A DNA stretch of 64,000 nt, from the IMG/VR virus record IMGVR_UViG_3300045988_115849. The stretch is one strand, 5' to 3'. Shown here piece after piece: positions 1 to 64,000 of this stretch. How positions within the stretch are numbered: position 1 is the stretch's first letter; each line of letters starts with the position of its first letter. Below the pieces are notes generated by a model. It was given only the letters and a program-made list of their open reading frames with translations, did not search any database and had not been told where the DNA came from. This DNA is from a virus. The position numbers were made by a program, and so were the translations under genes.

Positions 1-331
1 CTTTTTTTTGTGCGACTTTTTAAACGTCACGACGTTTTTTTAGTCGTAAAATTATAAAGATTTTATAAATTTTTATTGACGATCTAAAGCCGAAACATAA
101 CGGTTCCGGCGGTGATTTGGCGGTGTCTGTTCCTCGTATTTTGGTCAACAAAGATGTTTTACATGTCTGTATAAGCAACGGAAACGCTGTATATTAGTCT
201 TTAAATTTACGCTTGCAATAAAATTATCTTTAGTTCAGGATATTAATTACAGGGTATTATATAAAGCCCTTATGAATATTTAAGATTATTATTTAATGCT
301 TTAGAGTGATAAAGTAAAAGGTGGTGAGAAC

Positions 332-913
332 ATGAAGGATTTAGAAGTTTATGAGAATGAGATTGAAATATACGCAGATGATTATATTAAATCTTTAGCT
401 AACGAAGATGATATATATAAAGTGTCTACGTTTAAGGGTATGCTTAAGCATATATTCAAGCATGTATTTAAAGCTAAAAAGAATGAGAAAACACGGTATC
501 AATTAAAGACTAACATTGATACTAGCGACATAGATACGATCAATGAGATATGGGATATATATACAACACTCTGTTATAAATATAATCATAATCCTTCATT
601 ACTGGGGTTCTCTTTACTTACTGGGATTAATGATGACACGTTCAACAGTTGGCGTACTGGCGAGGTTCGGGCAAGCTCTGGACATTCCGCCGCTGTCAAA
701 AGATGGAAAAAAGAATGTGAGTTAGCTCTGGCAGATCGCACAAGCGAACAAAACTCTGTAGGTTCGATGTTCTTGCTAAAGAGTTGCTACGGGTACAGCG
801 AACAGCAAACAGTTAACATCATTGATCAGACAGGGTTGCCAAAAGAGAGCAGAGCAGAGATCGCAAAGAAGTATGCAGAACATCAACAACTACCACAAAA
901 ACCAAATCTATAA
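332..913 (+). CDS. terS: Terminase small subunit (Terminase_2-like, tentative)
   Basis: 193 aa with RBS AAAGGTGGTGAG upstream. The segments PSLLGFSLLTGINDDTFNSW and GSMFLLKSCYGY resemble the HTH and C-terminal motifs of small terminases. This is from memory and needs an HMM search. Confidence 0.55.
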   Translation: MKDLEVYENEIEIYADDYIKSLANEDDIYKVSTFKGMLKHIFKHVFKAKKNEKTRYQLKTNIDTSDIDTINEIWDIYTTLCYKYNHNPSLLGFSLLTGINDDTFNSWRTGEVRASSGHSAAVKRWKKECELALADRTSEQNSVGSMFLLKSCYGYSEQQTVNIIDQTGLPKESRAEIAKKYAEHQQLPQKPNL

Positions 914-1263
914 GCATAATATATATATCATAAAAGCATTATGCACAATAAGTCAATAATAATAATATATATAGTTGTGCAGTATCACAATAGATATATG
1001 GTGATCTATAACTTAAACCATTATTTAACGTATAGATTGATCGTGTGGTGTAAAGATATATGCAGACTACACAATAAAGCTTGTTTGTTTTGTGCATGTT
1101 GTACAAAACAAAGGGAACGGCAGAAAAGACGGGGTACCCCTCACAGGAGACCGCCCACGCCGCCGGAGTTAGTGCCAAAAATTCCCCAAAAAACAAAAGA
1201 GCCTTTTTAGGCATACAAAGAAATTAATATATAACTCATAACACACAGAGAGGATATACAAGA

Positions 1264-1485
1264 ATGATTGAACATCAAAACTATTACAATCCCGGAAAGT
1301 ATGAAGCAAAAGATGTGATTAGAGACTGGGATTTAAATTTCAACTTAGGCAATGCAGTAAAGTATATATGCAGAGCAGGTAAGAAAGACCCAAACAAACT
1401 TGTTGAGGACTTAGAGAAAGCAGCAACGTATATCAACTTTGAACTTGAGTATTTAAAAAATAAGTCAGGAGCAGTGAAACGATGA
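1264..1485 (+). CDS. DUF3310-like phage protein
   Basis: 73 aa. The motif GNAVKYICRAGKK...DLEKAATYI matches my memory of DUF3310. RBS GAGAGGA upstream. Confidence 0.65.
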   Translation: MIEHQNYYNPGKYEAKDVIRDWDLNFNLGNAVKYICRAGKKDPNKLVEDLEKAATYINFELEYLKNKSGAVKR

Positions 1486-1592
1486 GATATTTATATAACA
1501 TGTTTGTAGTTGGTGTTTCAGTGTATGCAGCAGTAACATTTGGAACTGGTTGGTTGTTTTTGTTAATGTTATTAATTTTAGGAGTTGAGTAG
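1482..1592 (+). CDS. Small hydrophobic peptide (36 aa), below the ORF-track cutoff
   Basis: ATGA start-stop overlap with the upstream ORF. One TM-like segment (FVVGVSVYAAVTFGTGWLFLLMLLILG). Its stop TAG abuts the next ATG. Confidence 0.4.
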   Translation: MRYLYNMFVVGVSVYAAVTFGTGWLFLLMLLILGVE

Positions 1593-1754
1593 ATGATCAC
1601 AAAAGCTATTGTTACACTCTGCAATGTTGTATATGCATTGATCATCAGATGGTTTATGAAAACAGCAAAAACAAATGATAAAGCAACGATCGTAGGTTTT
1701 TCATCCATGATTCTCTTATATGCGTTAAACATTGTTGTGATATGGTGGTGCTAA
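1593..1754 (+). CDS. Small membrane protein (53 aa), below the ORF-track cutoff
   Basis: Starts directly after the preceding stop, and its own stop TAA abuts the ATG at 1755. Two hydrophobic segments. Confidence 0.45.
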   Translation: MITKAIVTLCNVVYALIIRWFMKTAKTNDKATIVGFSSMILLYALNIVVIWWC

Positions 1755-1943
1755 ATGAGTAAAGTTAAAGTCAGTTTCGTTGATGGAAGAGAAGAATATT
1801 TTGATATAGATCGTGATACACATTATTCAGACGATATGTTCTGGTATTCCAAAGATGATGATATGTTTTGTATAAAACGTTCAGCAAGGGATAAGGTCTT
1901 ACTTCCTAGAGAATTTGTAAGATACATATGTATTGCAGATTAA
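1755..1943 (+). CDS. Hypothetical protein
   Basis: 62-aa ORF in a tightly coupled + strand array. Confidence 0.5.
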   Translation: MSKVKVSFVDGREEYFDIDRDTHYSDDMFWYSKDDDMFCIKRSARDKVLLPREFVRYICIAD

Positions 1944-1974
1944 TTATAAACTGTCGAGAAAATCTCGGTAGTTG

Positions 1975-2048
1975 GGACCGTTAACTCAGCGGGTGAGAGT
2001 ATCCGGCTCATAACCGGAAGGCCACAGGTTCGAATCCTGTACGGTCCA
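1975..2048 (+). tRNA. tRNA with CAT anticodon (Met, or Ile2 if lysidine-modified)
   Basis: Hand-folded cloverleaf. Acceptor GGACCGT/ACGGTCC, D stem ACTC/GAGT, anticodon stem TCCGG/CCGGA with loop CTCATAA, T arm ACAGG-TTCGAAT-CCTGT, discriminator A. No CCA is encoded. Confidence 0.85.
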
Positions 2049-2221
2049 TTGAGTGATGCTAACAGCAAATTTTAATGTATTATAAAATGTTTTTGAAGGT
2101 TAATGCACAAGCATCATGTTCTTAGGGACTCATACAGCAAATAAAAAGTACAATGCAACAAAAAAACAAGCCATGACGTATAGCATACTTCACGAGTCCT
2201 GATTATGAAAGAGAGGGAAAT

Positions 2222-3682
2222 ATGAATTTTGCACAAGCAGTGGAAAGAGAAACAAAGTTCACAAAGACAGAGAATGGAGCAGTTGCTTTGAATACTACAG
2301 GCAATGCATGTCTTGATTTGTATTCAACAATTGGAAGTCTTAGAGATGCAGAACTATCAAGAGTTCTATCCTTGTTTGACGAAGCGTACAAAGAAAATCC
2401 GTTACTTGCTACAAAAATCGTATTTTACGCAAGAGATGTAAGAGGTGGATTAGGAGAAAGAAAAGTTTTCCGCGATCTGATTCATCATATGGCTTGCGTA
2501 TACCCTGAAAGTATTAAAAATAACATTTATTGGATTCCTGAATATGGGCGTTACGATGATTGGTACGCATTGGTCGATACGCCTTTAGAACAGGATATGT
2601 GGAACCATATGAAATCACTGATGGTTGAAGATTTCAAAGACTACAACAATGGAAAACCAATATCATTATTGGCTAAATGGTTAAAGACCGCGGATGCAAG
2701 CTCTAAGAAAACAAGGGAGCTTGGAATTAAGACAGCACTTGGTTTTGGTATATCTGTTCGAAATTATAAAAGGATTGTCCGTAATCTTAGAAAATACTTA
2801 AAGATTACGGAAACATATATGTCTGCGAACAAATGGAACGAGATATCTTATCCATCAGTTCCTAGTAGATGTATGTTGAACAACCAATATGCTTTTTATC
2901 GTCATGATGCAGAAAGATTCCAACAGTACAAGGAAGATGTGTCAAACGGAAGGCAAAAGATCAATTCAAGTACACTGTATCCATATGATTTGATCAATGA
3001 AATTGATTCACCATACGAGAGCGATCATGCCATTGCAGAAGCACAGTGGAAGAATCTCCCGAACTATGTAGAACCGGGAAGAAACGTATTAGTTATGGCT
3101 GATGTATCAGGTTCCATGAATGGAAGACCTATGCAAACTTCTATAGGACTTGCAATATATTTTGCAGAAAGAAATATTGGTCCATATCATAATATGTTTA
3201 TGACATTTAGCGCTGACCCTAAATTTGTATCACTAAAAGGGGATACACTATACGAAAAATATAGAAATGTAATGTTTTCGGAATGGGGATTTAATACAGA
3301 CCTGAAAAAAGCATTTGATAAGATTTTGAAGATTGCGATTGATAATCATATAGATCAGGAAGAAATGCCAGAAGCACTTGTTGTCATTTCTGATATGGAA
3401 ATTGATCAGTGCACAAATGATAGTTGGACGTTTTATGATCAGATGGCTGATGAATTTAAAAAACATGGTTATAACATTCCTAACATTGTGTTCTGGAATG
3501 TTCAAAGTAGAAATAATGTTTTTCATGCTGACAGCAACCGAAAAGGTGTTCAGTTATGTTCTGGGCAGTCAGCATCAACATTTCAAAATGTCATTTCCGC
3601 AATTGGTCTTACGCCAATAGAAGCAATGGAAATGGTAATAAATTCAGAAAGATACGATAACATTTCGATTACCTCCAAATAA
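2222..3682 (+). CDS. DUF2828/TROVE-like + vWA protein (Ro60-related architecture)
   Basis: 486 aa. The N-terminus TENGAVALNTTGNACLDLYS...DVRGGLGERK matches the DUF2828 signature as I recall it. The C-terminal half has a vWA MIDAS-like DxSxS motif (MADVSGSM) and VVISDME. Confidence 0.75.
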   Translation: MNFAQAVERETKFTKTENGAVALNTTGNACLDLYSTIGSLRDAELSRVLSLFDEAYKENPLLATKIVFYARDVRGGLGERKVFRDLIHHMACVYPESIKNNIYWIPEYGRYDDWYALVDTPLEQDMWNHMKSLMVEDFKDYNNGKPISLLAKWLKTADASSKKTRELGIKTALGFGISVRNYKRIVRNLRKYLKITETYMSANKWNEISYPSVPSRCMLNNQYAFYRHDAERFQQYKEDVSNGRQKINSSTLYPYDLINEIDSPYESDHAIAEAQWKNLPNYVEPGRNVLVMADVSGSMNGRPMQTSIGLAIYFAERNIGPYHNMFMTFSADPKFVSLKGDTLYEKYRNVMFSEWGFNTDLKKAFDKILKIAIDNHIDQEEMPEALVVISDMEIDQCTNDSWTFYDQMADEFKKHGYNIPNIVFWNVQSRNNVFHADSNRKGVQLCSGQSASTFQNVISAIGLTPIEAMEMVINSERYDNISITSK

Positions 3683-3686
3683 GTTG

Positions 3687-3760
3687 TGGTATATAGCTCA
3701 ATTGGATAGAGCGCAACACTACGAATGTTGAGGATGCCAGTTCAAGTCTGGCTATACCAT
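3687..3760 (+). tRNA. tRNA-Arg (ACG)
   Basis: Hand-folded cloverleaf. Acceptor TGGTATA/TATACCA, D stem GCTC/GAGC, anticodon stem CAACA/TGTTG with loop CTACGAA, T arm GCCAG-TTCAAGT-CTGGC. Confidence 0.85.
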
Positions 3761-3966
3761 TTGTTCGCAATAGCGAACATAAAGTCCTTACTTTCTTAAA
3801 ATTATTTTAGTACGTATGTGAAATTCAAGCCAATGTTGCTGTTGACCGTTATAGCCGGGATGGATTTCTTTTTTTCATGGCAGATTTTTTCACCCTAACT
3901 GGTGAAAAGAAATGTTCGCCTTTAAGTAGGCAAAGATTTCACTCCTTACAATGTTTTTATTTTGTT

Positions 3967-4025
3967 TGCGTATCTGAATATGGTCAGTTTAGCCGGCTAA
4001 ACTCCGGCATACGCATTGTTTTTTT
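3967..4025 (+). terminator. Intrinsic terminator closing the tRNA/TROVE unit
   Basis: Stem TGCGTAT/ATACGCA enclosing the inner palindrome GTTTAGCCGGCTAAAC, followed by TTGTTTTTTT. Confidence 0.55.
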
Positions 4026-4048
4026 AGAATTGACAGGGGATTATAACA

Positions 4049-4267
4049 TTGAGTATGACAGAAATTATCAAAGAAATGAAAAATTATATGACAGAACCGA
4101 TTGAGGGAATGTCGTATGCAGAAAAGGATAAAGAAGGCAATGTTTGGATTCATTGCCCGTGGTGTGGAAAGAAGCAATTTCCTGTTAACCATGATACGAA
4201 AATTAGTCATTTGCAGTATAAATGCAAATCGTCAAACTGCAAAAAAATGTTTGAAATAAATTATTAA
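4049..4267 (+). CDS. Small Cys-rich zinc-ribbon protein (Cys_rich_KTR/Com-like, tentative)
   Basis: CPWCG...(18 aa)...CKSSNC motif pair. The start is uncertain (TTG 4049 or ATG 4055). Confidence 0.5.
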   Translation: MSMTEIIKEMKNYMTEPIEGMSYAEKDKEGNVWIHCPWCGKKQFPVNHDTKISHLQYKCKSSNCKKMFEINY

Positions 4268-4284
4268 TAGTCGCAAGAGCCAAA

Positions 4285-4324
4285 GAGCCGGACGCTTTCA
4301 AGGGAAGGAGTCGGTTCTTTTTTT
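4285..4324 (+). terminator. Possible weak terminator or structured leader directly before terL
   Basis: An 8-bp bulged stem (GAGCCGGAC / GTCGGTTC) followed by six T residues that run into the terL ATG. Confidence 0.3.
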
Positions 4325-6034
4325 ATGCAAGAAGGAAGTTTTGAATGGTATCAATCGGTCTTTAAGTCAATATTGGACGGACAGATGGATTTGTATGAAA
4401 ACCAGAATGATACATACCAATTGTTGCTCAACATGAAGCAAGAATTAACATTTAACAATAAAGAGGTCATGGACTATGCAATCAAGATAAGCAAGTATGC
4501 CCATGAAATGGCTGCATATATGGCAGCAACGACAGGAATGGCGGAATATGACGATCTATACTGGAAGTTTCTGCTTCTGGAAGGTCAGCATTATCAGGTA
4601 GATAGTGGTTTGCTATATCTTGAAAAGAACAGAGTACCTTCTGAGAGGTTCTACGAACCACGTAGATCGGTTTTTATGCAACACGGGATAATTCAATCAT
4701 TGCAAGATTTAATGGACGATAAATTGGACATATTTGCGTTAAGTGTTCCACCCGGTTGTGGAAAGTCAACACTGGAAGACTTTTTCTTATCTCTTGTTGG
4801 TGGTTGGTTTCCAAATTGTTTTAACTTATCTTCTGCCCATAGTAGCATTTTGACACGATCACTGTATGATGGAGTTCTTGAAATTATAAATGATCCAGTA
4901 GAATACACATGGCATGAGATTTTTCCGAATGTGCAGATGCAAGGAACAAACGCAAAAGAAACAACAGTAAACCTTGAAAGAAATGGCCGTTTCAAAACGT
5001 GGACGTTTCGTTCGATTGACGGATCGTTAACAGGTGCGACACGTTGTAATAAATTTCTTACCGCGGACGACTTGGTATCAGGAATTGAAGAAGCATTGAA
5101 TAAAAACCGACTGAAAACACTCTGGACGAAAGTTGCAAACGATTTACGATCAAGACGATTGGACGGTTGCAAAGAGTTCTATATTGCGACACGATGGAGT
5201 GTTCATGATCCGATTGGAAAGCTACAGACACTATATGCAGGTGATCCGAGAGCAAGATTTATTGCAGTACCGGCACTAAATGAAAAAGGCGAAAGCAATT
5301 TCATGTTTACTGTAAATGGATTCTCTAAAGAGTATTTTGAAGATGCAAGAAAAGCTATGGATGATATTTCGTTTAACTGTTTATACCAACAAAAACCAGT
5401 AGAGCGTGAAGGACTATTATTACCGGCGGATGAATTAAGAAGATTTTATCTTGAAAAACATCATGTTCCTGAGGGGGTATCCGGTTATACAGTATTTCCT
5501 AAAAAAGACCCAGATGCTATCTGGGGTGTCTGCGATACAAAAGATAAGGGAACCGACTTTGAATCCCTTCCGATTGCATATCAGTTTGGAGAAGATTTTT
5601 ATATACCGGATGTTGTATTTGACGATGAAACGAATTATGAAATTCTTGATAACAAGACAGCTGCAATTCTTATCAGACATCAACCACATAAGGTGCGCTT
5701 TGAATCAAACCAAGCCGGAGGAAGAATTGCAGATAATATAAGCAAAATGATCAAAGGCAAAGCAAGGACAATTATTGAACCAAAATACACAACAGCAAAT
5801 AAAGAAACCAAAATTTTGGTCAATTCAGATTGGATAAAGAAGCATTGCTTATTTTTAGAACCATCAGAATACCAAGTAAAGTCTGATTATGGAAGATTCA
5901 TGGAAAATGTAACTTCTTACACAACAAAGGCGAAGGTTCTGCATGATGATGGTCCTGACTCATTAGCTATGTTAGCAGAATTTGTATCAAAGCCAGAAGC
6001 ACGACAAAGTTATATCAGACAAAGTCCAGTTTAG
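4325..6034 (+). CDS. terL: Terminase large subunit
   Basis: 569 aa. Walker A-like PPGCGKST and Walker B-like FLTADDLVSG, with a C-terminal nuclease-like half. Lies upstream of the portal gene. Confidence 0.9.
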   Translation: MQEGSFEWYQSVFKSILDGQMDLYENQNDTYQLLLNMKQELTFNNKEVMDYAIKISKYAHEMAAYMAATTGMAEYDDLYWKFLLLEGQHYQVDSGLLYLEKNRVPSERFYEPRRSVFMQHGIIQSLQDLMDDKLDIFALSVPPGCGKSTLEDFFLSLVGGWFPNCFNLSSAHSSILTRSLYDGVLEIINDPVEYTWHEIFPNVQMQGTNAKETTVNLERNGRFKTWTFRSIDGSLTGATRCNKFLTADDLVSGIEEALNKNRLKTLWTKVANDLRSRRLDGCKEFYIATRWSVHDPIGKLQTLYAGDPRARFIAVPALNEKGESNFMFTVNGFSKEYFEDARKAMDDISFNCLYQQKPVEREGLLLPADELRRFYLEKHHVPEGVSGYTVFPKKDPDAIWGVCDTKDKGTDFESLPIAYQFGEDFYIPDVVFDDETNYEILDNKTAAILIRHQPHKVRFESNQAGGRIADNISKMIKGKARTIIEPKYTTANKETKILVNSDWIKKHCLFLEPSEYQVKSDYGRFMENVTSYTTKAKVLHDDGPDSLAMLAEFVSKPEARQSYIRQSPV

Positions 6035-6043
6035 AGGTAAAAA

Positions 6044-6463
6044 ATGACAGCGAAAGAATATTTAATGCAATTACAGTTCCTTGATAAAAAAATACATAAT
6101 AAATTGTCAGAAGTATATCAGTTGAGAGCGTTAGCGACTAGTGCATCCGTAGCAATCGGTTCTGATAAAGTACAAACTTCAAAACAAAAAGATCGTATGG
6201 GAGATGCAATAGCCAATATTGTAGATAAAGAAAGAGAAGCTAATAGAGAAATCAAAAGATTTCTGATCAAGAAAAAAGAAATTATATCAGTGATCGAAAC
6301 AACAGAAAATCCAAATCATTATGATCTTCTTTTTAAGAGATATGTTGAGTACAAAACATTAAGAATGATACAAAATGAAATGGGTTATTCCTTGCAACAT
6401 GTAAAAAGAATGCATAAAGAAGCATTAGATGAAATTAAGAAAATCAAAGGATTTGAAGAATAA
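6044..6463 (+). CDS. DUF1492 / sigma-70 region-4-like phage regulator
   Basis: 139 aa. The N-terminal MTAKEYLMQLQFLDKKI pattern and the C-terminal HTH (YKTLRMIQNEMGYSLQHVKRMHKEAL) resemble DUF1492-type late regulators of Clostridia phages. Confidence 0.55.
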   Translation: MTAKEYLMQLQFLDKKIHNKLSEVYQLRALATSASVAIGSDKVQTSKQKDRMGDAIANIVDKEREANREIKRFLIKKKEIISVIETTENPNHYDLLFKRYVEYKTLRMIQNEMGYSLQHVKRMHKEALDEIKKIKGFEE

Positions 6464-6487
6464 GACTCTATGATACACAATAAGACC
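6461..6487 (+). promoter_or_regulatory. 27-nt box TAAGACTCTATGATACACAATAAGACC (copy 1)
   Basis: Near-identical to 22763-22789. TAAGAC occurs as direct repeats 20 nt apart, and the first TAA is the stop codon of the upstream gene. TATAAT lies 18 nt downstream at 6506-6511. Confidence 0.5.
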
Positions 6488-6524
6488 TTTTAGTTTAGTA
6501 TACTATATAATAGATTTTAAGTAA

Positions 6525-6558
6525 GCATTTGTGGATGTATTTCCGCAGATGCTTTTTT
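6525..6558 (+). terminator. Intrinsic terminator between the 27-nt box and the portal gene
   Basis: 10-bp stem GCATTTGTGG/CCGCAGATGC (2 G.U pairs), 8-nt loop, then TTTTTT. Confidence 0.7.
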
Positions 6559-6584
6559 ATTGCGAAGAAAGAGGTGAAACGACA

Positions 6585-8147
6585 ATGGGTTTAGAAGCAA
6601 GACTGCTTGGAAGAACAAAAATCTATACAGATGAGACAATCATTGATGAAGATAACATATTATCAGTCTTGCGAAAAGCTTATGCAAAACACTTATTTAA
6701 TCGCAGACAGATGCAGTTTCTGATTGACTATGAAGGCGGACAGCAGCCATTAAAACGACAAAAAATAGTAAGACCAGACATTGACATAAAGGTTAATGGA
6801 AGTGTTGCAAACTACGTCAAAGAATTTAAGATTGGCTACAATTGGAGCAGCCCTATCATGTTGGTTCAACGTGGCGACAAGGAAATGCATGACTCTGATT
6901 CAAAAACGGATGATGCAGGAATCACTTCATTAAATGAGATTCTAACAAATGGAGAAAACATCGGTTATAAAGATCAGTGTATGGCAGAGTTTATTGAAAT
7001 CTGCGGTATCGGTCATAGAATGATCGACATTAAGACAGATTTTGACGATATGGAAGATGGTGAACCTGAATCTCTGGTAGATGTGTATACACTTGACTCC
7101 AGATATGCTTTTTGCGTATATAACAACGGGACAGGTCAGAAAAAAGTTTTAGGTGTTACATACAGGAAAGTTTCAGGAAAGCTGTATTTTACATGTTTTA
7201 CTAAAGAATACCGCTATGAGATTCAATCAGGTGAGGTCGTTTCAGTAGAAAAGAATCCACTGAAAGATATTCCGATTATTGAGTATGAAAGAAGTTTTGA
7301 CAGAACGGGATGCTTCGAAAGAAAGATTCCAGAAATTGATGCACTCAATATTTTAATGTCAGACTTTACGAATGATGTGTCACAGAGAACACAGGAAATA
7401 TGGTGGGGGAACGACATTAAGTTCCCAGTAGATGACGAAGGAAATGAGATTCAACCTAAAAGTGGTCAGTGGTTAGTAACATATTCAAATGAAAATGGAA
7501 AACCAAGTGTTCAACCACTTTCAAGCACATTTGATTCTGGCAGTACATTATCTGCTATTTCTGATTACCGCAGTAGAATCTTTCAGGATTGTAAAGTCCC
7601 TATTCAGTACGAAAGTTCTGGCAGCGGATCAACGGGGACAGCAACCGACATGAGTTCTGGATGGAGTGCAGCAGAATTGGATGCCATGAGAGAACAGCAA
7701 ATGACTGAGAAGGGCAAGAGAGAAGAAATTAAATTGATCCTAAGAGCGATTCAGTTAGTTCCTTCAAAAATTCTTCCTGAAGACAGCCCGATCAGAAAAA
7801 TACACAGTTCTGATATAGACTTTCATTTTAACAGAAGAAAGAATTATGACATGTCTGTTAAGGCAAACACTTTTGCTACATATGTGAGTCACGGAATCCA
7901 CGGAAGACACGCATTAAAGGTAGTTGACGCGTTTGGTGATGTGGAACAAGTTTGGAACGATAGTCAGGAAATGATTGAAAAATATCAGGAATCTTTGTGG
8001 AAAACATCTGATAGTAGCAGCACTTCAACCATAGGAGATACTGGTAGCAATACATCAGAAAAGATTCAAGGCGATACATCTGATCAGACAGGAAACTCGC
8101 CGATATTAGATGGATTGAATACAGACTCAAATAAGATTCAGGCATAA
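6585..8147 (+). CDS. Portal protein (SPP1 gp6-like)
   Basis: Large ORF after terL with portal-like central motifs. I moved the start from GTG 6531 to ATG 6585, because the upstream codons span the terminator and RBS AGAGGTGA precedes 6585. Confidence 0.85.
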   Translation: MGLEARLLGRTKIYTDETIIDEDNILSVLRKAYAKHLFNRRQMQFLIDYEGGQQPLKRQKIVRPDIDIKVNGSVANYVKEFKIGYNWSSPIMLVQRGDKEMHDSDSKTDDAGITSLNEILTNGENIGYKDQCMAEFIEICGIGHRMIDIKTDFDDMEDGEPESLVDVYTLDSRYAFCVYNNGTGQKKVLGVTYRKVSGKLYFTCFTKEYRYEIQSGEVVSVEKNPLKDIPIIEYERSFDRTGCFERKIPEIDALNILMSDFTNDVSQRTQEIWWGNDIKFPVDDEGNEIQPKSGQWLVTYSNENGKPSVQPLSSTFDSGSTLSAISDYRSRIFQDCKVPIQYESSGSGSTGTATDMSSGWSAAELDAMREQQMTEKGKREEIKLILRAIQLVPSKILPEDSPIRKIHSSDIDFHFNRRKNYDMSVKANTFATYVSHGIHGRHALKVVDAFGDVEQVWNDSQEMIEKYQESLWKTSDSSSTSTIGDTGSNTSEKIQGDTSDQTGNSPILDGLNTDSNKIQA

Positions 8148-8159
8148 CAGGAGAGAGAA

Positions 8160-8795
8160 ATGTACTCAGCATTAAGTTTTGATGAATTGAATCAAATGGA
8201 TATGAATACAAGGTCTATTCCGTATGAAAAGTATTTTGGAGAGATGGAACTTCCGAAAGAAGAAAAAGAGACAAGAATCAAACTGGCCGAGAATATGGAA
8301 GATGAATTTCTCTATGTCATGAGTCTTATGTTTACGTTGCAGAAATACCCAACACCAAATTGGGAAACTGCAAGGCAAGAGTTTTTTGACAGATACAAGA
8401 AATCTTTGAATGGGTATGTTACACCAAATGAAAATTTTTTGGCGTACATGACAGCATTATCATATGAAGTTATAGATGCTACGAAAAGGAATATTGATGA
8501 TCCTTATTACTTTTCACAGGATAGAGCAAAATTTATTTCTGAGAATGAAAGTAATGTATCAAGAAGTTTTCAATACGACTTAGAAGCAATAGCACAAGGA
8601 AAAACAAAAAAACAGTGGGTTGCAATTATGGACAAGAAAACAAGGTCCACACATAGGTCCGCTGATGGAGAGATTATAGGAATAACAGAACCATTCATTG
8701 TGGGTGGTTCTTTATTAATGTACCCAAGGGATGTGTCTTTGGGCGCAAGCTCATCTGAAATCGTAGGATGCAGATGCAGTGTTAAATACATATAG
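8160..8795 (+). CDS. Head morphogenesis protein (SPP1 gp7 / Mu F-like)
   Basis: C-terminal TRSTHRSADGEI...GCRCSV is typical of the gp7 family. Lies directly after the portal gene. Confidence 0.8.
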   Translation: MYSALSFDELNQMDMNTRSIPYEKYFGEMELPKEEKETRIKLAENMEDEFLYVMSLMFTLQKYPTPNWETARQEFFDRYKKSLNGYVTPNENFLAYMTALSYEVIDATKRNIDDPYYFSQDRAKFISENESNVSRSFQYDLEAIAQGKTKKQWVAIMDKKTRSTHRSADGEIIGITEPFIVGGSLLMYPRDVSLGASSSEIVGCRCSVKYI

Positions 8796-8902
8796 TCACA
8801 GAGAAGTGACGTTAATAAAACACGGTTGCTTAGAGAAAAGCAGAAAATAAAACACAAATTTGATTGAGAGAGAACTCATAAAAACACAGGAAGGAATTTT
8901 AT

Positions 8903-9547
8903 ATGTTTTTTTATTATTTAAAAGGTAAACGTACTGGCAGCAGAGTTAGATTTGCAGATGCACCAGATGGTGGAGAAGGAGCGCAGGTCGGAAATCTTTC
9001 AGGCAATAATGGCGGTGGTTCTGGATCAACAGAAGATGAACCTAGCACAGATGAATTACTTGCTAAAATCGCACGATTAGAAGCTGAGGGATCAAAAAAT
9101 AAAGCTGCATTAGATAAAGCCTTAAAGGAAAAAGGCGAGATCACAAAACAGTACAGATCAACATTAACAGCGCAGGAACAGGCGGCGTTAGAAAAGAAAG
9201 AGGCTGACGAAGCTAAAGATGCAAGAATCGCTGAGTTAGAAACGAAAATGCTGATTGGAGAATATACAGAAAGATGTATGGACCCTGAAATTGGCATGAG
9301 TAAAGATGCAGCGAAAAAATTTGCAGAGTCACTTGCAGGAAATGATATTGAATCAGCTTTTAAATGTCTTGCAGAACATATAAAAGTCACTAAATCCGAT
9401 ATGGAACAGGAATTTTACAAAAACAGAAAAAATATTAACGCCGGAAATGGAAATGCAAAAGAATCACTTGCAGTTGAAAAAGCAAAGGAATTTGCGAAGA
9501 ACAAAAAAGCCGGAGTTAATGCAGATATATTAAAACATTACATGTAA
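8903..9547 (+). CDS. Scaffolding protein
   Basis: Gly/Ser-rich N-terminus followed by a charged coiled coil (LLAKIARLEAEGSKNKAALDKALKEK). Lies before the capsid gene. Confidence 0.6.
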   Translation: MFFYYLKGKRTGSRVRFADAPDGGEGAQVGNLSGNNGGGSGSTEDEPSTDELLAKIARLEAEGSKNKAALDKALKEKGEITKQYRSTLTAQEQAALEKKEADEAKDARIAELETKMLIGEYTERCMDPEIGMSKDAAKKFAESLAGNDIESAFKCLAEHIKVTKSDMEQEFYKNRKNINAGNGNAKESLAVEKAKEFAKNKKAGVNADILKHYM

Positions 9548-9562
9548 GAAAGGAGACGTATC

Positions 9563-9952
9563 ATGGCAAGAGGAGATATGAAAGTAGATGTTCTTTCAGT
9601 TTCTAATGAAGTTGAAATTTTAAACAGAAAAGAATTTGAAGCAATTCCAAATACAGTAGACTTTGATGGTGTAGAAACCAAAGACGATTTAGGTAGAAAA
9701 GTTGTAAAAGCCGGTACTCCAATTGGAAAAGATGGAGCACCAATTAAAGCTACACCTTGGACTGGCGCTGTTGGAATTTTACTTCATGATGCTTATGAAA
9801 CAAGACCGCAGCAGGCAGTTTTAAAGAAAGCATATGTAAATACGACAAGAGCACAGAAAAATTCTGGATTAACATATGATCTTGCATTAGTTACAGAGTT
9901 AGAAAAGTCTGGATGCAGAATCGTATTAGAAGAACCAGAAGTCTTAGCATAA
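9563..9952 (+). CDS. Putative head decoration or accessory head protein
   Basis: 129-aa ORF between the scaffold and major capsid genes. No firm family. Confidence 0.35.
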   Translation: MARGDMKVDVLSVSNEVEILNRKEFEAIPNTVDFDGVETKDDLGRKVVKAGTPIGKDGAPIKATPWTGAVGILLHDAYETRPQQAVLKKAYVNTTRAQKNSGLTYDLALVTELEKSGCRIVLEEPEVLA

Positions 9953-9958
9953 GACAAA

Positions 9959-10019
9959 TACCGGTTATTAGAAAAGATAGATAATCGCTAACCCTCAATA
10001 GTTACAGGGTAGAAAGGAG
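9959..10019 (+). promoter_or_regulatory. Conserved two-hairpin structural-gene leader, copy 1 (capsid)
   Basis: TACC, then P1 (GGTTATT/GATAATC), then GCTAACCCTCAATAGTTACAGGGTAGAAAGGAG. The 36-nt 3' part is identical to 13851-13886. Confidence 0.6.
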
Positions 10020-10025
10020 AACAAT

Positions 10026-11096
10026 ATGTTATTAACAGACGTTTTTTCAGCGGAAGCAGTAGCACTCGCTAGAACTTCTGATGTAAGTAATTCCATGGCA
10101 TATGCCGGACTTGCTTTTTTCCCAAATAAAAAGAAAACTGGAATTGACCTGAAATGGATCAAAACACATAAAGGTCTTGGAGTTGCATTAAAACCATCTG
10201 CATTTGATGGTATGGCAACAATCCGTGCAAGAAAAGGATTCAAAGTGACAAATGAAGAAATGCCACTTTTTCGTGAATCTATGGTTGTAAAAGAACAGGA
10301 TTTAGCAGAGATCACAAGAGCTCAGGAATCCAATGATCCATACCTTAATGAAGTTTTATCTCATATCTATGATGATACAAACGAGTTAATTGATGGTGCT
10401 GATATTGCAGCCGAACGCATGAGAATGCAGTTACTTGCACCAGTAGGCGGAGATATGAAAATTGTAATCGGTACAGCTGACAATGTAGCTTACAATTACA
10501 GTTATGATCCGAACGGCGATTGGAAAGCAAAACATTATGCATCTTTAGAAGGGACAAGCACATGGGATAAAGCGGATACATCCAAACCATTAAACGATAT
10601 TCAGAAGGGTATTGATTACCTGACAAGTATCGGTGTCTCACCTATGTATGCAATGATGACTTCAAAAACATTTAACTATCTGATTGAAAACTCTCAGATC
10701 AAAAATGCTATTATTACAATTTCTGGAAGAACAATTGATTTTGTATCTAAACAAGTTGTAAAAGAAGTGTTCCAGTCTCAGACAGGACTTATCCCAATTT
10801 TATACGATAAGAAGTTTGAGGACTATGACGGTAAAGATAAGAGCTTCTATCCTGATGATTATGTAACAATCATCGGTGAAGGACAGCTTGGTAATACATG
10901 GTATGGAGTGACACCAGAGGAAAGAACATTACTTGGTGATCCTAGTGTAGATGTAAGTGTCCTTGATGATACAGGAGTTGCAATTGCTGTTAAATCTGAA
11001 TACGGACCACCAGTATCTTATTCAACTACTGCTTCTCAGATTGTTCTCCCATCTTTTGAAGGCATGGACAGCATTTATGTTATGAAAGTAAAATAG
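10026..11096 (+). CDS. Major capsid protein (lambda E / Phage_cap_E-like, tentative)
   Basis: 356 aa after the scaffold gene, with a strong RBS and the conserved leader upstream. Sequence resembles E-type capsid proteins. Confidence 0.75.
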   Translation: MLLTDVFSAEAVALARTSDVSNSMAYAGLAFFPNKKKTGIDLKWIKTHKGLGVALKPSAFDGMATIRARKGFKVTNEEMPLFRESMVVKEQDLAEITRAQESNDPYLNEVLSHIYDDTNELIDGADIAAERMRMQLLAPVGGDMKIVIGTADNVAYNYSYDPNGDWKAKHYASLEGTSTWDKADTSKPLNDIQKGIDYLTSIGVSPMYAMMTSKTFNYLIENSQIKNAIITISGRTIDFVSKQVVKEVFQSQTGLIPILYDKKFEDYDGKDKSFYPDDYVTIIGEGQLGNTWYGVTPEERTLLGDPSVDVSVLDDTGVAIAVKSEYGPPVSYSTTASQIVLPSFEGMDSIYVMKVK

Positions 11097-11109
11097 GAGA
11101 AGTTGTATT

Positions 11110-11298
11110 ATGATTTATGATCATGTAGTAAATAAAAATGGTGTGTATTATGCAGCTGGTGATGAGGTTCCGGAGGATAATGTTTCCACGGAACCTTCTG
11201 TAGAAGAATCTGTAAAAGAACAGGAAGTTCCTGTAAAAAGTGAAGAATCTACAGAAGAACCAGAAAAACCAAAAAGAGGAAGATCGCCGAAGAAATAA
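11110..11298 (+). CDS. Small acidic protein
   Basis: 62 aa, Glu/Pro/Lys-rich tail, directly after the capsid gene. Confidence 0.4.
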   Translation: MIYDHVVNKNGVYYAAGDEVPEDNVSTEPSVEESVKEQEVPVKSEESTEEPEKPKRGRSPKK

Positions 11299-11313
11299 AA
11301 TGAGGTAAAAGAA

Positions 11314-11658
11314 ATGACAGAGGAAATATTGAATGAATTAATTGAATATGCCGGAGATGATTATGAAGCAAATCAACAGTCATTTCTAAACTCATTGATT
11401 GAAGATGCAATAGAAGAAGTATGCTGTGCAATGTATCCCGGTGGATATGCTTCTGATAAAGAGTTTGAAAAACAGAAACAATCAGCTGTGAAACGATACA
11501 AAGGAAAAATAAAAAGGATAGCACAGTATCATTATGATAAACAAGGAAAAGAAGGCGTAGTCAGTTATTCAGAAAGCAGTACATCAGCTTCTTATGAAAA
11601 TTCTGGAACACCTTCTAGTTATTTGAGAGGTATTATACCTGAATCAAAAATTATCTAA
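11314..11658 (+). CDS. Head-tail connector (gp6-like)
   Basis: The N-terminal EEILNELIEYAGDDYE...LIEDAIEEV pattern is typical of gp6-like adaptors. Confidence 0.6.
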   Translation: MTEEILNELIEYAGDDYEANQQSFLNSLIEDAIEEVCCAMYPGGYASDKEFEKQKQSAVKRYKGKIKRIAQYHYDKQGKEGVVSYSESSTSASYENSGTPSSYLRGIIPESKII

Positions 11659-11765
11659 GACGGTGCGTGATGTTTGAAAAGACCTCCTATTATACATCGC
11701 AGGGAGTGCTTAAGAAGGTGGTGGGGAAAGCACATTTTATGGAGGTTATATTAAATTGGAAATAA

Positions 11766-11801
11766 ACAGGACTTTTCTATTTTGCGAAGTCCTGTTTTTT
11801 A
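11766..11801 (+). terminator. Intrinsic terminator
   Basis: 9-bp stem ACAGGACTT/AAGTCCTGT, 12-nt loop, then TTTTT. Confidence 0.7.
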
Positions 11802-11820
11802 TGCCAGAAGGGAGTCTTCA

Positions 11821-12135
11821 TTGGATAGCGAACACTTTGTTGAAACAAATACATTCGATGAGTTCAAAAGAAGAATTGAAGATGAAGATCATCGACAAAA
11901 CAGACGAATAGAAGAGCTAGAAAAATTGGCAGAAGAAATACACACGCTTGCTAAAACATCGGCAGTTATGTGTGAAAAATTAATAAACATGAATGATAAG
12001 CTTGATACAGTAAACAAAGATGTTGAATCACTGAAATCAAAAGATGGTGAAACGTGGCGAAGAGTTGTATGGACAGTTATTGCTGCAATCTTAGGTATCG
12101 TTGTTGGATTCATATTTAAAGAAATAGGAATGTAG
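11821..12135 (+). CDS. XhlA-like coiled-coil membrane protein
   Basis: TTG start 6 nt after AAGGGAG. Coiled-coil N-terminus (NRRIEELEKLAEEI) plus one C-terminal TM (VVWTVIAAILGIVVGFIF). Confidence 0.45.
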   Translation: MDSEHFVETNTFDEFKRRIEDEDHRQNRRIEELEKLAEEIHTLAKTSAVMCEKLINMNDKLDTVNKDVESLKSKDGETWRRVVWTVIAAILGIVVGFIFKEIGM

Positions 12136-12146
12136 GTGATTGTAAT

Positions 12147-12548
12147 ATGCGATCAAGGCAAAGAGACAAGCAAAATATATGGTTTTCGAAAATTTCAGAA
12201 AATCATGATGATATAGATACTGTCATTACTTATGAAAAGCCGATCATGAAAAAAATGACCGTATCATCTACAAGTGGTACTGCGGAAGAAATATCAGCGG
12301 GTATTGTTCCGAACTATGATCGCTATATTACAAGTTATGACAGATCGTTTTGCGATTATGCAGAAGAAGGTGTCGTATGTTGGGTGGATTCAGAACCAGA
12401 ATTTAATCAAGATGGGTCATTGAGAATGGAAGATGATGAAATAACGCCAGTGACAATGCCAGATTATAAGATTTTGAAAATAATTGACACAAAAAAAGGA
12501 AATATCGCAAGGTATGGAATTAGCAAAATCAAAGGAGTGTATCAATGA
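12147..12548 (+). CDS. Head-tail joining protein (putative head closure)
   Basis: 133 aa. Assigned from its position in the connector module. Stop overlaps the next start. Confidence 0.4.
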   Translation: MRSRQRDKQNIWFSKISENHDDIDTVITYEKPIMKKMTVSSTSGTAEEISAGIVPNYDRYITSYDRSFCDYAEEGVVCWVDSEPEFNQDGSLRMEDDEITPVTMPDYKILKIIDTKKGNIARYGISKIKGVYQ

Positions 12549-13054
12549 GAATCAATATTGAGCTGAGTCAAAAAAGTATTCAATCAGCAATAAAGCAAAT
12601 TGAAAATTGCAGAGATAAGCTTATTAGAAAAAACAGAGAATTTGTAAAGCGACTCGGAGAAGTTGGTATTCCTGTTATAGATTCTAATATAGCTGTTGCG
12701 GCGGGCGATTCAGACAAAACACATGATGCTTATATCAAAATCAATTCTTTTGGAGATTATGCACAAGCAACTTTGATCGTAAGTGGTAAGGATTTACTAT
12801 TTATAGAGTTTGGTGCCGGTGTGCATTACAACGGAGCTGTTGGTAGCAGCCCTCATCCGTTGGGAGCATCAAAAGGATACACGATCGGTTCTTATGGAAA
12901 AGGCAATGGAAGTAAAGATGCTTGGTATTATTACGCTGATACAGGAGAAATTGTAAAGTCGCAAGGTACACAAGCAACAATGCCAGTGTATAAAGCCGGC
13001 GTAGAAATGCGACAGCAGATGTTAAAGATAGCAAAGGAAGTATTTTCTTCTTAG
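12545..13054 (+). CDS. HK97 gp10-like neck/tail protein
   Basis: 169 aa. N-terminal pattern INIELSQKSIQSAIKQIE...FVKRLGE resembles the gp10 family. ATGA-coupled to the upstream gene. Confidence 0.5.
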   Translation: MRINIELSQKSIQSAIKQIENCRDKLIRKNREFVKRLGEVGIPVIDSNIAVAAGDSDKTHDAYIKINSFGDYAQATLIVSGKDLLFIEFGAGVHYNGAVGSSPHPLGASKGYTIGSYGKGNGSKDAWYYYADTGEIVKSQGTQATMPVYKAGVEMRQQMLKIAKEVFSS

Positions 13055-13069
13055 AAAGGAAAGATTCAT

Positions 13070-13474
13070 ATGCCTGATACAGTAAAAAATCCAGTGTCCG
13101 ATGTATATAAGCGTTGGAGTGCAGAAGTTAAAAAGGTTGTGGGTGATGGAAATTATTCATTCGAAAGAAGTCAAACTCTTGCAGCTAACAAAAAGATGTA
13201 TGCGCAAATGTTTCTTATGGGTAATCCTGGGACACGTTGGGATATAGAAGGTGACGAAGTAGCTACAATCCCAAGTTTTCAAATTGATTGTTTTGCAACA
13301 GGAACAAAAAGTGTTGAAAAGGTATATCAGATTGACGATGCAAGTCACAGAGCAATGGTATCTATGGGATTTCAACGAACATATGGACCAGAACAGCAAG
13401 ATAACACAGACAATAGTATAAAGCGTGTTGTAAGTCGTTATAGCAGAATCTACACAGGTAATTTGTTGGAGTAA
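13070..13474 (+). CDS. Putative tail terminator / tail completion protein
   Basis: 134-aa ORF upstream of the major tail gene. Assigned from position only. Confidence 0.4.
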   Translation: MPDTVKNPVSDVYKRWSAEVKKVVGDGNYSFERSQTLAANKKMYAQMFLMGNPGTRWDIEGDEVATIPSFQIDCFATGTKSVEKVYQIDDASHRAMVSMGFQRTYGPEQQDNTDNSIKRVVSRYSRIYTGNLLE

Positions 13475-13476
13475 AC

Positions 13477-13803
13477 ATGAATCTTATCTATTCAAAGAAT
13501 GAATTTAACATATATAAATCAAATGATGATGGGTACATAGTGCATAACACAAAAAAGAAATTTGCTGATGGTCATTCACACATCAGAACTTTTAATCAAT
13601 CAAGATATATCGTTGAAATGGTTACACATAAAAGAGTACCTAACCATTTATCAATATATTTGCTCACAAGCCTGATAAGAATTTCTAATGATGAGATTTA
13701 TCAGGAAAAGATACAGGGATTAATTGATTCAAAGAAAAATAGAGGTCAACGATTTTATACGAACAATATGAAAAATAAATATAAGTTTCAGAGAAATAGT
13801 TAA
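13477..13803 (+). CDS. Basic hypothetical protein (moron-like)
   Basis: 108 aa, Lys/Asn/His-rich, inserted between the tail completion and major tail genes. No family recognised. Confidence 0.45.
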   Translation: MNLIYSKNEFNIYKSNDDGYIVHNTKKKFADGHSHIRTFNQSRYIVEMVTHKRVPNHLSIYLLTSLIRISNDEIYQEKIQGLIDSKKNRGQRFYTNNMKNKYKFQRNS

Positions 13804-13829
13804 TAACAGATATTTCTGTTTAGATATTA

Positions 13830-13886
13830 AACCGGTCATGAAAAATCATGATCGCTAACCCTCAATAGTTACAGGGTAGAAAGGAG
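13830..13886 (+). promoter_or_regulatory. Conserved two-hairpin structural-gene leader, copy 2 (major tail)
   Basis: AACC, then P1 (GGTCATGA/TCATGATC, loop AAAA), then the identical 36-nt box ending in AGGAG, 7 nt before ATG 13894. Confidence 0.6.
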
Positions 13887-13893
13887 TTTGATT

Positions 13894-14379
13894 ATGAGTG
13901 GTGTAGCCGGAATAAGTACAGTCGGTGTAAAAGTTGGATATGCAGTAGAAACTACAGCAGGAACAAAACCGGCAAAATTTAAACAGCTTCATCGTATCAA
14001 TGCCACGGATGATATTGGAATTGATACAGAGACAATCGATGCATCAGCATTAGAAGATGAAGTTGATAAAGAGATTGCAGGTAGAGGGTCAACAGGTGGA
14101 ACATTTAATGTCACTGTCAACTTAACGAACGAGACAGTTAAAGAATGGGAAACTTTGATCAGTGAATACAAAACAGGAAAAGCAGCAGGAAAAGCCGTAT
14201 GGTATGAAGAATATTACCCGGCACTTGATAAGGCATATTTCACAAAGATTGAGCCACCAGCACAGTTACCTAAGCCGGGGCTTGATCAGAATGGATTAGC
14301 AACCGTTGAAATGACATTGACAATCAACGAGTATGTCGGTCTTGATACCGCAGTAGAACCAGACGATACAGAAGTGTAA
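13894..14379 (+). CDS. Major tail protein
   Basis: 161 aa, with a strong RBS and the conserved leader upstream. Sequence is typical of siphophage major tail proteins. I prefer ATG 13894 to TTG 13888. Confidence 0.75.
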   Translation: MSGVAGISTVGVKVGYAVETTAGTKPAKFKQLHRINATDDIGIDTETIDASALEDEVDKEIAGRGSTGGTFNVTVNLTNETVKEWETLISEYKTGKAAGKAVWYEEYYPALDKAYFTKIEPPAQLPKPGLDQNGLATVEMTLTINEYVGLDTAVEPDDTEV

Positions 14380-14401
14380 TTTGAATGAATAGGAGGCAAA
14401 C

Positions 14402-14881
14402 ATGTATAAAGTATTAAAAATTGGTGGAAAAGATTATAAGCTTGAATACACAGTTGAAGCATCATTATATGACGATTGTGTATCAAGCGTAACTTCATTG
14501 ATGGTAGGAATCAGTGAATCAGAAGATAAAAATGATATTAAGAAGCTCGTAAAAGAAATTTCCAATATTCCAAAGACAACATTAATAATCTTTTATGCAG
14601 GGCTTCTTGAAGCACATGGACCAGAGGGAGATGGAACAGTTTCTGATCTTAAAGATGCAAAATCTCTTATTAGAACATATCTTGAAGAACATAAAGATGA
14701 TGAAGATGGAAATTTCTATGGGATCATGACTCTTTGTATTGAAAAGATGGGCGAAGATAATTTTTTCGATCTAATCGGTCTGAACAAGATGTTAGGGATC
14801 GAACCAGAACAGAAGAAAGAACCAAAGAAACCTCAGGATCACAAAAAGAAAACAGCGAAAGCAGAAGTTACAGAGAAATAA
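14402..14881 (+). CDS. Tail assembly chaperone (G-like)
   Basis: 159 aa between the major tail and tape-measure genes, with an acidic C-terminus. Contains the slippery heptamer. Confidence 0.6.
   Translation: MYKVLKIGGKDYKLEYTVEASLYDDCVSSVTSLMVGISESEDKNDIKKLVKEISNIPKTTLIIFYAGLLEAHGPEGDGTVSDLKDAKSLIRTYLEEHKDDEDGNFYGIMTLCIEKMGEDNFFDLIGLNKMLGIEPEQKKEPKKPQDHKKKTAKAEVTEK
14761..14767 (+). promoter_or_regulatory. -1 programmed frameshift slippery heptamer T_TTT_TTC
   Basis: In the zero frame it reads AAT TTT TTC. The -1 frame opens exactly here, after TAA at 14758-14760, and stays open to 15246. Confidence 0.6.
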
Positions 14882-15246
14882 TACTTGATACATTGTTTCC
14901 TCAGGCTGTAAAAGCCGGAATGACAAAAGATGAATTTTTTCACTCCACTCCAAAAGAAATTGGTGTATACATAAATGCATACAAAGAACAGAAAGAATAT
15001 GAATTGAAAAGTACAAATTATCAATCATGGTTAACAGGTTCTTATGTGTTGCAAGCGATTAATTGTGCTTTTTCTAAAAATGGGAATTATCCAGAAAACC
15101 CATTGCTAAAAGAAGAAAAAAGTATTGAATCAATTGAAAAGAGAAGTGGAAGAAGTAAAGAAGAAATGCAACAAGAATTAAGACTTATGGAACTCAGAGT
15201 TATGCAAGCAAATGCAAATATAGAAAAGATAGGGGCAGACGAATGA
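14761..15246 (+). CDS. Tail chaperone -1 frame extension (GT-like fusion part)
   Basis: The -1 frame is open from the slip site. The track ORF 14893-15246 has only a TTG start and no RBS, consistent with expression by frameshifting. Confidence 0.55.
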   Translation, partial: FFRSNRSEQDVRDRTRTEERTKETSGSQKENSESRSYREIILDTLFPQAVKAGMTKDEFFHSTPKEIGVYINAYKEQKEYELKSTNYQSWLTGSYVLQAINCAFSKNGNYPENPLLKEEKSIESIEKRSGRSKEEMQQELRLMELRVMQANANIEKIGADE

Positions 15247-15266
15247 TTCTGCCCTTTATTTTTTTA
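15233..15266 (+). terminator. Intrinsic terminator overlapping the chaperone stop codon
   Basis: Stem GGGCAGA/TCTGCCC, 8-nt loop, then TTTATTTTTTT. Confidence 0.7.
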
Positions 15267-15317
15267 TACCGGCTGACCGTATGAGATCAGCCGCTGACCT
15301 TATTAGTTGGAGGTGAA
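15267..15317 (+). promoter_or_regulatory. Structural-gene leader, copy 3 (tape measure; variant)
   Basis: TACC, then P1 (GGCTGA/TCAGCC), then GCTGACCTTATTAGTTGGAGGTGAA, 5 nt before ATG 15323. Confidence 0.55.
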
Positions 15318-15322
15318 TTAAA

Positions 15323-18300
15323 ATGCCAGATAGTACAATAGAAACACTCGATATACAAGTGAAAAGTTCGACTGCCAGAGCTGTTACAGCACTTGATAAT
15401 TTGGCAAACAAATTATATGACGTGAGCAAAGCATTTAAGTCCGTAGATACTGGAAGTATGAGAAACTATTCTCGTGAGATAGGCAGGGTTTCTTCGTCTT
15501 TAAAATCAATGAGTGGTATCAAAATCAATGTACCTAAATTATCTGGTCTTAGTAAACAGTTACAGTCATTAACAAATGTTAATTTTACCGCCTTAAATGC
15601 AAGTTCAAAACCATTAAAAGAATTGGCTTCTGGACTGAATGCTTTAAAAGGCGTTTCAGGTGTTACGATACCAAAGCTAGATTATAAAAATATCAATTCA
15701 GTTTCCAAAGCAATTGAAAAGATAGGAAAATTAGATACTGGAAATATTCAAAATTCTGTGAATGGAATATCAAAAGTATCTCATGCAATGTCAGTTTTAA
15801 ATAACGTTGATTTTAGCGACAGCAAAATATCTTCTGTTATTAACTCTATCAGAAAATTAATGGCAGTTGATACAAAAGGTTTTGATACGCAGATTTTTGA
15901 CAGTATTTATAAGTCTGTGTCTAAACTTGGAAATCTTCCGGATGTTTCATCAAGTATCAATAGACTTGTTGCATCATTAGCTAGATTAATCAGTTCTGGA
16001 AATAATACTGGTATAGTTGCAAGTAAGCTTCCGGCGGTAGGAAATGCAATAAAGCAAACTGCAAATAAATTAGCATCTGTTAAAGGTGTTGAAGAATCAA
16101 TAAATCAATTCATATCAGCGTTAGCGAGTCTATCTTCTGCCGGCAAAAAAGTAGAATTAAGTGCTAACGGACTACAAATAATGGCAAAAGAACTTTTGTC
16201 ATTTTTCAATACCATGTCTAAAGCACCGGCTGTTAGTAAGAATACAGTAGAAATGACAAAGGCGTTGGCACAATTAGCAGCATCAGGCGGTAGAGTTAGT
16301 AGTGCTGTCAATACAATGAATACTTCTTTCGGAAAATTAAAGAACGGATTTTCTGAATTAGCAAGCTTAGCATCCAGAGCTGGGTCTGCTGTAAGTAGTG
16401 GTATTGGTAAAATGGTAAATGCTATTCGAAATATTGGGTCAGCAAGTGGAAGTATTTCAACCGTAAATTTCAGCTTAAAAAATCTTATTCAAACAGCTAT
16501 TGGATTTAAGGCGGTACAAGCATTTGGACAATTTACAAAGGATGCAATAACGTTAGGATCGGATATAACAGAAGCAGAAAACGTAATTGATGTTTCTTTT
16601 GGTAAATTAAAATACAAAGCGTATGATTTTGCTTCAACAGCTTCAAAGCAGTTTGGAGTATCTGAGTTGGCAGCTAAAAGATACACAGGAACCATAATGG
16701 CAATGTTGAAGTCATCAGGTGTCGCCCAAAATGCAGCATCCGACATGTCAGTAGCATTAGCCGGATTAGCGGGTGATATTGCATCTTTTTATAATATAGA
16801 TACTGATACAGCATTTTATAAAATCAGGGCAGGTATTTCTGGTGAGATTGAACCATTAAAGCAATTAGGTATTAACATGTCTGTTGCAAATATGAGTGCT
16901 TATGCTTTGGCAAACGGAATTACAAAGTCGTGGACTTCTATGACTCAGGCAGAACAGGCTACATTGAGATATAACTATTTAATGTCTGTAACAAAAGATG
17001 CACAGGGCGATTTTGCTCGTACTGCCGGTACTTGGGCAAACCAAGTACGTTTATTAAAATTAAACATTCAGTCATTATCAGCTGTTATGGGTCAAGGAAT
17101 TATTGCAGCTGTACTTCCGGCAATTAAAGCATTAAACGCTTTAATGAGCAGGCTTATGCAAGCAGCTAATATGTTCAGAAACTTTATGTATGTTCTGATG
17201 GGAAAAAAGATAAAAGGAGCAACAAAAGGTGTTGTAAATGATCTTGGTGGAGTTGGCGATTCTGCTACTGATCTTTCAGGACTTGGAAGTGCCGGAAACG
17301 ATGCATCTAAAGGGATGAACAAAGCATCTAAGGCAGCGAAAGAATTAAAGAAGACCTTATCCGTTCTGCCGTTTGATGAATTGAATCAGTTGAATGACAA
17401 TAAGCAATCAAGCGATACTGGATCTGGAGGAGGTGCAGGTGGTTCTGGAAGTGGCGGTGGAGTCGGCGGTGGAATTGGCGGACTCGGTGATTTGAGTGGT
17501 CTTGAAGATGAAGATTATGAAACACCAATTAGTCATTGGGCTTCAAGAATCAGAAAAGCATTTCTTGATAATAATTGGTATGGTGTTGGCCGTGAGATCG
17601 CAAATATGTTAAATGCCGGTCTGCAATTAGCCTATGATGCACTTGATTGGAAGAATGTTGGCCCTAAAATCACATCATTTACAACAAAATTTACTCAGGC
17701 AATCAATGGATTCCTTGATAATTTCGATTTTAAGTTATTAGGTAAAGTAGTTGGTGCAGGGATTACGGATGTAGTGAGAGCATTTAATCAAATTGCATCT
17801 CCTGATGGTGGTATAAACTTCAAAACTCTAGGTACTGGCATTGCAGAAAGTTTAAAAGGAATGATTCAGGAAATTCCATGGACAGAGTTAGGAAATGCAC
17901 TCGGAAACTATTTTATGATCTCATGGAGAATCTTAAACGGATTCTTGAATCAATTAGCAGCAACAGATAATACAGGCTTAACAGGATTTCAGCAAATCGG
18001 CGTTGCTCTTGGAAAAGCTGTAAATGGTATGTTCCAATCCATCGACTTCGCAACTATCGCAGATACATTTGCAGTAGGAATCAATGGAGTTTTTTCTATA
18101 CTTGGAAAAATCAATGAAACTGTACATTGGTCTGATATTGCAGCAAATATTTCTCACGGGATTAATACTTTTATCACCGGAGTTAACTGGGAAGAAAATG
18201 GACAAATATTAAGCACTTTTGTAAAAAATCTTCTTGGAGTATTTTCACAGGTAGCGCAAAATACAGACTGGGCAGGACTTGGAAAAGGCATTGGAACATT

Positions 18301-19936
18301 CCTAAGTAGTATTGATTGGAGTGGAATATTCGGAGAAGTATTTACAACAATCAAAACAATATTAGGTGGACTTATCTCAGGATTAGGAACCACAATCGAA
18401 GGAAAGTTTATTATAGCTTTTGGTGCTATTAAACTTGTTACAGCAGTGGATAAAATTGTAAGCCCTATACTTTCGGCGTTTGGTTTAATACCTAAAGAAG
18501 TAGATGGATCGTCTTCTTTATTAATCATAGCATTAAAGAAAATGGCAGGAGCTTTTTCAAAATCTACATTAGGTACTGCGATTGGAACGTATGTTTTGGA
18601 TGCGATTAGCCTTTTAAAAGGCATTCCGGGGAAGATTACAACAGATGTTGCACCGAAGATCGCGGAAGTTATTTCAACAAAATTATTTCCAAAAGCGGTT
18701 TCATTTGCAGGTGGAATTGTATCATGGGTAACAGGTACGTTTGCACCAGCTGTATCAGCTGCATTTAGCAGTGTTCTTGGCGTGCTGTTCTCACCGATTG
18801 GATTAGCTATAGTTGGAGTAATCGTTGGTGGATTTTTAATATACAAAAACTGGGGTGCAATATCTAAGTTTATCGGAAACGTAAAAGAGAATATTGTGAA
18901 TGGATTTAACAGCGCCGGAGAATGGTTAAAGGAAAAAGGGAAAAACCTTATTGAAGGCTTGCGCAATGGATGGGAAAGTGCAAAATCTGGTTTCGGAACA
19001 GCTGTTAGCACAATCGGCAAATTTATTAAAGAGAAAGTTGGAAACGCCGGTGAATGGTTGAAAGAAAAAGGGCAGGATGCAGTCGAAGGTATCCGTAGTG
19101 GATGGGAGTCTGTAAAAGAAAGCAAAGTCGGTCAGGCAGCCGCAGGTATCGGAAATTACATCAAAGGTAAAGTCACTGGTGCTGAGAATTGGTTGGTTGA
19201 AAAAGGTAAGCAAGCTGTCAATGGGATGAAAAACGGTTGGGAGAACGTGAAGAACGGAAACTTCCAATCAACCGTAAAAGGATTAAAGAGTTTTACGGTA
19301 AATACATTAGCAAACACATCTCCGGCAGCATGGTTGGTTGCCAAAGGAGCAGAAGCTATGAAAGGTATGCTTTCTGGATTAAAAGGAGATAAATGGACAG
19401 ATGCTAGAAACTGGTTGAAAAAGTTACCGAGCAATGTAAAAAATGCCGTTGGAGATATGTATAAAGTTGGGCAAAATATCATTAAGCAGTTTATTAATGG
19501 TTTTAAATCTTTACGTATTCCAACACCTCATATTTCTTGGGGAACAAAAGACTTTAATTTTGGTGGAATGAGCTTAAGCATACCAACTAAATTTAAAGTA
19601 GATTGGTATAAAAAAGGTGGATTATTTGATTCTGCATCCGTGATCGGTGTCGGTGAAGCCGGATCAGAAGCTGTATTACCACTTGAAAATCCAAAAACTA
19701 TGAAGATGATCGCAGATAGTATCGTTGGTAATTCCGGCGGTATGGTTGATGAAAGTATCATTGCTGATGCTGTAGAACGTGGAGTAGTTGTTGCTATGAT
19801 GAACAATAGCGGAAATCAACCAGATATAAACTTATACGCAACATTATATACAGAAGATAACGAAGTTCTTGCAAGGTCTGTTGCAAAAGGACAAGCAAGA
19901 AATAATTACAGATTAAAACCATCAAGTGCATATTGA
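15323..19936 (+). CDS. Tape measure protein
   Basis: 1537 aa, helical and repetitive, with a Gly-rich tract and C-terminal approx 40-aa repeats (AGEWLKEKG..AVEG.R.GWE). Confidence 0.9.
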   Translation: MPDSTIETLDIQVKSSTARAVTALDNLANKLYDVSKAFKSVDTGSMRNYSREIGRVSSSLKSMSGIKINVPKLSGLSKQLQSLTNVNFTALNASSKPLKELASGLNALKGVSGVTIPKLDYKNINSVSKAIEKIGKLDTGNIQNSVNGISKVSHAMSVLNNVDFSDSKISSVINSIRKLMAVDTKGFDTQIFDSIYKSVSKLGNLPDVSSSINRLVASLARLISSGNNTGIVASKLPAVGNAIKQTANKLASVKGVEESINQFISALASLSSAGKKVELSANGLQIMAKELLSFFNTMSKAPAVSKNTVEMTKALAQLAASGGRVSSAVNTMNTSFGKLKNGFSELASLASRAGSAVSSGIGKMVNAIRNIGSASGSISTVNFSLKNLIQTAIGFKAVQAFGQFTKDAITLGSDITEAENVIDVSFGKLKYKAYDFASTASKQFGVSELAAKRYTGTIMAMLKSSGVAQNAASDMSVALAGLAGDIASFYNIDTDTAFYKIRAGISGEIEPLKQLGINMSVANMSAYALANGITKSWTSMTQAEQATLRYNYLMSVTKDAQGDFARTAGTWANQVRLLKLNIQSLSAVMGQGIIAAVLPAIKALNALMSRLMQAANMFRNFMYVLMGKKIKGATKGVVNDLGGVGDSATDLSGLGSAGNDASKGMNKASKAAKELKKTLSVLPFDELNQLNDNKQSSDTGSGGGAGGSGSGGGVGGGIGGLGDLSGLEDEDYETPISHWASRIRKAFLDNNWYGVGREIANMLNAGLQLAYDALDWKNVGPKITSFTTKFTQAINGFLDNFDFKLLGKVVGAGITDVVRAFNQIASPDGGINFKTLGTGIAESLKGMIQEIPWTELGNALGNYFMISWRILNGFLNQLAATDNTGLTGFQQIGVALGKAVNGMFQSIDFATIADTFAVGINGVFSILGKINETVHWSDIAANISHGINTFITGVNWEENGQILSTFVKNLLGVFSQVAQNTDWAGLGKGIGTFLSSIDWSGIFGEVFTTIKTILGGLISGLGTTIEGKFIIAFGAIKLVTAVDKIVSPILSAFGLIPKEVDGSSSLLIIALKKMAGAFSKSTLGTAIGTYVLDAISLLKGIPGKITTDVAPKIAEVISTKLFPKAVSFAGGIVSWVTGTFAPAVSAAFSSVLGVLFSPIGLAIVGVIVGGFLIYKNWGAISKFIGNVKENIVNGFNSAGEWLKEKGKNLIEGLRNGWESAKSGFGTAVSTIGKFIKEKVGNAGEWLKEKGQDAVEGIRSGWESVKESKVGQAAAGIGNYIKGKVTGAENWLVEKGKQAVNGMKNGWENVKNGNFQSTVKGLKSFTVNTLANTSPAAWLVAKGAEAMKGMLSGLKGDKWTDARNWLKKLPSNVKNAVGDMYKVGQNIIKQFINGFKSLRIPTPHISWGTKDFNFGGMSLSIPTKFKVDWYKKGGLFDSASVIGVGEAGSEAVLPLENPKTMKMIADSIVGNSGGMVDESIIADAVERGVVVAMMNNSGNQPDINLYATLYTEDNEVLARSVAKGQARNNYRLKPSSAY

Positions 19937-19975
19937 TTTGTGTAAAACTTTATGCTATGATGAATTTAAGTTAAG

Positions 19976-20035
19976 AGACATACACAGGATGCAAAGGTCA
20001 TGAAGACCACACAATCCTGTGTATGTCTTTTTTTA
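19976..20035 (+). terminator. Strong intrinsic terminator after the tape-measure gene
   Basis: 15-bp stem AGACATACACAGGAT/ATCCTGTGTATGTCT with an inner GGTC/GACC stem, then TTTTTTT. Confidence 0.85.
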
Positions 20036-20046
20036 TTTTAATAATT

Positions 20047-20118
20047 ACAGCAAACTAGCCATCGTGTGCCGGCGAAAAGAACGTCTTTCCTCGTGTACGT
20101 TCCGTTTGCTGTTTTTAT
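20047..20118 (+). terminator. Second terminator-like long-range hairpin
   Basis: ACAGCAAAC/GTTTGCTGT closes a 48-nt loop and is followed by TTTTTAT. Confidence 0.4.
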
Positions 20119-20171
20119 ATTTTAACATGAGGGTGCACACGTTAATGTTCAAATAACCACGAGGTGATAAT

Positions 20172-21200
20172 ATGAGTAAGAAATTAGATTTATTTTTCAA
20201 AAGTAACGTATTAGTAATCAATCCTGATCTTGCAAAAATGATTGGCTTAAATGAAGCAATCGTTCTGAATCAAATCTATTATTGGATTTCCGTAAATAAA
20301 AAACAGAACAGAAATTTCCACGATGGTAAATATTGGTGCTATAACTCTATCAGAGAGTGGCAGGAAGAAAATTTTCCGTTTTGGTCACATAAGACCGTTG
20401 AGCGTATTTTTTATAGTTTACGCAACAAGGGTCTTGTTTTAGTGGGAAATTATAACAATCGTCGTAATGGTTCTACATCTACAAAGTGGTATACAGTAAA
20501 CGATGAGGTTTTAGAAGAAATCATTGATCAGATTTTAGACGAACCAGAATCAGACCATACAGTTAGACAGAATAACTTTGAAAGCGACAACTTGACCGAA
20601 GCATTACCAGAGACTAACACAGATATTAACAATGCTTTATCTAACGATAAAGATTATGCTTTTTTATCAACAGAAGATAAAGATAATAATGATGTGTGTA
20701 GAGATAAAAAAGACTTCATGCCTATTTCTGGGAGAAATAAGGTCAAAATCATAAAGAGAAAGGGAAATAAAACTACTCTTAGTCAGACAATTGAAGATAA
20801 AATCCATTTAGGTTTTAGAGTCAATCAAGAGTTTGACGATGATTTGTATAACAATTCAAAAGATGAATGTGTAATCGGAGATATTGTTAAATACTTTTTC
20901 AAAAAATATCAGTTGGAGAAAGGAACAGACCATCCAATGATCTCTGACGAAAAATGCGTAGAGTTGGTTGAGAAGTTTTATTTTGTTCCTGAGAATATGC
21001 AAGACACAGAACTGGATTTTGATTTATACAAACTTATGATTGATAAATACTTTGCAACAGAATATGGCAAAAATAGCGGATTCACAATTAATTACCAGAT
21101 CATGCACTTTATGAATTATAAAATCCGTGAAAATCTATTCTACAAAGTTCAGGATGAATACTATGACAATGTTAAGAGTGATTATCCTGTTGAGATATAG
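20172..21200 (+). CDS. Winged-helix (DnaD / RepA_N / replisome-organiser-N-like) protein with unknown C-terminal domain
   Basis: 342 aa. N-terminal LAKMIGLNEAIVLNQIYYW...KTVERIFYSLRNKGLV...KWYTV resembles a winged-helix domain. This is followed by an acidic linker. RBS GAGGTGA upstream. Confidence 0.5.
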   Translation: MSKKLDLFFKSNVLVINPDLAKMIGLNEAIVLNQIYYWISVNKKQNRNFHDGKYWCYNSIREWQEENFPFWSHKTVERIFYSLRNKGLVLVGNYNNRRNGSTSTKWYTVNDEVLEEIIDQILDEPESDHTVRQNNFESDNLTEALPETNTDINNALSNDKDYAFLSTEDKDNNDVCRDKKDFMPISGRNKVKIIKRKGNKTTLSQTIEDKIHLGFRVNQEFDDDLYNNSKDECVIGDIVKYFFKKYQLEKGTDHPMISDEKCVELVEKFYFVPENMQDTELDFDLYKLMIDKYFATEYGKNSGFTINYQIMHFMNYKIRENLFYKVQDEYYDNVKSDYPVEI

Positions 21201-21227
21201 AATCATCAAAGAAAAGGAGAAGAAAAG

Positions 21228-21782
21228 ATGAAAAATACAACATGGAAAATACCATTGATTGTTCTAGCTGCGATTGTAGCAATAGCGTTAGTTGGCATAT
21301 TTATGATTCACATACCACAGAATCATGCAAATTCGATGGAAGAACAGATAATGGAATCAAAGGCGGCAATTAACGTTCAGGAAAAGAGAAGACAGGATTT
21401 AGTGTATAATCTGGCAGACAGTGTGAAATCTTACAACAAACATGAAGCCGAAACACTGAAAAATATTGTTAAAGAGAGAAGTTCAAATACCGGGAAAATT
21501 GAAAGTACAGGTACAGCGATTGCAGCAATAAAAGAATCTTATCCAGAATTAAAAGCTGACAAGAATTATCAACGGCTTATGAAAGAATTAGCAGTTACAG
21601 AGAATAAGATTTCTGACGTAAGAGACAATTACAATCAGCAGATCAAAGAATACAACAGATATGTCGTGAACTTTCCAGTGAACTTTTTCTTGAAACTGTT
21701 AGGATACAAACAGAAAACATATCAATATTTAAAATTTGAGGATGCAACAGAGACAGCACCGCAGAATTTATTTAGTGAGTAG
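21228..21782 (+). CDS. lemA: LemA family membrane protein
   Basis: N-terminal TM, then VQEKRRQDLVYNL...ESYPELKADKNYQRLMKEL..TENKIS..R..YN...KEYN, which are typical LemA motifs. Confidence 0.85.
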   Translation: MKNTTWKIPLIVLAAIVAIALVGIFMIHIPQNHANSMEEQIMESKAAINVQEKRRQDLVYNLADSVKSYNKHEAETLKNIVKERSSNTGKIESTGTAIAAIKESYPELKADKNYQRLMKELAVTENKISDVRDNYNQQIKEYNRYVVNFPVNFFLKLLGYKQKTYQYLKFEDATETAPQNLFSE

Positions 21783-21785
21783 CCT

Positions 21786-22538
21786 ATGAGAAAATTCAAA
21801 GGATTTCAGTTTGATACTTTTGAAATAACTCCACGAGAGATTATAGCAAGCGTTGTTATTGTTGGATTAATGTTTCTGATTGGCTTTACTATCAGTGGGA
21901 AAATTGATAATTACATCATGGATCAGAACGAAGAATATAATCGTGCTGCAAAAATTGAAAGCAATGATCTTTTTCAGTATGGGATGGAAACAGACTTGGG
22001 CAATGCATTTGTTTATGGGAAGATAGAGCCGGTTGATACAGTTACATACAAAGAAATTGGTGGTAAGTATTATTATATCAGGAAGATCAGAGAAGAATAT
22101 CGCAGACATGAAAAAACCGAAAGAGTTAAAGACAGCAAAGGAAAAGTTCATTACAAAAAGAAAGTCTGGTATTCATGGGATGATGTATGGAGAGAAAGTA
22201 GGACTTGTAAAAAGATTAAATTTGCAGGCAAGAAATTCAAGGAAGATAAGATTAACTTCATGGGAGGTCATTATCTAAAAAGAATTTATCATACTTCTCG
22301 TGTCAGGTATGAATACTATGGTATGGAAGCAAAGCCCGTTAAGGGAACTGTTTACACAAAGCTAAAAAATAATACTATGACAAGCTGTGATTTGAATAAG
22401 TCAAATCTAAAAGACACAGTTGAATCATACAAAACAAGTGGTGGAGTTTGTAAAATTCTGTTTTGGGTATTCTGGATCACTGGGACAGGGTTAGCGGTGT
22501 TCGGATTTTATTATTTGGATAATCATTGGTTAGAGTAG
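21786..22538 (+). CDS. Two-TM membrane protein (LemA partner; GIDE-like architecture, tentative)
   Basis: 250 aa. N-terminal TM (IIASVVIVGLMFLIGFTISG) and C-terminal TM (ILFWVFWITGTGLAVFGFYYL) flank a Lys-rich domain. Confidence 0.5.
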   Translation: MRKFKGFQFDTFEITPREIIASVVIVGLMFLIGFTISGKIDNYIMDQNEEYNRAAKIESNDLFQYGMETDLGNAFVYGKIEPVDTVTYKEIGGKYYYIRKIREEYRRHEKTERVKDSKGKVHYKKKVWYSWDDVWRESRTCKKIKFAGKKFKEDKINFMGGHYLKRIYHTSRVRYEYYGMEAKPVKGTVYTKLKNNTMTSCDLNKSNLKDTVESYKTSGGVCKILFWVFWITGTGLAVFGFYYLDNHWLE

Positions 22539-22549
22539 GAGGATATGAT

Positions 22550-22765
22550 ATGATCAAAAAAATTAGAAAAAATAAATTAGCTGTATCAATTATTGCAGTA
22601 ATCTTGGGAATGATCATAGTTTTTGCGGTCAATTTTGGAATTGTCAATTTTGTTTTGTGGTTGCTACAGTTTATTGTTGCAAAGCCTTTGGTTGTGACAT
22701 TAAAAGGAAAAGCAGCAGCTACTGTATTGTTAACACTTGTTGTACATATTTTTAGCCGCAAATAA
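22550..22765 (+). CDS. Small two-TM membrane protein
   Basis: 71 aa. I chose ATG 22550, which lies 7 nt after GGAGG. Confidence 0.5.
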   Translation: MIKKIRKNKLAVSIIAVILGMIIVFAVNFGIVNFVLWLLQFIVAKPLVVTLKGKAAATVLLTLVVHIFSRK

Positions 22766-22789
22766 GACCACATGATACACAATAAGACC
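22763..22789 (+). promoter_or_regulatory. 27-nt box TAAGACCACATGATACACAATAAGACC (copy 2)
   Basis: 24 of 27 positions identical to 6461-6487. The first TAA is again a stop codon. TAAAAT lies 18 nt downstream (22808-22813) and TATAAT is at 22801-22806. Confidence 0.5.
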
Positions 22790-22819
22790 AAAGAGTATTG
22801 TATAATATAAAATTATAAA

Positions 22820-22847
22820 ACGTCTATCGAGAACGATAGGCGTTTTT
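22820..22847 (+). terminator. Intrinsic terminator after 27-nt box copy 2
   Basis: 10-bp stem ACGTCTATCG/CGATAGGCGT (1 G.U pair), loop AGAA, then a T-run. Confidence 0.7.
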
Positions 22848-22855
22848 GCAGTTTA

Positions 22856-22908
22856 TACGGTCAATAAAAGCGAAAATTGATCGCTAACCTTAAATAGTTG
22901 GAGGTGGA
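22856..22908 (+). promoter_or_regulatory. Structural-gene leader, copy 4 (Dit-like gene; variant)
   Basis: TAC, then P1 (GGTCAAT/ATTGATC), then GCTAACCTTAAATAGTTGGAGGTGGA, 6 nt before ATG 22915. Confidence 0.55.
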
Positions 22909-22914
22909 TTTTTT

Positions 22915-23277
22915 ATGGCAGAACACATGATAGAAGTTAATGGTAAAGTAATGCCATGTCCAGCTTCTTATGAATGGTCATTGCAAGATGTATCAGCATC
23001 GGATTCAGGAAGAACAGATGATGCATTGATGCATAAAAATAGAAAAGCACAGAAAAGAAAGTTGGCATTGAAATGGAATGCTAAAACACCAGATGTTACT
23101 TCTGAAATATTGAAAGCCTTTAATCCAGAATATGTAAAAGTAAGATATTGGGACATGATGGCAAATAAATATCAGACAAGAACATTTTACACAGGGGACA
23201 GAAAAGCACCTGTGAAATGGTGGATAAAAAATAAAAAAATTATAGAGAGTGTTTCTTTTGACATAATAGAGAGGTAA
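22915..23277 (+). CDS. Small tail component (possible minimal distal tail protein)
   Basis: 120-aa ORF immediately upstream of Tal. Assigned from position only. Confidence 0.35.
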   Translation: MAEHMIEVNGKVMPCPASYEWSLQDVSASDSGRTDDALMHKNRKAQKRKLALKWNAKTPDVTSEILKAFNPEYVKVRYWDMMANKYQTRTFYTGDRKAPVKWWIKNKKIIESVSFDIIER

Positions 23278-23280
23278 ATT

Positions 23281-26200
23281 ATGATCAACGTATCAAGTGA
23301 ATTTAGAGATAAATTAAATAACGGAAATTGTAATTATCTTAGTTACGCAGATATTACGTTGAAAGACGGGACAACTCTAAATTTGACCAATGATGATATA
23401 TGGAATGGCGGAGTTACGATTGAAGATGCAGTTTCAAGTGGAACTTTTGAAGTTGGATCAGTTGTTATCAATCAATGTACGATTGTGATAAATAATATCT
23501 ATGATAAGTTTACAAAATATGACTTTAAAGAAGCTGTAGTGAGGGCGCAGTTAGGCACTGATTTGAACGAAACGGAATTTGATATAGATGCAGACGATGA
23601 AACGGAATCTTCGTATACACCACGAATTGAGAAAATAAAAAAAGGCGTATATACAGTAGATGATACAAAATATAATGGATCAATTATAACACTTACATGC
23701 ATAGATAATATGGGTAAGTTTGACAGGGCATATTCTGAAAGTAAGTTGGAGTATCCGGCAACATTAAAGACGATCGTTATGGATGCATGTGATATATGCG
23801 GAGTGACATTAAATACACCAGATTTTTCACATGGTGACTATATTATCAATACAAGACCGACTGATGCTGCGGTAACATTTCGTGAAGTGATTGCTTGGTG
23901 CGGTCAAATCTCAGGAAATTACTGTAGGTGCAATGTCAATGGGCAGTTGGAATTAAAATGGTTCAATCAGAGTCTTTTAGAAAAAACACTTATAAATTTG
24001 ATTCCTGACAGTTTGTTTGATGGTGGTATAACAAGTTGGAAAGCTGTAGATGCAAAAATAGGAACGGACACAATTGAATATAAAGAAATGCTTTCAATCA
24101 TCCCAAATGCAGGAAAAACAGGCTATGCAGTAGAAGCAGTTCCGAATCTTAAGTTGGCTACTAATTATACAATTGGTGGTCAATTTTTTATGCAGTATCC
24201 AGAAGATAACGATGTAGCAATCTTGAAGATTTTAAATGGAACAAAAGAAATTGCAAGCAAAGAAATAGAATTAAATGACGGTTGGACTGGGTTCAAATTT
24301 GATTTTGTTTCAACATCACAGAATGTTTCTATCAACATTGGATTCAAAGGGGACAACACATTATATGTGTATAAACCTTATTTAGAAGAAAAAATACCAG
24401 ATGAAATCTACCAATTTAATGGAGTATATAACTCTGATGTAGCTACAGATGATGTAGTCATTACTGGCGTAAGAGTGATGGAAAAGAAAGATACTGAAAA
24501 TAGCAGTGATGATTCTGATACTTCTGAGGGATCAGAAAACACGGCTTCTAGTGATGATGGATATATAAATTATCAGACTGGATCAGATGGATACCTTATT
24601 TCTATTGAAAATAATGAACTGATTAAAGATGGTGCCGGTCAAACGGTATCTGGATTTTTGGGAGAACAGTTAATAGGATTTGCATTTCGGAAAGCTACGA
24701 TCACACATATTAGTGATCCGACACTAGAAGCCGGAGATGTTGCAATTCTTACTGATTCAAAATTCGATCGTTACAAAATATTAGTATCATCAACAAAATT
24801 TAATACAAATAATTCTCAGACAACAAGTTCTAATGCTGAGAGTACAGAAAAAAATAGTGCTGTAAGATATTCCGCAGCGACCAAAAATTATGTGGAATAC
24901 AGGAAGCAGATTGTACAAGAAAAAACAGACAGGCAAAAAGCATTAGATGAATTGAAAAACAGATTGAATAATTCTTCCGGAATTTATACAACAATCGAAA
25001 AAGATTCGGCAGGCGGACAGATTTTTTATCTGCACAATAAACCACAGCTAAAAGATTCCAATATGATCTGGAAAATGACAGCGGAAGCATGGGGCGTTTC
25101 TACAGATGGTGGGAAAACATACAATGCAGGAATGACGGTTGATGGAGATACAATTGTTAGATATTTAAAGGCTACAGGTCTTACAGCGGATGTGATCACG
25201 TCTGGAAGAATACAAGTAAAAGATTCTTTTGGAAATACGATTTTTTTGGTTGATATGGATACCGGCAAGGTTGTTATCAGTGGAGACAACATTTCTATTG
25301 GCGGAAAGATATTAACCGAAGAAATTGAGGATATAAAAAAGGCAGGAAATCTAATCCTTAAGATGGATAACGAATACCAAGGTGTTAGTGTAGATCACGA
25401 GGGAAATTATGTGAAATTTCCAAAAGTGACGTTTACAGTACAGACGTTTTGGGGGCAGACAGATGTAACAAAAGATACTATCTTTTCATTTGCAAAATCT
25501 GACGGCGTAAACGGTACGTTTGACTCAAAGCAAAATATTTATACCGTCACATCACTTGCAACAGACACTGGATGGATAGACGTTACAGCAAAGTATGTTA
25601 CATACACCGCAAAGAAACGATTTAATATTGCTAAAGTTCGCGATGGTAGTCCGGGGAGAGTATATCTGTTGGAAACATCATCTTCTATATTGAAAAAATC
25701 ACAGAATGGAGATGTAATACCGGACGAAATCACATTCAAAGCGTCATATCGTGACGGTACAGAGTCAGCGAAAACAGAATATCAAGGAATCTTTGTGATA
25801 GAAGAGTCGAAAGATGGCAAGATATGGACCAAAACGTATGAAAGTTCGGAGAATGAAAGCACAATTACATTTCCGTTTTATAACTGTTTAGAAGTGACAA
25901 CAGGGAATTATTTAAAAACAAATGCAGGGAGCATGATAGTTGTCAGTAAGAGGAACATGAAAGACATCATCTATGTACGATGCAGACTTTACACACCAGA
26001 CAAAAAGATAATACTTGACGAAGAATCAATACCGTTGGTTATGGATGTAGAAGCATTGACTCATGAACAGATATTTAATCTGTTGACAAACGATGGAGCA
26101 ATTAAAGGTATCTACAAAGAGGGAGACCAGTTGTATATATCCTTTACATACGCAAAAGGTGGAGAACTTGCACTTGGTGGAAAGAATAACGGCAATGGTG

Positions 26201-26727
26201 TCTTTAAGATGTATGACGAAAACAATAACGTTATCGGCACATGGGACAAGGACGGTATTAATGCCACAAAAGGTACATTTAGTGGAGAACTTAAGGCTGC
26301 GACTGGTACGTTTACAGGAGAACTAAACGGAGTCACTGGAACATTTAGTGGAGAGCTTAAAGCCGCATCTGGAACATTCAGTGGAATATGCTCGAATGTG
26401 GATAATGTATATACATCTAGTTTAAATCACGGTTGGGTCGAAATACTGAGGAATGGAGAAAGGACGGCATTTATGTCTGGTCGTGCAGTATACCAAAACA
26501 AATATGGGATGGCACTGCATGGGAAAAGCATTATCGTTCTTGGTTCTCCGGTTCTTGGAGTAACAGACTACAACGAAGATGGTGGAACAAATGAAGTTAG
26601 TATTGGTCAAACAGTTGAGATACCAATTGTTAAAAGCATATCAGCTACTTCAAACGGAATAATAAAATCAATGGTAAGTGGAAAGCTTATCTTTACAAAA
26701 GGGCTACTGACAAATTATTCAAAGTAA
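23281..26727 (+). CDS. Tail-associated (Tal) / prophage-tail endopeptidase-family baseplate protein
   Basis: 1148 aa. The N-terminus resembles the siphophage Tal family. There is a central CBM-like segment and a C-terminal GTF(S/T)GEL(K/N) x4 repeat. Confidence 0.7.
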   Translation: MINVSSEFRDKLNNGNCNYLSYADITLKDGTTLNLTNDDIWNGGVTIEDAVSSGTFEVGSVVINQCTIVINNIYDKFTKYDFKEAVVRAQLGTDLNETEFDIDADDETESSYTPRIEKIKKGVYTVDDTKYNGSIITLTCIDNMGKFDRAYSESKLEYPATLKTIVMDACDICGVTLNTPDFSHGDYIINTRPTDAAVTFREVIAWCGQISGNYCRCNVNGQLELKWFNQSLLEKTLINLIPDSLFDGGITSWKAVDAKIGTDTIEYKEMLSIIPNAGKTGYAVEAVPNLKLATNYTIGGQFFMQYPEDNDVAILKILNGTKEIASKEIELNDGWTGFKFDFVSTSQNVSINIGFKGDNTLYVYKPYLEEKIPDEIYQFNGVYNSDVATDDVVITGVRVMEKKDTENSSDDSDTSEGSENTASSDDGYINYQTGSDGYLISIENNELIKDGAGQTVSGFLGEQLIGFAFRKATITHISDPTLEAGDVAILTDSKFDRYKILVSSTKFNTNNSQTTSSNAESTEKNSAVRYSAATKNYVEYRKQIVQEKTDRQKALDELKNRLNNSSGIYTTIEKDSAGGQIFYLHNKPQLKDSNMIWKMTAEAWGVSTDGGKTYNAGMTVDGDTIVRYLKATGLTADVITSGRIQVKDSFGNTIFLVDMDTGKVVISGDNISIGGKILTEEIEDIKKAGNLILKMDNEYQGVSVDHEGNYVKFPKVTFTVQTFWGQTDVTKDTIFSFAKSDGVNGTFDSKQNIYTVTSLATDTGWIDVTAKYVTYTAKKRFNIAKVRDGSPGRVYLLETSSSILKKSQNGDVIPDEITFKASYRDGTESAKTEYQGIFVIEESKDGKIWTKTYESSENESTITFPFYNCLEVTTGNYLKTNAGSMIVVSKRNMKDIIYVRCRLYTPDKKIILDEESIPLVMDVEALTHEQIFNLLTNDGAIKGIYKEGDQLYISFTYAKGGELALGGKNNGNGVFKMYDENNNVIGTWDKDGINATKGTFSGELKAATGTFTGELNGVTGTFSGELKAASGTFSGICSNVDNVYTSSLNHGWVEILRNGERTAFMSGRAVYQNKYGMALHGKSIIVLGSPVLGVTDYNEDGGTNEVSIGQTVEIPIVKSISATSNGIIKSMVSGKLIFTKGLLTNYSK

Positions 26728-26740
26728 TGTAGGGGGATAT

Positions 26741-27028
26741 ATGAACATAGATATGACATTTTCCGTACTGTCGGAAAATCTTAGCACAAAAATAAATACA
26801 ATCATCACAGAAGCAATGCAGAATGGTGCCACACTGGACGTTGTGGAAATGTCCTTGATTAAGGTACATAACGATGTGCTGATGCAGAAAAACAGGCTGT
26901 ATGCAGGGATGATAGAGCAACCTACTGAAAAAGAAATTGAGTTTAAAGACCAGAAAGCATTGAAAGAGTTTTTGGAGAAATCTGGTGTAGAAGTAAAAGA
27001 GGTGGATGCAAATGGCAAAGATAAATGA
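26741..27028 (+). CDS. Hypothetical tail-module protein
   Basis: 95-aa ORF between the Tal and fibre genes. Confidence 0.45.
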   Translation: MNIDMTFSVLSENLSTKINTIITEAMQNGATLDVVEMSLIKVHNDVLMQKNRLYAGMIEQPTEKEIEFKDQKALKEFLEKSGVEVKEVDANGKDK

Positions 27029-30000
27029 TTTACCGATATTGCCTAATCCGACAGAAGATATGTATTGTCTGGTTGGGAAAGATGATCTAAAGAAAGTACC
27101 ATGGTCTGCGATTATGGGGCAGATTGGTTCCCCTTATGTTGCAACATCAATATCACAAATGACAGATAAGACAAGGGTGTATGTCTATTATGGAGAAGAA
27201 AGTGGCTATATAAAAGGTAACTGGTACTATTGGAACGCCAATACATCAGCTTGGACTTCTGGGAAAAAGTATAACAGCGAGGGTATAGTTACAGATGAAA
27301 CGCTTGCAGTACCTGGAAAGGCTGCGGATGCCAAAGCTACAGGCGATAAGATTAAAAAAACAAAAGAAGATTTAGAAAATGCATTAAAAGACATTGATGT
27401 TACAACAGACACAACCTTGACCAAAACTGGAAAAGCTGCGGATGCCAAAGCCACAGGAGATGCCATAAAAAAAGTAAAGGAAGATGTGGCGAACATTGAT
27501 GTTGCTACAGATACAACACTTGCAGTATCTGGAAAGGCTGCGGATGCCAAAGCTACAGGCGATAAGATTAAAAAAATATCAGACGATTTAAAAAATACCA
27601 TGCCATATTATCCAATCGCAACAGAAGAACAGGCAAGGGCAGGAGTAGACGATACCGTTATGATGACTCCATTAAAAGTTGCTATGGCTTGCGAAGAATT
27701 TGGTGGCTCTGGTGGTGGCGGTGGAAACGTTAATGTCGCAACATTAAAAAGTAGCTTTACTGGTGGAAATTATGCGTATGGTTCGCCAATAGATATCCGC
27801 TATCGTTTTGCATCCCCAGTATCCGGAGATGGAACATTACATGTTATGGTGGATTCTGTCGAGACAGTTACAGAAACAGTACCGCAGGGAACAAACAGAG
27901 TCACACTAAACGATTTAAATAAAGGTAACCACACGATCACAATGTATGTTGTAGATGCGTCAGAAACATTTACAGATACACTTAGCTTTAGTGTCAGAGT
28001 TGGAACACTGGATATTACATCTACATTTGATGATAGTACAGACTTTAACATCGTAAATGTTATAAAAGTACCAATCACGATCGACACGATTTCTATTGAC
28101 CCGATATATCTGGTACAGACGATTGATGGAGTAGAAACAAGACTTTCTGCACAAAACGGATACAACGTTATAACTCTGCCTACAATGAGTGCAGGGGCAC
28201 ATAAAGTATTGTTCCATGCGGAATCTGGTTCCTATAAATCACAGACATTAACATATAACATCATTATTGAAGATGCCGATAATCTGACGTTAATAACTGA
28301 TTTTGACACAAAAACAATACAGTATAAAGATATGTTAGAAATCCCATATCGAGTATCCATGAAAGGGCAGACAAAATTTACAGCTCAGTATTTTGTTGAC
28401 GATACAGTTGTAAAAGAGGTTGAAATTCCATCTGGTACTAATGTTTGGGCCACAAGCACATTAGATATTGGTGCACATACTTTGAAAATCTTAGTCACAA
28501 CAAAAGATGGAAGTAAATCTGCATACATTGAAGAAAACGTGATTGTGCAGGCAAGAGATTATACGCCAATGGAACCAGTAAAAGATGCTTCTTTGCTTTG
28601 TTGGTTTGATGCAACAGGAAGAACAAATCAAGATGTGGGTAAAGAAACATGGACCGATAAATCTGGAAAAGGCGTTGTCGCAACACTGCACAACTTCAAC
28701 TACAACACAAACGGTTGGGAAAACAATGCTCTGAAATGTAACGGACAGGCTTATGTAGAGATTGACTTAGAAGCGTTAGCTGATAATGCCCCATACGGAA
28801 TGACAGTAGATATCCGATATAACACAAGAGATGTAGGTAACCAAGACGCGTGTGTATTAGAGATGAGAGGTAATGATACTTATAGTAAAGGTTTTGCAAT
28901 AGATACTGAGTATATGTATATGAACTCTGCATCATCTCAGTTAAAGAGTACGGTAGAACAAGATAGTATCTCAAAAGCAACTTTTGTTATTGATCGTGAC
29001 AATAAGATTGCAAAAATCTATAACAACGGTGTTCTGACAGAAACATTCTTGATGCAGGACAGCGAAAATTTCACAAACAACACAAAGATATTCTTAGGAG
29101 CAAAACTTGAAACAGTCGATTCAAAATGGGTTCCTAATGTGTTCGGAAACTGTGAGATTTATAGTTTTCGTGTGTATGCAAGAGCATTGGACAGTGAAGA
29201 AATTGTTAAAAACTTTGTAGCTGATATTCCAGATATGGACGAACAGCAAGCGAAATATCTTCTTAACTACGAAAACGCTATGCCTACGATGTATTTCTAC
29301 GGAGATACATCAGCAATGACAAAAGAAAATAAAGTACCGCTTAGGATTAAATATATATCTGGTAATGCAGATGAATATGGAGCTTCTTTTGATTTAGAGA
29401 ATTGTCAAGTTGGATGGCAGGGAACATCTTCCTTGCAGTACGCTGTAAAGAATTACAAAATCAAGTTAAAGAATCCAGATGGAAGTAAATATAAGTATAG
29501 TCCGTTCAAGAATGGGATCTTGGAAGATACATTCTGTCTGAAAGCGGATTATATGGAAAGCTCGCACGCAAACAATACAGGTATGGCTAAATTTATCAAT
29601 GACGAGTTATACGATACAAAAGTACCACCTCAGCAAACAAATAGTAAGGTCCGTACAGCGATCAACGGATTTCCAATCCAGTTATATATTGCAAAGGATT
29701 CTGCATCAACACCCGTGTATATGGGCGTATTTAATTTCAATCTTGATAAAGGATGTAACAAGTCATTTGGATTGGATAACGAGGTTACTGGACAGGAAAA
29801 CTGTATGTCTTTTGAGGTATCATCAAACTCTGACACATCAGCAGGTGCCTTTAAAAATGATACAGATGAATCTTTACGTACAGACTTTGAATTGAGATAT
29901 CCAGACGAAGATGATTGCACATCTGAACAGATTACTGAGAAGTACAACGTATTGAAAAGACTTGTTACTTGGGTAAAAAATGCAGATGAAACAACATTCA

Positions 30001-33000
30001 AAAACGAGTTAGAACAGTATTTCAACAAAGAATATCTACTCAAATATTTCTTGCAGGTACATCTATTCGGAATGGTTGACAACTTAGGTAAGAACATGAT
30101 GTTAACCACATGGGACGGAAACATCTGGTATCCGCAGTTCTATGACCTCGATACACAGCTAGGTCTGGATAATACAGGATATTTGAAATTTTACAGTGAC
30201 ATTGATATCACAGAGGGTGTTTACAACACGTCTGGTTCTAAATTATGGACGATGGTTGAAAATGTGTTTGTGGACGAATTATCTGCAATGTATAAGAAGC
30301 TTAGAACTTCTAAATATAGATTAGATAATATCTTGAAATACTGGTATGACGGACAGGTAGCTCAAATCGGGGAACTTCAATATAACAAAGATATGGAAGC
30401 AAAATATATCAAGTTTAAGAACGATTACCTATTCATGCTACACGGCAGAAGAAGCGAGCATATGAAGAAATGGGTAAAAGAAAGACTGTTATATCTTGAT
30501 ACTATATACGGTTATGAAGAAGACACGAAAGAATCCATCACAATTCGTGCAAATACTACTGCAAACATCAATCTTGATATTCTTACATATTCCCCACAGT
30601 ATCTGACAGTAAGGTGGAGAAATGGAGTAGAACAGAGGTTAAAAATCGGTCGTGATACTAACGGTATGATGAAAGCTACAAGATTTAACGGAACTCTTGC
30701 AACGGCAACGGACCAAGAAATCATCGTTTACAACGCAAAGCAGATTAAAAAGATTGACGGACTGACAAAAGCAAATCCATCAACATTAAACCTTGTAGAA
30801 GCAAGCCGATTGGTAGAGGTAGATTGTCAAAATGCGAAAGTGCTGAATGATATTCGTCTGAACGAAAACAATAAGTTTATTTCAAAGATAAAACTGAACG
30901 GCTGTACAAAATTAGGAGATACATCCACAGGAAAATCGTCTGTATTGGACTTATCAATGTTCGCAATGTTAAGCGAAGTTAATCTAAACGATACGTTACT
31001 TACGAATATCTTGTTCCCTACAAATGGATGTAACTTAAAGACACTACAGATAAGATCAAGTAAATTACAATCATTGTCTTTGAAAAATATGCCATTGTTA
31101 GGGCAGTTATCTGTTAATAAAGATGCGATACTATCCGAGTTTACAGTTGAGAACTGCCCAGAAGCATATATGCGGTACGATGTGCAAAATGGAAGAAAAA
31201 CGGTTCTTATAAGGTCAGAAACAATATCAATCAGTGGTTCTCCTAAATTGTTTGTGGATGATGATGTTGTATCAATAAATGTTCCTTCTACTGCTGGCGG
31301 TAATAATAATAATAATACACCATTGTTAAGAAATCTTAAGTTATGTGATATTGATAATATTCCTATATTGTTAATAAATGGTACAGGGGCACAAGGTAGT
31401 TATAAAGAAACGCACATTGAAACTTTCAAAATAGATTGTGGTATTGGATTCTTGAGATTGTTAGGTATGGGATTCAAAACAATGCAAGAGCAGATGGATA
31501 TTAACATGGAACGAGTTAAAGGTCTCATATTAAAAAGATTTACAAATATCAGAAGTGTTCATTTAACATCAAAAATGAATGGCGTTTATATTGCTAGTCA
31601 AAATATTTGTGGAGAATCTTTTTTAAATGGATATTTTTATAATAATGTATTTGGTGCTGGAACTTCCAGAGATGATGGAAATTATACTAATATGACGAAA
31701 CTTGAGTCTATTTACATGGATGATGTGGAAGTGACCGATACTATAGATTTTTCAAATAATCCCAAAATGGGTATGTTAGCATTAGACGAAACTGTGATAC
31801 CAGAATCAATCGGAAAAGTAATTGCGAACTGTGATTTTACAGCATATAAAACTCCAGAATGGATGTATAACGGATATAATGCCCGTTTCTACTTACCACC
31901 AATATTTGAGGTTGAGGGATGTATCAAGACTACGAGTGCTGATAAATTATGGGCAAAAACAGTCTCAGATACGGCATATCCGCCACTTCGTAATTTTGAG
32001 AAATTGACGTTAGAGTTAGATGAGGATTTCAATAACTTAGAAAAGTTTTTCTATAAGTTCAAAGCCTTAGAGAAATTACCAGATTGCATCACGCCAGAGG
32101 TGATTGGTAAATGTACTCAAATAAATAACGCATTTGACGGATGTATATGTCTGTCTAATATCAATCGTTTAGAAGGTGCTGATATCGAAATTACCTCGGA
32201 TGCAAATAAGTCAGTCGCAATGCGTGCGTTTTGCGATGTTAAAGGACCTTTCGCTCTTGGAAATATTTCCATTACCGGTAATACGATGAACGATGTGCAA
32301 AGTATGTTTCAAAATAGTGGCGTGACAAGCATTAGAAACATGGTTGTTAAATCGAAAACGAAAGATTATGCAGGTTACACATACGTATTTAATGGAGCGA
32401 CAAAATTGCAACATATAGGTAACTTGCAAATTGATACAAGCGAGAACGCCAGAGCAAGTGTCGGCTGTATGTTTATGAATTGCGGGTTAACAGATTATTC
32501 GAATGTTCATCTACCATTGAATGTTGATATGGATCAGACTTTTGAAGGCAGTTCATTAGCGTCTATAGAATCCATTCCAGATTATAAAGAAGTAATAAGA
32601 ACTGCAACATTGTTACAATCTACGTTTAGAAACACGCAAATAGAAAATGTACCGGACCTTGTGATAGATAACGCTACAACCATTAGATCTATGTTCAATG
32701 GTTGTAAAAAATTAAGAGAAGTTGCTAGTATTACAGGAAATGCTAACATAACGAACATTACAGAGATATTTAGGGACTGTTATAAATTGGAACACATATC
32801 AAAAGTATCGTTCCCTAATATGCAAAAGTCAACAGATATGGCCAGTCATTGTAATATACTTTATACGTCTGGAAAATCAAATTCAACTGGCCAGATTATC
32901 ATTGATTATTTGAATTTGGGGAAAGCGTTAGCTATCAGTAAAAACGAAATTACTAATAATGCATACGATGGTATGTTCCAATTCTTCCAATGTCCAACAC

Positions 33001-33230
33001 CTGTTAAAATCAATTTCCAATGCGATATTGGAACGATTATTGAAAAAACAGTTTGGTTAGGCAACATCAATGGTCTACCAGACGTAGAAACACTAAATAG
33101 CTTTGCAGACCACGCACTTACACTAGACAGTGCTTATACGTTAAAGGTTTCTAAAAATATCTATAGCTTATTTACATCGGAAATATTAGCTAAGTTATCA
33201 GCTAAAAACTGGACGATTGCATCAATGTAG
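27012..33230 (+). CDS. Giant tail fibre / receptor-binding protein (fibre repeats + LamG-like + CotH-like + BspA-type LRR)
   Basis: N-terminal fibre anchor (DLPILPNPTEDMYCLVGK) and three copies of GKAADAKATGD. A LamG-like segment follows. CotH-like motifs are present (KNYKIKL, CLKADYMESSHANN, INGFPIQLY, WYPQFYDLDTQLG). The long C-terminal region is LRR-like. I prefer ATG 27012, 6 nt after AGAGGTGG. Confidence 0.7.
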   Translation: MAKINDLPILPNPTEDMYCLVGKDDLKKVPWSAIMGQIGSPYVATSISQMTDKTRVYVYYGEESGYIKGNWYYWNANTSAWTSGKKYNSEGIVTDETLAVPGKAADAKATGDKIKKTKEDLENALKDIDVTTDTTLTKTGKAADAKATGDAIKKVKEDVANIDVATDTTLAVSGKAADAKATGDKIKKISDDLKNTMPYYPIATEEQARAGVDDTVMMTPLKVAMACEEFGGSGGGGGNVNVATLKSSFTGGNYAYGSPIDIRYRFASPVSGDGTLHVMVDSVETVTETVPQGTNRVTLNDLNKGNHTITMYVVDASETFTDTLSFSVRVGTLDITSTFDDSTDFNIVNVIKVPITIDTISIDPIYLVQTIDGVETRLSAQNGYNVITLPTMSAGAHKVLFHAESGSYKSQTLTYNIIIEDADNLTLITDFDTKTIQYKDMLEIPYRVSMKGQTKFTAQYFVDDTVVKEVEIPSGTNVWATSTLDIGAHTLKILVTTKDGSKSAYIEENVIVQARDYTPMEPVKDASLLCWFDATGRTNQDVGKETWTDKSGKGVVATLHNFNYNTNGWENNALKCNGQAYVEIDLEALADNAPYGMTVDIRYNTRDVGNQDACVLEMRGNDTYSKGFAIDTEYMYMNSASSQLKSTVEQDSISKATFVIDRDNKIAKIYNNGVLTETFLMQDSENFTNNTKIFLGAKLETVDSKWVPNVFGNCEIYSFRVYARALDSEEIVKNFVADIPDMDEQQAKYLLNYENAMPTMYFYGDTSAMTKENKVPLRIKYISGNADEYGASFDLENCQVGWQGTSSLQYAVKNYKIKLKNPDGSKYKYSPFKNGILEDTFCLKADYMESSHANNTGMAKFINDELYDTKVPPQQTNSKVRTAINGFPIQLYIAKDSASTPVYMGVFNFNLDKGCNKSFGLDNEVTGQENCMSFEVSSNSDTSAGAFKNDTDESLRTDFELRYPDEDDCTSEQITEKYNVLKRLVTWVKNADETTFKNELEQYFNKEYLLKYFLQVHLFGMVDNLGKNMMLTTWDGNIWYPQFYDLDTQLGLDNTGYLKFYSDIDITEGVYNTSGSKLWTMVENVFVDELSAMYKKLRTSKYRLDNILKYWYDGQVAQIGELQYNKDMEAKYIKFKNDYLFMLHGRRSEHMKKWVKERLLYLDTIYGYEEDTKESITIRANTTANINLDILTYSPQYLTVRWRNGVEQRLKIGRDTNGMMKATRFNGTLATATDQEIIVYNAKQIKKIDGLTKANPSTLNLVEASRLVEVDCQNAKVLNDIRLNENNKFISKIKLNGCTKLGDTSTGKSSVLDLSMFAMLSEVNLNDTLLTNILFPTNGCNLKTLQIRSSKLQSLSLKNMPLLGQLSVNKDAILSEFTVENCPEAYMRYDVQNGRKTVLIRSETISISGSPKLFVDDDVVSINVPSTAGGNNNNNTPLLRNLKLCDIDNIPILLINGTGAQGSYKETHIETFKIDCGIGFLRLLGMGFKTMQEQMDINMERVKGLILKRFTNIRSVHLTSKMNGVYIASQNICGESFLNGYFYNNVFGAGTSRDDGNYTNMTKLESIYMDDVEVTDTIDFSNNPKMGMLALDETVIPESIGKVIANCDFTAYKTPEWMYNGYNARFYLPPIFEVEGCIKTTSADKLWAKTVSDTAYPPLRNFEKLTLELDEDFNNLEKFFYKFKALEKLPDCITPEVIGKCTQINNAFDGCICLSNINRLEGADIEITSDANKSVAMRAFCDVKGPFALGNISITGNTMNDVQSMFQNSGVTSIRNMVVKSKTKDYAGYTYVFNGATKLQHIGNLQIDTSENARASVGCMFMNCGLTDYSNVHLPLNVDMDQTFEGSSLASIESIPDYKEVIRTATLLQSTFRNTQIENVPDLVIDNATTIRSMFNGCKKLREVASITGNANITNITEIFRDCYKLEHISKVSFPNMQKSTDMASHCNILYTSGKSNSTGQIIIDYLNLGKALAISKNEITNNAYDGMFQFFQCPTPVKINFQCDIGTIIEKTVWLGNINGLPDVETLNSFADHALTLDSAYTLKVSKNIYSLFTSEILAKLSAKNWTIASM
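27303..27576 (+). repeat. Near-identical 58-nt direct repeats (27303-27360 and 27519-27576) plus a diverged copy (27426-27473)
   Basis: Copies 1 and 3 differ at one base. They encode the L(A)V(P/S)GKAADAKATGDKIKK units of the fibre. Confidence 0.85.
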
Positions 33231-33242
33231 GAGGTGGTAGAA

Positions 33243-33596
33243 GTGAGAACCGAAGTGAAAAACAATATCACGTATCTCTATCCAGACAGCGGAAAACGGT
33301 TGAAATTGTTAAATGGTACAGATACCTATAGTGTTTTGATTCTTGCAAAGGACGATACGCAAGACAATTACGAAGAGGTGGATTCTTTGTGGGAACCAGA
33401 TTTACCAGAAACTGAAACAGTACCAGAAGTACCAGAAATAACACCGGATGAAAACGGTAAGATAACCTACGAAGATGCACAAAAACTGGTAGATACAATA
33501 AAAGAAATGCAGTCACGAATGGTGGACATGCAGGAATCAAATACCATGCTGACAGAATGTATATTAGAAATGTCGGAAGTGGTGTATGATGCATAG
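33243..33596 (+). CDS. Acidic hypothetical protein (fibre-associated?)
   Basis: ORF after the fibre gene. I prefer GTG 33243, 5 nt after GGAGGTGG. Contains a PE-rich linker. Confidence 0.45.
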   Translation: MRTEVKNNITYLYPDSGKRLKLLNGTDTYSVLILAKDDTQDNYEEVDSLWEPDLPETETVPEVPEITPDENGKITYEDAQKLVDTIKEMQSRMVDMQESNTMLTECILEMSEVVYDA

Positions 33597-33636
33597 ATTA
33601 ATACTTAAATTATTATACGGAAAGGAGGGCGAAACG

Positions 33637-33768
33637 ATGATGGCTATGTTATGGGCACAGCAGATTATGATTGGCAAAAAGACATATGCACAGGTACCAA
33701 AACTGTTAAAAGAGAAAGTAAAAGAAATATTAGTTGACAGTGGGTGCGAAGAACTAGCAACGGAATAA
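33637..33768 (+). CDS. XkdX-like small protein
   Basis: 43 aa. LWAQQIMIGKKTYAQVPKLLKEKVKEIL resembles small proteins found between fibre and holin genes. RBS AAAGGAGGG upstream. Confidence 0.45.
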   Translation: MMAMLWAQQIMIGKKTYAQVPKLLKEKVKEILVDSGCEELATE

Positions 33769-33773
33769 AAAAA

Positions 33774-33794
33774 CCCCCTACAGTTTGTAGGGGG
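33774..33794. terminator. GC-rich hairpin CCCCCTAC/GTAGGGGG
   Basis: 8-bp stem. The A-run is upstream and there is no T-run downstream on the + strand, so orientation and function are ambiguous. Confidence 0.4.
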
Positions 33795-33877
33795 AAAGTA
33801 TAAAATTTGAAGATTAAGTATGAAAAAATCTTCAAATACATATTAACATAAATTTCCACAAAAAGAAAGGAGAAACT

Positions 33878-34144
33878 ATGAATCTCAAATTACGTTTCAA
33901 AAATAAAGCAACATTAGTAGCATTGGCTTCTGCCTTAATCGCATTTATCTATCAGATTCTAGGCATCTTAGGTATCACAGCACCAATCGCACAGGATGCA
34001 GTATCACAGCTTGTAGGTATCATCCTTAATATCTTAGTGACTGTCGGGGTATTGGTGGACCCAACGACAAAGGGAATCGGGGATAGCGAGCTTGCAAAGA
34101 ACAAGACGGATATTGCTGAGGTAATCGAATATAAGGAGGACTAA
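33878..34144 (+). CDS. Holin (phi-LC3 / Phage_holin_1-like)
   Basis: 88 aa with TM segments and the characteristic LVDPTTKGIGDSELA motif. Lies directly upstream of the endolysin. Confidence 0.8.
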   Translation: MNLKLRFKNKATLVALASALIAFIYQILGILGITAPIAQDAVSQLVGIILNILVTVGVLVDPTTKGIGDSELAKNKTDIAEVIEYKED

Positions 34145-34145
34145 T

Positions 34146-34901
34146 ATGGCAAATACGGTAGACAAGCTTCTTACAGTAGCTAAAAGAGAAGTCGGATACT
34201 TAGAGAAGAAAAGCAACAAGAATCTAAACAGCAAGACAAAAAACGCAGGTAGCAACAACTACACTAAGTATGGAGCATACTTTGGCATTAACGGTACCGA
34301 TGCCTACTGGTGTGACATGTTCGTGGATTGGTGTATGGTGCAGGCATACGGCAGGGATGTAGCAAAAAAACTCTTACATGGCTTTAGTGCATACACTCCA
34401 ACATCAGCACAAAAATTTAAAGACAATGACCAGTGGCATAAAACACCGCGGATTGGAGACCAGATTTTCTTCAAGAACTCTCAGAGAATCTGCCACACTG
34501 GGATTGTGTATGCAGTAACTGATGAGATGGTGTTCACGATCGAGGGTAACACAAGTAACGGAGAAGCAGTTATTCCAAACGGTGGTGCTGTATGCAAGAA
34601 ATCCTACGCAAAGAGTAACAGCCGTATCGCAGGATATGGACGACCTAAATATGATAACGTAAAAGTATCATACAGCATTGTAAAAAAGAACTCTTCTAAA
34701 TCTGCGATCAAGTGGTTACAGAAAAAGCTGAACGCAAATTGTACATACGCAAACGAACATCCATTAGCTATTGATGGAATCTGGGGAGCAAAGACAACGC
34801 AAGCCTTGAAGAAATACTGGAAACAGTTAGGATGGAACACGTCTGGAACATATGCAGGAAAGAAAACTTGCACAGCTTTGAAAAAAAATCGAAAAAAGTA
34901 G
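34146..34901 (+). CDS. Endolysin: CHAP domain + PG_binding_1-like domain
   Basis: CHAP-like Cys and His motifs (YWCDMFV, ICHTGIVYAV, IEGNTS). The C-terminal AIKWLQKKLN...IDGIWGAKTTQALKKYW resembles a peptidoglycan-binding repeat. Confidence 0.85.
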   Translation: MANTVDKLLTVAKREVGYLEKKSNKNLNSKTKNAGSNNYTKYGAYFGINGTDAYWCDMFVDWCMVQAYGRDVAKKLLHGFSAYTPTSAQKFKDNDQWHKTPRIGDQIFFKNSQRICHTGIVYAVTDEMVFTIEGNTSNGEAVIPNGGAVCKKSYAKSNSRIAGYGRPKYDNVKVSYSIVKKNSSKSAIKWLQKKLNANCTYANEHPLAIDGIWGAKTTQALKKYWKQLGWNTSGTYAGKKTCTALKKNRKK

Positions 34902-34951
34902 TTGCAATGTCGAAAATGATATGATATTATAAACAACGTTGAAGCGAGAAT

Positions 34952-34968
34952 GTTCCATTTTCGTTCCA
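34952..34968 (+). repeat. Two TGTTCCA/CGTTCCA arm-type repeats (left arm of attP)
   Basis: GTTCCA at 34952 and 34963, the same word as the arrays to the right of the core. Confidence 0.55.
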
Positions 34969-35015
34969 ACCAAAATTGAGAACAATAGAGTTTATGCGGT
35001 TTAACATAGATTTGA

Positions 35016-35065
35016 TTCCTTGACTTTTAATCAAGTTGTCCGGGGTTCGAATCCCCGCACGCTCA
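35016..35065 (+). other. attP core: 3' portion of a tRNA-Lys(UUU) gene
   Basis: Anticodon arm CTTGA-CTTTTAA-TCAAG, variable TTGTC, T arm CGGGG-TTCGAAT-CCCCG, 3' acceptor CACGCTC plus A. No matching 5' acceptor or D arm lies upstream. Confidence 0.75.
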
Positions 35066-35067
35066 CT

Positions 35068-35114
35068 AAAAAAGCACGGATGCCAGAAATGGCTTAAATC
35101 CGTGCTTTTCTTTT
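35068..35114. terminator. Bidirectional intrinsic terminator
   Basis: AAAAAA, stem GCACGGAT/ATCCGTGC, then TTTTCTTTT. Positioned to serve both the lysis operon (+) and the integrase (-). Confidence 0.75.
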
Positions 35115-35164
35115 ATTTATGCGGTTTGCAGCGATTCCATCTATAAAAAATATGGAACGCAAAA

Positions 35165-35197
35165 GTAACTGATTGTAACCGATTGTAACTGGTTGTA
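35165..35197 (+). repeat. Three tandem 10-bp repeats: GTAACTGATT, GTAACCGATT, GTAACTGGTT
   Basis: Read directly from the sequence. The period matches the DNA helical repeat. Lies in the right arm of attP. Confidence 0.8.
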
Positions 35198-35200
35198 TTT

Positions 35201-35317
35201 GTTCCATCGGTGTTCCAATGTTCCATTTGCGTTCCATGATTTCAAAAAAATATTAAGATACCATCTCACTACCTTGTTCCATTTTTTGTTCCATGCTTTG
35301 TTCCACTTTTTGTTCCA
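35201..35317 (+). repeat. Eight direct GTTCCA arm-type repeats
   Basis: GTTCCA at 35201, 35212, 35220 and 35231 (intergenic). Four more at 35276, 35288, 35300 and 35312, exactly 12 nt apart, lie inside the integrase 3' end. One inverted copy is at 35153-35158. Confidence 0.75.
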
Positions 35318-36431
35318 ACGATAAGGCGTTATTGACAGCAGCAACACTATCTTCTTTTTCAAGCATGATGTGGCTATAAACTTCTGCAACAACCTTTTCA
35401 GAGTCACCGACAAGCTCTGCAACTCTTTTAAAGCTGATAAGCGGAACTTGATAGCATAAGTTTGTACAGTAGTTGTGTCGGAAGATATGACTTGTTAGAT
35501 CGACAATAGGAGCTTCACTGACTTCTTGCAGCGCTTTTAAAATTCTGCCCCACATTCTGCGATATCCACTCTTTGACATAGGTTTATAGTTTTGGTTGAT
35601 AAATAAGTATTCCCTTTTTTCTTCTCTGAGTAGTTTGACATAATCTGCGATCACGTCAAATACATTTGCAGGAATTGGAAGAACTCGTTCTCCATTTTCG
35701 ATGTTTTTAACTGATTTTCGTTTTGGGATATTGTCTGAAATGTCGTGAGATTTAAGTATTGATACCGTGTGGAATCGTAAGTCTATATCTGATTCTGTTA
35801 ACGCCAGAGCTTCACCACAGCGTAATCCACAGCCATAAATGAGGTAAGTGTATACCATGTCCATCTGATACTTGTAGGATGCCTTAAAAACGGCGTTACG
35901 TTCGCTATGGGTCAATGGGCGTTTTTCTTTTGCTTTGTATTTTATCTTTTCTAATTTGTTAAATATGTCCTGATAACCTTGTGCCGGATAGATGTGATCA
36001 CACACTGCGGATTCCATTACTTGACGGAAGGTCATAACAATCTGTTGTTGGGTCCTTAATTTGCCATCAGCATTGTTTAAAATCAATTGTAAATGGCTAC
36101 GTTGTATATCTTGTAGCTTAACGTCTGTTAGTGGCTTAAAATGAACGTTAATAACATTGTCGTACATTTTAAGAGTATTGTTTGCCCTGTTGGACTTATA
36201 TAAATTTTTCCATTGTTCACAGTATGCCATAAAAGACATATCTGTATTCATAACAGCTTTTCGTTGATCACGGAGCTGTTCAAATTCTTTTACTTTTTTC
36301 TCTAAGTCACGGCTGCTTTGACGTGATCTTAAATGTTTATAATGTTTTTTGCCATTATCTTTGTATGTTCCATCCCATACATTTGTTGAATAGTAACCAT
36401 CGGTGTCTTTTTTGTATTTTGCTTTAGCCAT
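35253..36431 (-). CDS. int: Tyrosine integrase
   Basis: MAKAKYKKDTDGYY N-terminal arm-binding-like domain. Catalytic-type motifs GLRCGEAL, HIFRHNY and VYSHI. I chose ATG 36431, which has an AAGGAG RBS. Confidence 0.9.
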   Translation of the reverse strand: MAKAKYKKDTDGYYSTNVWDGTYKDNGKKHYKHLRSRQSSRDLEKKVKEFEQLRDQRKAVMNTDMSFMAYCEQWKNLYKSNRANNTLKMYDNVINVHFKPLTDVKLQDIQRSHLQLILNNADGKLRTQQQIVMTFRQVMESAVCDHIYPAQGYQDIFNKLEKIKYKAKEKRPLTHSERNAVFKASYKYQMDMVYTYLIYGCGLRCGEALALTESDIDLRFHTVSILKSHDISDNIPKRKSVKNIENGERVLPIPANVFDVIADYVKLLREEKREYLFINQNYKPMSKSGYRRMWGRILKALQEVSEAPIVDLTSHIFRHNYCTNLCYQVPLISFKRVAELVGDSEKVVAEVYSHIMLEKEDSVAAVNNALSLEQKVEQSMEQKMEQGSEMVS

Positions 36432-36533
36432 TGTATCACTCCTTAATTCTAAAAAATAGGTATAAAAATAACAGCTACGCAATTCCTAAAATTGGAATTT
36501 GCATAAAACGCAAAATGGTTAAAATTTTACGAC

Positions 36534-36641
36534 TTGCATAGCTGACTTGATAATGATACAATAAGTATGGCTGTACAAAAGTATCAAAATCAAGACTTTT
36601 GGGAGATCGCACGCTTTGGCTGAGCTGTGCGGTCTTTTTTT
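36534..36641 (+). ncRNA. Candidate small transcript: promoter + approx 70 nt + terminator (contains an 18-codon leaderless-type micro-ORF)
   Basis: TTGCAT (36534), 17 nt, then an extended -10 TGATACAAT (TACAAT at 36557). ATG at 36567. Terminator GATCGCAC/GTGCGGTC followed by TTTTTTT (36605-36641). Confidence 0.3.
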
Positions 36642-36643
36642 GT

Positions 36644-37327
36644 TTATTTTATTGTAACTTTGTATTTAGCTAATCTATAAAAGCTAATATTTCCGTTTTT
36701 GTATTGCACAGCTTCAACATAATGAGTTCCAGATTTTATCTGATTACCGGTAACCATAAGAGAAGCTTGAGCACCATAATTTACGTATGTTTCGTCTACC
36801 TTTTTACCGTCAATGTAAATTTTTACAGGAGTTTCTTCTGTCAAGTCAGTTATATAGTAATCAACATATCCAAAAGGAGTACCTTTATTAATTAACAAGA
36901 CTGGGATTTTACCGTTTTCAGATGTTCCAGATGCTAAGTAAATATAAAAATTACCAGTTCCGAAATCTCCTTGATTTTTTAAATATGGACTTCTGTTGGT
37001 TGAATTAACGTTGTTTTTTCGACTAACTTTAACTTTACATTTATATTTTTTCTTTCCAATCTTAGCTGTGATAGTCGCACTTCCTGCTTTCTTAGCAACA
37101 ACTTTTCCATTCTTAGATACTGTTGCTACAGATTTTTTGCTACTAGACCATTTAGGCTTTTTCTTTGTTCCTTTTACCTTTAATGTTTTAGACTGTCCAA
37201 CAGTCAGTGTGATTTTTGAGTTGGAAATTTTAATCTTTGACTTTGCGTTAACTGATTCTAAATTTCCAAAAACACCAAGTGTGACAGCAAGTAAAAACAC
37301 AGTTAATAATTTGCAGGCTTTTTTCAT
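36644..37327 (-). CDS. Secreted Big_2 (bacterial Ig-like) domain protein
   Basis: Signal peptide MKKACKLLTVFLLAVTLGVFG. Big_2-like ITLTVGQSKTLKV...SSSKKSVATVSKNGKVVAKKAGSATITA. I chose ATG 37327, which has a GGAGGGG RBS. Confidence 0.7.
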   Translation of the reverse strand: MKKACKLLTVFLLAVTLGVFGNLESVNAKSKIKISNSKITLTVGQSKTLKVKGTKKKPKWSSSKKSVATVSKNGKVVAKKAGSATITAKIGKKKYKCKVKVSRKNNVNSTNRSPYLKNQGDFGTGNFYIYLASGTSENGKIPVLLINKGTPFGYVDYYITDLTEETPVKIYIDGKKVDETYVNYGAQASLMVTGNQIKSGTHYVEAVQYKNGNISFYRLAKYKVTIK

Positions 37328-37377
37328 AATACCCCTCCTTTTTACGGTGTATAACAAACAAATGACAAATAAAAAAA

Positions 37378-37809
37378 TTAAAGTCTCTTGAAGCTGACTA
37401 ATCTTTCACCATATCCGGTTAATGACGATAGCTGTTCGAGAGTGTATCCCGGATGTTCGATAATCGTTTCATCTGGTATCAAAAGCTCCGCTGCAAAAGT
37501 ATGAGCTTCAATTTCAACCTTGTTGCTGTAGAATTGTTCGCCATAGGAGAAGAAATAATAATCTCCGTCATGCAGTACGCAATGAGCTAATTCATGAGCA
37601 ACTACAGCTTCTCGCATTTTTTCATCATCAATCCTATCATTTAAGTATATAAATTTCTTGTCGCATATCTTCATGTGACATCCAGATAGTTCTCCTAAAT
37701 CTCCGATTTGGATAATAACACCTAAGCTGTCTGCAAGCTGATATGGATTTCTTGTTTCGTATTTTTTAACCAAATCATGTACTAAATTTTTGATTTGATT
37801 CGGTCTCAT
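37378..37809 (-). CDS. ImmA/IrrE-family metallopeptidase
   Basis: HEXXH motif (VAHELAHCVLH). Lies directly downstream of the XRE repressor. Confidence 0.8.
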   Translation of the reverse strand: MRPNQIKNLVHDLVKKYETRNPYQLADSLGVIIQIGDLGELSGCHMKICDKKFIYLNDRIDDEKMREAVVAHELAHCVLHDGDYYFFSYGEQFYSNKVEIEAHTFAAELLIPDETIIEHPGYTLEQLSSLTGYGERLVSFKRL

Positions 37810-37824
37810 ACATAACCCTCCTGT

Positions 37825-38196
37825 TTATTTTCTCATCATAGCCATGGAAATCTCAACCTGTTTAAGCAAAAGCTCTTTTGTGTTATCGTCAATCGGTTGC
37901 CCGTCATAACGTAACGGTTGCATCTTTCCACTTTCTAGCAATTCTTTTAGTTCCTCAAATTTTTCTTTGAGATCGTCCGTGTTATCTTTCTCTTTTTGTC
38001 CATCCTCCTTTCCTGTCATCAAGTACTCAACAGACACACCGAAGAAGTCAGCGAGCTTTTGTAATCTCTCGACTTTTGGAGTACTGTTTTTCCATTTTGA
38101 AATTGAACCATTAGAAAAACCTAGTTGTTTTTCAAGCTTTCCTTGTGATAATCCTTGTGACTTCCTAAGGCTTTCAATTCGCTCATAAATAGTCAT
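37825..38196 (-). CDS. XRE-family repressor (CI/ImmR-like)
   Basis: N-terminal HTH (LRKSQGLSQGKLEKQLGFSNGSISKWKN). Divergent from a cro-like gene. Confidence 0.85.
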   Translation of the reverse strand: MTIYERIESLRKSQGLSQGKLEKQLGFSNGSISKWKNSTPKVERLQKLADFFGVSVEYLMTGKEDGQKEKDNTDDLKEKFEELKELLESGKMQPLRYDGQPIDDNTKELLLKQVEISMAMMRK

Positions 38197-38243
38197 AGAA
38201 TCTCCTTTCTAAGAAATTACAGAAACTTTTCTGTAAAAAACGC

Positions 38244-38272
38244 TTGACAAACTAGAAAGTTTTCTATATAGT
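38244..38272 (+). promoter_or_regulatory. Candidate rightward early promoter
   Basis: TTGACA, 17 nt, then TATAGT, with an operator in the spacer. Confidence 0.5.
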
Positions 38273-38349
38273 AAAAGCATAGCACAGAAAACTTTCAGTA
38301 AAACAGAAAGCGGTCACAGAAAAAAATCTATATTTTATGTGGTAATTTA

Positions 38350-38378
38350 ATATTAGAATATTTTCTGCAAAAAGTCAA
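38350..38378 (-). promoter_or_regulatory. Candidate leftward (repressor) promoter
   Basis: On the - strand: TTGACT, 17 nt, then TAATAT, with an operator-like site in the spacer. Combined with the rightward promoter this implies a face-to-face arrangement. Confidence 0.35.
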
Positions 38379-38426
38379 TGGAAATACTGAATATTTTCTA
38401 ATAAATAAAGAAAGGAGAGTAAGAAA

Positions 38427-38621
38427 TTGTATATTTATGACAAAATTAAAAAGATTTGCAAAGAAAAAGGTCTGTCAGTTACCTATGTTGAGAAAAAAGC
38501 AGAACTTGGAAATGGGCTGATTTCTAAATGGAATGACAGTGTACCAAGCGTTGCAAATTTGAAAAAAGTAGCGAGCATCTTAGAGGTCACTGTTGATGAA
38601 CTAATAGGAGATGAGGAGTAA
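38427..38621 (+). CDS. Cro-like XRE HTH protein
   Basis: 64 aa with an HTH (KEKGLSVTYVEKKAELGNGLISKWN). TTG start after AAAGGAGAG. Confidence 0.75.
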   Translation: MYIYDKIKKICKEKGLSVTYVEKKAELGNGLISKWNDSVPSVANLKKVASILEVTVDELIGDEE

Positions 38622-38654
38622 CGGTTGATTATTTCTTATCTTAAAGGAAGAATA

Positions 38655-38879
38655 ATGAAATATGCAAAAAAGGTTATGAGAAAATCAGAACTCTGTGAGA
38701 TGGGATTTCCTGAGGAATTTTTAGATTCAGCATACAGAGAATCAAATCAGAGTTTTGCACAAAAGATAAATCCATATAAAAAGAACTCTCCGATCATATT
38801 CGATACAGAAGAATTTGATAAATGGAGATTAAGGAAACTAAGAGATGAAAATAAAGCAATCCGAAGAGATTACTTTTAG
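38655..38879 (+). CDS. Small HTH protein, excisionase-like (tentative)
   Basis: 74 aa. ELCEMGFPEEFLDSAYRES..SFAQKINPYKKNSPIIFDTEEF resembles Xis/AlpA-like proteins of Firmicutes mobile elements. Confidence 0.45.
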   Translation: MKYAKKVMRKSELCEMGFPEEFLDSAYRESNQSFAQKINPYKKNSPIIFDTEEFDKWRLRKLRDENKAIRRDYF

Positions 38880-38903
38880 AAATCTTAAGTTGGAGGTGAT
38901 CAA

Positions 38904-39650
38904 TTGGAAAAGTTAGAACAAACAATCAGTAGTGTTGAAGTAGCTGAAATGATTGGGAAAGATCATAACAAATTATTAAGAGATATACGAAGCTACATTG
39001 ATCAATTTTCACTGTCCAAAATTGGACAGTCAGATTTTTTCACTGATTCTACATATAAAAATGGAAGAGGTAAAGAATATCCCTGTTACCAAGTAACTAA
39101 AAAGGGATGTGAATTTATTGCTCATAAACTGACAGGGATTAAAGGTACTGAGTTTACAGCAAAGTATATCAATAAATTCCACGAAATGGAACGGATTATT
39201 ACAGAACACGTTCCTCATGGGAAAGAACTGTTAGCACTGGCGGTTTTAGAAGCACAAAAGACAATAGAAGATTTACAGGCAAGCAATACAGTCTTATTAG
39301 AAGATAATGAACGTATGAAGCCAAAAGAGATTTTCGCTGATGCAGTAACATCAAGCAGAACATCTATATTAATTGGTGATCTAGCTAAATTGTTGAAACA
39401 AAATGGCATTGATACTGGGCAGAATCGACTCTTTGAGTGGATGAGAAACAATGGATACTTGATAAAAGCACAAGGAAGCAACAGAAATATGCCGACACAG
39501 AGAAGCATGGAGATGGGATTGTTCCAAGTGAAAGAGAGTACCAGAATTGACGGTAACGGATGCAATGTGGTAGTGAAAACTCCGAAAGTTACTGGCAAAG
39601 GTCAAATGTATTTCTTAAATAAGTTCTTAGAAAAGAAACCGGAGGAATAG
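38904..39650 (+). CDS. Antirepressor: Rha N-terminal + KilAC C-terminal domains
   Basis: Rha-like SSVEVAEMIGKDHNKLLRDIRSY. KilAC-like IFADAVTSSRTSILIGDLAKLLKQNGIDTGQNRLFEWMR. Confidence 0.75.
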   Translation: MEKLEQTISSVEVAEMIGKDHNKLLRDIRSYIDQFSLSKIGQSDFFTDSTYKNGRGKEYPCYQVTKKGCEFIAHKLTGIKGTEFTAKYINKFHEMERIITEHVPHGKELLALAVLEAQKTIEDLQASNTVLLEDNERMKPKEIFADAVTSSRTSILIGDLAKLLKQNGIDTGQNRLFEWMRNNGYLIKAQGSNRNMPTQRSMEMGLFQVKESTRIDGNGCNVVVKTPKVTGKGQMYFLNKFLEKKPEE

Positions 39651-39651
39651 C

Positions 39652-40320
39652 ATGGAAGTTTTTGAAAGTCCGTTTGGAACAGAACTTAGGGCAGAGAAGC
39701 AGGATGGAGAATGGTTCTTTTGCTTACAAGATATTGGATATGGCATTGGAGTTATAAACTCCGGACAGATTAATAGCAGATTAAATCAGTCTGGCGTTAG
39801 AAAAATCAGTGCCAAAGACAGAAAAGGAACAATGCATAAATTATTGTTCGTAAATGAGTTCAATATGATGAAAGCAATCTTGAAAACCAAAGATAAAGAT
39901 CATGATGATTTTTATTTTTGGATCGTGAGAGAAGTTCTTCCAGTATTGAAAAATGAAGATCAAGTTAAATTGCCAGACAATATTGAACAAAAGATAAAGC
40001 TTTTAGCACAGGGAGATGTGTTGTTAAGTGAGAGAGTCGGAAAGATTGAGACAAAGGTTGAAATTTTAGAAGACGAACTGCCACTCTTTGCATATGACAT
40101 AGAAGAAATTCAGGAACATGCAGCAAGACACATCAAACAACTTCTTGGAGAAAAATATAAAGATAACAGCCTGAGGGCCAAAACATACATAAATCTTTAT
40201 AAGAAGATCGAGGAAGAATTTAATGTTTACTGCTATAAAGGGTTAGCAAGAAAAAAATTGGCAGATGTTCACGAGTTTATAGATTGTTATAAAGGTGTGG
40301 AATATGAAGAAAGAAAATGA
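39652..40320 (+). CDS. BRO-N-like / ORF6C-like antirepressor-type protein
   Basis: N-terminal FESPFGTELRAEKQDGEWFFCLQDIGYGIG...LFVNEFNMMKAILKT. C-terminal helical ORF6C-like region. Confidence 0.55.
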   Translation: MEVFESPFGTELRAEKQDGEWFFCLQDIGYGIGVINSGQINSRLNQSGVRKISAKDRKGTMHKLLFVNEFNMMKAILKTKDKDHDDFYFWIVREVLPVLKNEDQVKLPDNIEQKIKLLAQGDVLLSERVGKIETKVEILEDELPLFAYDIEEIQEHAARHIKQLLGEKYKDNSLRAKTYINLYKKIEEEFNVYCYKGLARKKLADVHEFIDCYKGVEYEERK

Positions 40321-40465
40321 AGCAGAAATCACATGGGATGAAATTTTGAAAAGGCACGCGGAATATATGAATAGCAAGAATAAGTTGGAAAAGATAATGT
40401 TCGTAACAATACTTATAAGATTCATAATATTTTGCCGGAAAAAGATAAAAGAGGTGAAACGATGA
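40304..40465 (+). CDS. Small protein with C-terminal TM (53 aa), below the track cutoff
   Basis: Overlaps the upstream stop. Its own stop overlaps the next ATG in an ATGA arrangement. Confidence 0.35.
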   Translation: MKKENEAEITWDEILKRHAEYMNSKNKLEKIMFVTILIRFIIFCRKKIKEVKR

Positions 40466-40620
40466 AATTCAAAATGGCGTGCATAGTAATTGGAACATTA
40501 TATATGTTTGGTACGGTTGGCAGTTTTGTTGATGGGGAATCGTTAAGCCTTCCTGTTGCATGTTTGCTTGGAGTGGCGGGTGCAATGTTACTGTTTGCCG
40601 GAATAAGAAAGGATAAATGA
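40462..40620 (+). CDS. Small two-TM membrane protein (52 aa)
   Basis: ATG 40462 after RBS AGAGGTGA. Sequence MKFKMACIVIGTLYMFGTVGSF...LLGVAGAMLLFAGI. Confidence 0.5.
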   Translation: MKFKMACIVIGTLYMFGTVGSFVDGESLSLPVACLLGVAGAMLLFAGIRKDK

Positions 40621-40623
40621 AGG

Positions 40624-41232
40624 ATGAAAAATGATAAAAATTTTGTGAACCTGAAAGGCACATTAGAAAAAGTGGATTATAGCCACCAATCAGGCGGAAG
40701 GATGTACTACAAAACGTACATTGATACGAGAAGAAAAAGCGGAACTGTTGACAGAGTTCCAGTTATTGTTTCAGAAGACCGTATGAACAATGCGGTAAGA
40801 CAGGGAGCATACGTTGAAATTACCGGTGTATTTGCTTCAAGAAACAGACCAGATGAAAATTCAGAAAAAAAACATTTGGATTTATTTGTAAATGCCAATG
40901 TTGTTGAAGAGGTAGAAGAGACAGAAGATTTAAACAAACTAGTTGTTGAAGGAACAGTTTGTAAGCCAACAGTAGGAAGGGTAACACCAGCAGGAAGAAA
41001 AGTTGCAGATATGTTTATCGCAGTAAACAGAAATAAGAGTTCTTATTATTTCCCTTGCATCTTATGGGGAGATACTGCTGAGATTGCAAAAAAACTTGAA
41101 GTTGGAGAAAAAGTAAAACTTATCGGCAGGATTCAGAGTAGAAAGTATACAAAAAAGATTTCTAAGAATGAATCAATTGAAAAAGAAGCTTACGAAATTT
41201 CTAGCAGTTGCTTAGAGGTAGTCAAATGTTGA
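40624..41232 (+). CDS. SSB-like protein with two OB-fold-like halves
   Basis: VEITGVFASRNR and KLIGRIQSRKY resemble SSB beta-strand motifs. Lies in the recombination module. Confidence 0.55.
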   Translation: MKNDKNFVNLKGTLEKVDYSHQSGGRMYYKTYIDTRRKSGTVDRVPVIVSEDRMNNAVRQGAYVEITGVFASRNRPDENSEKKHLDLFVNANVVEEVEETEDLNKLVVEGTVCKPTVGRVTPAGRKVADMFIAVNRNKSSYYFPCILWGDTAEIAKKLEVGEKVKLIGRIQSRKYTKKISKNESIEKEAYEISSSCLEVVKC

Positions 41233-41705
41233 AACGAAGAGATGTTGAACAAAAAATGATAGACCTTAATTTCAATACAAGACTACTTGGATTTAAGTAT
41301 TCAGTAGAAACAGTATTGATTTTTGACAAAAAAGGTACAGCTATTCCAATGATGAAAGTTTATAAAGAGATCGCTGAAAAATACAACACAGATGCAAGAA
41401 GTGTTGAACGTGCAATGAGATTTTCTTATGACGATGTTATCAAACGATCAACGAACTGTGAGGAAGTGGAAAGATACATAGGTTATGACTCTATAGGAAG
41501 CGCAGCAACGCTTTCAAGAATGTATTACCGTTTGAAAGATGATCTTGAAAATAGGCAGAAGGACAAGCGGAAAGAATTGGAAAGTCTGGTAAGAAATGTT
41601 GTAAGAGAAGAGTTAAGAATACAATTAGGAGGTCAAAATGAAGCAGGTAGAATTGAAGACAATGTCGTTGGAAAACTTCAAGTGTTTTCAGGACAAAGAA
41701 ATTAA
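41226..41705 (+). CDS. Spo0A C-terminal (DNA-binding) domain-like protein
   Basis: LGFKYSVETVLI...VYKEIAEKYNTDARSVERAMRFSY aligns by eye with the Spo0A effector domain (IKGYLYLREAI...[24 protein letters not shown]). Confidence 0.7.
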   Translation: MLKRRDVEQKMIDLNFNTRLLGFKYSVETVLIFDKKGTAIPMMKVYKEIAEKYNTDARSVERAMRFSYDDVIKRSTNCEEVERYIGYDSIGSAATLSRMYYRLKDDLENRQKDKRKELESLVRNVVREELRIQLGGQNEAGRIEDNVVGKLQVFSGQRN

Positions 41706-43668
41706 GTTTGACGGAGATACAAAAGTCTCTGGAAGAAATCAGGAAGGCAAGACCACAATCATGGATGCCTACTTTGACGTACTGACAGGAAAACTTTCAG
41801 ACGGAACGATGCCGGACGGAGTTAGAAGAAAAGAGGACGGCAAAGAAGTAGATAAGGTAGACGTTATCCGACAGATAAGAGTTTCTATCAACGGTAAAGA
41901 ATACGATCTGAAAAAGATCACAAAGCAGAAGTGGAAAAGACCACGAGGAACGAAAGAAGAAGTCTTCACAGGCAATGAAACAACTTATGAGATTGACGAA
42001 GTACCTAAGAAGAAGAAAGAGTTTGATGAGTTTATCTCAGATAACTTTGATCCTGAGACGTTACTTGTTTGTAGTAATCCAATTGTATTTTTAAATGCCT
42101 TGAGGAAGAATACGACAAATGCGAGAAAGATTCTTGAAAAAATGTCAGGTTTCGATCTAAGACAGTTCATCGAAGAAAATCCGCAGTATGAAAATGTATA
42201 CAAAATGATTGAGAATCATACAGCGGATGAAATCTTGAAGAAGCTTAGAAAAGAGCTAAACATGAACGAAAAGAAGATTGATGAACAGAACACAAAGATT
42301 TCGTATGAAAGAAATCGCGAGGTTGATTTTGGAAACAAAACAGAGATCGAAAAGAAATTAAACGAAGCAAGAAGCAAACTTAATAAAGTAGAAGAACAGG
42401 AAGAAACACTTGCAAACTCATTTGCAGCATATGAAACAACATCGGATGAATTGACTAAACTAAAACGTCAGAAAGATGAAATCTACAATGAAGCAAACAA
42501 AGAACTGACGGAAAAACGTTTTAAATTACGGTTTGATGAAGATAAATTGGAATGTAATCTTCAACATAAACGTGGTCTTTTAGAACAGGATGAATTTAAA
42601 CTTTCTAACGATAAAAAGAAGATAAAACAGTGGGAAGAATATCTGAACAATGCTAGAGAGAACTATAAAAAAACATTCAAAGAAGAATATCAAGATAATC
42701 AATCATCAGAAATTGAAAAAGAGGTATTCGATGATGATACAGCAATCTGCCCAACGTGCGGTCAGCGGCTTCCAGAAGATAAGATTGATCAGTTAAAAGC
42801 AGAATTTGAGGAAAATAAAAAAATAAGACTCTTGAAAGAGAAAGAAAAAGAAGATCTGTGGAAATCTGGAAAAGCCAAAAAGCTTAAAAGAATTACGGAA
42901 GATGGTAATATGTGCAAACAAAAAGTTGATTATTTTAAAGAAGATAAGAAGCTGATTGAAGAAGAAATTTCAAAAAATAAGCAAGCAATTTGTGATTACG
43001 AAAAAGAAATTGAGTCAATCAATGCAAAATTAGCTGATCTGCCAGAAGAAGTTGACATGTCCTCAAACGAAGAATACATCAAAGTTTTAAAAAGCATTGA
43101 AAATCTTGAAAATAAGATTGGATTGCTGAACAGCGGCAAAGAAAAAAGAAAACAGCTTTCAGAAGAAAAACAAAAATATTTTTCTGAAATTGCGAAACTT
43201 GAAGCTGAGTTACATAGTCTGGAAAATGCGAAAAAAGATAAAGAAAAGAGAATTGACAGTCTGGAAGAAGATTTAAAGGCGTTTTCACAGATTGGAGCTG
43301 ATCTTGAAAGACAGATTGATGAATTATTAGAGTTTTCACTCAGGAAGAATGAGTGTATCGCAGGAAAAATCAATCCATACTTCAAGCATCTTAATTTCCA
43401 GTTCTTAGATTATACCATTGAAGGAAATCCAGTGGAAACGTGTAAGATCATGTGTCATGGGATTAATTATATGGACGGGCTGAATCATGGAGACAAGATT
43501 CTATGTGAAGCTGATATGGTAAGCGGATTCCAGAAGATGAACGATGTGAGACTGCCAATCTTTATTGATGATGCAGAAAGCCTTGATTCTGACAGGATTC
43601 CAGAGTTTGAACAGCAATTAATATTACTGATCAGAAGTGACAACGATTTAGAGGTGTCAAAACTATGA
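41638..43668 (+). CDS. SMC/Rad50/SbcC-like AAA ATPase with zinc hook
   Basis: N-terminal P-loop (GRNQEGKTTIMDA), a long coiled coil with CPTCGQ in the middle, and a C-terminal D-loop-like IFIDDAESLD. Confidence 0.75.
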   Translation: MKQVELKTMSLENFKCFQDKEIKFDGDTKVSGRNQEGKTTIMDAYFDVLTGKLSDGTMPDGVRRKEDGKEVDKVDVIRQIRVSINGKEYDLKKITKQKWKRPRGTKEEVFTGNETTYEIDEVPKKKKEFDEFISDNFDPETLLVCSNPIVFLNALRKNTTNARKILEKMSGFDLRQFIEENPQYENVYKMIENHTADEILKKLRKELNMNEKKIDEQNTKISYERNREVDFGNKTEIEKKLNEARSKLNKVEEQEETLANSFAAYETTSDELTKLKRQKDEIYNEANKELTEKRFKLRFDEDKLECNLQHKRGLLEQDEFKLSNDKKKIKQWEEYLNNARENYKKTFKEEYQDNQSSEIEKEVFDDDTAICPTCGQRLPEDKIDQLKAEFEENKKIRLLKEKEKEDLWKSGKAKKLKRITEDGNMCKQKVDYFKEDKKLIEEEISKNKQAICDYEKEIESINAKLADLPEEVDMSSNEEYIKVLKSIENLENKIGLLNSGKEKRKQLSEEKQKYFSEIAKLEAELHSLENAKKDKEKRIDSLEEDLKAFSQIGADLERQIDELLEFSLRKNECIAGKINPYFKHLNFQFLDYTIEGNPVETCKIMCHGINYMDGLNHGDKILCEADMVSGFQKMNDVRLPIFIDDAESLDSDRIPEFEQQLILLIRSDNDLEVSKL

Positions 43669-44210
43669 TGTGATAATTGACTTCCTAAGCAAAGCAAAGG
43701 AAAAGTTAAGATGCGAAGAGAAAAGGAATAGCACGGAATTGTCAGGCACCGAATTGGAATGGCGAGGAGTAGAAAAGTTTTGTTATGCAATGTGAAGGAA
43801 AAGCAATGATGAGTTTAGAGAAGCTTTGGAATAGCATGGTTCTGAACTGAATAGATACGACATGGAATAGAAATGTTTTGTTACGGAGCTGAATAGTGAA
43901 GGAATTGCATAGAGACGCATGGATTTGAGAAGAAAAGGCAAAGTAAAGAAATGACTGGATAATTATTTAGCTGAAATGTAGTGGCGTGGAGAGGAATAGA
44001 GTTGACATGATAAGGAATGGTAAAGAATGGAGATGTAAAGAATGGAGATATTGCGAAAAGGAAGGGAATAGAATTGATGCAATGTGCTTCGTTTGGCAAA
44101 GGACAAGCTCAGCGATCAGCAGAGTTGTGATGGAATAGCTACGTTCAGAGTGTTTAGAACATAAGAGCATAGCACCGAAAATGAAAACGTATTAAAAAGG
44201 AGAAAAAATA
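43669..44210 (+). repeat. Purine-rich non-coding repeat region 1 (GGAATAG iterons)
   Basis: GGAATAG at 43725, 43828, 43864, 43993, 44065 and 44132, with TGAATAG twice. A tandem 15-mer TAAAGAATGGAGATG x2 starts at about 44021. A repeated approx 35-nt block lies at 43770 and 43869. There is no + strand ORF. Confidence 0.7.
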
Positions 44211-44831
44211 ATGAAAGAAATGAAAGTAAGATTAACATTTATTGAGGAAATTTTAGGAACAGCAAGTAATGATAAGGAATTACATGCAGAGTACATTGCA
44301 AGCAAGGCACCTGATGCGATCAGTAAAAAAGAAGAGATTGAAGCAATTGGTGTTGAAGGCGTTATAGAAAAAGGAAAGACTGTATTTCCTAAAGATGAAA
44401 ATGATAATCCATTTATCTATGATTACCAGATCAAAGGATTTTTCAAGAACGCAGCAAAAGCATTCAACTATGTCAAGAAACTTGCAGCATACAAAACAAA
44501 GATTGACAATCTGATCTTCGTCAATGAACGAAAGATTCTGTTACAGATTCCAGAAGGAAAAGAAATGGGAAACTGCCAGAGACCATTAAGAGCGCAGACA
44601 CCACAAGGAGAAAGAGTTGCACTTGCAAATAGTGATAGCTGTCCAGAAGGTACAGTTATTGAATTTACAGTAATGTCAATGGTTGATGATCTCATGGACA
44701 ACGTGGAAATGTGGCTTGATTACGGAAAATTAAACGGAATTGGTCAGTGGCACAATAGCGGAAAAGGTCGCTTTGTGTGGGAGAAGCTTGACAAAAAAGG
44801 AAAAGTGATTGGCGGTAACAAGGAAGATTAA
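44211..44831 (+). CDS. Conserved-looking hypothetical protein of the recombination module
   Basis: 206 aa with a strong RBS (AAAGGAGAAAA). No family recognised. Confidence 0.55.
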   Translation: MKEMKVRLTFIEEILGTASNDKELHAEYIASKAPDAISKKEEIEAIGVEGVIEKGKTVFPKDENDNPFIYDYQIKGFFKNAAKAFNYVKKLAAYKTKIDNLIFVNERKILLQIPEGKEMGNCQRPLRAQTPQGERVALANSDSCPEGTVIEFTVMSMVDDLMDNVEMWLDYGKLNGIGQWHNSGKGRFVWEKLDKKGKVIGGNKED

Positions 44832-44891
44832 TTGATGTATTGAAAATTAGTTGAAGTAACAATTAAATTTTACATAGAAAGGTTGGTAAAA

Positions 44892-45812
44892 ATGGCAACA
44901 AAAACAGAGATTCAGGAACAGGGAAAAACTCAGGCAGCGGCAGTTATTAACAATGCGTTCATTGATGGGTTAACAACACAACTTAATGAAAAGTGTAAAT
45001 ATGGAATGTCTTTTCCAAAAGACTACAATTTAGCAAATGCACTGACAGGTGCATATCTGGTATTAAAAGAAACTACAGACAGAAATAATAAGCCAATTTT
45101 AGAATCTTGCACACAGGCAAGTGTCGCAAACTCCTTAATGGATATGGCAACTCTTGGTTTATCTGTACAGAAGAAACAGGGATACTTTATTGCTTATGGT
45201 AAGAAATGTTTATTCCAGAGATCATATTTTGGAAACGTGACAATTGCAAGAAGATATGGACTAGAAAAAATCAGTTCAGAAGTCATTTACGAAGGAGATC
45301 ATTTCGAGTACGCAATTGTAGATGGAGAAAAAGTTCTCAAAGAACATACTCAGGACTTTAACAACATTAACAACGACAAGATTGTTGGTGCTTACGCAGT
45401 TCTTACGATGAATGACGGACAAAAAATCTTAGAAGTAATGAACATTAACCAGATTAAGCAGGCTTGGAAACAGGGATATGGATATCAAGAAGGTAAAGGA
45501 GTTCATGCTAAGTTTACAGACCAGATGGCCAAGAAAACAGTCATGAATCGTGCATTAAAGCAGATCATCAATACTCATGGAGATGCATTCGTTCAGGAAG
45601 CTGATGAAAGAACAGAGAAAATTCCAGAAGAGTCAGTAATTGAAGCTGACGTAAGAGAAGATGTAGAGACAGGTTCTAATCAGGAAGAGTTTATTGTTGA
45701 TGATGTTCAGGATACAGAAGAAGCTGTAGAAGAAGTCAAAAGTGCAGATGATATTGCAGAAGAAGTAACAGAAGCTGATCTGCCGGACTTTATGGTTCAG
45801 GAAGATGAATAA
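44892..45812 (+). CDS. recT: RecT-family single-strand annealing recombinase
   Basis: SVANSLMDMATLGLSVQKKQGYFIAYGKKCLFQRSYFG is RecT-like. Acidic C-terminal tail. Confidence 0.7.
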   Translation: MATKTEIQEQGKTQAAAVINNAFIDGLTTQLNEKCKYGMSFPKDYNLANALTGAYLVLKETTDRNNKPILESCTQASVANSLMDMATLGLSVQKKQGYFIAYGKKCLFQRSYFGNVTIARRYGLEKISSEVIYEGDHFEYAIVDGEKVLKEHTQDFNNINNDKIVGAYAVLTMNDGQKILEVMNINQIKQAWKQGYGYQEGKGVHAKFTDQMAKKTVMNRALKQIINTHGDAFVQEADERTEKIPEESVIEADVREDVETGSNQEEFIVDDVQDTEEAVEEVKSADDIAEEVTEADLPDFMVQEDE

Positions 45813-45886
45813 AATATTATTCTTCTGGTAGCAGTAACTTTAACTGATAGAATAAAAGCATTTGCAGATAAGAGAGTGGTGAGAAC

Positions 45887-46210
45887 ATGAAAATTTCAGA
45901 ACTGCAATTAAATTGCAAATATGATGACAGCGTTATGGAAGAATTTAAAACTTGTCACCCAAAGCAGATTATGAGCGAAGATATTCCAATTCCAATTTGG
46001 AAAATTATATATCGTTATAAAACTACTCGTGGTAACGACAGAACAGCAACAAAATATATAATTTTAGAGGAATGTTCGTGGGATATGATTGACGATGAAT
46101 TTCAACATTATATTGCTGAGTTCAATGAGAAACATCCAGAAAGAAAGCTATCAAACGTAGAAATCCTTGATAGTGTATTTCTTGGAAAAGTATATATTCC
46201 ACTTGAATAA
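45887..46210 (+). CDS. Hypothetical protein
   Basis: 107-aa ORF with RBS GAGAGTGGTGAG. Confidence 0.5.
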   Translation: MKISELQLNCKYDDSVMEEFKTCHPKQIMSEDIPIPIWKIIYRYKTTRGNDRTATKYIILEECSWDMIDDEFQHYIAEFNEKHPERKLSNVEILDSVFLGKVYIPLE

Positions 46211-46362
46211 ATTTAAAAAATCAATTGTGATCAATTCCCTGTAAACAGGGTTGTATAGTGAGATGTCATGCATTACCCATGAAACATAGCGACAATGATG
46301 GCTAAAACGTAAAATCTTACGCCATGACCTAAGATAATTGGTTTCTAAGTATAAGATAAATA

Positions 46363-46397
46363 CCTTTAACGGATGGGTAAAATCCAAAAGTTAAAGG
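46363..46397 (+). promoter_or_regulatory. RBS-sequestering hairpin in a structured 200-nt leader
   Basis: CCTTTAAC-GGAT-gggtaaa-ATCC-aaaa-GTTAAAGG. The 3' arm overlaps the SD (AAAGGAAG) of the TTG-initiated gene at 46408. Confidence 0.45.
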
Positions 46398-46407
46398 AAG
46401 ATTACAA

Positions 46408-47688
46408 TTGAATCCAATCTATGATGGATATATTAATTTTTTAAGAGAAATGTCTGGTGAAAAATTACCAGATTTAAAAGAAGGATATTTTTGGCTTAAC
46501 AGACAGATTATTAAAGGATTTGACAAGCAAGGAAATATACATAAATTTTACAAAGTTGTTGTTTCTAATGATTTAGAAGCTGTTGAAATTAAAAAACTAA
46601 AAACATATGAAAACGTACAGGATATAGATTTAATCAGTTGGAAAGAACTAATCGACTTAAATAAAGAACATTTAATTCAAATTGAATCTGAGTTATTGAA
46701 TCTAATCAAAGAAAAGATGCAGAAATACGAGAACTATACTTCGATTATTCCTGTGTCAATGGGAAAAGATTCTATGGTTACATGTCATCTTGTGAGAAGT
46801 TTATATCCTGATACAAAAGCAATATTTAACAATACATCCTTAGATTGTGCAGACACATATCAAATGGTAAAAGAGTTTACGAATTGTGAAATCATGAATC
46901 CAGATAAAGGATTCTATCAATATGTAGCATCTAATCATATGATTCCAACTAGATTTTCAAGATTCTGTTGCAGGATTTTCAAAACAGGCGTAATGATATC
47001 ACAACTTGACCATAATCATCCGTATTTATTGTGGATGGGAATGAGAAATGAAGAATCAAATACAAGAAGCTCTTATGAAGATGAATGGGTTAACAAATCT
47101 GAATGGGGTAAGACTTGTTGGAAAGGAATTTTACCTATTAGAAAATGGACAGAGTTTGATGTCTGGTTGTATACGATATGGAAAGACATTACTGTTAATC
47201 CTAAATACAAGAAGGGCTATGCAAGAGTTGGCTGCCATTGTGCTTGTCCATTTTATACAAAATCTACATGGATTCTTGATAAATACTGGTATCCAAAATC
47301 GTACAAAAGATGGAGAGAGATTCTTAGAGAAGATTTCATAAGCAATAAGAAATGGATTATTATGAATTGCACATTGGATGAATATTTAACGCAAGCTTGG
47401 AACGGTGGAACATTTAGGAATGAGCCAACAGAAGAAGTTATAAATGAGTTTGCTGAATATTTTGGTATTGATCAGAATGTGGCAATTAAATATTTTAACA
47501 AAGCATGTGATTGCTGCGGTAAAAGAATTAAACACAAAGAAGTTTTGAGTATGAATCTCAAATTACATGGTAGAAACATTGATAAATTCTATTGTAAGAA
47601 ATGTCTTATGAAAGAATATAGTTGGGATTCTTGTGATTGGGACAAACAAATTACAATGTTTAAACAATCAGGATGTGAGCTATTTTGA
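46408..47688 (+). CDS. PAPS-reductase / PP-loop family protein (IbrA/DndC-like) with Cys-rich C-terminus
   Basis: PP-loop-like SMGKDS. VGCHCACPF and C-terminal CDCCGK...CKKC clusters. The only in-frame start is TTG. Confidence 0.65.
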   Translation: MNPIYDGYINFLREMSGEKLPDLKEGYFWLNRQIIKGFDKQGNIHKFYKVVVSNDLEAVEIKKLKTYENVQDIDLISWKELIDLNKEHLIQIESELLNLIKEKMQKYENYTSIIPVSMGKDSMVTCHLVRSLYPDTKAIFNNTSLDCADTYQMVKEFTNCEIMNPDKGFYQYVASNHMIPTRFSRFCCRIFKTGVMISQLDHNHPYLLWMGMRNEESNTRSSYEDEWVNKSEWGKTCWKGILPIRKWTEFDVWLYTIWKDITVNPKYKKGYARVGCHCACPFYTKSTWILDKYWYPKSYKRWREILREDFISNKKWIIMNCTLDEYLTQAWNGGTFRNEPTEEVINEFAEYFGIDQNVAIKYFNKACDCCGKRIKHKEVLSMNLKLHGRNIDKFYCKKCLMKEYSWDSCDWDKQITMFKQSGCELF

Positions 47689-47704
47689 AAGGAGAATAAC
47701 AAAC

Positions 47705-48370
47705 ATGGTAATTAATGGTAAAAAATTTAAAGAAGTAAATATTACAAAAGATGGAGAGCTGATCGTATCTATCGCAGATGGAGAACATGGAATCGTGCAT
47801 AAAGATGATTACACAGTACAGCTTGTTGTAGAAGAAATTGGCATGACGTTTTCAGAAGCATTTAAAGCAATGAAAGCAGGAGCAAAAGTCAAACTTCCAT
47901 CTTGGGGCGGATATTGGTACTGGGATACAGAAAAAGAAACTATCATGATGCAGTGCAGACCGAAAGATACCGATAAGGGGCAAGGAGACTTATTAGACGT
48001 TAGGGAGACACAGAGAGTCGAATATACACTTTCTAACATTTTGTCTGATGAATGGCTAATCGCAGATGAAACGAATTGTCCAGTTTTAGGCGGAGAAGCC
48101 ACATTTGGATTTGGAGATGCTATCAAGTACGTGAAACGTGGACTTAAAGTTAAGAGAAAAGGATGGAACGGAAAGAATCAGTATATCCAGTTAGCAACAG
48201 GAATTTTATATAATACAGCAGACAAAACAATTGTTAATTGCGATCATGAAGCCATCGGAAATAAAGCAGTGGCATTTGCAGTGGCATTTGTGGGAACATC
48301 TGGTGTACAGATGGGGTGGTTAGCATCACAGGCTGATATGTTAGCAGAAGATTGGATGTTTGTAGATTAG
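47705..48370 (+). CDS. Tandem DUF2829 (Tad2-like) protein
   Basis: Two DUF2829-like units: MTFSEAFKAMKAGAKVKLPSWGGYWYW...SDEWLIAD and FGFGDAIKYVKRGLKVKRKGWNGKNQYIQL...SQADMLAEDWMFV. Confidence 0.65.
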   Translation: MVINGKKFKEVNITKDGELIVSIADGEHGIVHKDDYTVQLVVEEIGMTFSEAFKAMKAGAKVKLPSWGGYWYWDTEKETIMMQCRPKDTDKGQGDLLDVRETQRVEYTLSNILSDEWLIADETNCPVLGGEATFGFGDAIKYVKRGLKVKRKGWNGKNQYIQLATGILYNTADKTIVNCDHEAIGNKAVAFAVAFVGTSGVQMGWLASQADMLAEDWMFVD

Positions 48371-48380
48371 GAGTTGATAT

Positions 48381-48677
48381 ATGAGTAAATATGTAAAGAA
48401 ACCTGTTGTGGTAGAAGCTGTTAAATGGAATGGAAATAACATCGAAGAAGTAAAAGAATTTATGAAAGAACAACTTGATAAATTGCATTTTGAAAGCATG
48501 GATGCAAGTAATTTAGAAGAAGGAAAACTTTCAATGGTTGACTTTCTTGCGATTCAAACTCTTGAAGGTGTTATGACTGTATCAGACGGAGACTACATAA
48601 TTAAGGGTGTTAATGGTGAGTTCTATCCATGTAAACCTGATATTTTCAAAAAAACATATGAACCATATAACGAATAA
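48381..48677 (+). CDS. PGDYG-like small phage protein
   Basis: DGDYIIKGVNGEFYPCKPDIFKKTYE motif. Confidence 0.5.
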   Translation: MSKYVKKPVVVEAVKWNGNNIEEVKEFMKEQLDKLHFESMDASNLEEGKLSMVDFLAIQTLEGVMTVSDGDYIIKGVNGEFYPCKPDIFKKTYEPYNE

Positions 48678-48688
48678 AGGAGAAGAAA

Positions 48689-48952
48689 ATGGAAAGCAGA
48701 GAATTTTTAGCGGTATGCAAAGCCAAGATTGCAGATTATGTGAATGATCATATTGATAAGACAGATCAGAAACATCTTACGATCAACGATGTATACGTTG
48801 TCTTGTATGCTAAGACATTACAGAATCATAAAGCGTTACTGAGTACAACGTTATTAGACGGAATGTACTATGAAATGACATTCAACGGAGACAAGAGAGA
48901 GTTGTACATGGATGCTTACAAAAAGTGGGAAAACATCAAATTTGATATGTAG
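48689..48952 (+). CDS. Hypothetical phage protein
   Basis: 87-aa ORF with RBS AAAGGAGAAG. Confidence 0.5.
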   Translation: MESREFLAVCKAKIADYVNDHIDKTDQKHLTINDVYVVLYAKTLQNHKALLSTTLLDGMYYEMTFNGDKRELYMDAYKKWENIKFDM

Positions 48953-48961
48953 AGGTGGAAA

Positions 48962-49366
48962 ATGGTTGGTACTCTTGAAGAAATGAAAGACGATTTAGCA
49001 ACAGTAACAGATTACACAAAAAACGGAGAGTGTTCGCAGTGCGGTAAGTGCTGCGCCAACCTTCTTCCGTTATCACTTGGAGAAGTTAACAGGATCAAAA
49101 GATATGTGAAAGAACACAATATCAAAGAAAATGTGCATAAACCACCAATCGTAGGTAAATTTGTGGATATGACATGTCCATTTAGAGACGATGTCAGAAA
49201 GATTTGTACAATTTACGAAGTTAGACCGATGATCTGTAAAGATTTTAGATGCGACAAGGCAGCAAAGGATATTCAGGCTTCTAAGAGATTGTATTATGCA
49301 AGAAGAAATCCAGTGGACTTAAGAAAGGAAATATTCAGAAATGTCAATGTGGCTAAAAGTAATTAA
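48962..49366 (+). CDS. YkgJ-type CxxCxxCC cysteine-cluster protein
   Basis: CSQCGKCC...CPF...C...C..FRC pattern. Confidence 0.6.
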   Translation: MVGTLEEMKDDLATVTDYTKNGECSQCGKCCANLLPLSLGEVNRIKRYVKEHNIKENVHKPPIVGKFVDMTCPFRDDVRKICTIYEVRPMICKDFRCDKAAKDIQASKRLYYARRNPVDLRKEIFRNVNVAKSN

Positions 49367-50141
49367 CACAGGAAGTCAGTATGGTAATTGCTATGCATTA
49401 ATGAGTGGAGATGGAGAAATCTTATTGCTTGACTGCGGATGTAAATTTAAAGACATTCTAAGGGGAATTAATTATAGGATAGCAGATGTGGCAGGGTGTT
49501 TATTGACTCATATCCACGGAGATCATGCAAAATCATATAAAAATCTTACTAAGAATGGAATAGCAATATACAGCAATAATGAGACAGTAGAACATTTTGG
49601 AGCATATGATCCAATAGAATATTTTGATCTTGGAATTGGTGGAATGATAGGAAAAAAAGAAAGAAAGCCGTTTGAGTGTGGAAGTTTCAATGTGATTCCG
49701 TTCTATCTGCCACACACAACAAAAGACAAAGATACTGGGGAAATCATACCGTGTCCAAACTTTGGATATTTTATACAACACAAGGACATGGGAAGTCTAG
49801 TATACATGACGGATTTTGAATACCCTACACTATCTTTTAGATCGGCGAAAATCAATCATCTTCTATGTGAAGTTAATTACTGTGAGGAATTTGTTGATAA
49901 ATCGGCAGCAAACTTTGAACATCGACTCAAAGGACATTTATCTTTTGAGACATTCAAAGAAAAGGTTTTGAAACAGAATATGACAGATGCATTAAAAACA
50001 GTAACGATTTGTCACTTAAGTGATGCAGCAGCCGATGAACAAATGATTCTAAATCAAACAAAAGAGATTACAGGAAATGACATTGAAGTTAACATTGCTA
50101 AAAGATCATTATGTGTAAATCTAAATTACATACCGTTTTGA
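49341..50141 (+). CDS. MBL-fold metallo-hydrolase
   Basis: LLLDCG...THIHGDH motif. Confidence 0.75.
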   Translation: MSMWLKVINTGSQYGNCYALMSGDGEILLLDCGCKFKDILRGINYRIADVAGCLLTHIHGDHAKSYKNLTKNGIAIYSNNETVEHFGAYDPIEYFDLGIGGMIGKKERKPFECGSFNVIPFYLPHTTKDKDTGEIIPCPNFGYFIQHKDMGSLVYMTDFEYPTLSFRSAKINHLLCEVNYCEEFVDKSAANFEHRLKGHLSFETFKEKVLKQNMTDALKTVTICHLSDAAADEQMILNQTKEITGNDIEVNIAKRSLCVNLNYIPF

Positions 50142-50376
50142 TTAGTGTTGAAAAAGAAAAGATATGACATGAAACGGAATAGCGAGGAAAGGTTTTGCTT
50201 GGAAATGGCATGGCGTGGATAAGTGACGATATGAGCAGAGATGTGATGACAAGGAAAGGTATAGAGCAGTTAGGGAATAGCAATGCGTAGATAAGTGTTA
50301 TGATGCAATGGATATGAGAAGAATAGAGTTGAGATGGAATTGCATAGAGTAGAATAGTTCAGAGAAAGGAAATAAT
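50142..50376 (+). repeat. Purine-rich non-coding repeat region 2 (related to 43669-44210)
   Basis: GGAATAG at 50176 and 50274. Three words are shared with region 1. GGAATTGCATAGAG: 50336 vs 43901. GAATAGAGTTGA: 50321 vs 43994. TGGCGTGGA: 50211 vs 43982. Confidence 0.7.
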
Positions 50377-50535
50377 ATGTTTTGGTTAGTTTGGTTAGGA
50401 ATTGGATTGTATGGAATGATTCCTATAGTGATTTTTGTTTTAACACTTAAGATTTATATTAAAAATGTTGAGACAGAAAAAAGAATTAAAAAGATAATGA
50501 ATGGAATCTGTATTTTATCTAATAAAAAGTGGTGA
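50377..50535 (+). CDS. Small membrane protein (52 aa), below the track cutoff
   Basis: RBS AAAGGAAA, 6 nt upstream. MFWLVWLGIGLYGMIPIVIFVLTL followed by a basic tail. Confidence 0.45.
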   Translation: MFWLVWLGIGLYGMIPIVIFVLTLKIYIKNVETEKRIKKIMNGICILSNKKW

Positions 50536-50605
50536 TGCATCACAGTATCACAAAAGATTCGATGATGGATGATGGTAAAATATAGGTAGAAAGGACGAAT
50601 GATAC

Positions 50606-51172
50606 ATGATTATTGGAGTAGACAAAGCGCAAAAAGCAGGAAAACATAATCTTAAACACAACATGTTAAAAAATCGCGGCCATAAGCTTGTTGATATTCC
50701 ATGTCCAGTAGGAGATTACATAGAGATAACACCAGAAATTCAGGAAGTTATCGAAAGACGTGGGGACAAGCTAAAAAAAATGGACTTGATCGGCTGCATT
50801 GATAAATCTGTTGATACAAAAAAAGATTGTCAAGAATTGTACCAGTGTTTAGTGAAGTCACATAAGAGATTTTCAGATTCTTGCTTTTTGGCAAGCAATA
50901 ATGGTATTAAGCTGTATATTCTCGTTGAGAATAAAGACGGTGTTACTAGTATTGATACGTTTGGAAGATGGAAGAATGAGAGTTGTTGGAAACGTTATTT
51001 CGTAAACAAGAGACGTTGCGAGAATAAAGGAGAAAAGCCACCAAAGGAACCATGCAAGCCGTCTCAATTAAAGCAGATCATGAACACAATGAATAAAAAA
51101 TATGGAGTAGAGTTTTTGTTTTGCAGACCAGAAAAGGCAGCAGAAAAAATCGAAGAACTACTTTCTGAATAG
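50606..51172 (+). CDS. PD-(D/E)XK / ERCC4-like nuclease (putative resolvase), tentative
   Basis: VGDY...SVDTKKDCQEL...LYILVEN resembles the GDY...ERK..DL nuclease core. Confidence 0.4.
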   Translation: MIIGVDKAQKAGKHNLKHNMLKNRGHKLVDIPCPVGDYIEITPEIQEVIERRGDKLKKMDLIGCIDKSVDTKKDCQELYQCLVKSHKRFSDSCFLASNNGIKLYILVENKDGVTSIDTFGRWKNESCWKRYFVNKRRCENKGEKPPKEPCKPSQLKQIMNTMNKKYGVEFLFCRPEKAAEKIEELLSE

Positions 51173-51243
51173 CATTTCTACAAATGATACACGGGCACGT
51201 CAGCCCACCTAAAATCAAATGAAAATTAAATAGAGGTAATCTT

Positions 51244-52017
51244 ATGTCTGATAAAAAATATTATTATCTGAGATTGAAAGATTTTTTAGACACAGAAGAA
51301 TTTAAAATCTTAGAATCTCAGGAAGACGGATATTTGTATTCTAATATTCTTATGAAAATGTATCTTATCAGCTTAAAGAAGAGTGAAAGATTGGCATTAA
51401 ATGGCATGATTCCATACGATGTAGACATGATTGCGACTTTAACAGAGCATTGTGTTGAAGTTGTAAAAGAAGCACTGAAACATCTTGTGAAGTTAGGGCT
51501 GATTGAAATGTTAAGCGCAGGAGCTGTCTATATGATGGATGTTCAAAACTATGTGTGTCAATCATCAAATACGGAATACAAATCAAAAGAAGAAAAAGCA
51601 GATGTTGAAGAATATAAGCCAAAGAAAGAAACGGCAAGAGAACGAATTGATTACGCAAGAATCGTTGATAAATACAATGAAATTTGTAAATCGTATTCAA
51701 GGGTTACTAGATTGTCCAAGAGAAGAAAAGACACGATCAGAGCAAGATTTAACGCCGGTTATACATATGAAGATTTTGAAAAGGCATTTGAAATAGTGGA
51801 AGAATCTGATTTTCTTAAAGGAAAAAACAATAGAAATTGGTGTGCAAACTTTGATTGGATATGCAACGACACAAATTTAGCGAAAATCTTAGACGGAAAT
51901 TACGCAAACAGGAAGGATGATAAATATGGAAGGAATGGAGAAGATCATAGAAAATCTTCATTCGCTGAAAAAGCAATCGAACTTGGGGCAGCCGACACAG
52001 ATTTCAAAGGATTCTGA
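51244..52017 (+). CDS. Phage replisome organiser (N-terminal wHTH + DnaD/Phg_2220_C-like C-terminus)
   Basis: YYYLRLKDFLDTEEFKILESQEDGYLYSNILMKMYL at the N-terminus. C-terminal RLSKRRKDTIRARF...FLKGKNNRNWCANFDWI. Confidence 0.7.
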   Translation: MSDKKYYYLRLKDFLDTEEFKILESQEDGYLYSNILMKMYLISLKKSERLALNGMIPYDVDMIATLTEHCVEVVKEALKHLVKLGLIEMLSAGAVYMMDVQNYVCQSSNTEYKSKEEKADVEEYKPKKETARERIDYARIVDKYNEICKSYSRVTRLSKRRKDTIRARFNAGYTYEDFEKAFEIVEESDFLKGKNNRNWCANFDWICNDTNLAKILDGNYANRKDDKYGRNGEDHRKSSFAEKAIELGAADTDFKGF

Positions 52018-52756
52018 TGTATGTCCGCTATGCAATGGTACTGGTTGGATTCCTGTTGAAAAAGACGGAGAAACAGTGTTTAGAGAGTGCAAATGCAGGC
52101 AAGAACAGATTAATCACAATAGATTGAAATTTGCAAATGTACCTGAACCATTTAGAAACTTAAAATTAGCTGATTTTAATATTGCTTATTATAAGGAAGA
52201 AAAAAATAAGAAATTGGTCAGGATTGCTTGTAAGATTATCAAAAATTACATTGATAACTTCCAGACGTTTCAAGGAAAGGGAGTTGGATTGTACATCTAT
52301 TCAAAAACAAAAGGTTCTGGAAAAACAAGAATGGCTGCAAGTATGGCAAATCAGTTTTTGGCTGATGGCCACAGAGTAAAATTTGCAACTTCAAGTGAAA
52401 TCATAGAACAGATCAAAAAAACATGGGACCAAGACAGCAAAATAAGTGAAAGAGATTTGTTGGCTGATCTGAAAGATGTAGAAATTCTAATCATAGATGA
52501 TTTCGGAGCAGAAAAAAACAGCACTTGGATTAATGATAAATTTTACCAGATCGTTAATTACAGATACATAAACAAACTGGTAACGATTTATACAAGCAAT
52601 TATACAGAGAATGAAGTTCAGTACAATGAACGAATTTCAAGTCGAATAAAAGAATGTTCGTATAGTGTGCAGTTTCCTGAGGAAAGCGTCAGGGACCATA
52701 TATACGAACAGAGAAACAATGAGATGATCAAAAAAATATTGGAAGGTGAGGTGTAA
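51926..52756 (+). CDS. DnaC/IstB-like helicase loader ATPase with N-terminal zinc ribbon
   Basis: CPLCNGTG...CKC zinc ribbon. Walker A SKTKGSGKT and Walker B ILIIDDFG. Overlaps the upstream gene by about 90 nt, so the start is uncertain (51917, 51926 or 51935). Confidence 0.7.
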   Translation: MEGMEKIIENLHSLKKQSNLGQPTQISKDSDVCPLCNGTGWIPVEKDGETVFRECKCRQEQINHNRLKFANVPEPFRNLKLADFNIAYYKEEKNKKLVRIACKIIKNYIDNFQTFQGKGVGLYIYSKTKGSGKTRMAASMANQFLADGHRVKFATSSEIIEQIKKTWDQDSKISERDLLADLKDVEILIIDDFGAEKNSTWINDKFYQIVNYRYINKLVTIYTSNYTENEVQYNERISSRIKECSYSVQFPEESVRDHIYEQRNNEMIKKILEGEV

Positions 52757-52758
52757 AA

Positions 52759-53193
52759 GTGGGGAAAAGGTTTACAAACGAGCAACGCCAAGAAGCTGTG
52801 AACAAATTTTCTAGCGGAGAATTAACTTTAAAAGAGACTGCTAAAAAATACGGCGTAACAGAAACGACAATCCTTAACTGGAAAAAGAAACTTCCGGTAA
52901 GAAACAGGATTTCAAGGTTTGATGTTTCTGACAAGGTTGAAATCATCACATACAGAATGTCAGGCCATACGCTTGCAGAAACATCAGCGAAATACAATGT
53001 ATCAGAATGTAGCATCAGGTTATTTGAAAAAGAATACGGTGTATCCGAGTCAGCTAAAGATGCAAGGAAAAATATGAGAGCAAAAAAGGAATTAGCTGAT
53101 ATGTCAGCAAGGAAAGCTAGGAAGAAACAAAAAAGAACAGTATGGATCAGATGTACAGCTTCTTCCGGATACTGGAAAACAAAATACATTTAA
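52759..53193 (+). CDS. Double-HTH DNA-binding protein (IS3 OrfA/HTH_23-like)
   Basis: Two units: FTNEQRQEAVNKFSSGELTLKETAKKYGVTETTILNWKKK and ITYRMSGHTLAETSAKYNVSECSIRLFEKE. Confidence 0.55.
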   Translation: MGKRFTNEQRQEAVNKFSSGELTLKETAKKYGVTETTILNWKKKLPVRNRISRFDVSDKVEIITYRMSGHTLAETSAKYNVSECSIRLFEKEYGVSESAKDARKNMRAKKELADMSARKARKKQKRTVWIRCTASSGYWKTKYI

Positions 53194-53200
53194 AAAAGAA

Positions 53201-53325
53201 TCGTCAGACAGTTTGCAGCTGCACCTATAAAAATAAATATAAGAAACCTAAAAATCAAAGATTGTTGTTAAGTAAATAAATAAAAGCCGTAGTTCATAAA
53301 TGGGTGCAGCTTCAAGCTGTTTGGC
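53201..53325 (+). other. Long hairpin: 24-position stem (1 mismatch, 3 G.U pairs) around a 77-nt AT-rich loop
   Basis: CGTCAGACAGTTTGCAGCTGCACC pairs with GGTGCAGCTTCAAGCTGTTTGGCG. The wobble pairs are tolerated only in + strand RNA. Confidence 0.55.
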
Positions 53326-53356
53326 GTAGAAATAATTTTAAGAAGGAGATAATAAA

Positions 53357-53980
53357 ATGGCAAAATTTAATATTGAAGTAGAACTTGATTGGATGGAAGA
53401 GGATTCCTATTCAATTGACGAGGAATTAAAAGAGAGAATTGTTGAAGGCTTGGAAGATGCACTTCTTCAGAAAGCAACGCATGAAGCATTGAAAATGGTT
53501 GATGCAAAGATTGCAGAGAAAGTTAAAGAATCAGAAGAGACAATCAATAAAGCAATCAATAAATTTATCGAAAATGTATGCTCTGAAAAGATTAATAATA
53601 TTCAGATTCCTGAAAAATCAAGTGATTGGAGTGATAAAATCACATATTATTCATTATCCGAATATGTAGGAATGCAATTTGAAAGTTTCATTACACAGAA
53701 AAGATATGATAAAGATGGAAATTATCAAGACTGGGGAAGTAATCGGTATTCAGCAGCAGATCTACTTACAACAAAATATCTAAAAAGAGAGCTTGACGAT
53801 AAGATCGGTAACATGATTCAGAGAGCAAAACACGAAGTAGAAGTTGATATTGTTAAATCATTAGAACAGAAACTAAAAGAGAATCTTGCAAAAGACACTA
53901 TTGAAAAGATGAATATTCCAGAGGTTTTGAAAAAGTTACAGTCAGATAATCTAGGAACGATTGAAGAAAAGGAGCGATAG
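53357..53980 (+). CDS. Acidic coiled-coil hypothetical protein
   Basis: 207-aa ORF with RBS AAGGAGA. Confidence 0.55.
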   Translation: MAKFNIEVELDWMEEDSYSIDEELKERIVEGLEDALLQKATHEALKMVDAKIAEKVKESEETINKAINKFIENVCSEKINNIQIPEKSSDWSDKITYYSLSEYVGMQFESFITQKRYDKDGNYQDWGSNRYSAADLLTTKYLKRELDDKIGNMIQRAKHEVEVDIVKSLEQKLKENLAKDTIEKMNIPEVLKKLQSDNLGTIEEKER

Positions 53981-54229
53981 ATGGGTGCTATTTTGACGTA
54001 CGAAGAAGTTGAGAAGCTTGAATTAGCTAAAGGATATTCTTGGAGAATAGAAGGTGTGTGTCCTGATCTAGTCGTTGTTAAAAATGACAATGGAAATCTT
54101 ATTTTTTTTGATATAGACAAAAATGAAATTCGAAGCGAACTTATAAAAGCAAGAATGAGTTTTGACCAGTCGGTGGCTATAGCTCACATTATTGTCAGAA
54201 AAAATCAATCAAAGATCGAGAATAAATAA
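53981..54229 (+). CDS. Hypothetical protein
   Basis: 82 aa. The ATG abuts the upstream stop. Confidence 0.5.
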   Translation: MGAILTYEEVEKLELAKGYSWRIEGVCPDLVVVKNDNGNLIFFDIDKNEIRSELIKARMSFDQSVAIAHIIVRKNQSKIENK

Positions 54230-54238
54230 TTAAAAATA

Positions 54239-54343
54239 CTTTTCTGGTTTGATTCTCTACCCAAAGCAACAATTAATCCATATGTTTTTGAATTTGCATA
54301 CTATTTTTCATTCACATTTGGGTAGGGAGTCAAGCCAGAAAAG
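54239..54343 (+). other. Long hairpin: perfect 27-bp stem (3 G.U pairs) around a 51-nt loop
   Basis: CTTTTCTGGTTTGATTCTCTACCCAAA pairs with TTTGGGTAGGGAGTCAAGCCAGAAAAG. All three non-Watson-Crick positions are U.G in the + strand RNA. Confidence 0.6.
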
Positions 54344-54488
54344 GCTTGTTGCATCGGGATTATATACCACGACAAAGTAGCAGTAAACATATTTTTTTAA
54401 TCATGCATCCTGAGCAACGCATAAGAAACAAATTAATTTCCGATTATTTAACGCCCGGCTTTATGTCGGGCAGAAAGGAGACTATTAA

Positions 54489-54716
54489 ATGAAATTTAAA
54501 TTTAAGAAAGAATTAGATTATGTCGTTGGGCATTTAAGATATGGACATATTGAAGGAATTGTTGAAGCAGACAACTTAGAAGAAGCAAAAAAGAAGTTAG
54601 AGGAATACGAGAAAGAAGATTTACTTTGTGATTTTGGAAAAGTAGTTATTGATGATTATAGCTGTGAAGGCTTTGAAAAGAGCAGCACACCAGCAAGAAT
54701 TATAGAGGATGAATAA
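54489..54716 (+). CDS. Hypothetical acidic protein
   Basis: 75 aa, RBS AAAGGAGA. Confidence 0.5.
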   Translation: MKFKFKKELDYVVGHLRYGHIEGIVEADNLEEAKKKLEEYEKEDLLCDFGKVVIDDYSCEGFEKSSTPARIIEDE

Positions 54717-54732
54717 AAGGATGTGATTTTTC

Positions 54733-55317
54733 ATGGATTTAGAGAAAATGAAGCAGAAATTCAAAGATCATAAAGCTACATTTACTGATTACGGAAACAT
54801 AAAAATATTAGACTTCAAGAAACCAAACAGTACAGAGTATAGAATCCGCTTTCTTTTTGAAGAAGACTATTGCAGATTACACATTTCAGGCGATTTAGGT
54901 CAGTTGGTTGCAACTAATTATCGCAATATGTGTTGGAATGGATTTAATGATTTTGTAGAAGATGTTGGATATTTTGAGGAAAAGATAGATTGTCATGACA
55001 GACATATTTACTTATATGATGAAGAACAAACTCGAAAAGACGTTGCACAGTATGTAGAAGAAAATGACCTTTATTTTGAAATTGATGACCAATATCCATT
55101 TAAATCAAAAGAAGAAATAATGGAAGAGTTTTTATCAGATGTACTATATGATTTTTCAGAAGAAACAGGGATTGGAAACGAAGGTCAAGAAAAGTTATTG
55201 GAATTAGATACAGATATTTATTTGGAGACTTCAAATCTTGGAATTAAACCAACAGGAATACTTGATCTATACATGTTGGCTTTCAAGTTAGCAAAAGAAC
55301 AGTTGGATAGCAAATAA
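54733..55317 (+). CDS. Hypothetical protein
   Basis: 194-aa ORF in the co-directional early array. Confidence 0.55.
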   Translation: MDLEKMKQKFKDHKATFTDYGNIKILDFKKPNSTEYRIRFLFEEDYCRLHISGDLGQLVATNYRNMCWNGFNDFVEDVGYFEEKIDCHDRHIYLYDEEQTRKDVAQYVEENDLYFEIDDQYPFKSKEEIMEEFLSDVLYDFSEETGIGNEGQEKLLELDTDIYLETSNLGIKPTGILDLYMLAFKLAKEQLDSK

Positions 55318-55336
55318 AAATGTAGGAGGAAGAGAA

Positions 55337-55579
55337 ATGGAGATACAGTATATATCAGAAGTTCACGGAGAAGCAACGATTACATTAACAGAAAAAGAAT
55401 TATTCATGATTGCAGCGGCATTAGAAAGCAAAGAAAAAATATATGGAGGAAAGGAAATGTATCATAAACTTTGCGCACAATTAATTACCGCTAAGTCCAT
55501 ATGCAAATATGGTCGTATAGATGCTTCTTATTTTCAAGAGATTACAGAACATATGGAATCGTCAAAACAAAATTGTTAA
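55337..55579 (+). CDS. Hypothetical protein
   Basis: 80 aa, RBS TAGGAGGAAG. Confidence 0.5.
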   Translation: MEIQYISEVHGEATITLTEKELFMIAAALESKEKIYGGKEMYHKLCAQLITAKSICKYGRIDASYFQEITEHMESSKQNC

Positions 55580-55594
55580 TGGGGGTATTCACTA

Positions 55595-55987
55595 ATGAAA
55601 ATTTATAACATAATCACAGAACAAGTCGTAAATTCAGAAAAAATAGAAGAACTAGATGATCGTTTTGAACTAACAGATGTTAGATCGTACGAAAAAACAA
55701 TCAAATGTTATTTTAAGCCGACTTGGAGAGAAGCTGATAGCAAAGAAAAGCTTTTGAAAAATATCGCAGAGTGTCTCAACAACATTACAGTAAACAATGT
55801 TTTGAGGATTGTTGAAATTGCGCGTCCAGGCGACATTCTGTTTGGAGTTAAATTAGAACATTTTGAAAACAGAAGGGTTTTAAGATACAGCAAGTTAACT
55901 AATAAAATATTAATTGATGGATGGTACATAAAAGATAATGACCTTGAAGCAGCATTAAAAAGATATTTGGCATATAAGGAGAACTAA
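55595..55987 (+). CDS. Hypothetical protein
   Basis: 130-aa ORF in the early array. Confidence 0.5.
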   Translation: MKIYNIITEQVVNSEKIEELDDRFELTDVRSYEKTIKCYFKPTWREADSKEKLLKNIAECLNNITVNNVLRIVEIARPGDILFGVKLEHFENRRVLRYSKLTNKILIDGWYIKDNDLEAALKRYLAYKEN

Positions 55988-55989
55988 CT

Positions 55990-56268
55990 ATGAAAAAGAA
56001 ATTATTAGCGATCACATTAAGCACATTGGTTTTAACAGGAATGACAGGTTGTGCATCCTTTAGTCGTGGATGGGTAGACCTTAAATCTGACATGAACAAC
56101 GGATTAGAAAGAACCATTGTAGTATATACAGCAGACGGGCAGAAGATTGCAAGCTACAAGGGAAAGATTGACATTCAAGATAGTGATGGATTCATCAAGT
56201 TTGACTATAAAGGTAAGAGATACATCTACTACAACTGTTTTGTAGAGAGTATCGCAGATATTGATTAG
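55990..56268 (+). CDS. Small lipoprotein
   Basis: Signal peptide with a lipobox (LVLTGMTGC). Confidence 0.6.
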   Translation: MKKKLLAITLSTLVLTGMTGCASFSRGWVDLKSDMNNGLERTIVVYTADGQKIASYKGKIDIQDSDGFIKFDYKGKRYIYYNCFVESIADID

Positions 56269-56285
56269 AAGTACAGGAAAAGGAA

Positions 56286-56804
56286 GTGGAGAAAATGGGA
56301 ATTAAAAATCTAACAGAAGCAGAAGAAAAAGAGTTTTACAGGCTTGTTGGGAAGATAAATGGAGAAGAACCAGACAAGAAACAGGATGCAAAGGTAAAGA
56401 AACCAGAGTATGGGGATACGGTTTATTACATTAATTATATTGGAAGAATCAGAAAAAGGACATGGATTAATGATGAAGACGATCTTGATATGTGGGAATT
56501 AGGAAACATCTTTTTCACAAAAAAAGAAGCGGAATTTGCCAGAGAGAAAAGAAAAGTAGAAGTTGAGCTTGAACGGTATGCAAAGGAGCATAATGGTCCG
56601 ATACGCAGTGATAGTTTTTACCTTTTATATAACAATGAAGATGGTGGAAAACTTGATTATGATGTGTGGAGCGTTTGTAAACCACAGGGAGGGGTGCAGT
56701 TTGCATCAAAACAACTTGTATTTGATGCAATTGAAGCAGTAGGAAAAGAAAGAATCTTGAAATATTTGTTCGATGTAGATTGCGAGGAGGAAACAAATGA
56801 TTAA
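56286..56804 (+). CDS. Hypothetical protein
   Basis: 172-aa ORF. Start is GTG 56286 or ATG 56295. Confidence 0.5.
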   Translation: MEKMGIKNLTEAEEKEFYRLVGKINGEEPDKKQDAKVKKPEYGDTVYYINYIGRIRKRTWINDEDDLDMWELGNIFFTKKEAEFAREKRKVEVELERYAKEHNGPIRSDSFYLLYNNEDGGKLDYDVWSVCKPQGGVQFASKQLVFDAIEAVGKERILKYLFDVDCEEETND

Positions 56805-57051
56805 CAGTAATATCTTAAAAACTTGGAACGAAGAAAGAATTAAATATCAGATACGATATGCAAAAAGTTGTGCTAAATATCACAAATACCCTGAGAATTT
56901 AGATAACAAAGGACATATGCATGAACAGAGTTGGGTGTTGATTAATGTTTTTGGGCTATCAGCAAAACAAGTCGAAGAAGTAGAACGAGAGGATGGTTTT
57001 ACAACAGAGGATATCCTTAGCCCTGAATTTGAAAGGTGGTGTCGCTTATGA
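56797..57051 (+). CDS. Hypothetical protein
   Basis: 84 aa. Overlaps both neighbours. Confidence 0.5.
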   Translation: MINSNILKTWNEERIKYQIRYAKSCAKYHKYPENLDNKGHMHEQSWVLINVFGLSAKQVEEVEREDGFTTEDILSPEFERWCRL

Positions 57052-57494
57052 ATTTAGAAGAAGCTATCATATTTGCAAATAATATGACAAAAACAAAGTA
57101 TCATCATGGAATGGTTCAAATGGGAAACCTTAATGACGATGAAGCAAATTTCTATTTTGAAGAAGCAAAAAGTTATAAACAGCTTGCGAAGTGGTTGGAA
57201 GAACTGAAAGAGTTGAGGAAATACAAAGAAAAATACCGATGGCATGATCTAAGAAAGAATCCTGACGATCTGCCAGACGTAGAACATCGAAGAAAGGCAT
57301 ATTTCCATGTAGTACAAGCAGGCAAAGAAGCAAGACCAGCAATATTACAGTATAAAAAGGAGTTTGGATTTGGAATTTACAACGAATTTGGCAATGGTCC
57401 AAAATTTACAGGTATAGATACAGACCTTGTAGCACCAGTCGTAGCATGGAAAGAAATTGAAGAATTTGAAAGCGAGGAAGAAAATGAAGATTAA
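57048..57494 (+). CDS. Hypothetical protein (DUF551-like C-terminus, weak)
   Basis: ATGA coupling at 57048. RWHDLRKNPDDLP...VVAWKEIEEFE. Confidence 0.45.
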   Translation: MNLEEAIIFANNMTKTKYHHGMVQMGNLNDDEANFYFEEAKSYKQLAKWLEELKELRKYKEKYRWHDLRKNPDDLPDVEHRRKAYFHVVQAGKEARPAILQYKKEFGFGIYNEFGNGPKFTGIDTDLVAPVVAWKEIEEFESEEENED

Positions 57495-57711
57495 TGCAAA
57501 ACAACCAAGTATTAAAACATACACATTAAGTCACTTCAAAATTGGAGAGGTGTGTATGGGTGTGAGAGATGAACATTATTATCTTGTAGTTAAATCAGAA
57601 AAAGAAAAGAAACAGCTTGTTGATTTGACAGAAAACGAGATTATAAGAGATGCAGGATACATGAGATTTATACCGGCGACAGCAGAACTTAATATCAAGG
57701 ATGTGGGGTAA
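57484..57711 (+). CDS. Hypothetical protein
   Basis: 75 aa starting at ATG 57484, overlapping the upstream gene end. Confidence 0.45.
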   Translation: MKINAKQPSIKTYTLSHFKIGEVCMGVRDEHYYLVVKSEKEKKQLVDLTENEIIRDAGYMRFIPATAELNIKDVG

Positions 57712-57895
57712 AAGAAAAATGCCAGTAGCAAGATGTAAATGTTGCAATAGCTTGTTATTCAATGAAGATGTTGGAAGAGAGTATATACAAATAAATTCCG
57801 ACATGAAAATACAAAGCAAATTCATTTGTCTTAAATGTGAAATGGAGTTAAGAAAAGAAGATTTCTTTGAGCCATACAGAAGCATGATGAAGTAA
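57701..57895 (+). CDS. Zinc-ribbon small protein
   Basis: CKCC...CLKC. Start is 57701 or 57719. Confidence 0.45.
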   Translation: MWGKRKMPVARCKCCNSLLFNEDVGREYIQINSDMKIQSKFICLKCEMELRKEDFFEPYRSMMK

Positions 57896-57907
57896 AGGAG
57901 AAAAGCA

Positions 57908-58129
57908 ATGAAAATAGTTGATATCAACACATTAAAAGGTTCAGACAGGCACGGCAGTTGTGTAGAGTGTGAAAAAGATTTTACAGAAGATAAAGGAATG
58001 AAAAGAATCGTTTTCGGCACAGATCAGAAGCGTACAATCTTCTTGTGTGACAAATGCTACCACGATTTTTTGCAAGAAATGATCAGGAGAGAATTAAAGG
58101 GAATGAGGGTTGAGATATGCAGAAAATAA
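57908..58129 (+). CDS. Zinc-ribbon small protein (paralog of 59789-60016)
   Basis: KGSDRHGSCVECEKDFTEDKGMKRIVF...CDKC, compared with KGVDKWKCVKCGKDSTEDKYMRKIVF...CQDC in the paralog. Confidence 0.55.
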   Translation: MKIVDINTLKGSDRHGSCVECEKDFTEDKGMKRIVFGTDQKRTIFLCDKCYHDFLQEMIRRELKGMRVEICRK

Positions 58130-58335
58130 CAAAATGCCCATACTGTGGAAGTGATCTTGGAATGTTTGCAAAGTTTAAAGCAAATGGAACTGACATATAT
58201 AGCTTTGATGGAAAAATGGAAAGCAGTGAAGTCATGGATTACTTTAGTTATAACAAAACAATGAGATGTATGGACTGCAGCAAACGTATTATGAGCTACG
58301 AAGAATTTAAACGTGATTATTATGTTGAAGATTAG
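58117..58335 (+). CDS. Zinc-ribbon small protein
   Basis: CPYCG...CMDC. Confidence 0.5.
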   Translation: MQKITKCPYCGSDLGMFAKFKANGTDIYSFDGKMESSEVMDYFSYNKTMRCMDCSKRIMSYEEFKRDYYVED

Positions 58336-58364
58336 AAACATGATGAAGTAAAGGAGAAAAAACA

Positions 58365-58619
58365 ATGAAAATATATTCACATCGTTCAGACAAAGATGTA
58401 GATCATCTTAGATTTGATATGAAAATGGGTGGCGTAGTTTTAAGTTTTAGAAGAAGCGGAGAAGAACAAACAATGAATCCGCAAAACATGGCTCGTATAA
58501 TTTTTGATGATACATGCGAAATAGACACCTTCATTATGGCATTGACTAAACTAAAGAAAATTGCAGCGGATCACTACGGGGATTGGATGGCTAGTAACGC
58601 GATAGGAGAATACTTATGA
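58365..58619 (+). CDS. Hypothetical protein
   Basis: 84 aa, RBS AAAGGAGAAAA. Confidence 0.5.
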   Translation: MKIYSHRSDKDVDHLRFDMKMGGVVLSFRRSGEEQTMNPQNMARIIFDDTCEIDTFIMALTKLKKIAADHYGDWMASNAIGEYL

Positions 58620-58993
58620 CAATTAATGAAATAATAACTCAGAGATTTCAATGCAACTTATATGAACGTATTAAAGAGTCAAACATTCCTATTGAACAAT
58701 TAGACGTAAGTTTCAAAGGAGAAAAGGCATTTATAAGAGATAAAATAGCAGGACGTATCGTTGGAGAAGTTGATGTGAAGATTACTATGGAACGATATGA
58801 ACCTAAAAAAATGACAAGAAGTGAAGTGGAAAAAGCTATACTTGCTTACTGCGACCCTGTTGCCACACCATGCAAAGAATGCAAATGTTATAAAAAATGT
58901 GTAAAAAGGATGCCGTTTGAATGGTTAAGTAACGAGGGGTTACAAGAATATTATGAATTTTTGTATGGAATCAAAGTGGAGGTAAAGGAATGA
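58616..58993 (+). CDS. Cys-motif paralog A1 (C-terminal YC-x6-C-x2-C-x4-C)
   Basis: AILAYCDPVATPCKECKCYKKC. ATGA-coupled at both ends. Confidence 0.55.
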   Translation: MTINEIITQRFQCNLYERIKESNIPIEQLDVSFKGEKAFIRDKIAGRIVGEVDVKITMERYEPKKMTRSEVEKAILAYCDPVATPCKECKCYKKCVKRMPFEWLSNEGLQEYYEFLYGIKVEVKE

Positions 58994-59358
58994 CAATAGC
59001 ACAGCAGGTAGCACACGATTTTTTAGAAAGCATAGAAAAGATGATCACGGCAAATAAATTAGATGTTGGAGTATTGGATACGAAAGTTTCTTATCAATCT
59101 TGCGAAGAAGCAATGATGAGCGTGACTGATACAAAAACAGGTTCTATTATTGCAACAATGAGATTGAATGTAAATACAAGCAAATTAAAAAGAGAAATGC
59201 AGGAAAAAGAATTAGAAAACTATTGTCGTAAAAGAATCTGCCCTATTTGCATTTTTAAAGGGCAAGAACCGTGCATAATGAGAAAAATTAAATATGGAAC
59301 AGCTACGAACGAAGAAGTAGAGGAAAGCTATAGAAAGGCGTTATGTGATAAAAAATGA
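58990..59358 (+). CDS. Cys-motif paralog A2
   Basis: LENYCRKRICPICIFKGQEPC. Same length and architecture as A1. Confidence 0.55.
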   Translation: MTIAQQVAHDFLESIEKMITANKLDVGVLDTKVSYQSCEEAMMSVTDTKTGSIIATMRLNVNTSKLKREMQEKELENYCRKRICPICIFKGQEPCIMRKIKYGTATNEEVEESYRKALCDKK

Positions 59359-59750
59359 CAAGAGAACAGATGATAGATGTGTTAGAAGATTACTGCAACA
59401 AAAATATATGTGTTTCATGTAAACTTCGTCATGCATGTGAAAGTAAAAAGGATTTTCCTGATATGATTGACGAAGAAATGGAAGATTATGTGAGTTACAT
59501 TAAAGAAAAAAACACAGATGTAGAATCACAAAATGAGTGTGAATTGGAGGAAAAGAAAATGGAGCAGGTAAAAGTTTTGAAAGAAGTAACAAGAATTATT
59601 TATCCTAACAGGATGGATGAAGTGATCCCGATAAAAGAATTTGTGAAAAATATTACAGATAAAGGATATAAAGTAATGATTAAAAGAGAAAATGTTATCA
59701 GTGGAAAGTATGACGTTGTTATTTATGAAGAAGAGGAGCTGAAAGAATAG
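59355..59750 (+). CDS. Cys-motif paralog B1 (N-terminal Cys motif)
   Basis: LEDYCNKNICVSCKLRHAC. C-terminal DKGYKVMIKRE..GKYDVVIYEE resembles B2. Confidence 0.55.
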   Translation: MTREQMIDVLEDYCNKNICVSCKLRHACESKKDFPDMIDEEMEDYVSYIKEKNTDVESQNECELEEKKMEQVKVLKEVTRIIYPNRMDEVIPIKEFVKNITDKGYKVMIKRENVISGKYDVVIYEEEELKE

Positions 59751-59788
59751 CTAGTCAGTCTATGGTTGAATAAAGGAGATTCAAATAA

Positions 59789-60016
59789 ATGAAAACAGCT
59801 AAACTTTTAGAATTTAAGGGAGTCGATAAATGGAAATGTGTAAAATGCGGAAAGGATTCTACAGAAGATAAATATATGCGTAAAATCGTTTTTGAAAATA
59901 ACGACGATAAAAGCCGTATAGTTCAGTTAAGCACAACAGTATGTCAAGACTGTCTAAACAATATGCTTGATCTTATTGGAAACTACTTAAATTCTGGTGG
60001 AAGGATACCATGGTGA
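59789..60016 (+). CDS. Zinc-ribbon small protein (paralog of 57908-58129)
   Basis: See 57908-58129. Confidence 0.55.
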   Translation: MKTAKLLEFKGVDKWKCVKCGKDSTEDKYMRKIVFENNDDKSRIVQLSTTVCQDCLNNMLDLIGNYLNSGGRIPW

Positions 60017-60020
60017 GATT

Positions 60021-60296
60021 ATGAACAAACGTCAGGCGAAAAAGAAGAGGGACAAGCTAATAATAGCAGGAGGAACGCATAAAGGAGCAAGACTTAAGAA
60101 AAGGAACGACAAGAAAATTTGGGGGATATTAAAGAAAAATTTCGGCAACTGCGAAAAATTAAGATCACTAACTATTTATAATCAACGTAAAAAAACAGAA
60201 GCTATTACACTGAAAAATGGGAGGAAGAAAATTTGTACGAGGAGTGTAGAAATTGCAGACATAAATATTCTGCACTCGAATGTGAATTATGTGTAG
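60021..60296 (+). CDS. Highly basic small protein
   Basis: MNKRQAKKKRDK start. The 3' third overlaps an alternative Cys-rich micro-ORF (60233-60334). Confidence 0.4.
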   Translation: MNKRQAKKKRDKLIIAGGTHKGARLKKRNDKKIWGILKKNFGNCEKLRSLTIYNQRKKTEAITLKNGRKKICTRSVEIADINILHSNVNYV

Positions 60297-60350
60297 ATTT
60301 TGATATGTATGAAGGAACTATTTACGGAAAGTAAAAGGAAGGAGGTTTAT

Positions 60351-60731
60351 ATGGCTAAAAAATATTACTCATGGGCGACAGAAAAATACAGCGATAATTA
60401 CAGCGAGGCTTTTGAAACAATAGAGGAATGCATTAAAGAAGCGAAAAATATGGGATGTGAAGTAGATACAGTTATCTGGATTGGAAGAGTAGAAGAAGTG
60501 GATATAAGACAGGTATGCCTAACAATCATACTAGAAGATTTACACAATACTCTATGTGATGATGTAGGAGAAGTTGCCGAAGATTGGTACATAGAAGATA
60601 TAGATAATAAAGAAGCCTATGAAAAGTGCGAAAATGCTATAAATGATCTAGTTGTTAAGTTCATCGAAGAAAACGGCATGAAACCGACTTTTTCAAAAGT
60701 TACAGATATAAAGCCGTACTTTATCAAGTAG
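60351..60731 (+). CDS. Hypothetical acidic protein
   Basis: ATG 60351 after AAGGAAGGAGG. Confidence 0.55.
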   Translation: MAKKYYSWATEKYSDNYSEAFETIEECIKEAKNMGCEVDTVIWIGRVEEVDIRQVCLTIILEDLHNTLCDDVGEVAEDWYIEDIDNKEAYEKCENAINDLVVKFIEENGMKPTFSKVTDIKPYFIK

Positions 60732-60743
60732 GGGGTGCATTTA

Positions 60744-60950
60744 GTGAAAGAGAAAATATTCTATGTATGTGAAGAGTGCGGACTAAAATACGAAGATAAA
60801 GAAAGAGCATTAAAGTGTGAAAATGGACACCCGAAGAAATTAGAAATTGTTAAAAAGATGTATTGGCCGAGTGAATCGGTGCCAATGCATCTTAAAATTC
60901 GAACGGAAACAGGTGAAACGTTTATGTATTGCAGAGAGACTAGGAGGTAA
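60744..60950 (+). CDS. Zinc-finger small protein
   Basis: CEEC...C..GH. I prefer GTG 60744, 8 nt after GGGGG. Confidence 0.45.
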   Translation: MKEKIFYVCEECGLKYEDKERALKCENGHPKKLEIVKKMYWPSESVPMHLKIRTETGETFMYCRETRR

Positions 60951-60958
60951 ATCAACAC

Positions 60959-61198
60959 ATGACAACAGTAGAAAAGATTAATTATATGATCGCATGTTTA
61001 CAGATAGCTAAAGAAGAAGCTGAATATCTGGAACATTATAAAGAACGAGAGCAAAAAGTTTCAGAAGATCACGACAAATGGTGGTCTTGGTACTGTAAAA
61101 ACAGAGTGCCAAACAAAGCATTGATCAAAGACAACCTAAGAAACGCAGCACGAACAGGATTTGTTGTTGCAAAAATGGTAGAAAAGAATGGTAACTAA
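60959..61198 (+). CDS. Hypothetical protein
   Basis: 79-aa ORF in the early array. Confidence 0.5.
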   Translation: MTTVEKINYMIACLQIAKEEAEYLEHYKEREQKVSEDHDKWWSWYCKNRVPNKALIKDNLRNAARTGFVVAKMVEKNGN

Positions 61199-61565
61199 GG
61201 AAGAAAAGATAAAAGCATTAAGAGAATATTGTCATTACTATAACTATGGTAAATGCTGTGAAACGTGCAGATGTCATTCTGTATGTGATGGACCATTAGG
61301 GAATTTTGAATTTATGGATAATGGCGTGTTGAACAAATGTTACGAAGTAATTATTAAAGAAAAAAAGAAAGGGAACAAAATGATGATCAGAAGAAAAGTT
61401 GGAACAAACTTCTTACATACAGACACAGGCAGTGATTTTAATATTATCGAACATCTTTCAAAAGATGGATACGACGTTGATTATGAAGTGATTGACTGTG
61501 AAGGTGGTAAGAAAAAGATTTGCGCTACAATTTATGAGAAAATCGAGGTGGAAGATGAACGATAA
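61188..61565 (+). CDS. Cys-motif paralog B2
   Basis: LREYCHYYNYGKCCETCRCHSVC. C-terminal KDGYDVDYEVIDCEGGKKKICATIYEK. Confidence 0.55.
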   Translation: MVTKEEKIKALREYCHYYNYGKCCETCRCHSVCDGPLGNFEFMDNGVLNKCYEVIIKEKKKGNKMMIRRKVGTNFLHTDTGSDFNIIEHLSKDGYDVDYEVIDCEGGKKKICATIYEKIEVEDER

Positions 61566-62190
61566 ATCAAGTGTAACGAATTACAAAGTAAGTAAAATAA
61601 AAGTTCTTTATGCAAAAATTAACGAAAGAACTATACATAATCAAAGATATTTTGAAATTTTGTATAAAGAAGTTGGCAAAGATTACGAATGTGTAGGGCA
61701 TGGATCATTTTATTTAAGCACGGTACAGGAATGGCTTGAAATGTATTTTGAAATTGTAGGCGAAGAACAGGATAGGAGAACAAAAATGACAGGTAATGAA
61801 TATCAGAACTTAGCAATGCGAACTAATGACGGATTAGGAATAGAAAGAATAATGAATATGGCTGATAATTTAGAACAGGGAGTAGAGGACAACGTACCAG
61901 ACACAGGGATTGACTTGGGTGGAATTATTAACGGCTTATTCGGATTATCTGGAGAAGTTGGAGAACTTACTGACATGGTTAAAAAATGGATATTCCATGA
62001 AAGTAATTTTGACGAGGAACACGCAAAAAAAGAACTAGGAGACGTTATGTGGTATGTAGCTATGATCTGTGAATCGTTCGGATGGAGTCTGGATGAGATC
62101 ATGCAGATGAACATTGACAAGCTAAAGAAAAGATACCCTGATGGATTTGACACAGAGAGAGCCAACAACAGAAGTCCTGAGGATGTGTAG
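61555..62190 (+). CDS. MazG-like nucleotide pyrophosphohydrolase with N-terminal extension
   Basis: EYQNLAMRT...GEVGELTDMVKKWIFH...KELGDVMWYVAMICESFGWSLDEIMQMNIDKLKKRYP. Confidence 0.75.
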   Translation: MNDKSSVTNYKVSKIKVLYAKINERTIHNQRYFEILYKEVGKDYECVGHGSFYLSTVQEWLEMYFEIVGEEQDRRTKMTGNEYQNLAMRTNDGLGIERIMNMADNLEQGVEDNVPDTGIDLGGIINGLFGLSGEVGELTDMVKKWIFHESNFDEEHAKKELGDVMWYVAMICESFGWSLDEIMQMNIDKLKKRYPDGFDTERANNRSPEDV

Positions 62191-62191
62191 A

Positions 62192-62629
62192 ATGTATCTG
62201 TATAGTGGTATGGAAGTTGCTTCTTGTGTGTTGGAATTTAGCAACAAATACAAATGCGAAATCACTAATTTGATGCTGCAAAATATTCTGTATTACATCC
62301 AACTTAATTTCCTTAAGAAATATCATGAACCGATTTTCTCTGATGATATTCTTGCATTAAGATTCGGACCGTGTGTTCAAGATGTATACGATAGATTCAA
62401 TGTATTTACTAGATTTCCTATATATTGTCCAGATATTGAGTCTTGCATAGATGATATTGAAGTTTGTATATTAATTCATCAGGTCGTGAATGCATGTACG
62501 TTTTTGGAAGGTTGGCAATTGGCAGAAAGAGCGCAGAAAAAAGGCGGACCATGGCATCAAACTTTTTGGAATAGAAGAAAAGTTATTCCTATTGAAGTGA
62601 TGAAAAAATATGTAGAAGAAAAGGAGTGA
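62192..62629 (+). CDS. Panacea (DUF4065 / SocA / GepA-like) domain protein
   Basis: ITNLMLQNILYYIQLNFLKKYHEPIFSDDILALRFGPCVQDVYDRF matches the Panacea pattern (KLQKLLYY...AW..GPV...VY). Confidence 0.65.
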   Translation: MYLYSGMEVASCVLEFSNKYKCEITNLMLQNILYYIQLNFLKKYHEPIFSDDILALRFGPCVQDVYDRFNVFTRFPIYCPDIESCIDDIEVCILIHQVVNACTFLEGWQLAERAQKKGGPWHQTFWNRRKVIPIEVMKKYVEEKE

Positions 62630-62633
62630 TCTT

Positions 62634-62930
62634 ATGTTAGCAGCAGCGTATATTATCGGACTTTTAATCGGATTTATTCTATGCGCGGTAATGTATACAG
62701 CAAAGCACATAAACGATATAGAAGTTCCAATAAAACAACATATGGACATGACAAATCTGCTGTATCATACACCGGTCATGTATCGGTGGTACAGTCTTAA
62801 AGGAAAACCAGAAATGCACTTTTATTGTTCACGGTGTTCAGGAGAAGTTGCGCCGTGGCAAGAAACTTGTAAATGCGGAAATAAATTAGACTGGGGAGAA
62901 AGTGAGGACTTAAGTGTTAATAAAAATTGA
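62634..62930 (+). CDS. Membrane-anchored zinc-ribbon protein
   Basis: N-terminal TM (AAAYIIGLLIGFILCAVMY). C-terminal CSRC...CKCG. Confidence 0.5.
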   Translation: MLAAAYIIGLLIGFILCAVMYTAKHINDIEVPIKQHMDMTNLLYHTPVMYRWYSLKGKPEMHFYCSRCSGEVAPWQETCKCGNKLDWGESEDLSVNKN

Positions 62931-63126
62931 TGATGCAACGGCTATAAATATGCAACATGCCGTTAGGTTATATGTTTCTGAATCAGTAAATGGATATGAG
63001 GTAAGTTGTGTGACATTATATAATGTATACACTATCAAGAAATGTGAAACAAGAGAAGAAGCAATAAAAGTGTTGGAGAAAATACTTAATCAGTACGACA
63101 GAGGACAAAGGGTTATCAAGTTATAA
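62914..63126 (+). CDS. Hypothetical protein
   Basis: 70 aa. GTG start 5 nt after GAGGA. Confidence 0.45.
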   Translation: MLIKIDDATAINMQHAVRLYVSESVNGYEVSCVTLYNVYTIKKCETREEAIKVLEKILNQYDRGQRVIKL

Positions 63127-63139
63127 AGGAGTGCTATAA

Positions 63140-63352
63140 ATGAATAACAAAAAAGAAATAAAGGAAAATGACAGCCAATCTTTAGCACTTGCAAACACCG
63201 TAAGAGTTTGGGAACAACCAGAAGATATTAGTAAGATTGAATCTAAAAAAGAAATAGATGATATTATCAAAGAAATTTTAGATAAAGCACCGAAACATCC
63301 TAAGGCAACAGGTTATCTAAGAATGAAAGAGGAACGTTATCATGAGAAGTAA
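63140..63352 (+). CDS. Hypothetical charged protein
   Basis: 70 aa, RBS AAAGGAG. Confidence 0.5.
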   Translation: MNNKKEIKENDSQSLALANTVRVWEQPEDISKIESKKEIDDIIKEILDKAPKHPKATGYLRMKEERYHEK

Positions 63353-63620
63353 ATACTTTAACAACAGACAAGTACCTGTACAACAACGCAGGGTTAAGAA
63401 TCGCAGGGATGCAGACAAACTAATACATAGCAGTTACACAGCTTTTCTTTTGCTAGGAATCATGGCATTAAGAAATAAATTTGACTTTGGTAGTGCAAGG
63501 ATAGAGCGTTGGATTGATGAAATCAACGATCTAAGAGACAGTTACGAAAAAGGTTATATAAGTGTTCAGGACCTGCAGAAAACTATCAAGGAAGAAACAG
63601 GAATCGAGATAAAATTTTAA
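63342..63620 (+). CDS. Hypothetical basic protein
   Basis: 92 aa. Overlaps the upstream gene by 11 nt. Confidence 0.5.
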   Translation: MRSKYFNNRQVPVQQRRVKNRRDADKLIHSSYTAFLLLGIMALRNKFDFGSARIERWIDEINDLRDSYEKGYISVQDLQKTIKEETGIEIKF

Positions 63621-63679
63621 TACGTTTGTTATTCTATGAAATATATTTGTATGCAATACATAGAAGGAGCAGAAATAAA

Positions 63680-64000
63680 ATGGTTGATATAGGAAATAAC
63701 ATAAAGGAAATTAGAATTAGAAGAGGATTATCGCAAAGAGAGTTAGGAAAACGTCTTGGTGTATCGGCACAAGCAATTTCACTCTACGAAAAAAACGCAA
63801 GAAGATTGACATTAACAAAGATAGATGAGATTGCGGAAGCTTTAAACTGTGGACGATTTGATATATTTAAAAGTGTTATAGATCCATCTAATATAAAACT
63901 TAACGATGAACTTATTAATAATGCATTAGAATCATGTAAAGCGCTTGCAAGCACAGCGACAGATGCAGTTATAATAGCGGCGTTGTTACAACTTATGTCA
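63680..64000 (+). CDS. XRE-family HTH protein (3'-truncated by the window end)
   Basis: ATG 63680 after GAAGGAG. IKEIRIRRGLSQRELGKRLGVSAQAISLYEKN. The frame is open to the last base. Confidence 0.7.
   Translation, partial: MVDIGNNIKEIRIRRGLSQRELGKRLGVSAQAISLYEKNARRLTLTKIDEIAEALNCGRFDIFKSVIDPSNIKLNDELINNALESCKALASTATDAVIIAALLQLMS

Follow-up and report, generated by a model that had tools for sequence, protein, structure and literature searches.

Results

Genome setting of the junction

The window, by which we mean the whole stretch of 64,000 nucleotides that was analysed (IMG/VR virus record IMGVR_UViG_3300045988_115849), is a siphovirus-type phage genome with low G+C content. Near-identical phages are found in many IMG/VR and human-gut metagenome contigs, and, among annotated phages, homologues of its late regulator occur in Clostridia phages from the human gut, which are filed under Ca. 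Heliusvirales. Two tRNA genes on the + strand are the sole Rfam matches in the window that reach the threshold. The large tail and fibre genes and the endolysin gene are also located on the + strand, and the integrase gene is located on the opposite strand. The genes and larger features that matter for the junction are the following:

4325-6034, + strand: large terminase gene
6044-6463, + strand: putative late regulator gene, 139 aa, assigned to the Ltr superfamily by phrog, Pfam and PDB profile matches
6531-8147, + strand: portal gene
10026-11096, + strand: major capsid gene
13888-14379, + strand: putative tail-tube gene (weak sub-threshold Phage_TTP_16 match and gene position)
15323-19936, + strand: tape-measure gene
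19975-20035, + strand: long hairpin with T-run directly 3′ of the tape-measure gene, read from the sequence
20172-22765, + strand: four-gene island between the tape-measure and DUF6711 genes
22526-22765, + strand: last ORF of the island, 79-aa hydrophobic protein, with its stop codon within the first hexamer of box copy 2
22915-23277, + strand: first tail-tip gene, encoding a 120-aa DUF6711 protein (phrog_1194), positioned as a distal tail protein gene

The island encodes a 342-aa DnaD/replication-initiator-like protein, LemA, a phrog_3886 protein and a 79-aa membrane protein. Models of defence systems gave no match to the island proteins. The island is bracketed on both sides by terminators (hairpins with a T-run), and the hairpin at 19975-20035 is its left edge. 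A sigma-A-like promoter at 19933-19961 is immediately followed by a terminator. The base composition of the island is not distinct, with a GC content of 0.32-0.35 compared to 0.32-0.34 for the genes after it.

Between the last island ORF and the first tail-tip gene, an initial annotation had described a stack of three elements within 146 nt, namely a 27-nt box, an intrinsic terminator and a two-hairpin leader, followed by the tail-tip operon from position 22915. The ATG of the DUF6711 gene was indeed found at 22915, and the interval before it was resolved into these features:

22761-22789, + strand: box copy 2, putative Ltr operator, AATAAGAC-CACA-TGATACAC-AATAAGACC
22801-22806, + strand: putative -10 element TATAAT of cassette 2, 12 nt past the last repeat
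22808-22813, + strand: second -10-like hexamer of cassette 2, TAAAAT, which varies in one haplotype
22819-22848, + strand: intrinsic terminator and hairpin P0 of the leader module
22849-22857, + strand: A/U-rich single-stranded linker GCAGTTTATA between P0 and P1
22852-22907, + strand: leader copy 4, covariance model score 76.8 bits, before the DUF6711 gene
22858-22883, + strand: hairpin P1, CGGTCAAT / ATTGATCG
22887-22908, + strand: hairpin P2, ACCTT / GAGGT, with the Shine-Dalgarno sequence GGAGGTGG as its 3′ arm

The corresponding elements elsewhere in the window are:

6459-6487, + strand: box copy 1, beginning at the stop codon of the regulator, with hexamers TAAGAC, TGATAC and TAAGAC
6499-6511, + strand: -10-like hexamers of cassette 1, TATACT (12 nt past the last repeat) and TATAAT (19 nt past it)
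6523-6560, + strand: promoter-proximal intrinsic terminator of cassette 1, with the ribosome-binding site of the portal gene directly after it
9956-10012, + strand: leader copy 1, 68.0 bits, before the major capsid gene
13827-13879, + strand: leader copy 2, 65.4 bits, before the putative tail-tube gene at 13888-14379
15231-15316, + strand: terminator (15231-15256 and T-run), then leader copy 3 (15264-15316), 53.3 bits, before the tape-measure gene

The regulator gene before box copy 1

The regulator gene is flanked by the large terminase gene on its 5′ side and the portal gene on its 3′ side. Its 139-aa product has a coiled-coil region with MTAKEYLMQ at the N-terminus, and its C-terminal helix-turn-helix is similar to region 4 of sigma-70. 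It matches phrog_36 (5e-20) and phrog_248, which are phage families of the 'transcriptional regulator/activator' type. Both Pfam matches of this protein are below the cut-off (Sigma70_r4, 20.9 with a cut-off of 24.1 bits; DUF1492, 18 with a cut-off of 21.5). Among the aligned family members, Sigma70_r4 was detected in 12 of 20 and DUF1492 in 11 of 20, some of them above the cut-off, such as the homologues L075 (DUF1492, 29.1 bits) and L092 (Sigma70_r4, 32.5 bits). When the family profile was compared with the PDB, region 4 of FliA, SigF and SigA was matched (E = 2.5e-6). On these profile matches, we assign the protein to the Ltr (RinA/ArpU) superfamily of late activators, with a sigma-70 region-4/DUF1492-like character, and we read the Sigma70_r4 and DUF1492 matches as the LtrA and LtrB branches of this superfamily. 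A search for Q homology among the 20 members returned only L075, with an unconvincing match to PF06530 of 20 bits (cut-off 26) over ~30 residues.

Box copies and -10 elements

Box copy 2, TAAGACCACATGATACACAATAAGACC (22763-22789), is identical to copy 1, TAAGACTCTATGATACACAATAAGACC (6461-6487), at 24 of 27 positions, as the initial annotation had stated, and the three mismatches are adjacent. The similarity extends over 53 nt with 79% identity (6459-6511 compared to 22761-22813). The two copies are 16.3 kb apart and in direct orientation. In copy 2, the hexamers start at 22763, 22773 and 22783, which corresponds to a 10-bp phase. Scanning the window for the pattern AATAAGAC-N12-AATAAGAC with no more than two mismatches gave exactly these two sites (0.14 expected). 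A stricter scan for three hexamers found the same two (0.09 expected), and a -10-like hexamer is present after both. The second -10-like hexamer follows 1 nt after the first in both copies, a position unlike that of the lambda pause element.

For cassette 2, a transcription start at ~22813 is predicted from the sequence, and the predicted starts of both copies lie 5-12 nt upstream of the terminator stems. This distance led us to reject a start within the terminator stem, which would give a transcript without the full hairpin. No match for the box was found in Rfam. A DNA pattern search with an 18-mer of the box returned near-identical relatives only and no more distant ones, and a host search with a 16-mer of the box in one genome per species gave chance matches only, with no full box.

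Terminators of the two cassettes

The stem of the junction terminator is formed by 22819-22829 and 22834-22844 (AACGTCTATCG / CGATAGGCGTT) with one G-U pair, and the T-run is located at 22843-22847. Folding of 22819-22848 resulted in -16.8 kcal/mol (z = -4.9), and none of 200 shuffled sequences was as stable, in agreement with the intrinsic terminator proposed for this place earlier. A simple terminator scan of the + strand did not call this hairpin, probably because only four T remain outside the stem after its full extension. The terminator of cassette 1 consists of 13 pairs followed by TTTTAT, and its folding energy is -20.5 kcal/mol (z = -5.3). In both copies, the T-run ends ~35-50 nt past the predicted start. 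Other strong terminators within the late operon are located at 15231-15256 and 19975-20035.

Layout across regulator homologues

Experiments on the Ltr superfamily have placed the binding site in direct repeats just 3′ of the ltr gene, and the presence of a terminator in that gap has been deduced (PMC3753634, PMC3152322, PMC13123087). We compared the window with 39 non-identical loci that carry homologues of the regulator, representing ~15 lineages with regulators of 24-43% identity. A recurrent order was observed, in which the stop codon is followed by two to three direct repeats in 10- or 20-bp phase, a -10-like hexamer, a hairpin with T-run and a ribosome-binding site. The late gene after this cassette often encodes an HNH endonuclease. 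We counted exact phased repeats at 28 of the 39 loci and found a terminator at 36. Between lineages, the repeats show no sequence relationship, and each lineage has its own. The regulators of L056, L057 and L059 have ~110 N-terminal aa in common and differ solely in the C-terminal helix-turn-helix, and a different repeat was found for each of them. This relation between C-terminus and repeat parallels a published result for RinA (PMC3753634). The rinA-terS gap of 80alpha contains TGGCAGT twice directly after the stop codon, TAAAAT 10 nt further on and a terminator ~95 nt beyond that. Its geometry is like that of the window cassettes, with a distance from repeat to -10 of 10 nt compared to 12 nt here. 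As judged from these sequences, the layout of repeats, a -10 hexamer ~12 nt on and a terminator is kept from gut Clostridia phages to staphylococcal 80alpha.

Based on this comparative layout, with the regulator stop codon, the phased repeats and the -10 spacing, the most plausible interpretation of the box is an operator at an Ltr-dependent promoter. The initial annotation had suggested re-initiation at the junction, and this suggestion is supported by the comparison, namely by box position, phasing, -10 spacing and the activator gene before copy 1. What it had missed is that the box itself would be the promoter and operator element, lying upstream of the terminator. A true promoter 3′ of the terminator, as reported for phi11, was also considered and rejected. 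The distance from the repeats to any -10-like sequence there is ~50-135 nt across lineages, whereas most lineages measured have only 11-13 nt between their last repeat and the upstream -10-like hexamer closest to it, and both window copies have 12 nt. The primary 5′ end published for phi11 and 80alpha is located 3′ of the terminator, 23 nt before terS (PMC3152322), so that a start beside the repeats is a prediction in the model phages as well.

The leader as a candidate RNA motif

The covariance model of the leader found exactly four copies in the window, with a next-best match of 11.5 bits, so that the designation of the junction leader as copy 4 in the initial annotation is correct. Two further instances are present in the L641 lineage, one before the tape-measure gene and one before a tail gene. 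The former (L641:1483-1534) was recovered by the covariance model alone. All six instances, four in the window and two in the L641 lineage, adopt a common predicted fold consisting of P0, an A/U-rich single strand of 6-13 nt, P1, a 3-nt linker and P2. Pairing in P1 was observed in 98.6% of cells compared to 22-54% in slid controls, and compensatory changes occur in five of its eight pairs. P2 of L641:1483-1534 is compensated as well, with CCGC/GCGG in place of CCCT/AGGG or CCTT/GAGG. Conserved sequences of the leader are ACCGG, CGCTRAC and the loop ATAGTT. The possibility that the leader is a promoter or a protein-binding palindrome was rejected because P1 covaries instead of holding its sequence. 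In Rfam, no family for the leader was found, and the local matches are all sub-threshold and cover the terminator alone. We regard the leader as a candidate for a new two-hairpin RNA motif, known from two phage lineages.

The copies differ in how P2 relates to translation. Ahead of the tape-measure and DUF6711 genes, P2 provides the Shine-Dalgarno sequence with its 3′ arm, and the capsid and tail-tube copies have a free Shine-Dalgarno sequence 3′ of P2. The leaders of the tape-measure and DUF6711 genes also have a full terminator as P0, and the hairpin at 22819-22848 therefore belongs to both modules. That the terminator is at the same time the first leader hairpin had been overlooked in the initial annotation. 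The linker at 22849-22857 is a proposed cleavage zone.

The second cassette in relatives, haplotypes and a parallel contig

Three complete relatives contain one box each in the stretch that spans the regulator gene and the late genes. In two of these complete genomes, PV036449 and PV036458, the tape-measure gene adjoins the distal-tail gene according to the annotation, and the island is absent. L110-L112 have the tape-measure gene, a hairpin with T-run and the DUF6711 gene in this order, without island and without box. These island-free arrangements support the earlier placement of the junction at the right edge of the island. Pattern scans showed a single box per contig in two further lineages, and a search for second copies with the box patterns of three other lineages gave mostly chance matches and one copy for each relevant contig. 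In a separate observation, the DUF6711 genes of L117-L120 were considered as carriers of a group I intron, which was rejected for lack of support from Rfam.

Among 13 haplotypes, 18 of 155 columns are variable in the non-coding cassette compared to 59 of 176 in the ORF beside it. No haplotype has a change in TATAAT (22801-22806) or in any of the three hexamers of the box. The changes that were observed are located in the box spacer, the terminator loop, the closing pair of the terminator and the P1 loop, and the stem is kept. With three recurring modules and this distribution of variable columns, the description of the interval as a compound regulatory junction holds.

A similar arrangement was found in contig 3300045988_123515, where the tape-measure gene is followed by a terminator, an island, three copies of GATACT, a gap of 12 nt, TAAAAT, a terminator and the DUF6711 gene. 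Its DUF6711 protein is 63% identical to that of the window. The island of this contig begins with an initiator-like gene that has a C-terminal domain in common with that of the window (27% over 109 aa, E = 5e-9). The repeat resembles the box after L075-type regulators; the regulator gene of this contig was not found by protein search or with a gapped DNA pattern. On the sequence evidence, the contig is an independent lineage with a parallel arrangement.

Discussion

A proposed second late-promoter cassette at the island exit

We consider it reasonably likely that the 146-nt interval is a second Ltr-type late-promoter cassette that is fused to a structural-gene leader at the exit of the island. 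The reading as a second Ltr-dependent cassette is based on a layout shared by ~15 lineages and 80alpha, each with its own repeats. In the proposed mechanism, the 139-aa Ltr protein would bind the three phased hexamers at 22763-22788 (TAAGAC, TGATAC, TAAGAC) and bring the RNA polymerase of the host to the consensus TATAAT, which lies 12 nt further on, so that late transcription would restart at ~22813, behind an island closed by terminators on both sides. The hairpin at 22819-22848 would halt polymerases coming from the island, and expression of the tail-tip genes would thereby depend on the late regulator.

The likeness to characterised Ltr systems (RinA of phi11/80alpha, ArpU, LtrA, LtrB/DUF1492 and LtrC of phi55/Phi13) consists of a small regulator with a region-4-like C-terminus, lineage-specific repeats directly after the regulator stop codon, a terminator in the gap and the late genes behind it. 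In those systems, the regulator gene is located before the small terminase gene, whereas here it lies between the large terminase and portal genes. They have one late promoter, and here two cassettes are present, the second of which follows an unrelated gene, lies inside the tail module and is joined to an RNA leader. A single late transcript was reported for the characterised Ltr phages (PMC3152322, PMC13123087). Northern blots of 80alpha and phi11 showed late RNAs of 2-4 kb only, for which the authors mention possible processing (PMC3152322). In the lactococcal phage TP901-1, Alt binds phased repeats between ~-76 and -32 at a late promoter without a normal -35 element (cited in PMC3152322). 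It resembles the Ltr protein as an activator on phased repeats and belongs to another protein family. We know of no second copy and no promoter-proximal terminator in TP901-1.

Possible passage of the promoter-proximal terminator

With a good terminator within ~50 nt of the predicted start, transcripts should largely stop unless this is prevented. We lean slightly towards a passage in which polymerases initiated at the box retain the Ltr protein, similar to lambda Q; alternatively, the terminator might simply be leaky. In lambda, the Q gene lies directly before PR′, the Q site is located at the promoter, the terminator tR′ is found at ~+190 and further terminators follow in the late operon. 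The cassettes of the window are similar in that the regulator gene adjoins the late promoter, the putative binding site is located at the promoter, a terminator follows soon after the predicted start and further terminators are present within the late operon. They differ in the position of the terminator, which is at ~+40 to +50 here, and a sequence relationship to Q was not found. The dedicated antitermination event that the initial annotation had named beside re-initiation is possible.

As a tentative extension to the whole superfamily, Ltr regulators (RinA, ArpU, LtrA, LtrB and the present gut-phage family) might be region-4-like factors that load on polymerase at the promoter and confer terminator resistance, which would make them functional analogues of lambda Q. 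If so, the unit of repeats, -10 and terminator would be a loading cassette, and two such cassettes would restart and re-license polymerase after the island. A Q-like Ltr protein would explain why the sequences that RinA requires are located >155 bp 5′ of the terS 5′ end as mapped (PMC3152322), although a terminator lies between the two. It would also fit the conserved order of promoter and terminator and the further strong terminators within the late operon. A literature search found no paper proposing antitermination for the Ltr superfamily.

A possible alternative, which we do not favour, is that the Ltr protein is a promoter activator alone and that the promoter-proximal terminator is a leaky insulator, which would block read-through and basal initiation and be passed by a fraction of the many late transcripts. 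Publications describe Ltr proteins solely as activators (PMC3753634, PMC3152322, PMC13123087), and convincing homology to Q was not found, the single hit among 20 members being weak and sub-threshold. In addition, internal terminators without a promoter, such as 15231-15256, must leak or be read through in any case, and internal terminators could set protein ratios. On the other hand, a plain insulator would be equally effective 5′ of the promoter, and yet the order of promoter, then terminator is kept in ~15 lineages and 80alpha. Both cassette terminators of the window are also strong.

Other explanations for the box and terminator

In lambdoid phages, morons are extra gene blocks between conserved structural genes that are bounded by terminators. 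The island resembles them as a terminator-bounded insertion between genes that are adjacent in relatives. It differs in the regulator-specific late promoter proposed at its exit and in its base composition, which is not distinct. It could accordingly be argued that the hairpin simply ends the island unit, that the box is an inactive relic and that the tail-tip genes are expressed by read-through from the first late promoter. The absence of the island from relatives and its bracketing by hairpins with T-runs agree with this, as does the hairpin with T-run that the island-free L110-L112 still have between the tape-measure and DUF6711 genes. Against it, the hexamers and TATAAT are invariant in 13 haplotypes with variable flanks, and the 12-nt geometry is that of copy 1 and of other lineages. 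An independent lineage has a like arrangement with its own repeat sequence. We therefore regard this explanation as improbable.

That the box, the -10 element and the terminator form a small RNA gene of ~35-45 nt in two copies is very improbable. A terminator does follow immediately after the promoter in both copies, but the two would-be RNAs have no common sequence beyond the hairpin form, and in other lineages, too, the transcribed stretch is unrelated and the terminator alone is conserved. Least probable of all is that the box acts on the DNA in another way, as a recombination, packaging or attachment repeat: two direct copies 16.3 kb apart could suggest this, but the left island edge has no copy, only one copy is present in relatives, copy 1 is exactly at the usual position of an Ltr operator, and hexamers in 10-bp phase with a fixed -10 spacing indicate a promoter.

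Proposed role of the leader

Returning to the reading as a late-promoter cassette with an attached leader, the three-hairpin module P0-linker-P1-P2, which is present ahead of the capsid, tail-tube, tape-measure and tail-tip genes, would be a processing element. Cleavage in the linker is its most likely fate, after which the upstream message would end in a 3′ hairpin and the downstream message would begin with a protective 5′ hairpin. P2 with the Shine-Dalgarno sequence may set the strength of translation. Cleavage of the module is proposed from its structure and from known processing sites in Firmicutes. Such processing or stabiliser leaders include the RNase Y sites in cggR-gapA or saePQRS and 5′ stabiliser hairpins. 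They share with the leader an A/U-rich single strand between two hairpins before a highly expressed gene. The leader differs from them by its own conserved sequences and by having no Rfam family, and its cleavage is a prediction.

Implications for late gene control

The cassette probably restarts expression of the tail-tip genes after the inserted island. Late control in phages of Gram-positive bacteria has been described as one activator acting on one promoter, and here a second target site appears to be present in the tail module. Its location at the island exit suggests how phages may tolerate insertions that carry terminators. The conserved layout also makes the puzzle posed by RinA testable, that is, whether the protein activates from a distance or works as an antiterminator in the manner of Q. 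Finally, the leader is a candidate for a new RNA motif before key structural genes in widespread human-gut phages.

Promoters and terminators around the tail-module island

At the left edge of the four-gene island in the tail module, the interval 19933-20035 is a further promoter-then-terminator pair, composed of the following features of the window:

within 19933-20035: predicted sigma-A-like promoter (TTGATT, 17 nt, TGcTATGAT), overlapping the tape-measure stop codon
~19975-20035: long hairpin and T-run, directly 3′ of the sigma-A-like promoter

Between this tape-measure-end hairpin and the first island gene, 135 nt are untranslated. Another terminator was found further upstream:

15231-15266: strong terminator (GGGGCAGA...TCTGCCCC and a T-run), with the tail-chaperone genes on its 5′ side and the leader of the tape-measure gene on its 3′ side

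No promoter lies 3′ of this terminator, so that late transcription must pass it.

Genes of the island and its neighbourhood

The first island gene (20172-21200), located inside the tail module, encodes a DnaD/replication-initiator-like product. A distant homologue, showing 27% identity across the C-terminal 109 aa, is encoded at the same place in a second phage lineage (L141, 7099-8175). No match to this initiator-like protein was obtained with defence-system models. Island content varies among close relatives: in L107 (contig 3300045988_077551, 2888-3850), shorter ORFs stand in place of the 250-aa phrog_3886 gene, and box 2 (the copy of the regulatory box at the right island edge), the terminator and the leader are retained.

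Downstream of the island, the match to the DUF6711 gene begins only at residue 33 in four relatives (L117-L120). The N-terminal coding part apparently lies ~300 nt upstream (before position 4001), and the intervening sequence, which appears similar across the four loci by eye, resembles an intron or another kind of insert. A comparison of this intervening sequence with Rfam gave no family match.

In the interval 1975-3760 of the window, one tRNA gene lies on either side of a gene whose 486-aa product carries DUF2828 and DUF7788 domains (phrog_850, ‘RNA-binding protein’):

1975-2048: tRNA gene
3687-3760: tRNA gene

Late regulator and predicted Ltr-type promoter regions

The late-regulator gene (6044-6463) sits between the large terminase and portal genes; therefore, the first late promoter would have the terminase gene on its 5′ side. 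Some regulator lineages carry, where others have a bare hairpin, 90-200 nt of conserved RNA-like sequence located between the Ltr-type -10 and the terminator or next gene:

L075, L079, L080, ~2950-3100: conserved RNA-like stretch, G+C-rich in the L075 lineage
L056-L062, ~2960-3060: conserved RNA-like stretch

In the rinA-terS gap of phage 80alpha (L682, 16220-16410), TAAAAT occurs 10 nt past the second TGGCAGT repeat and is followed ~95 nt further on by a terminator. The published 80alpha 5′ end, 23 nt before terS, is downstream of this terminator. The rinA-terS layout of 80alpha agrees with that of the gut-phage family.
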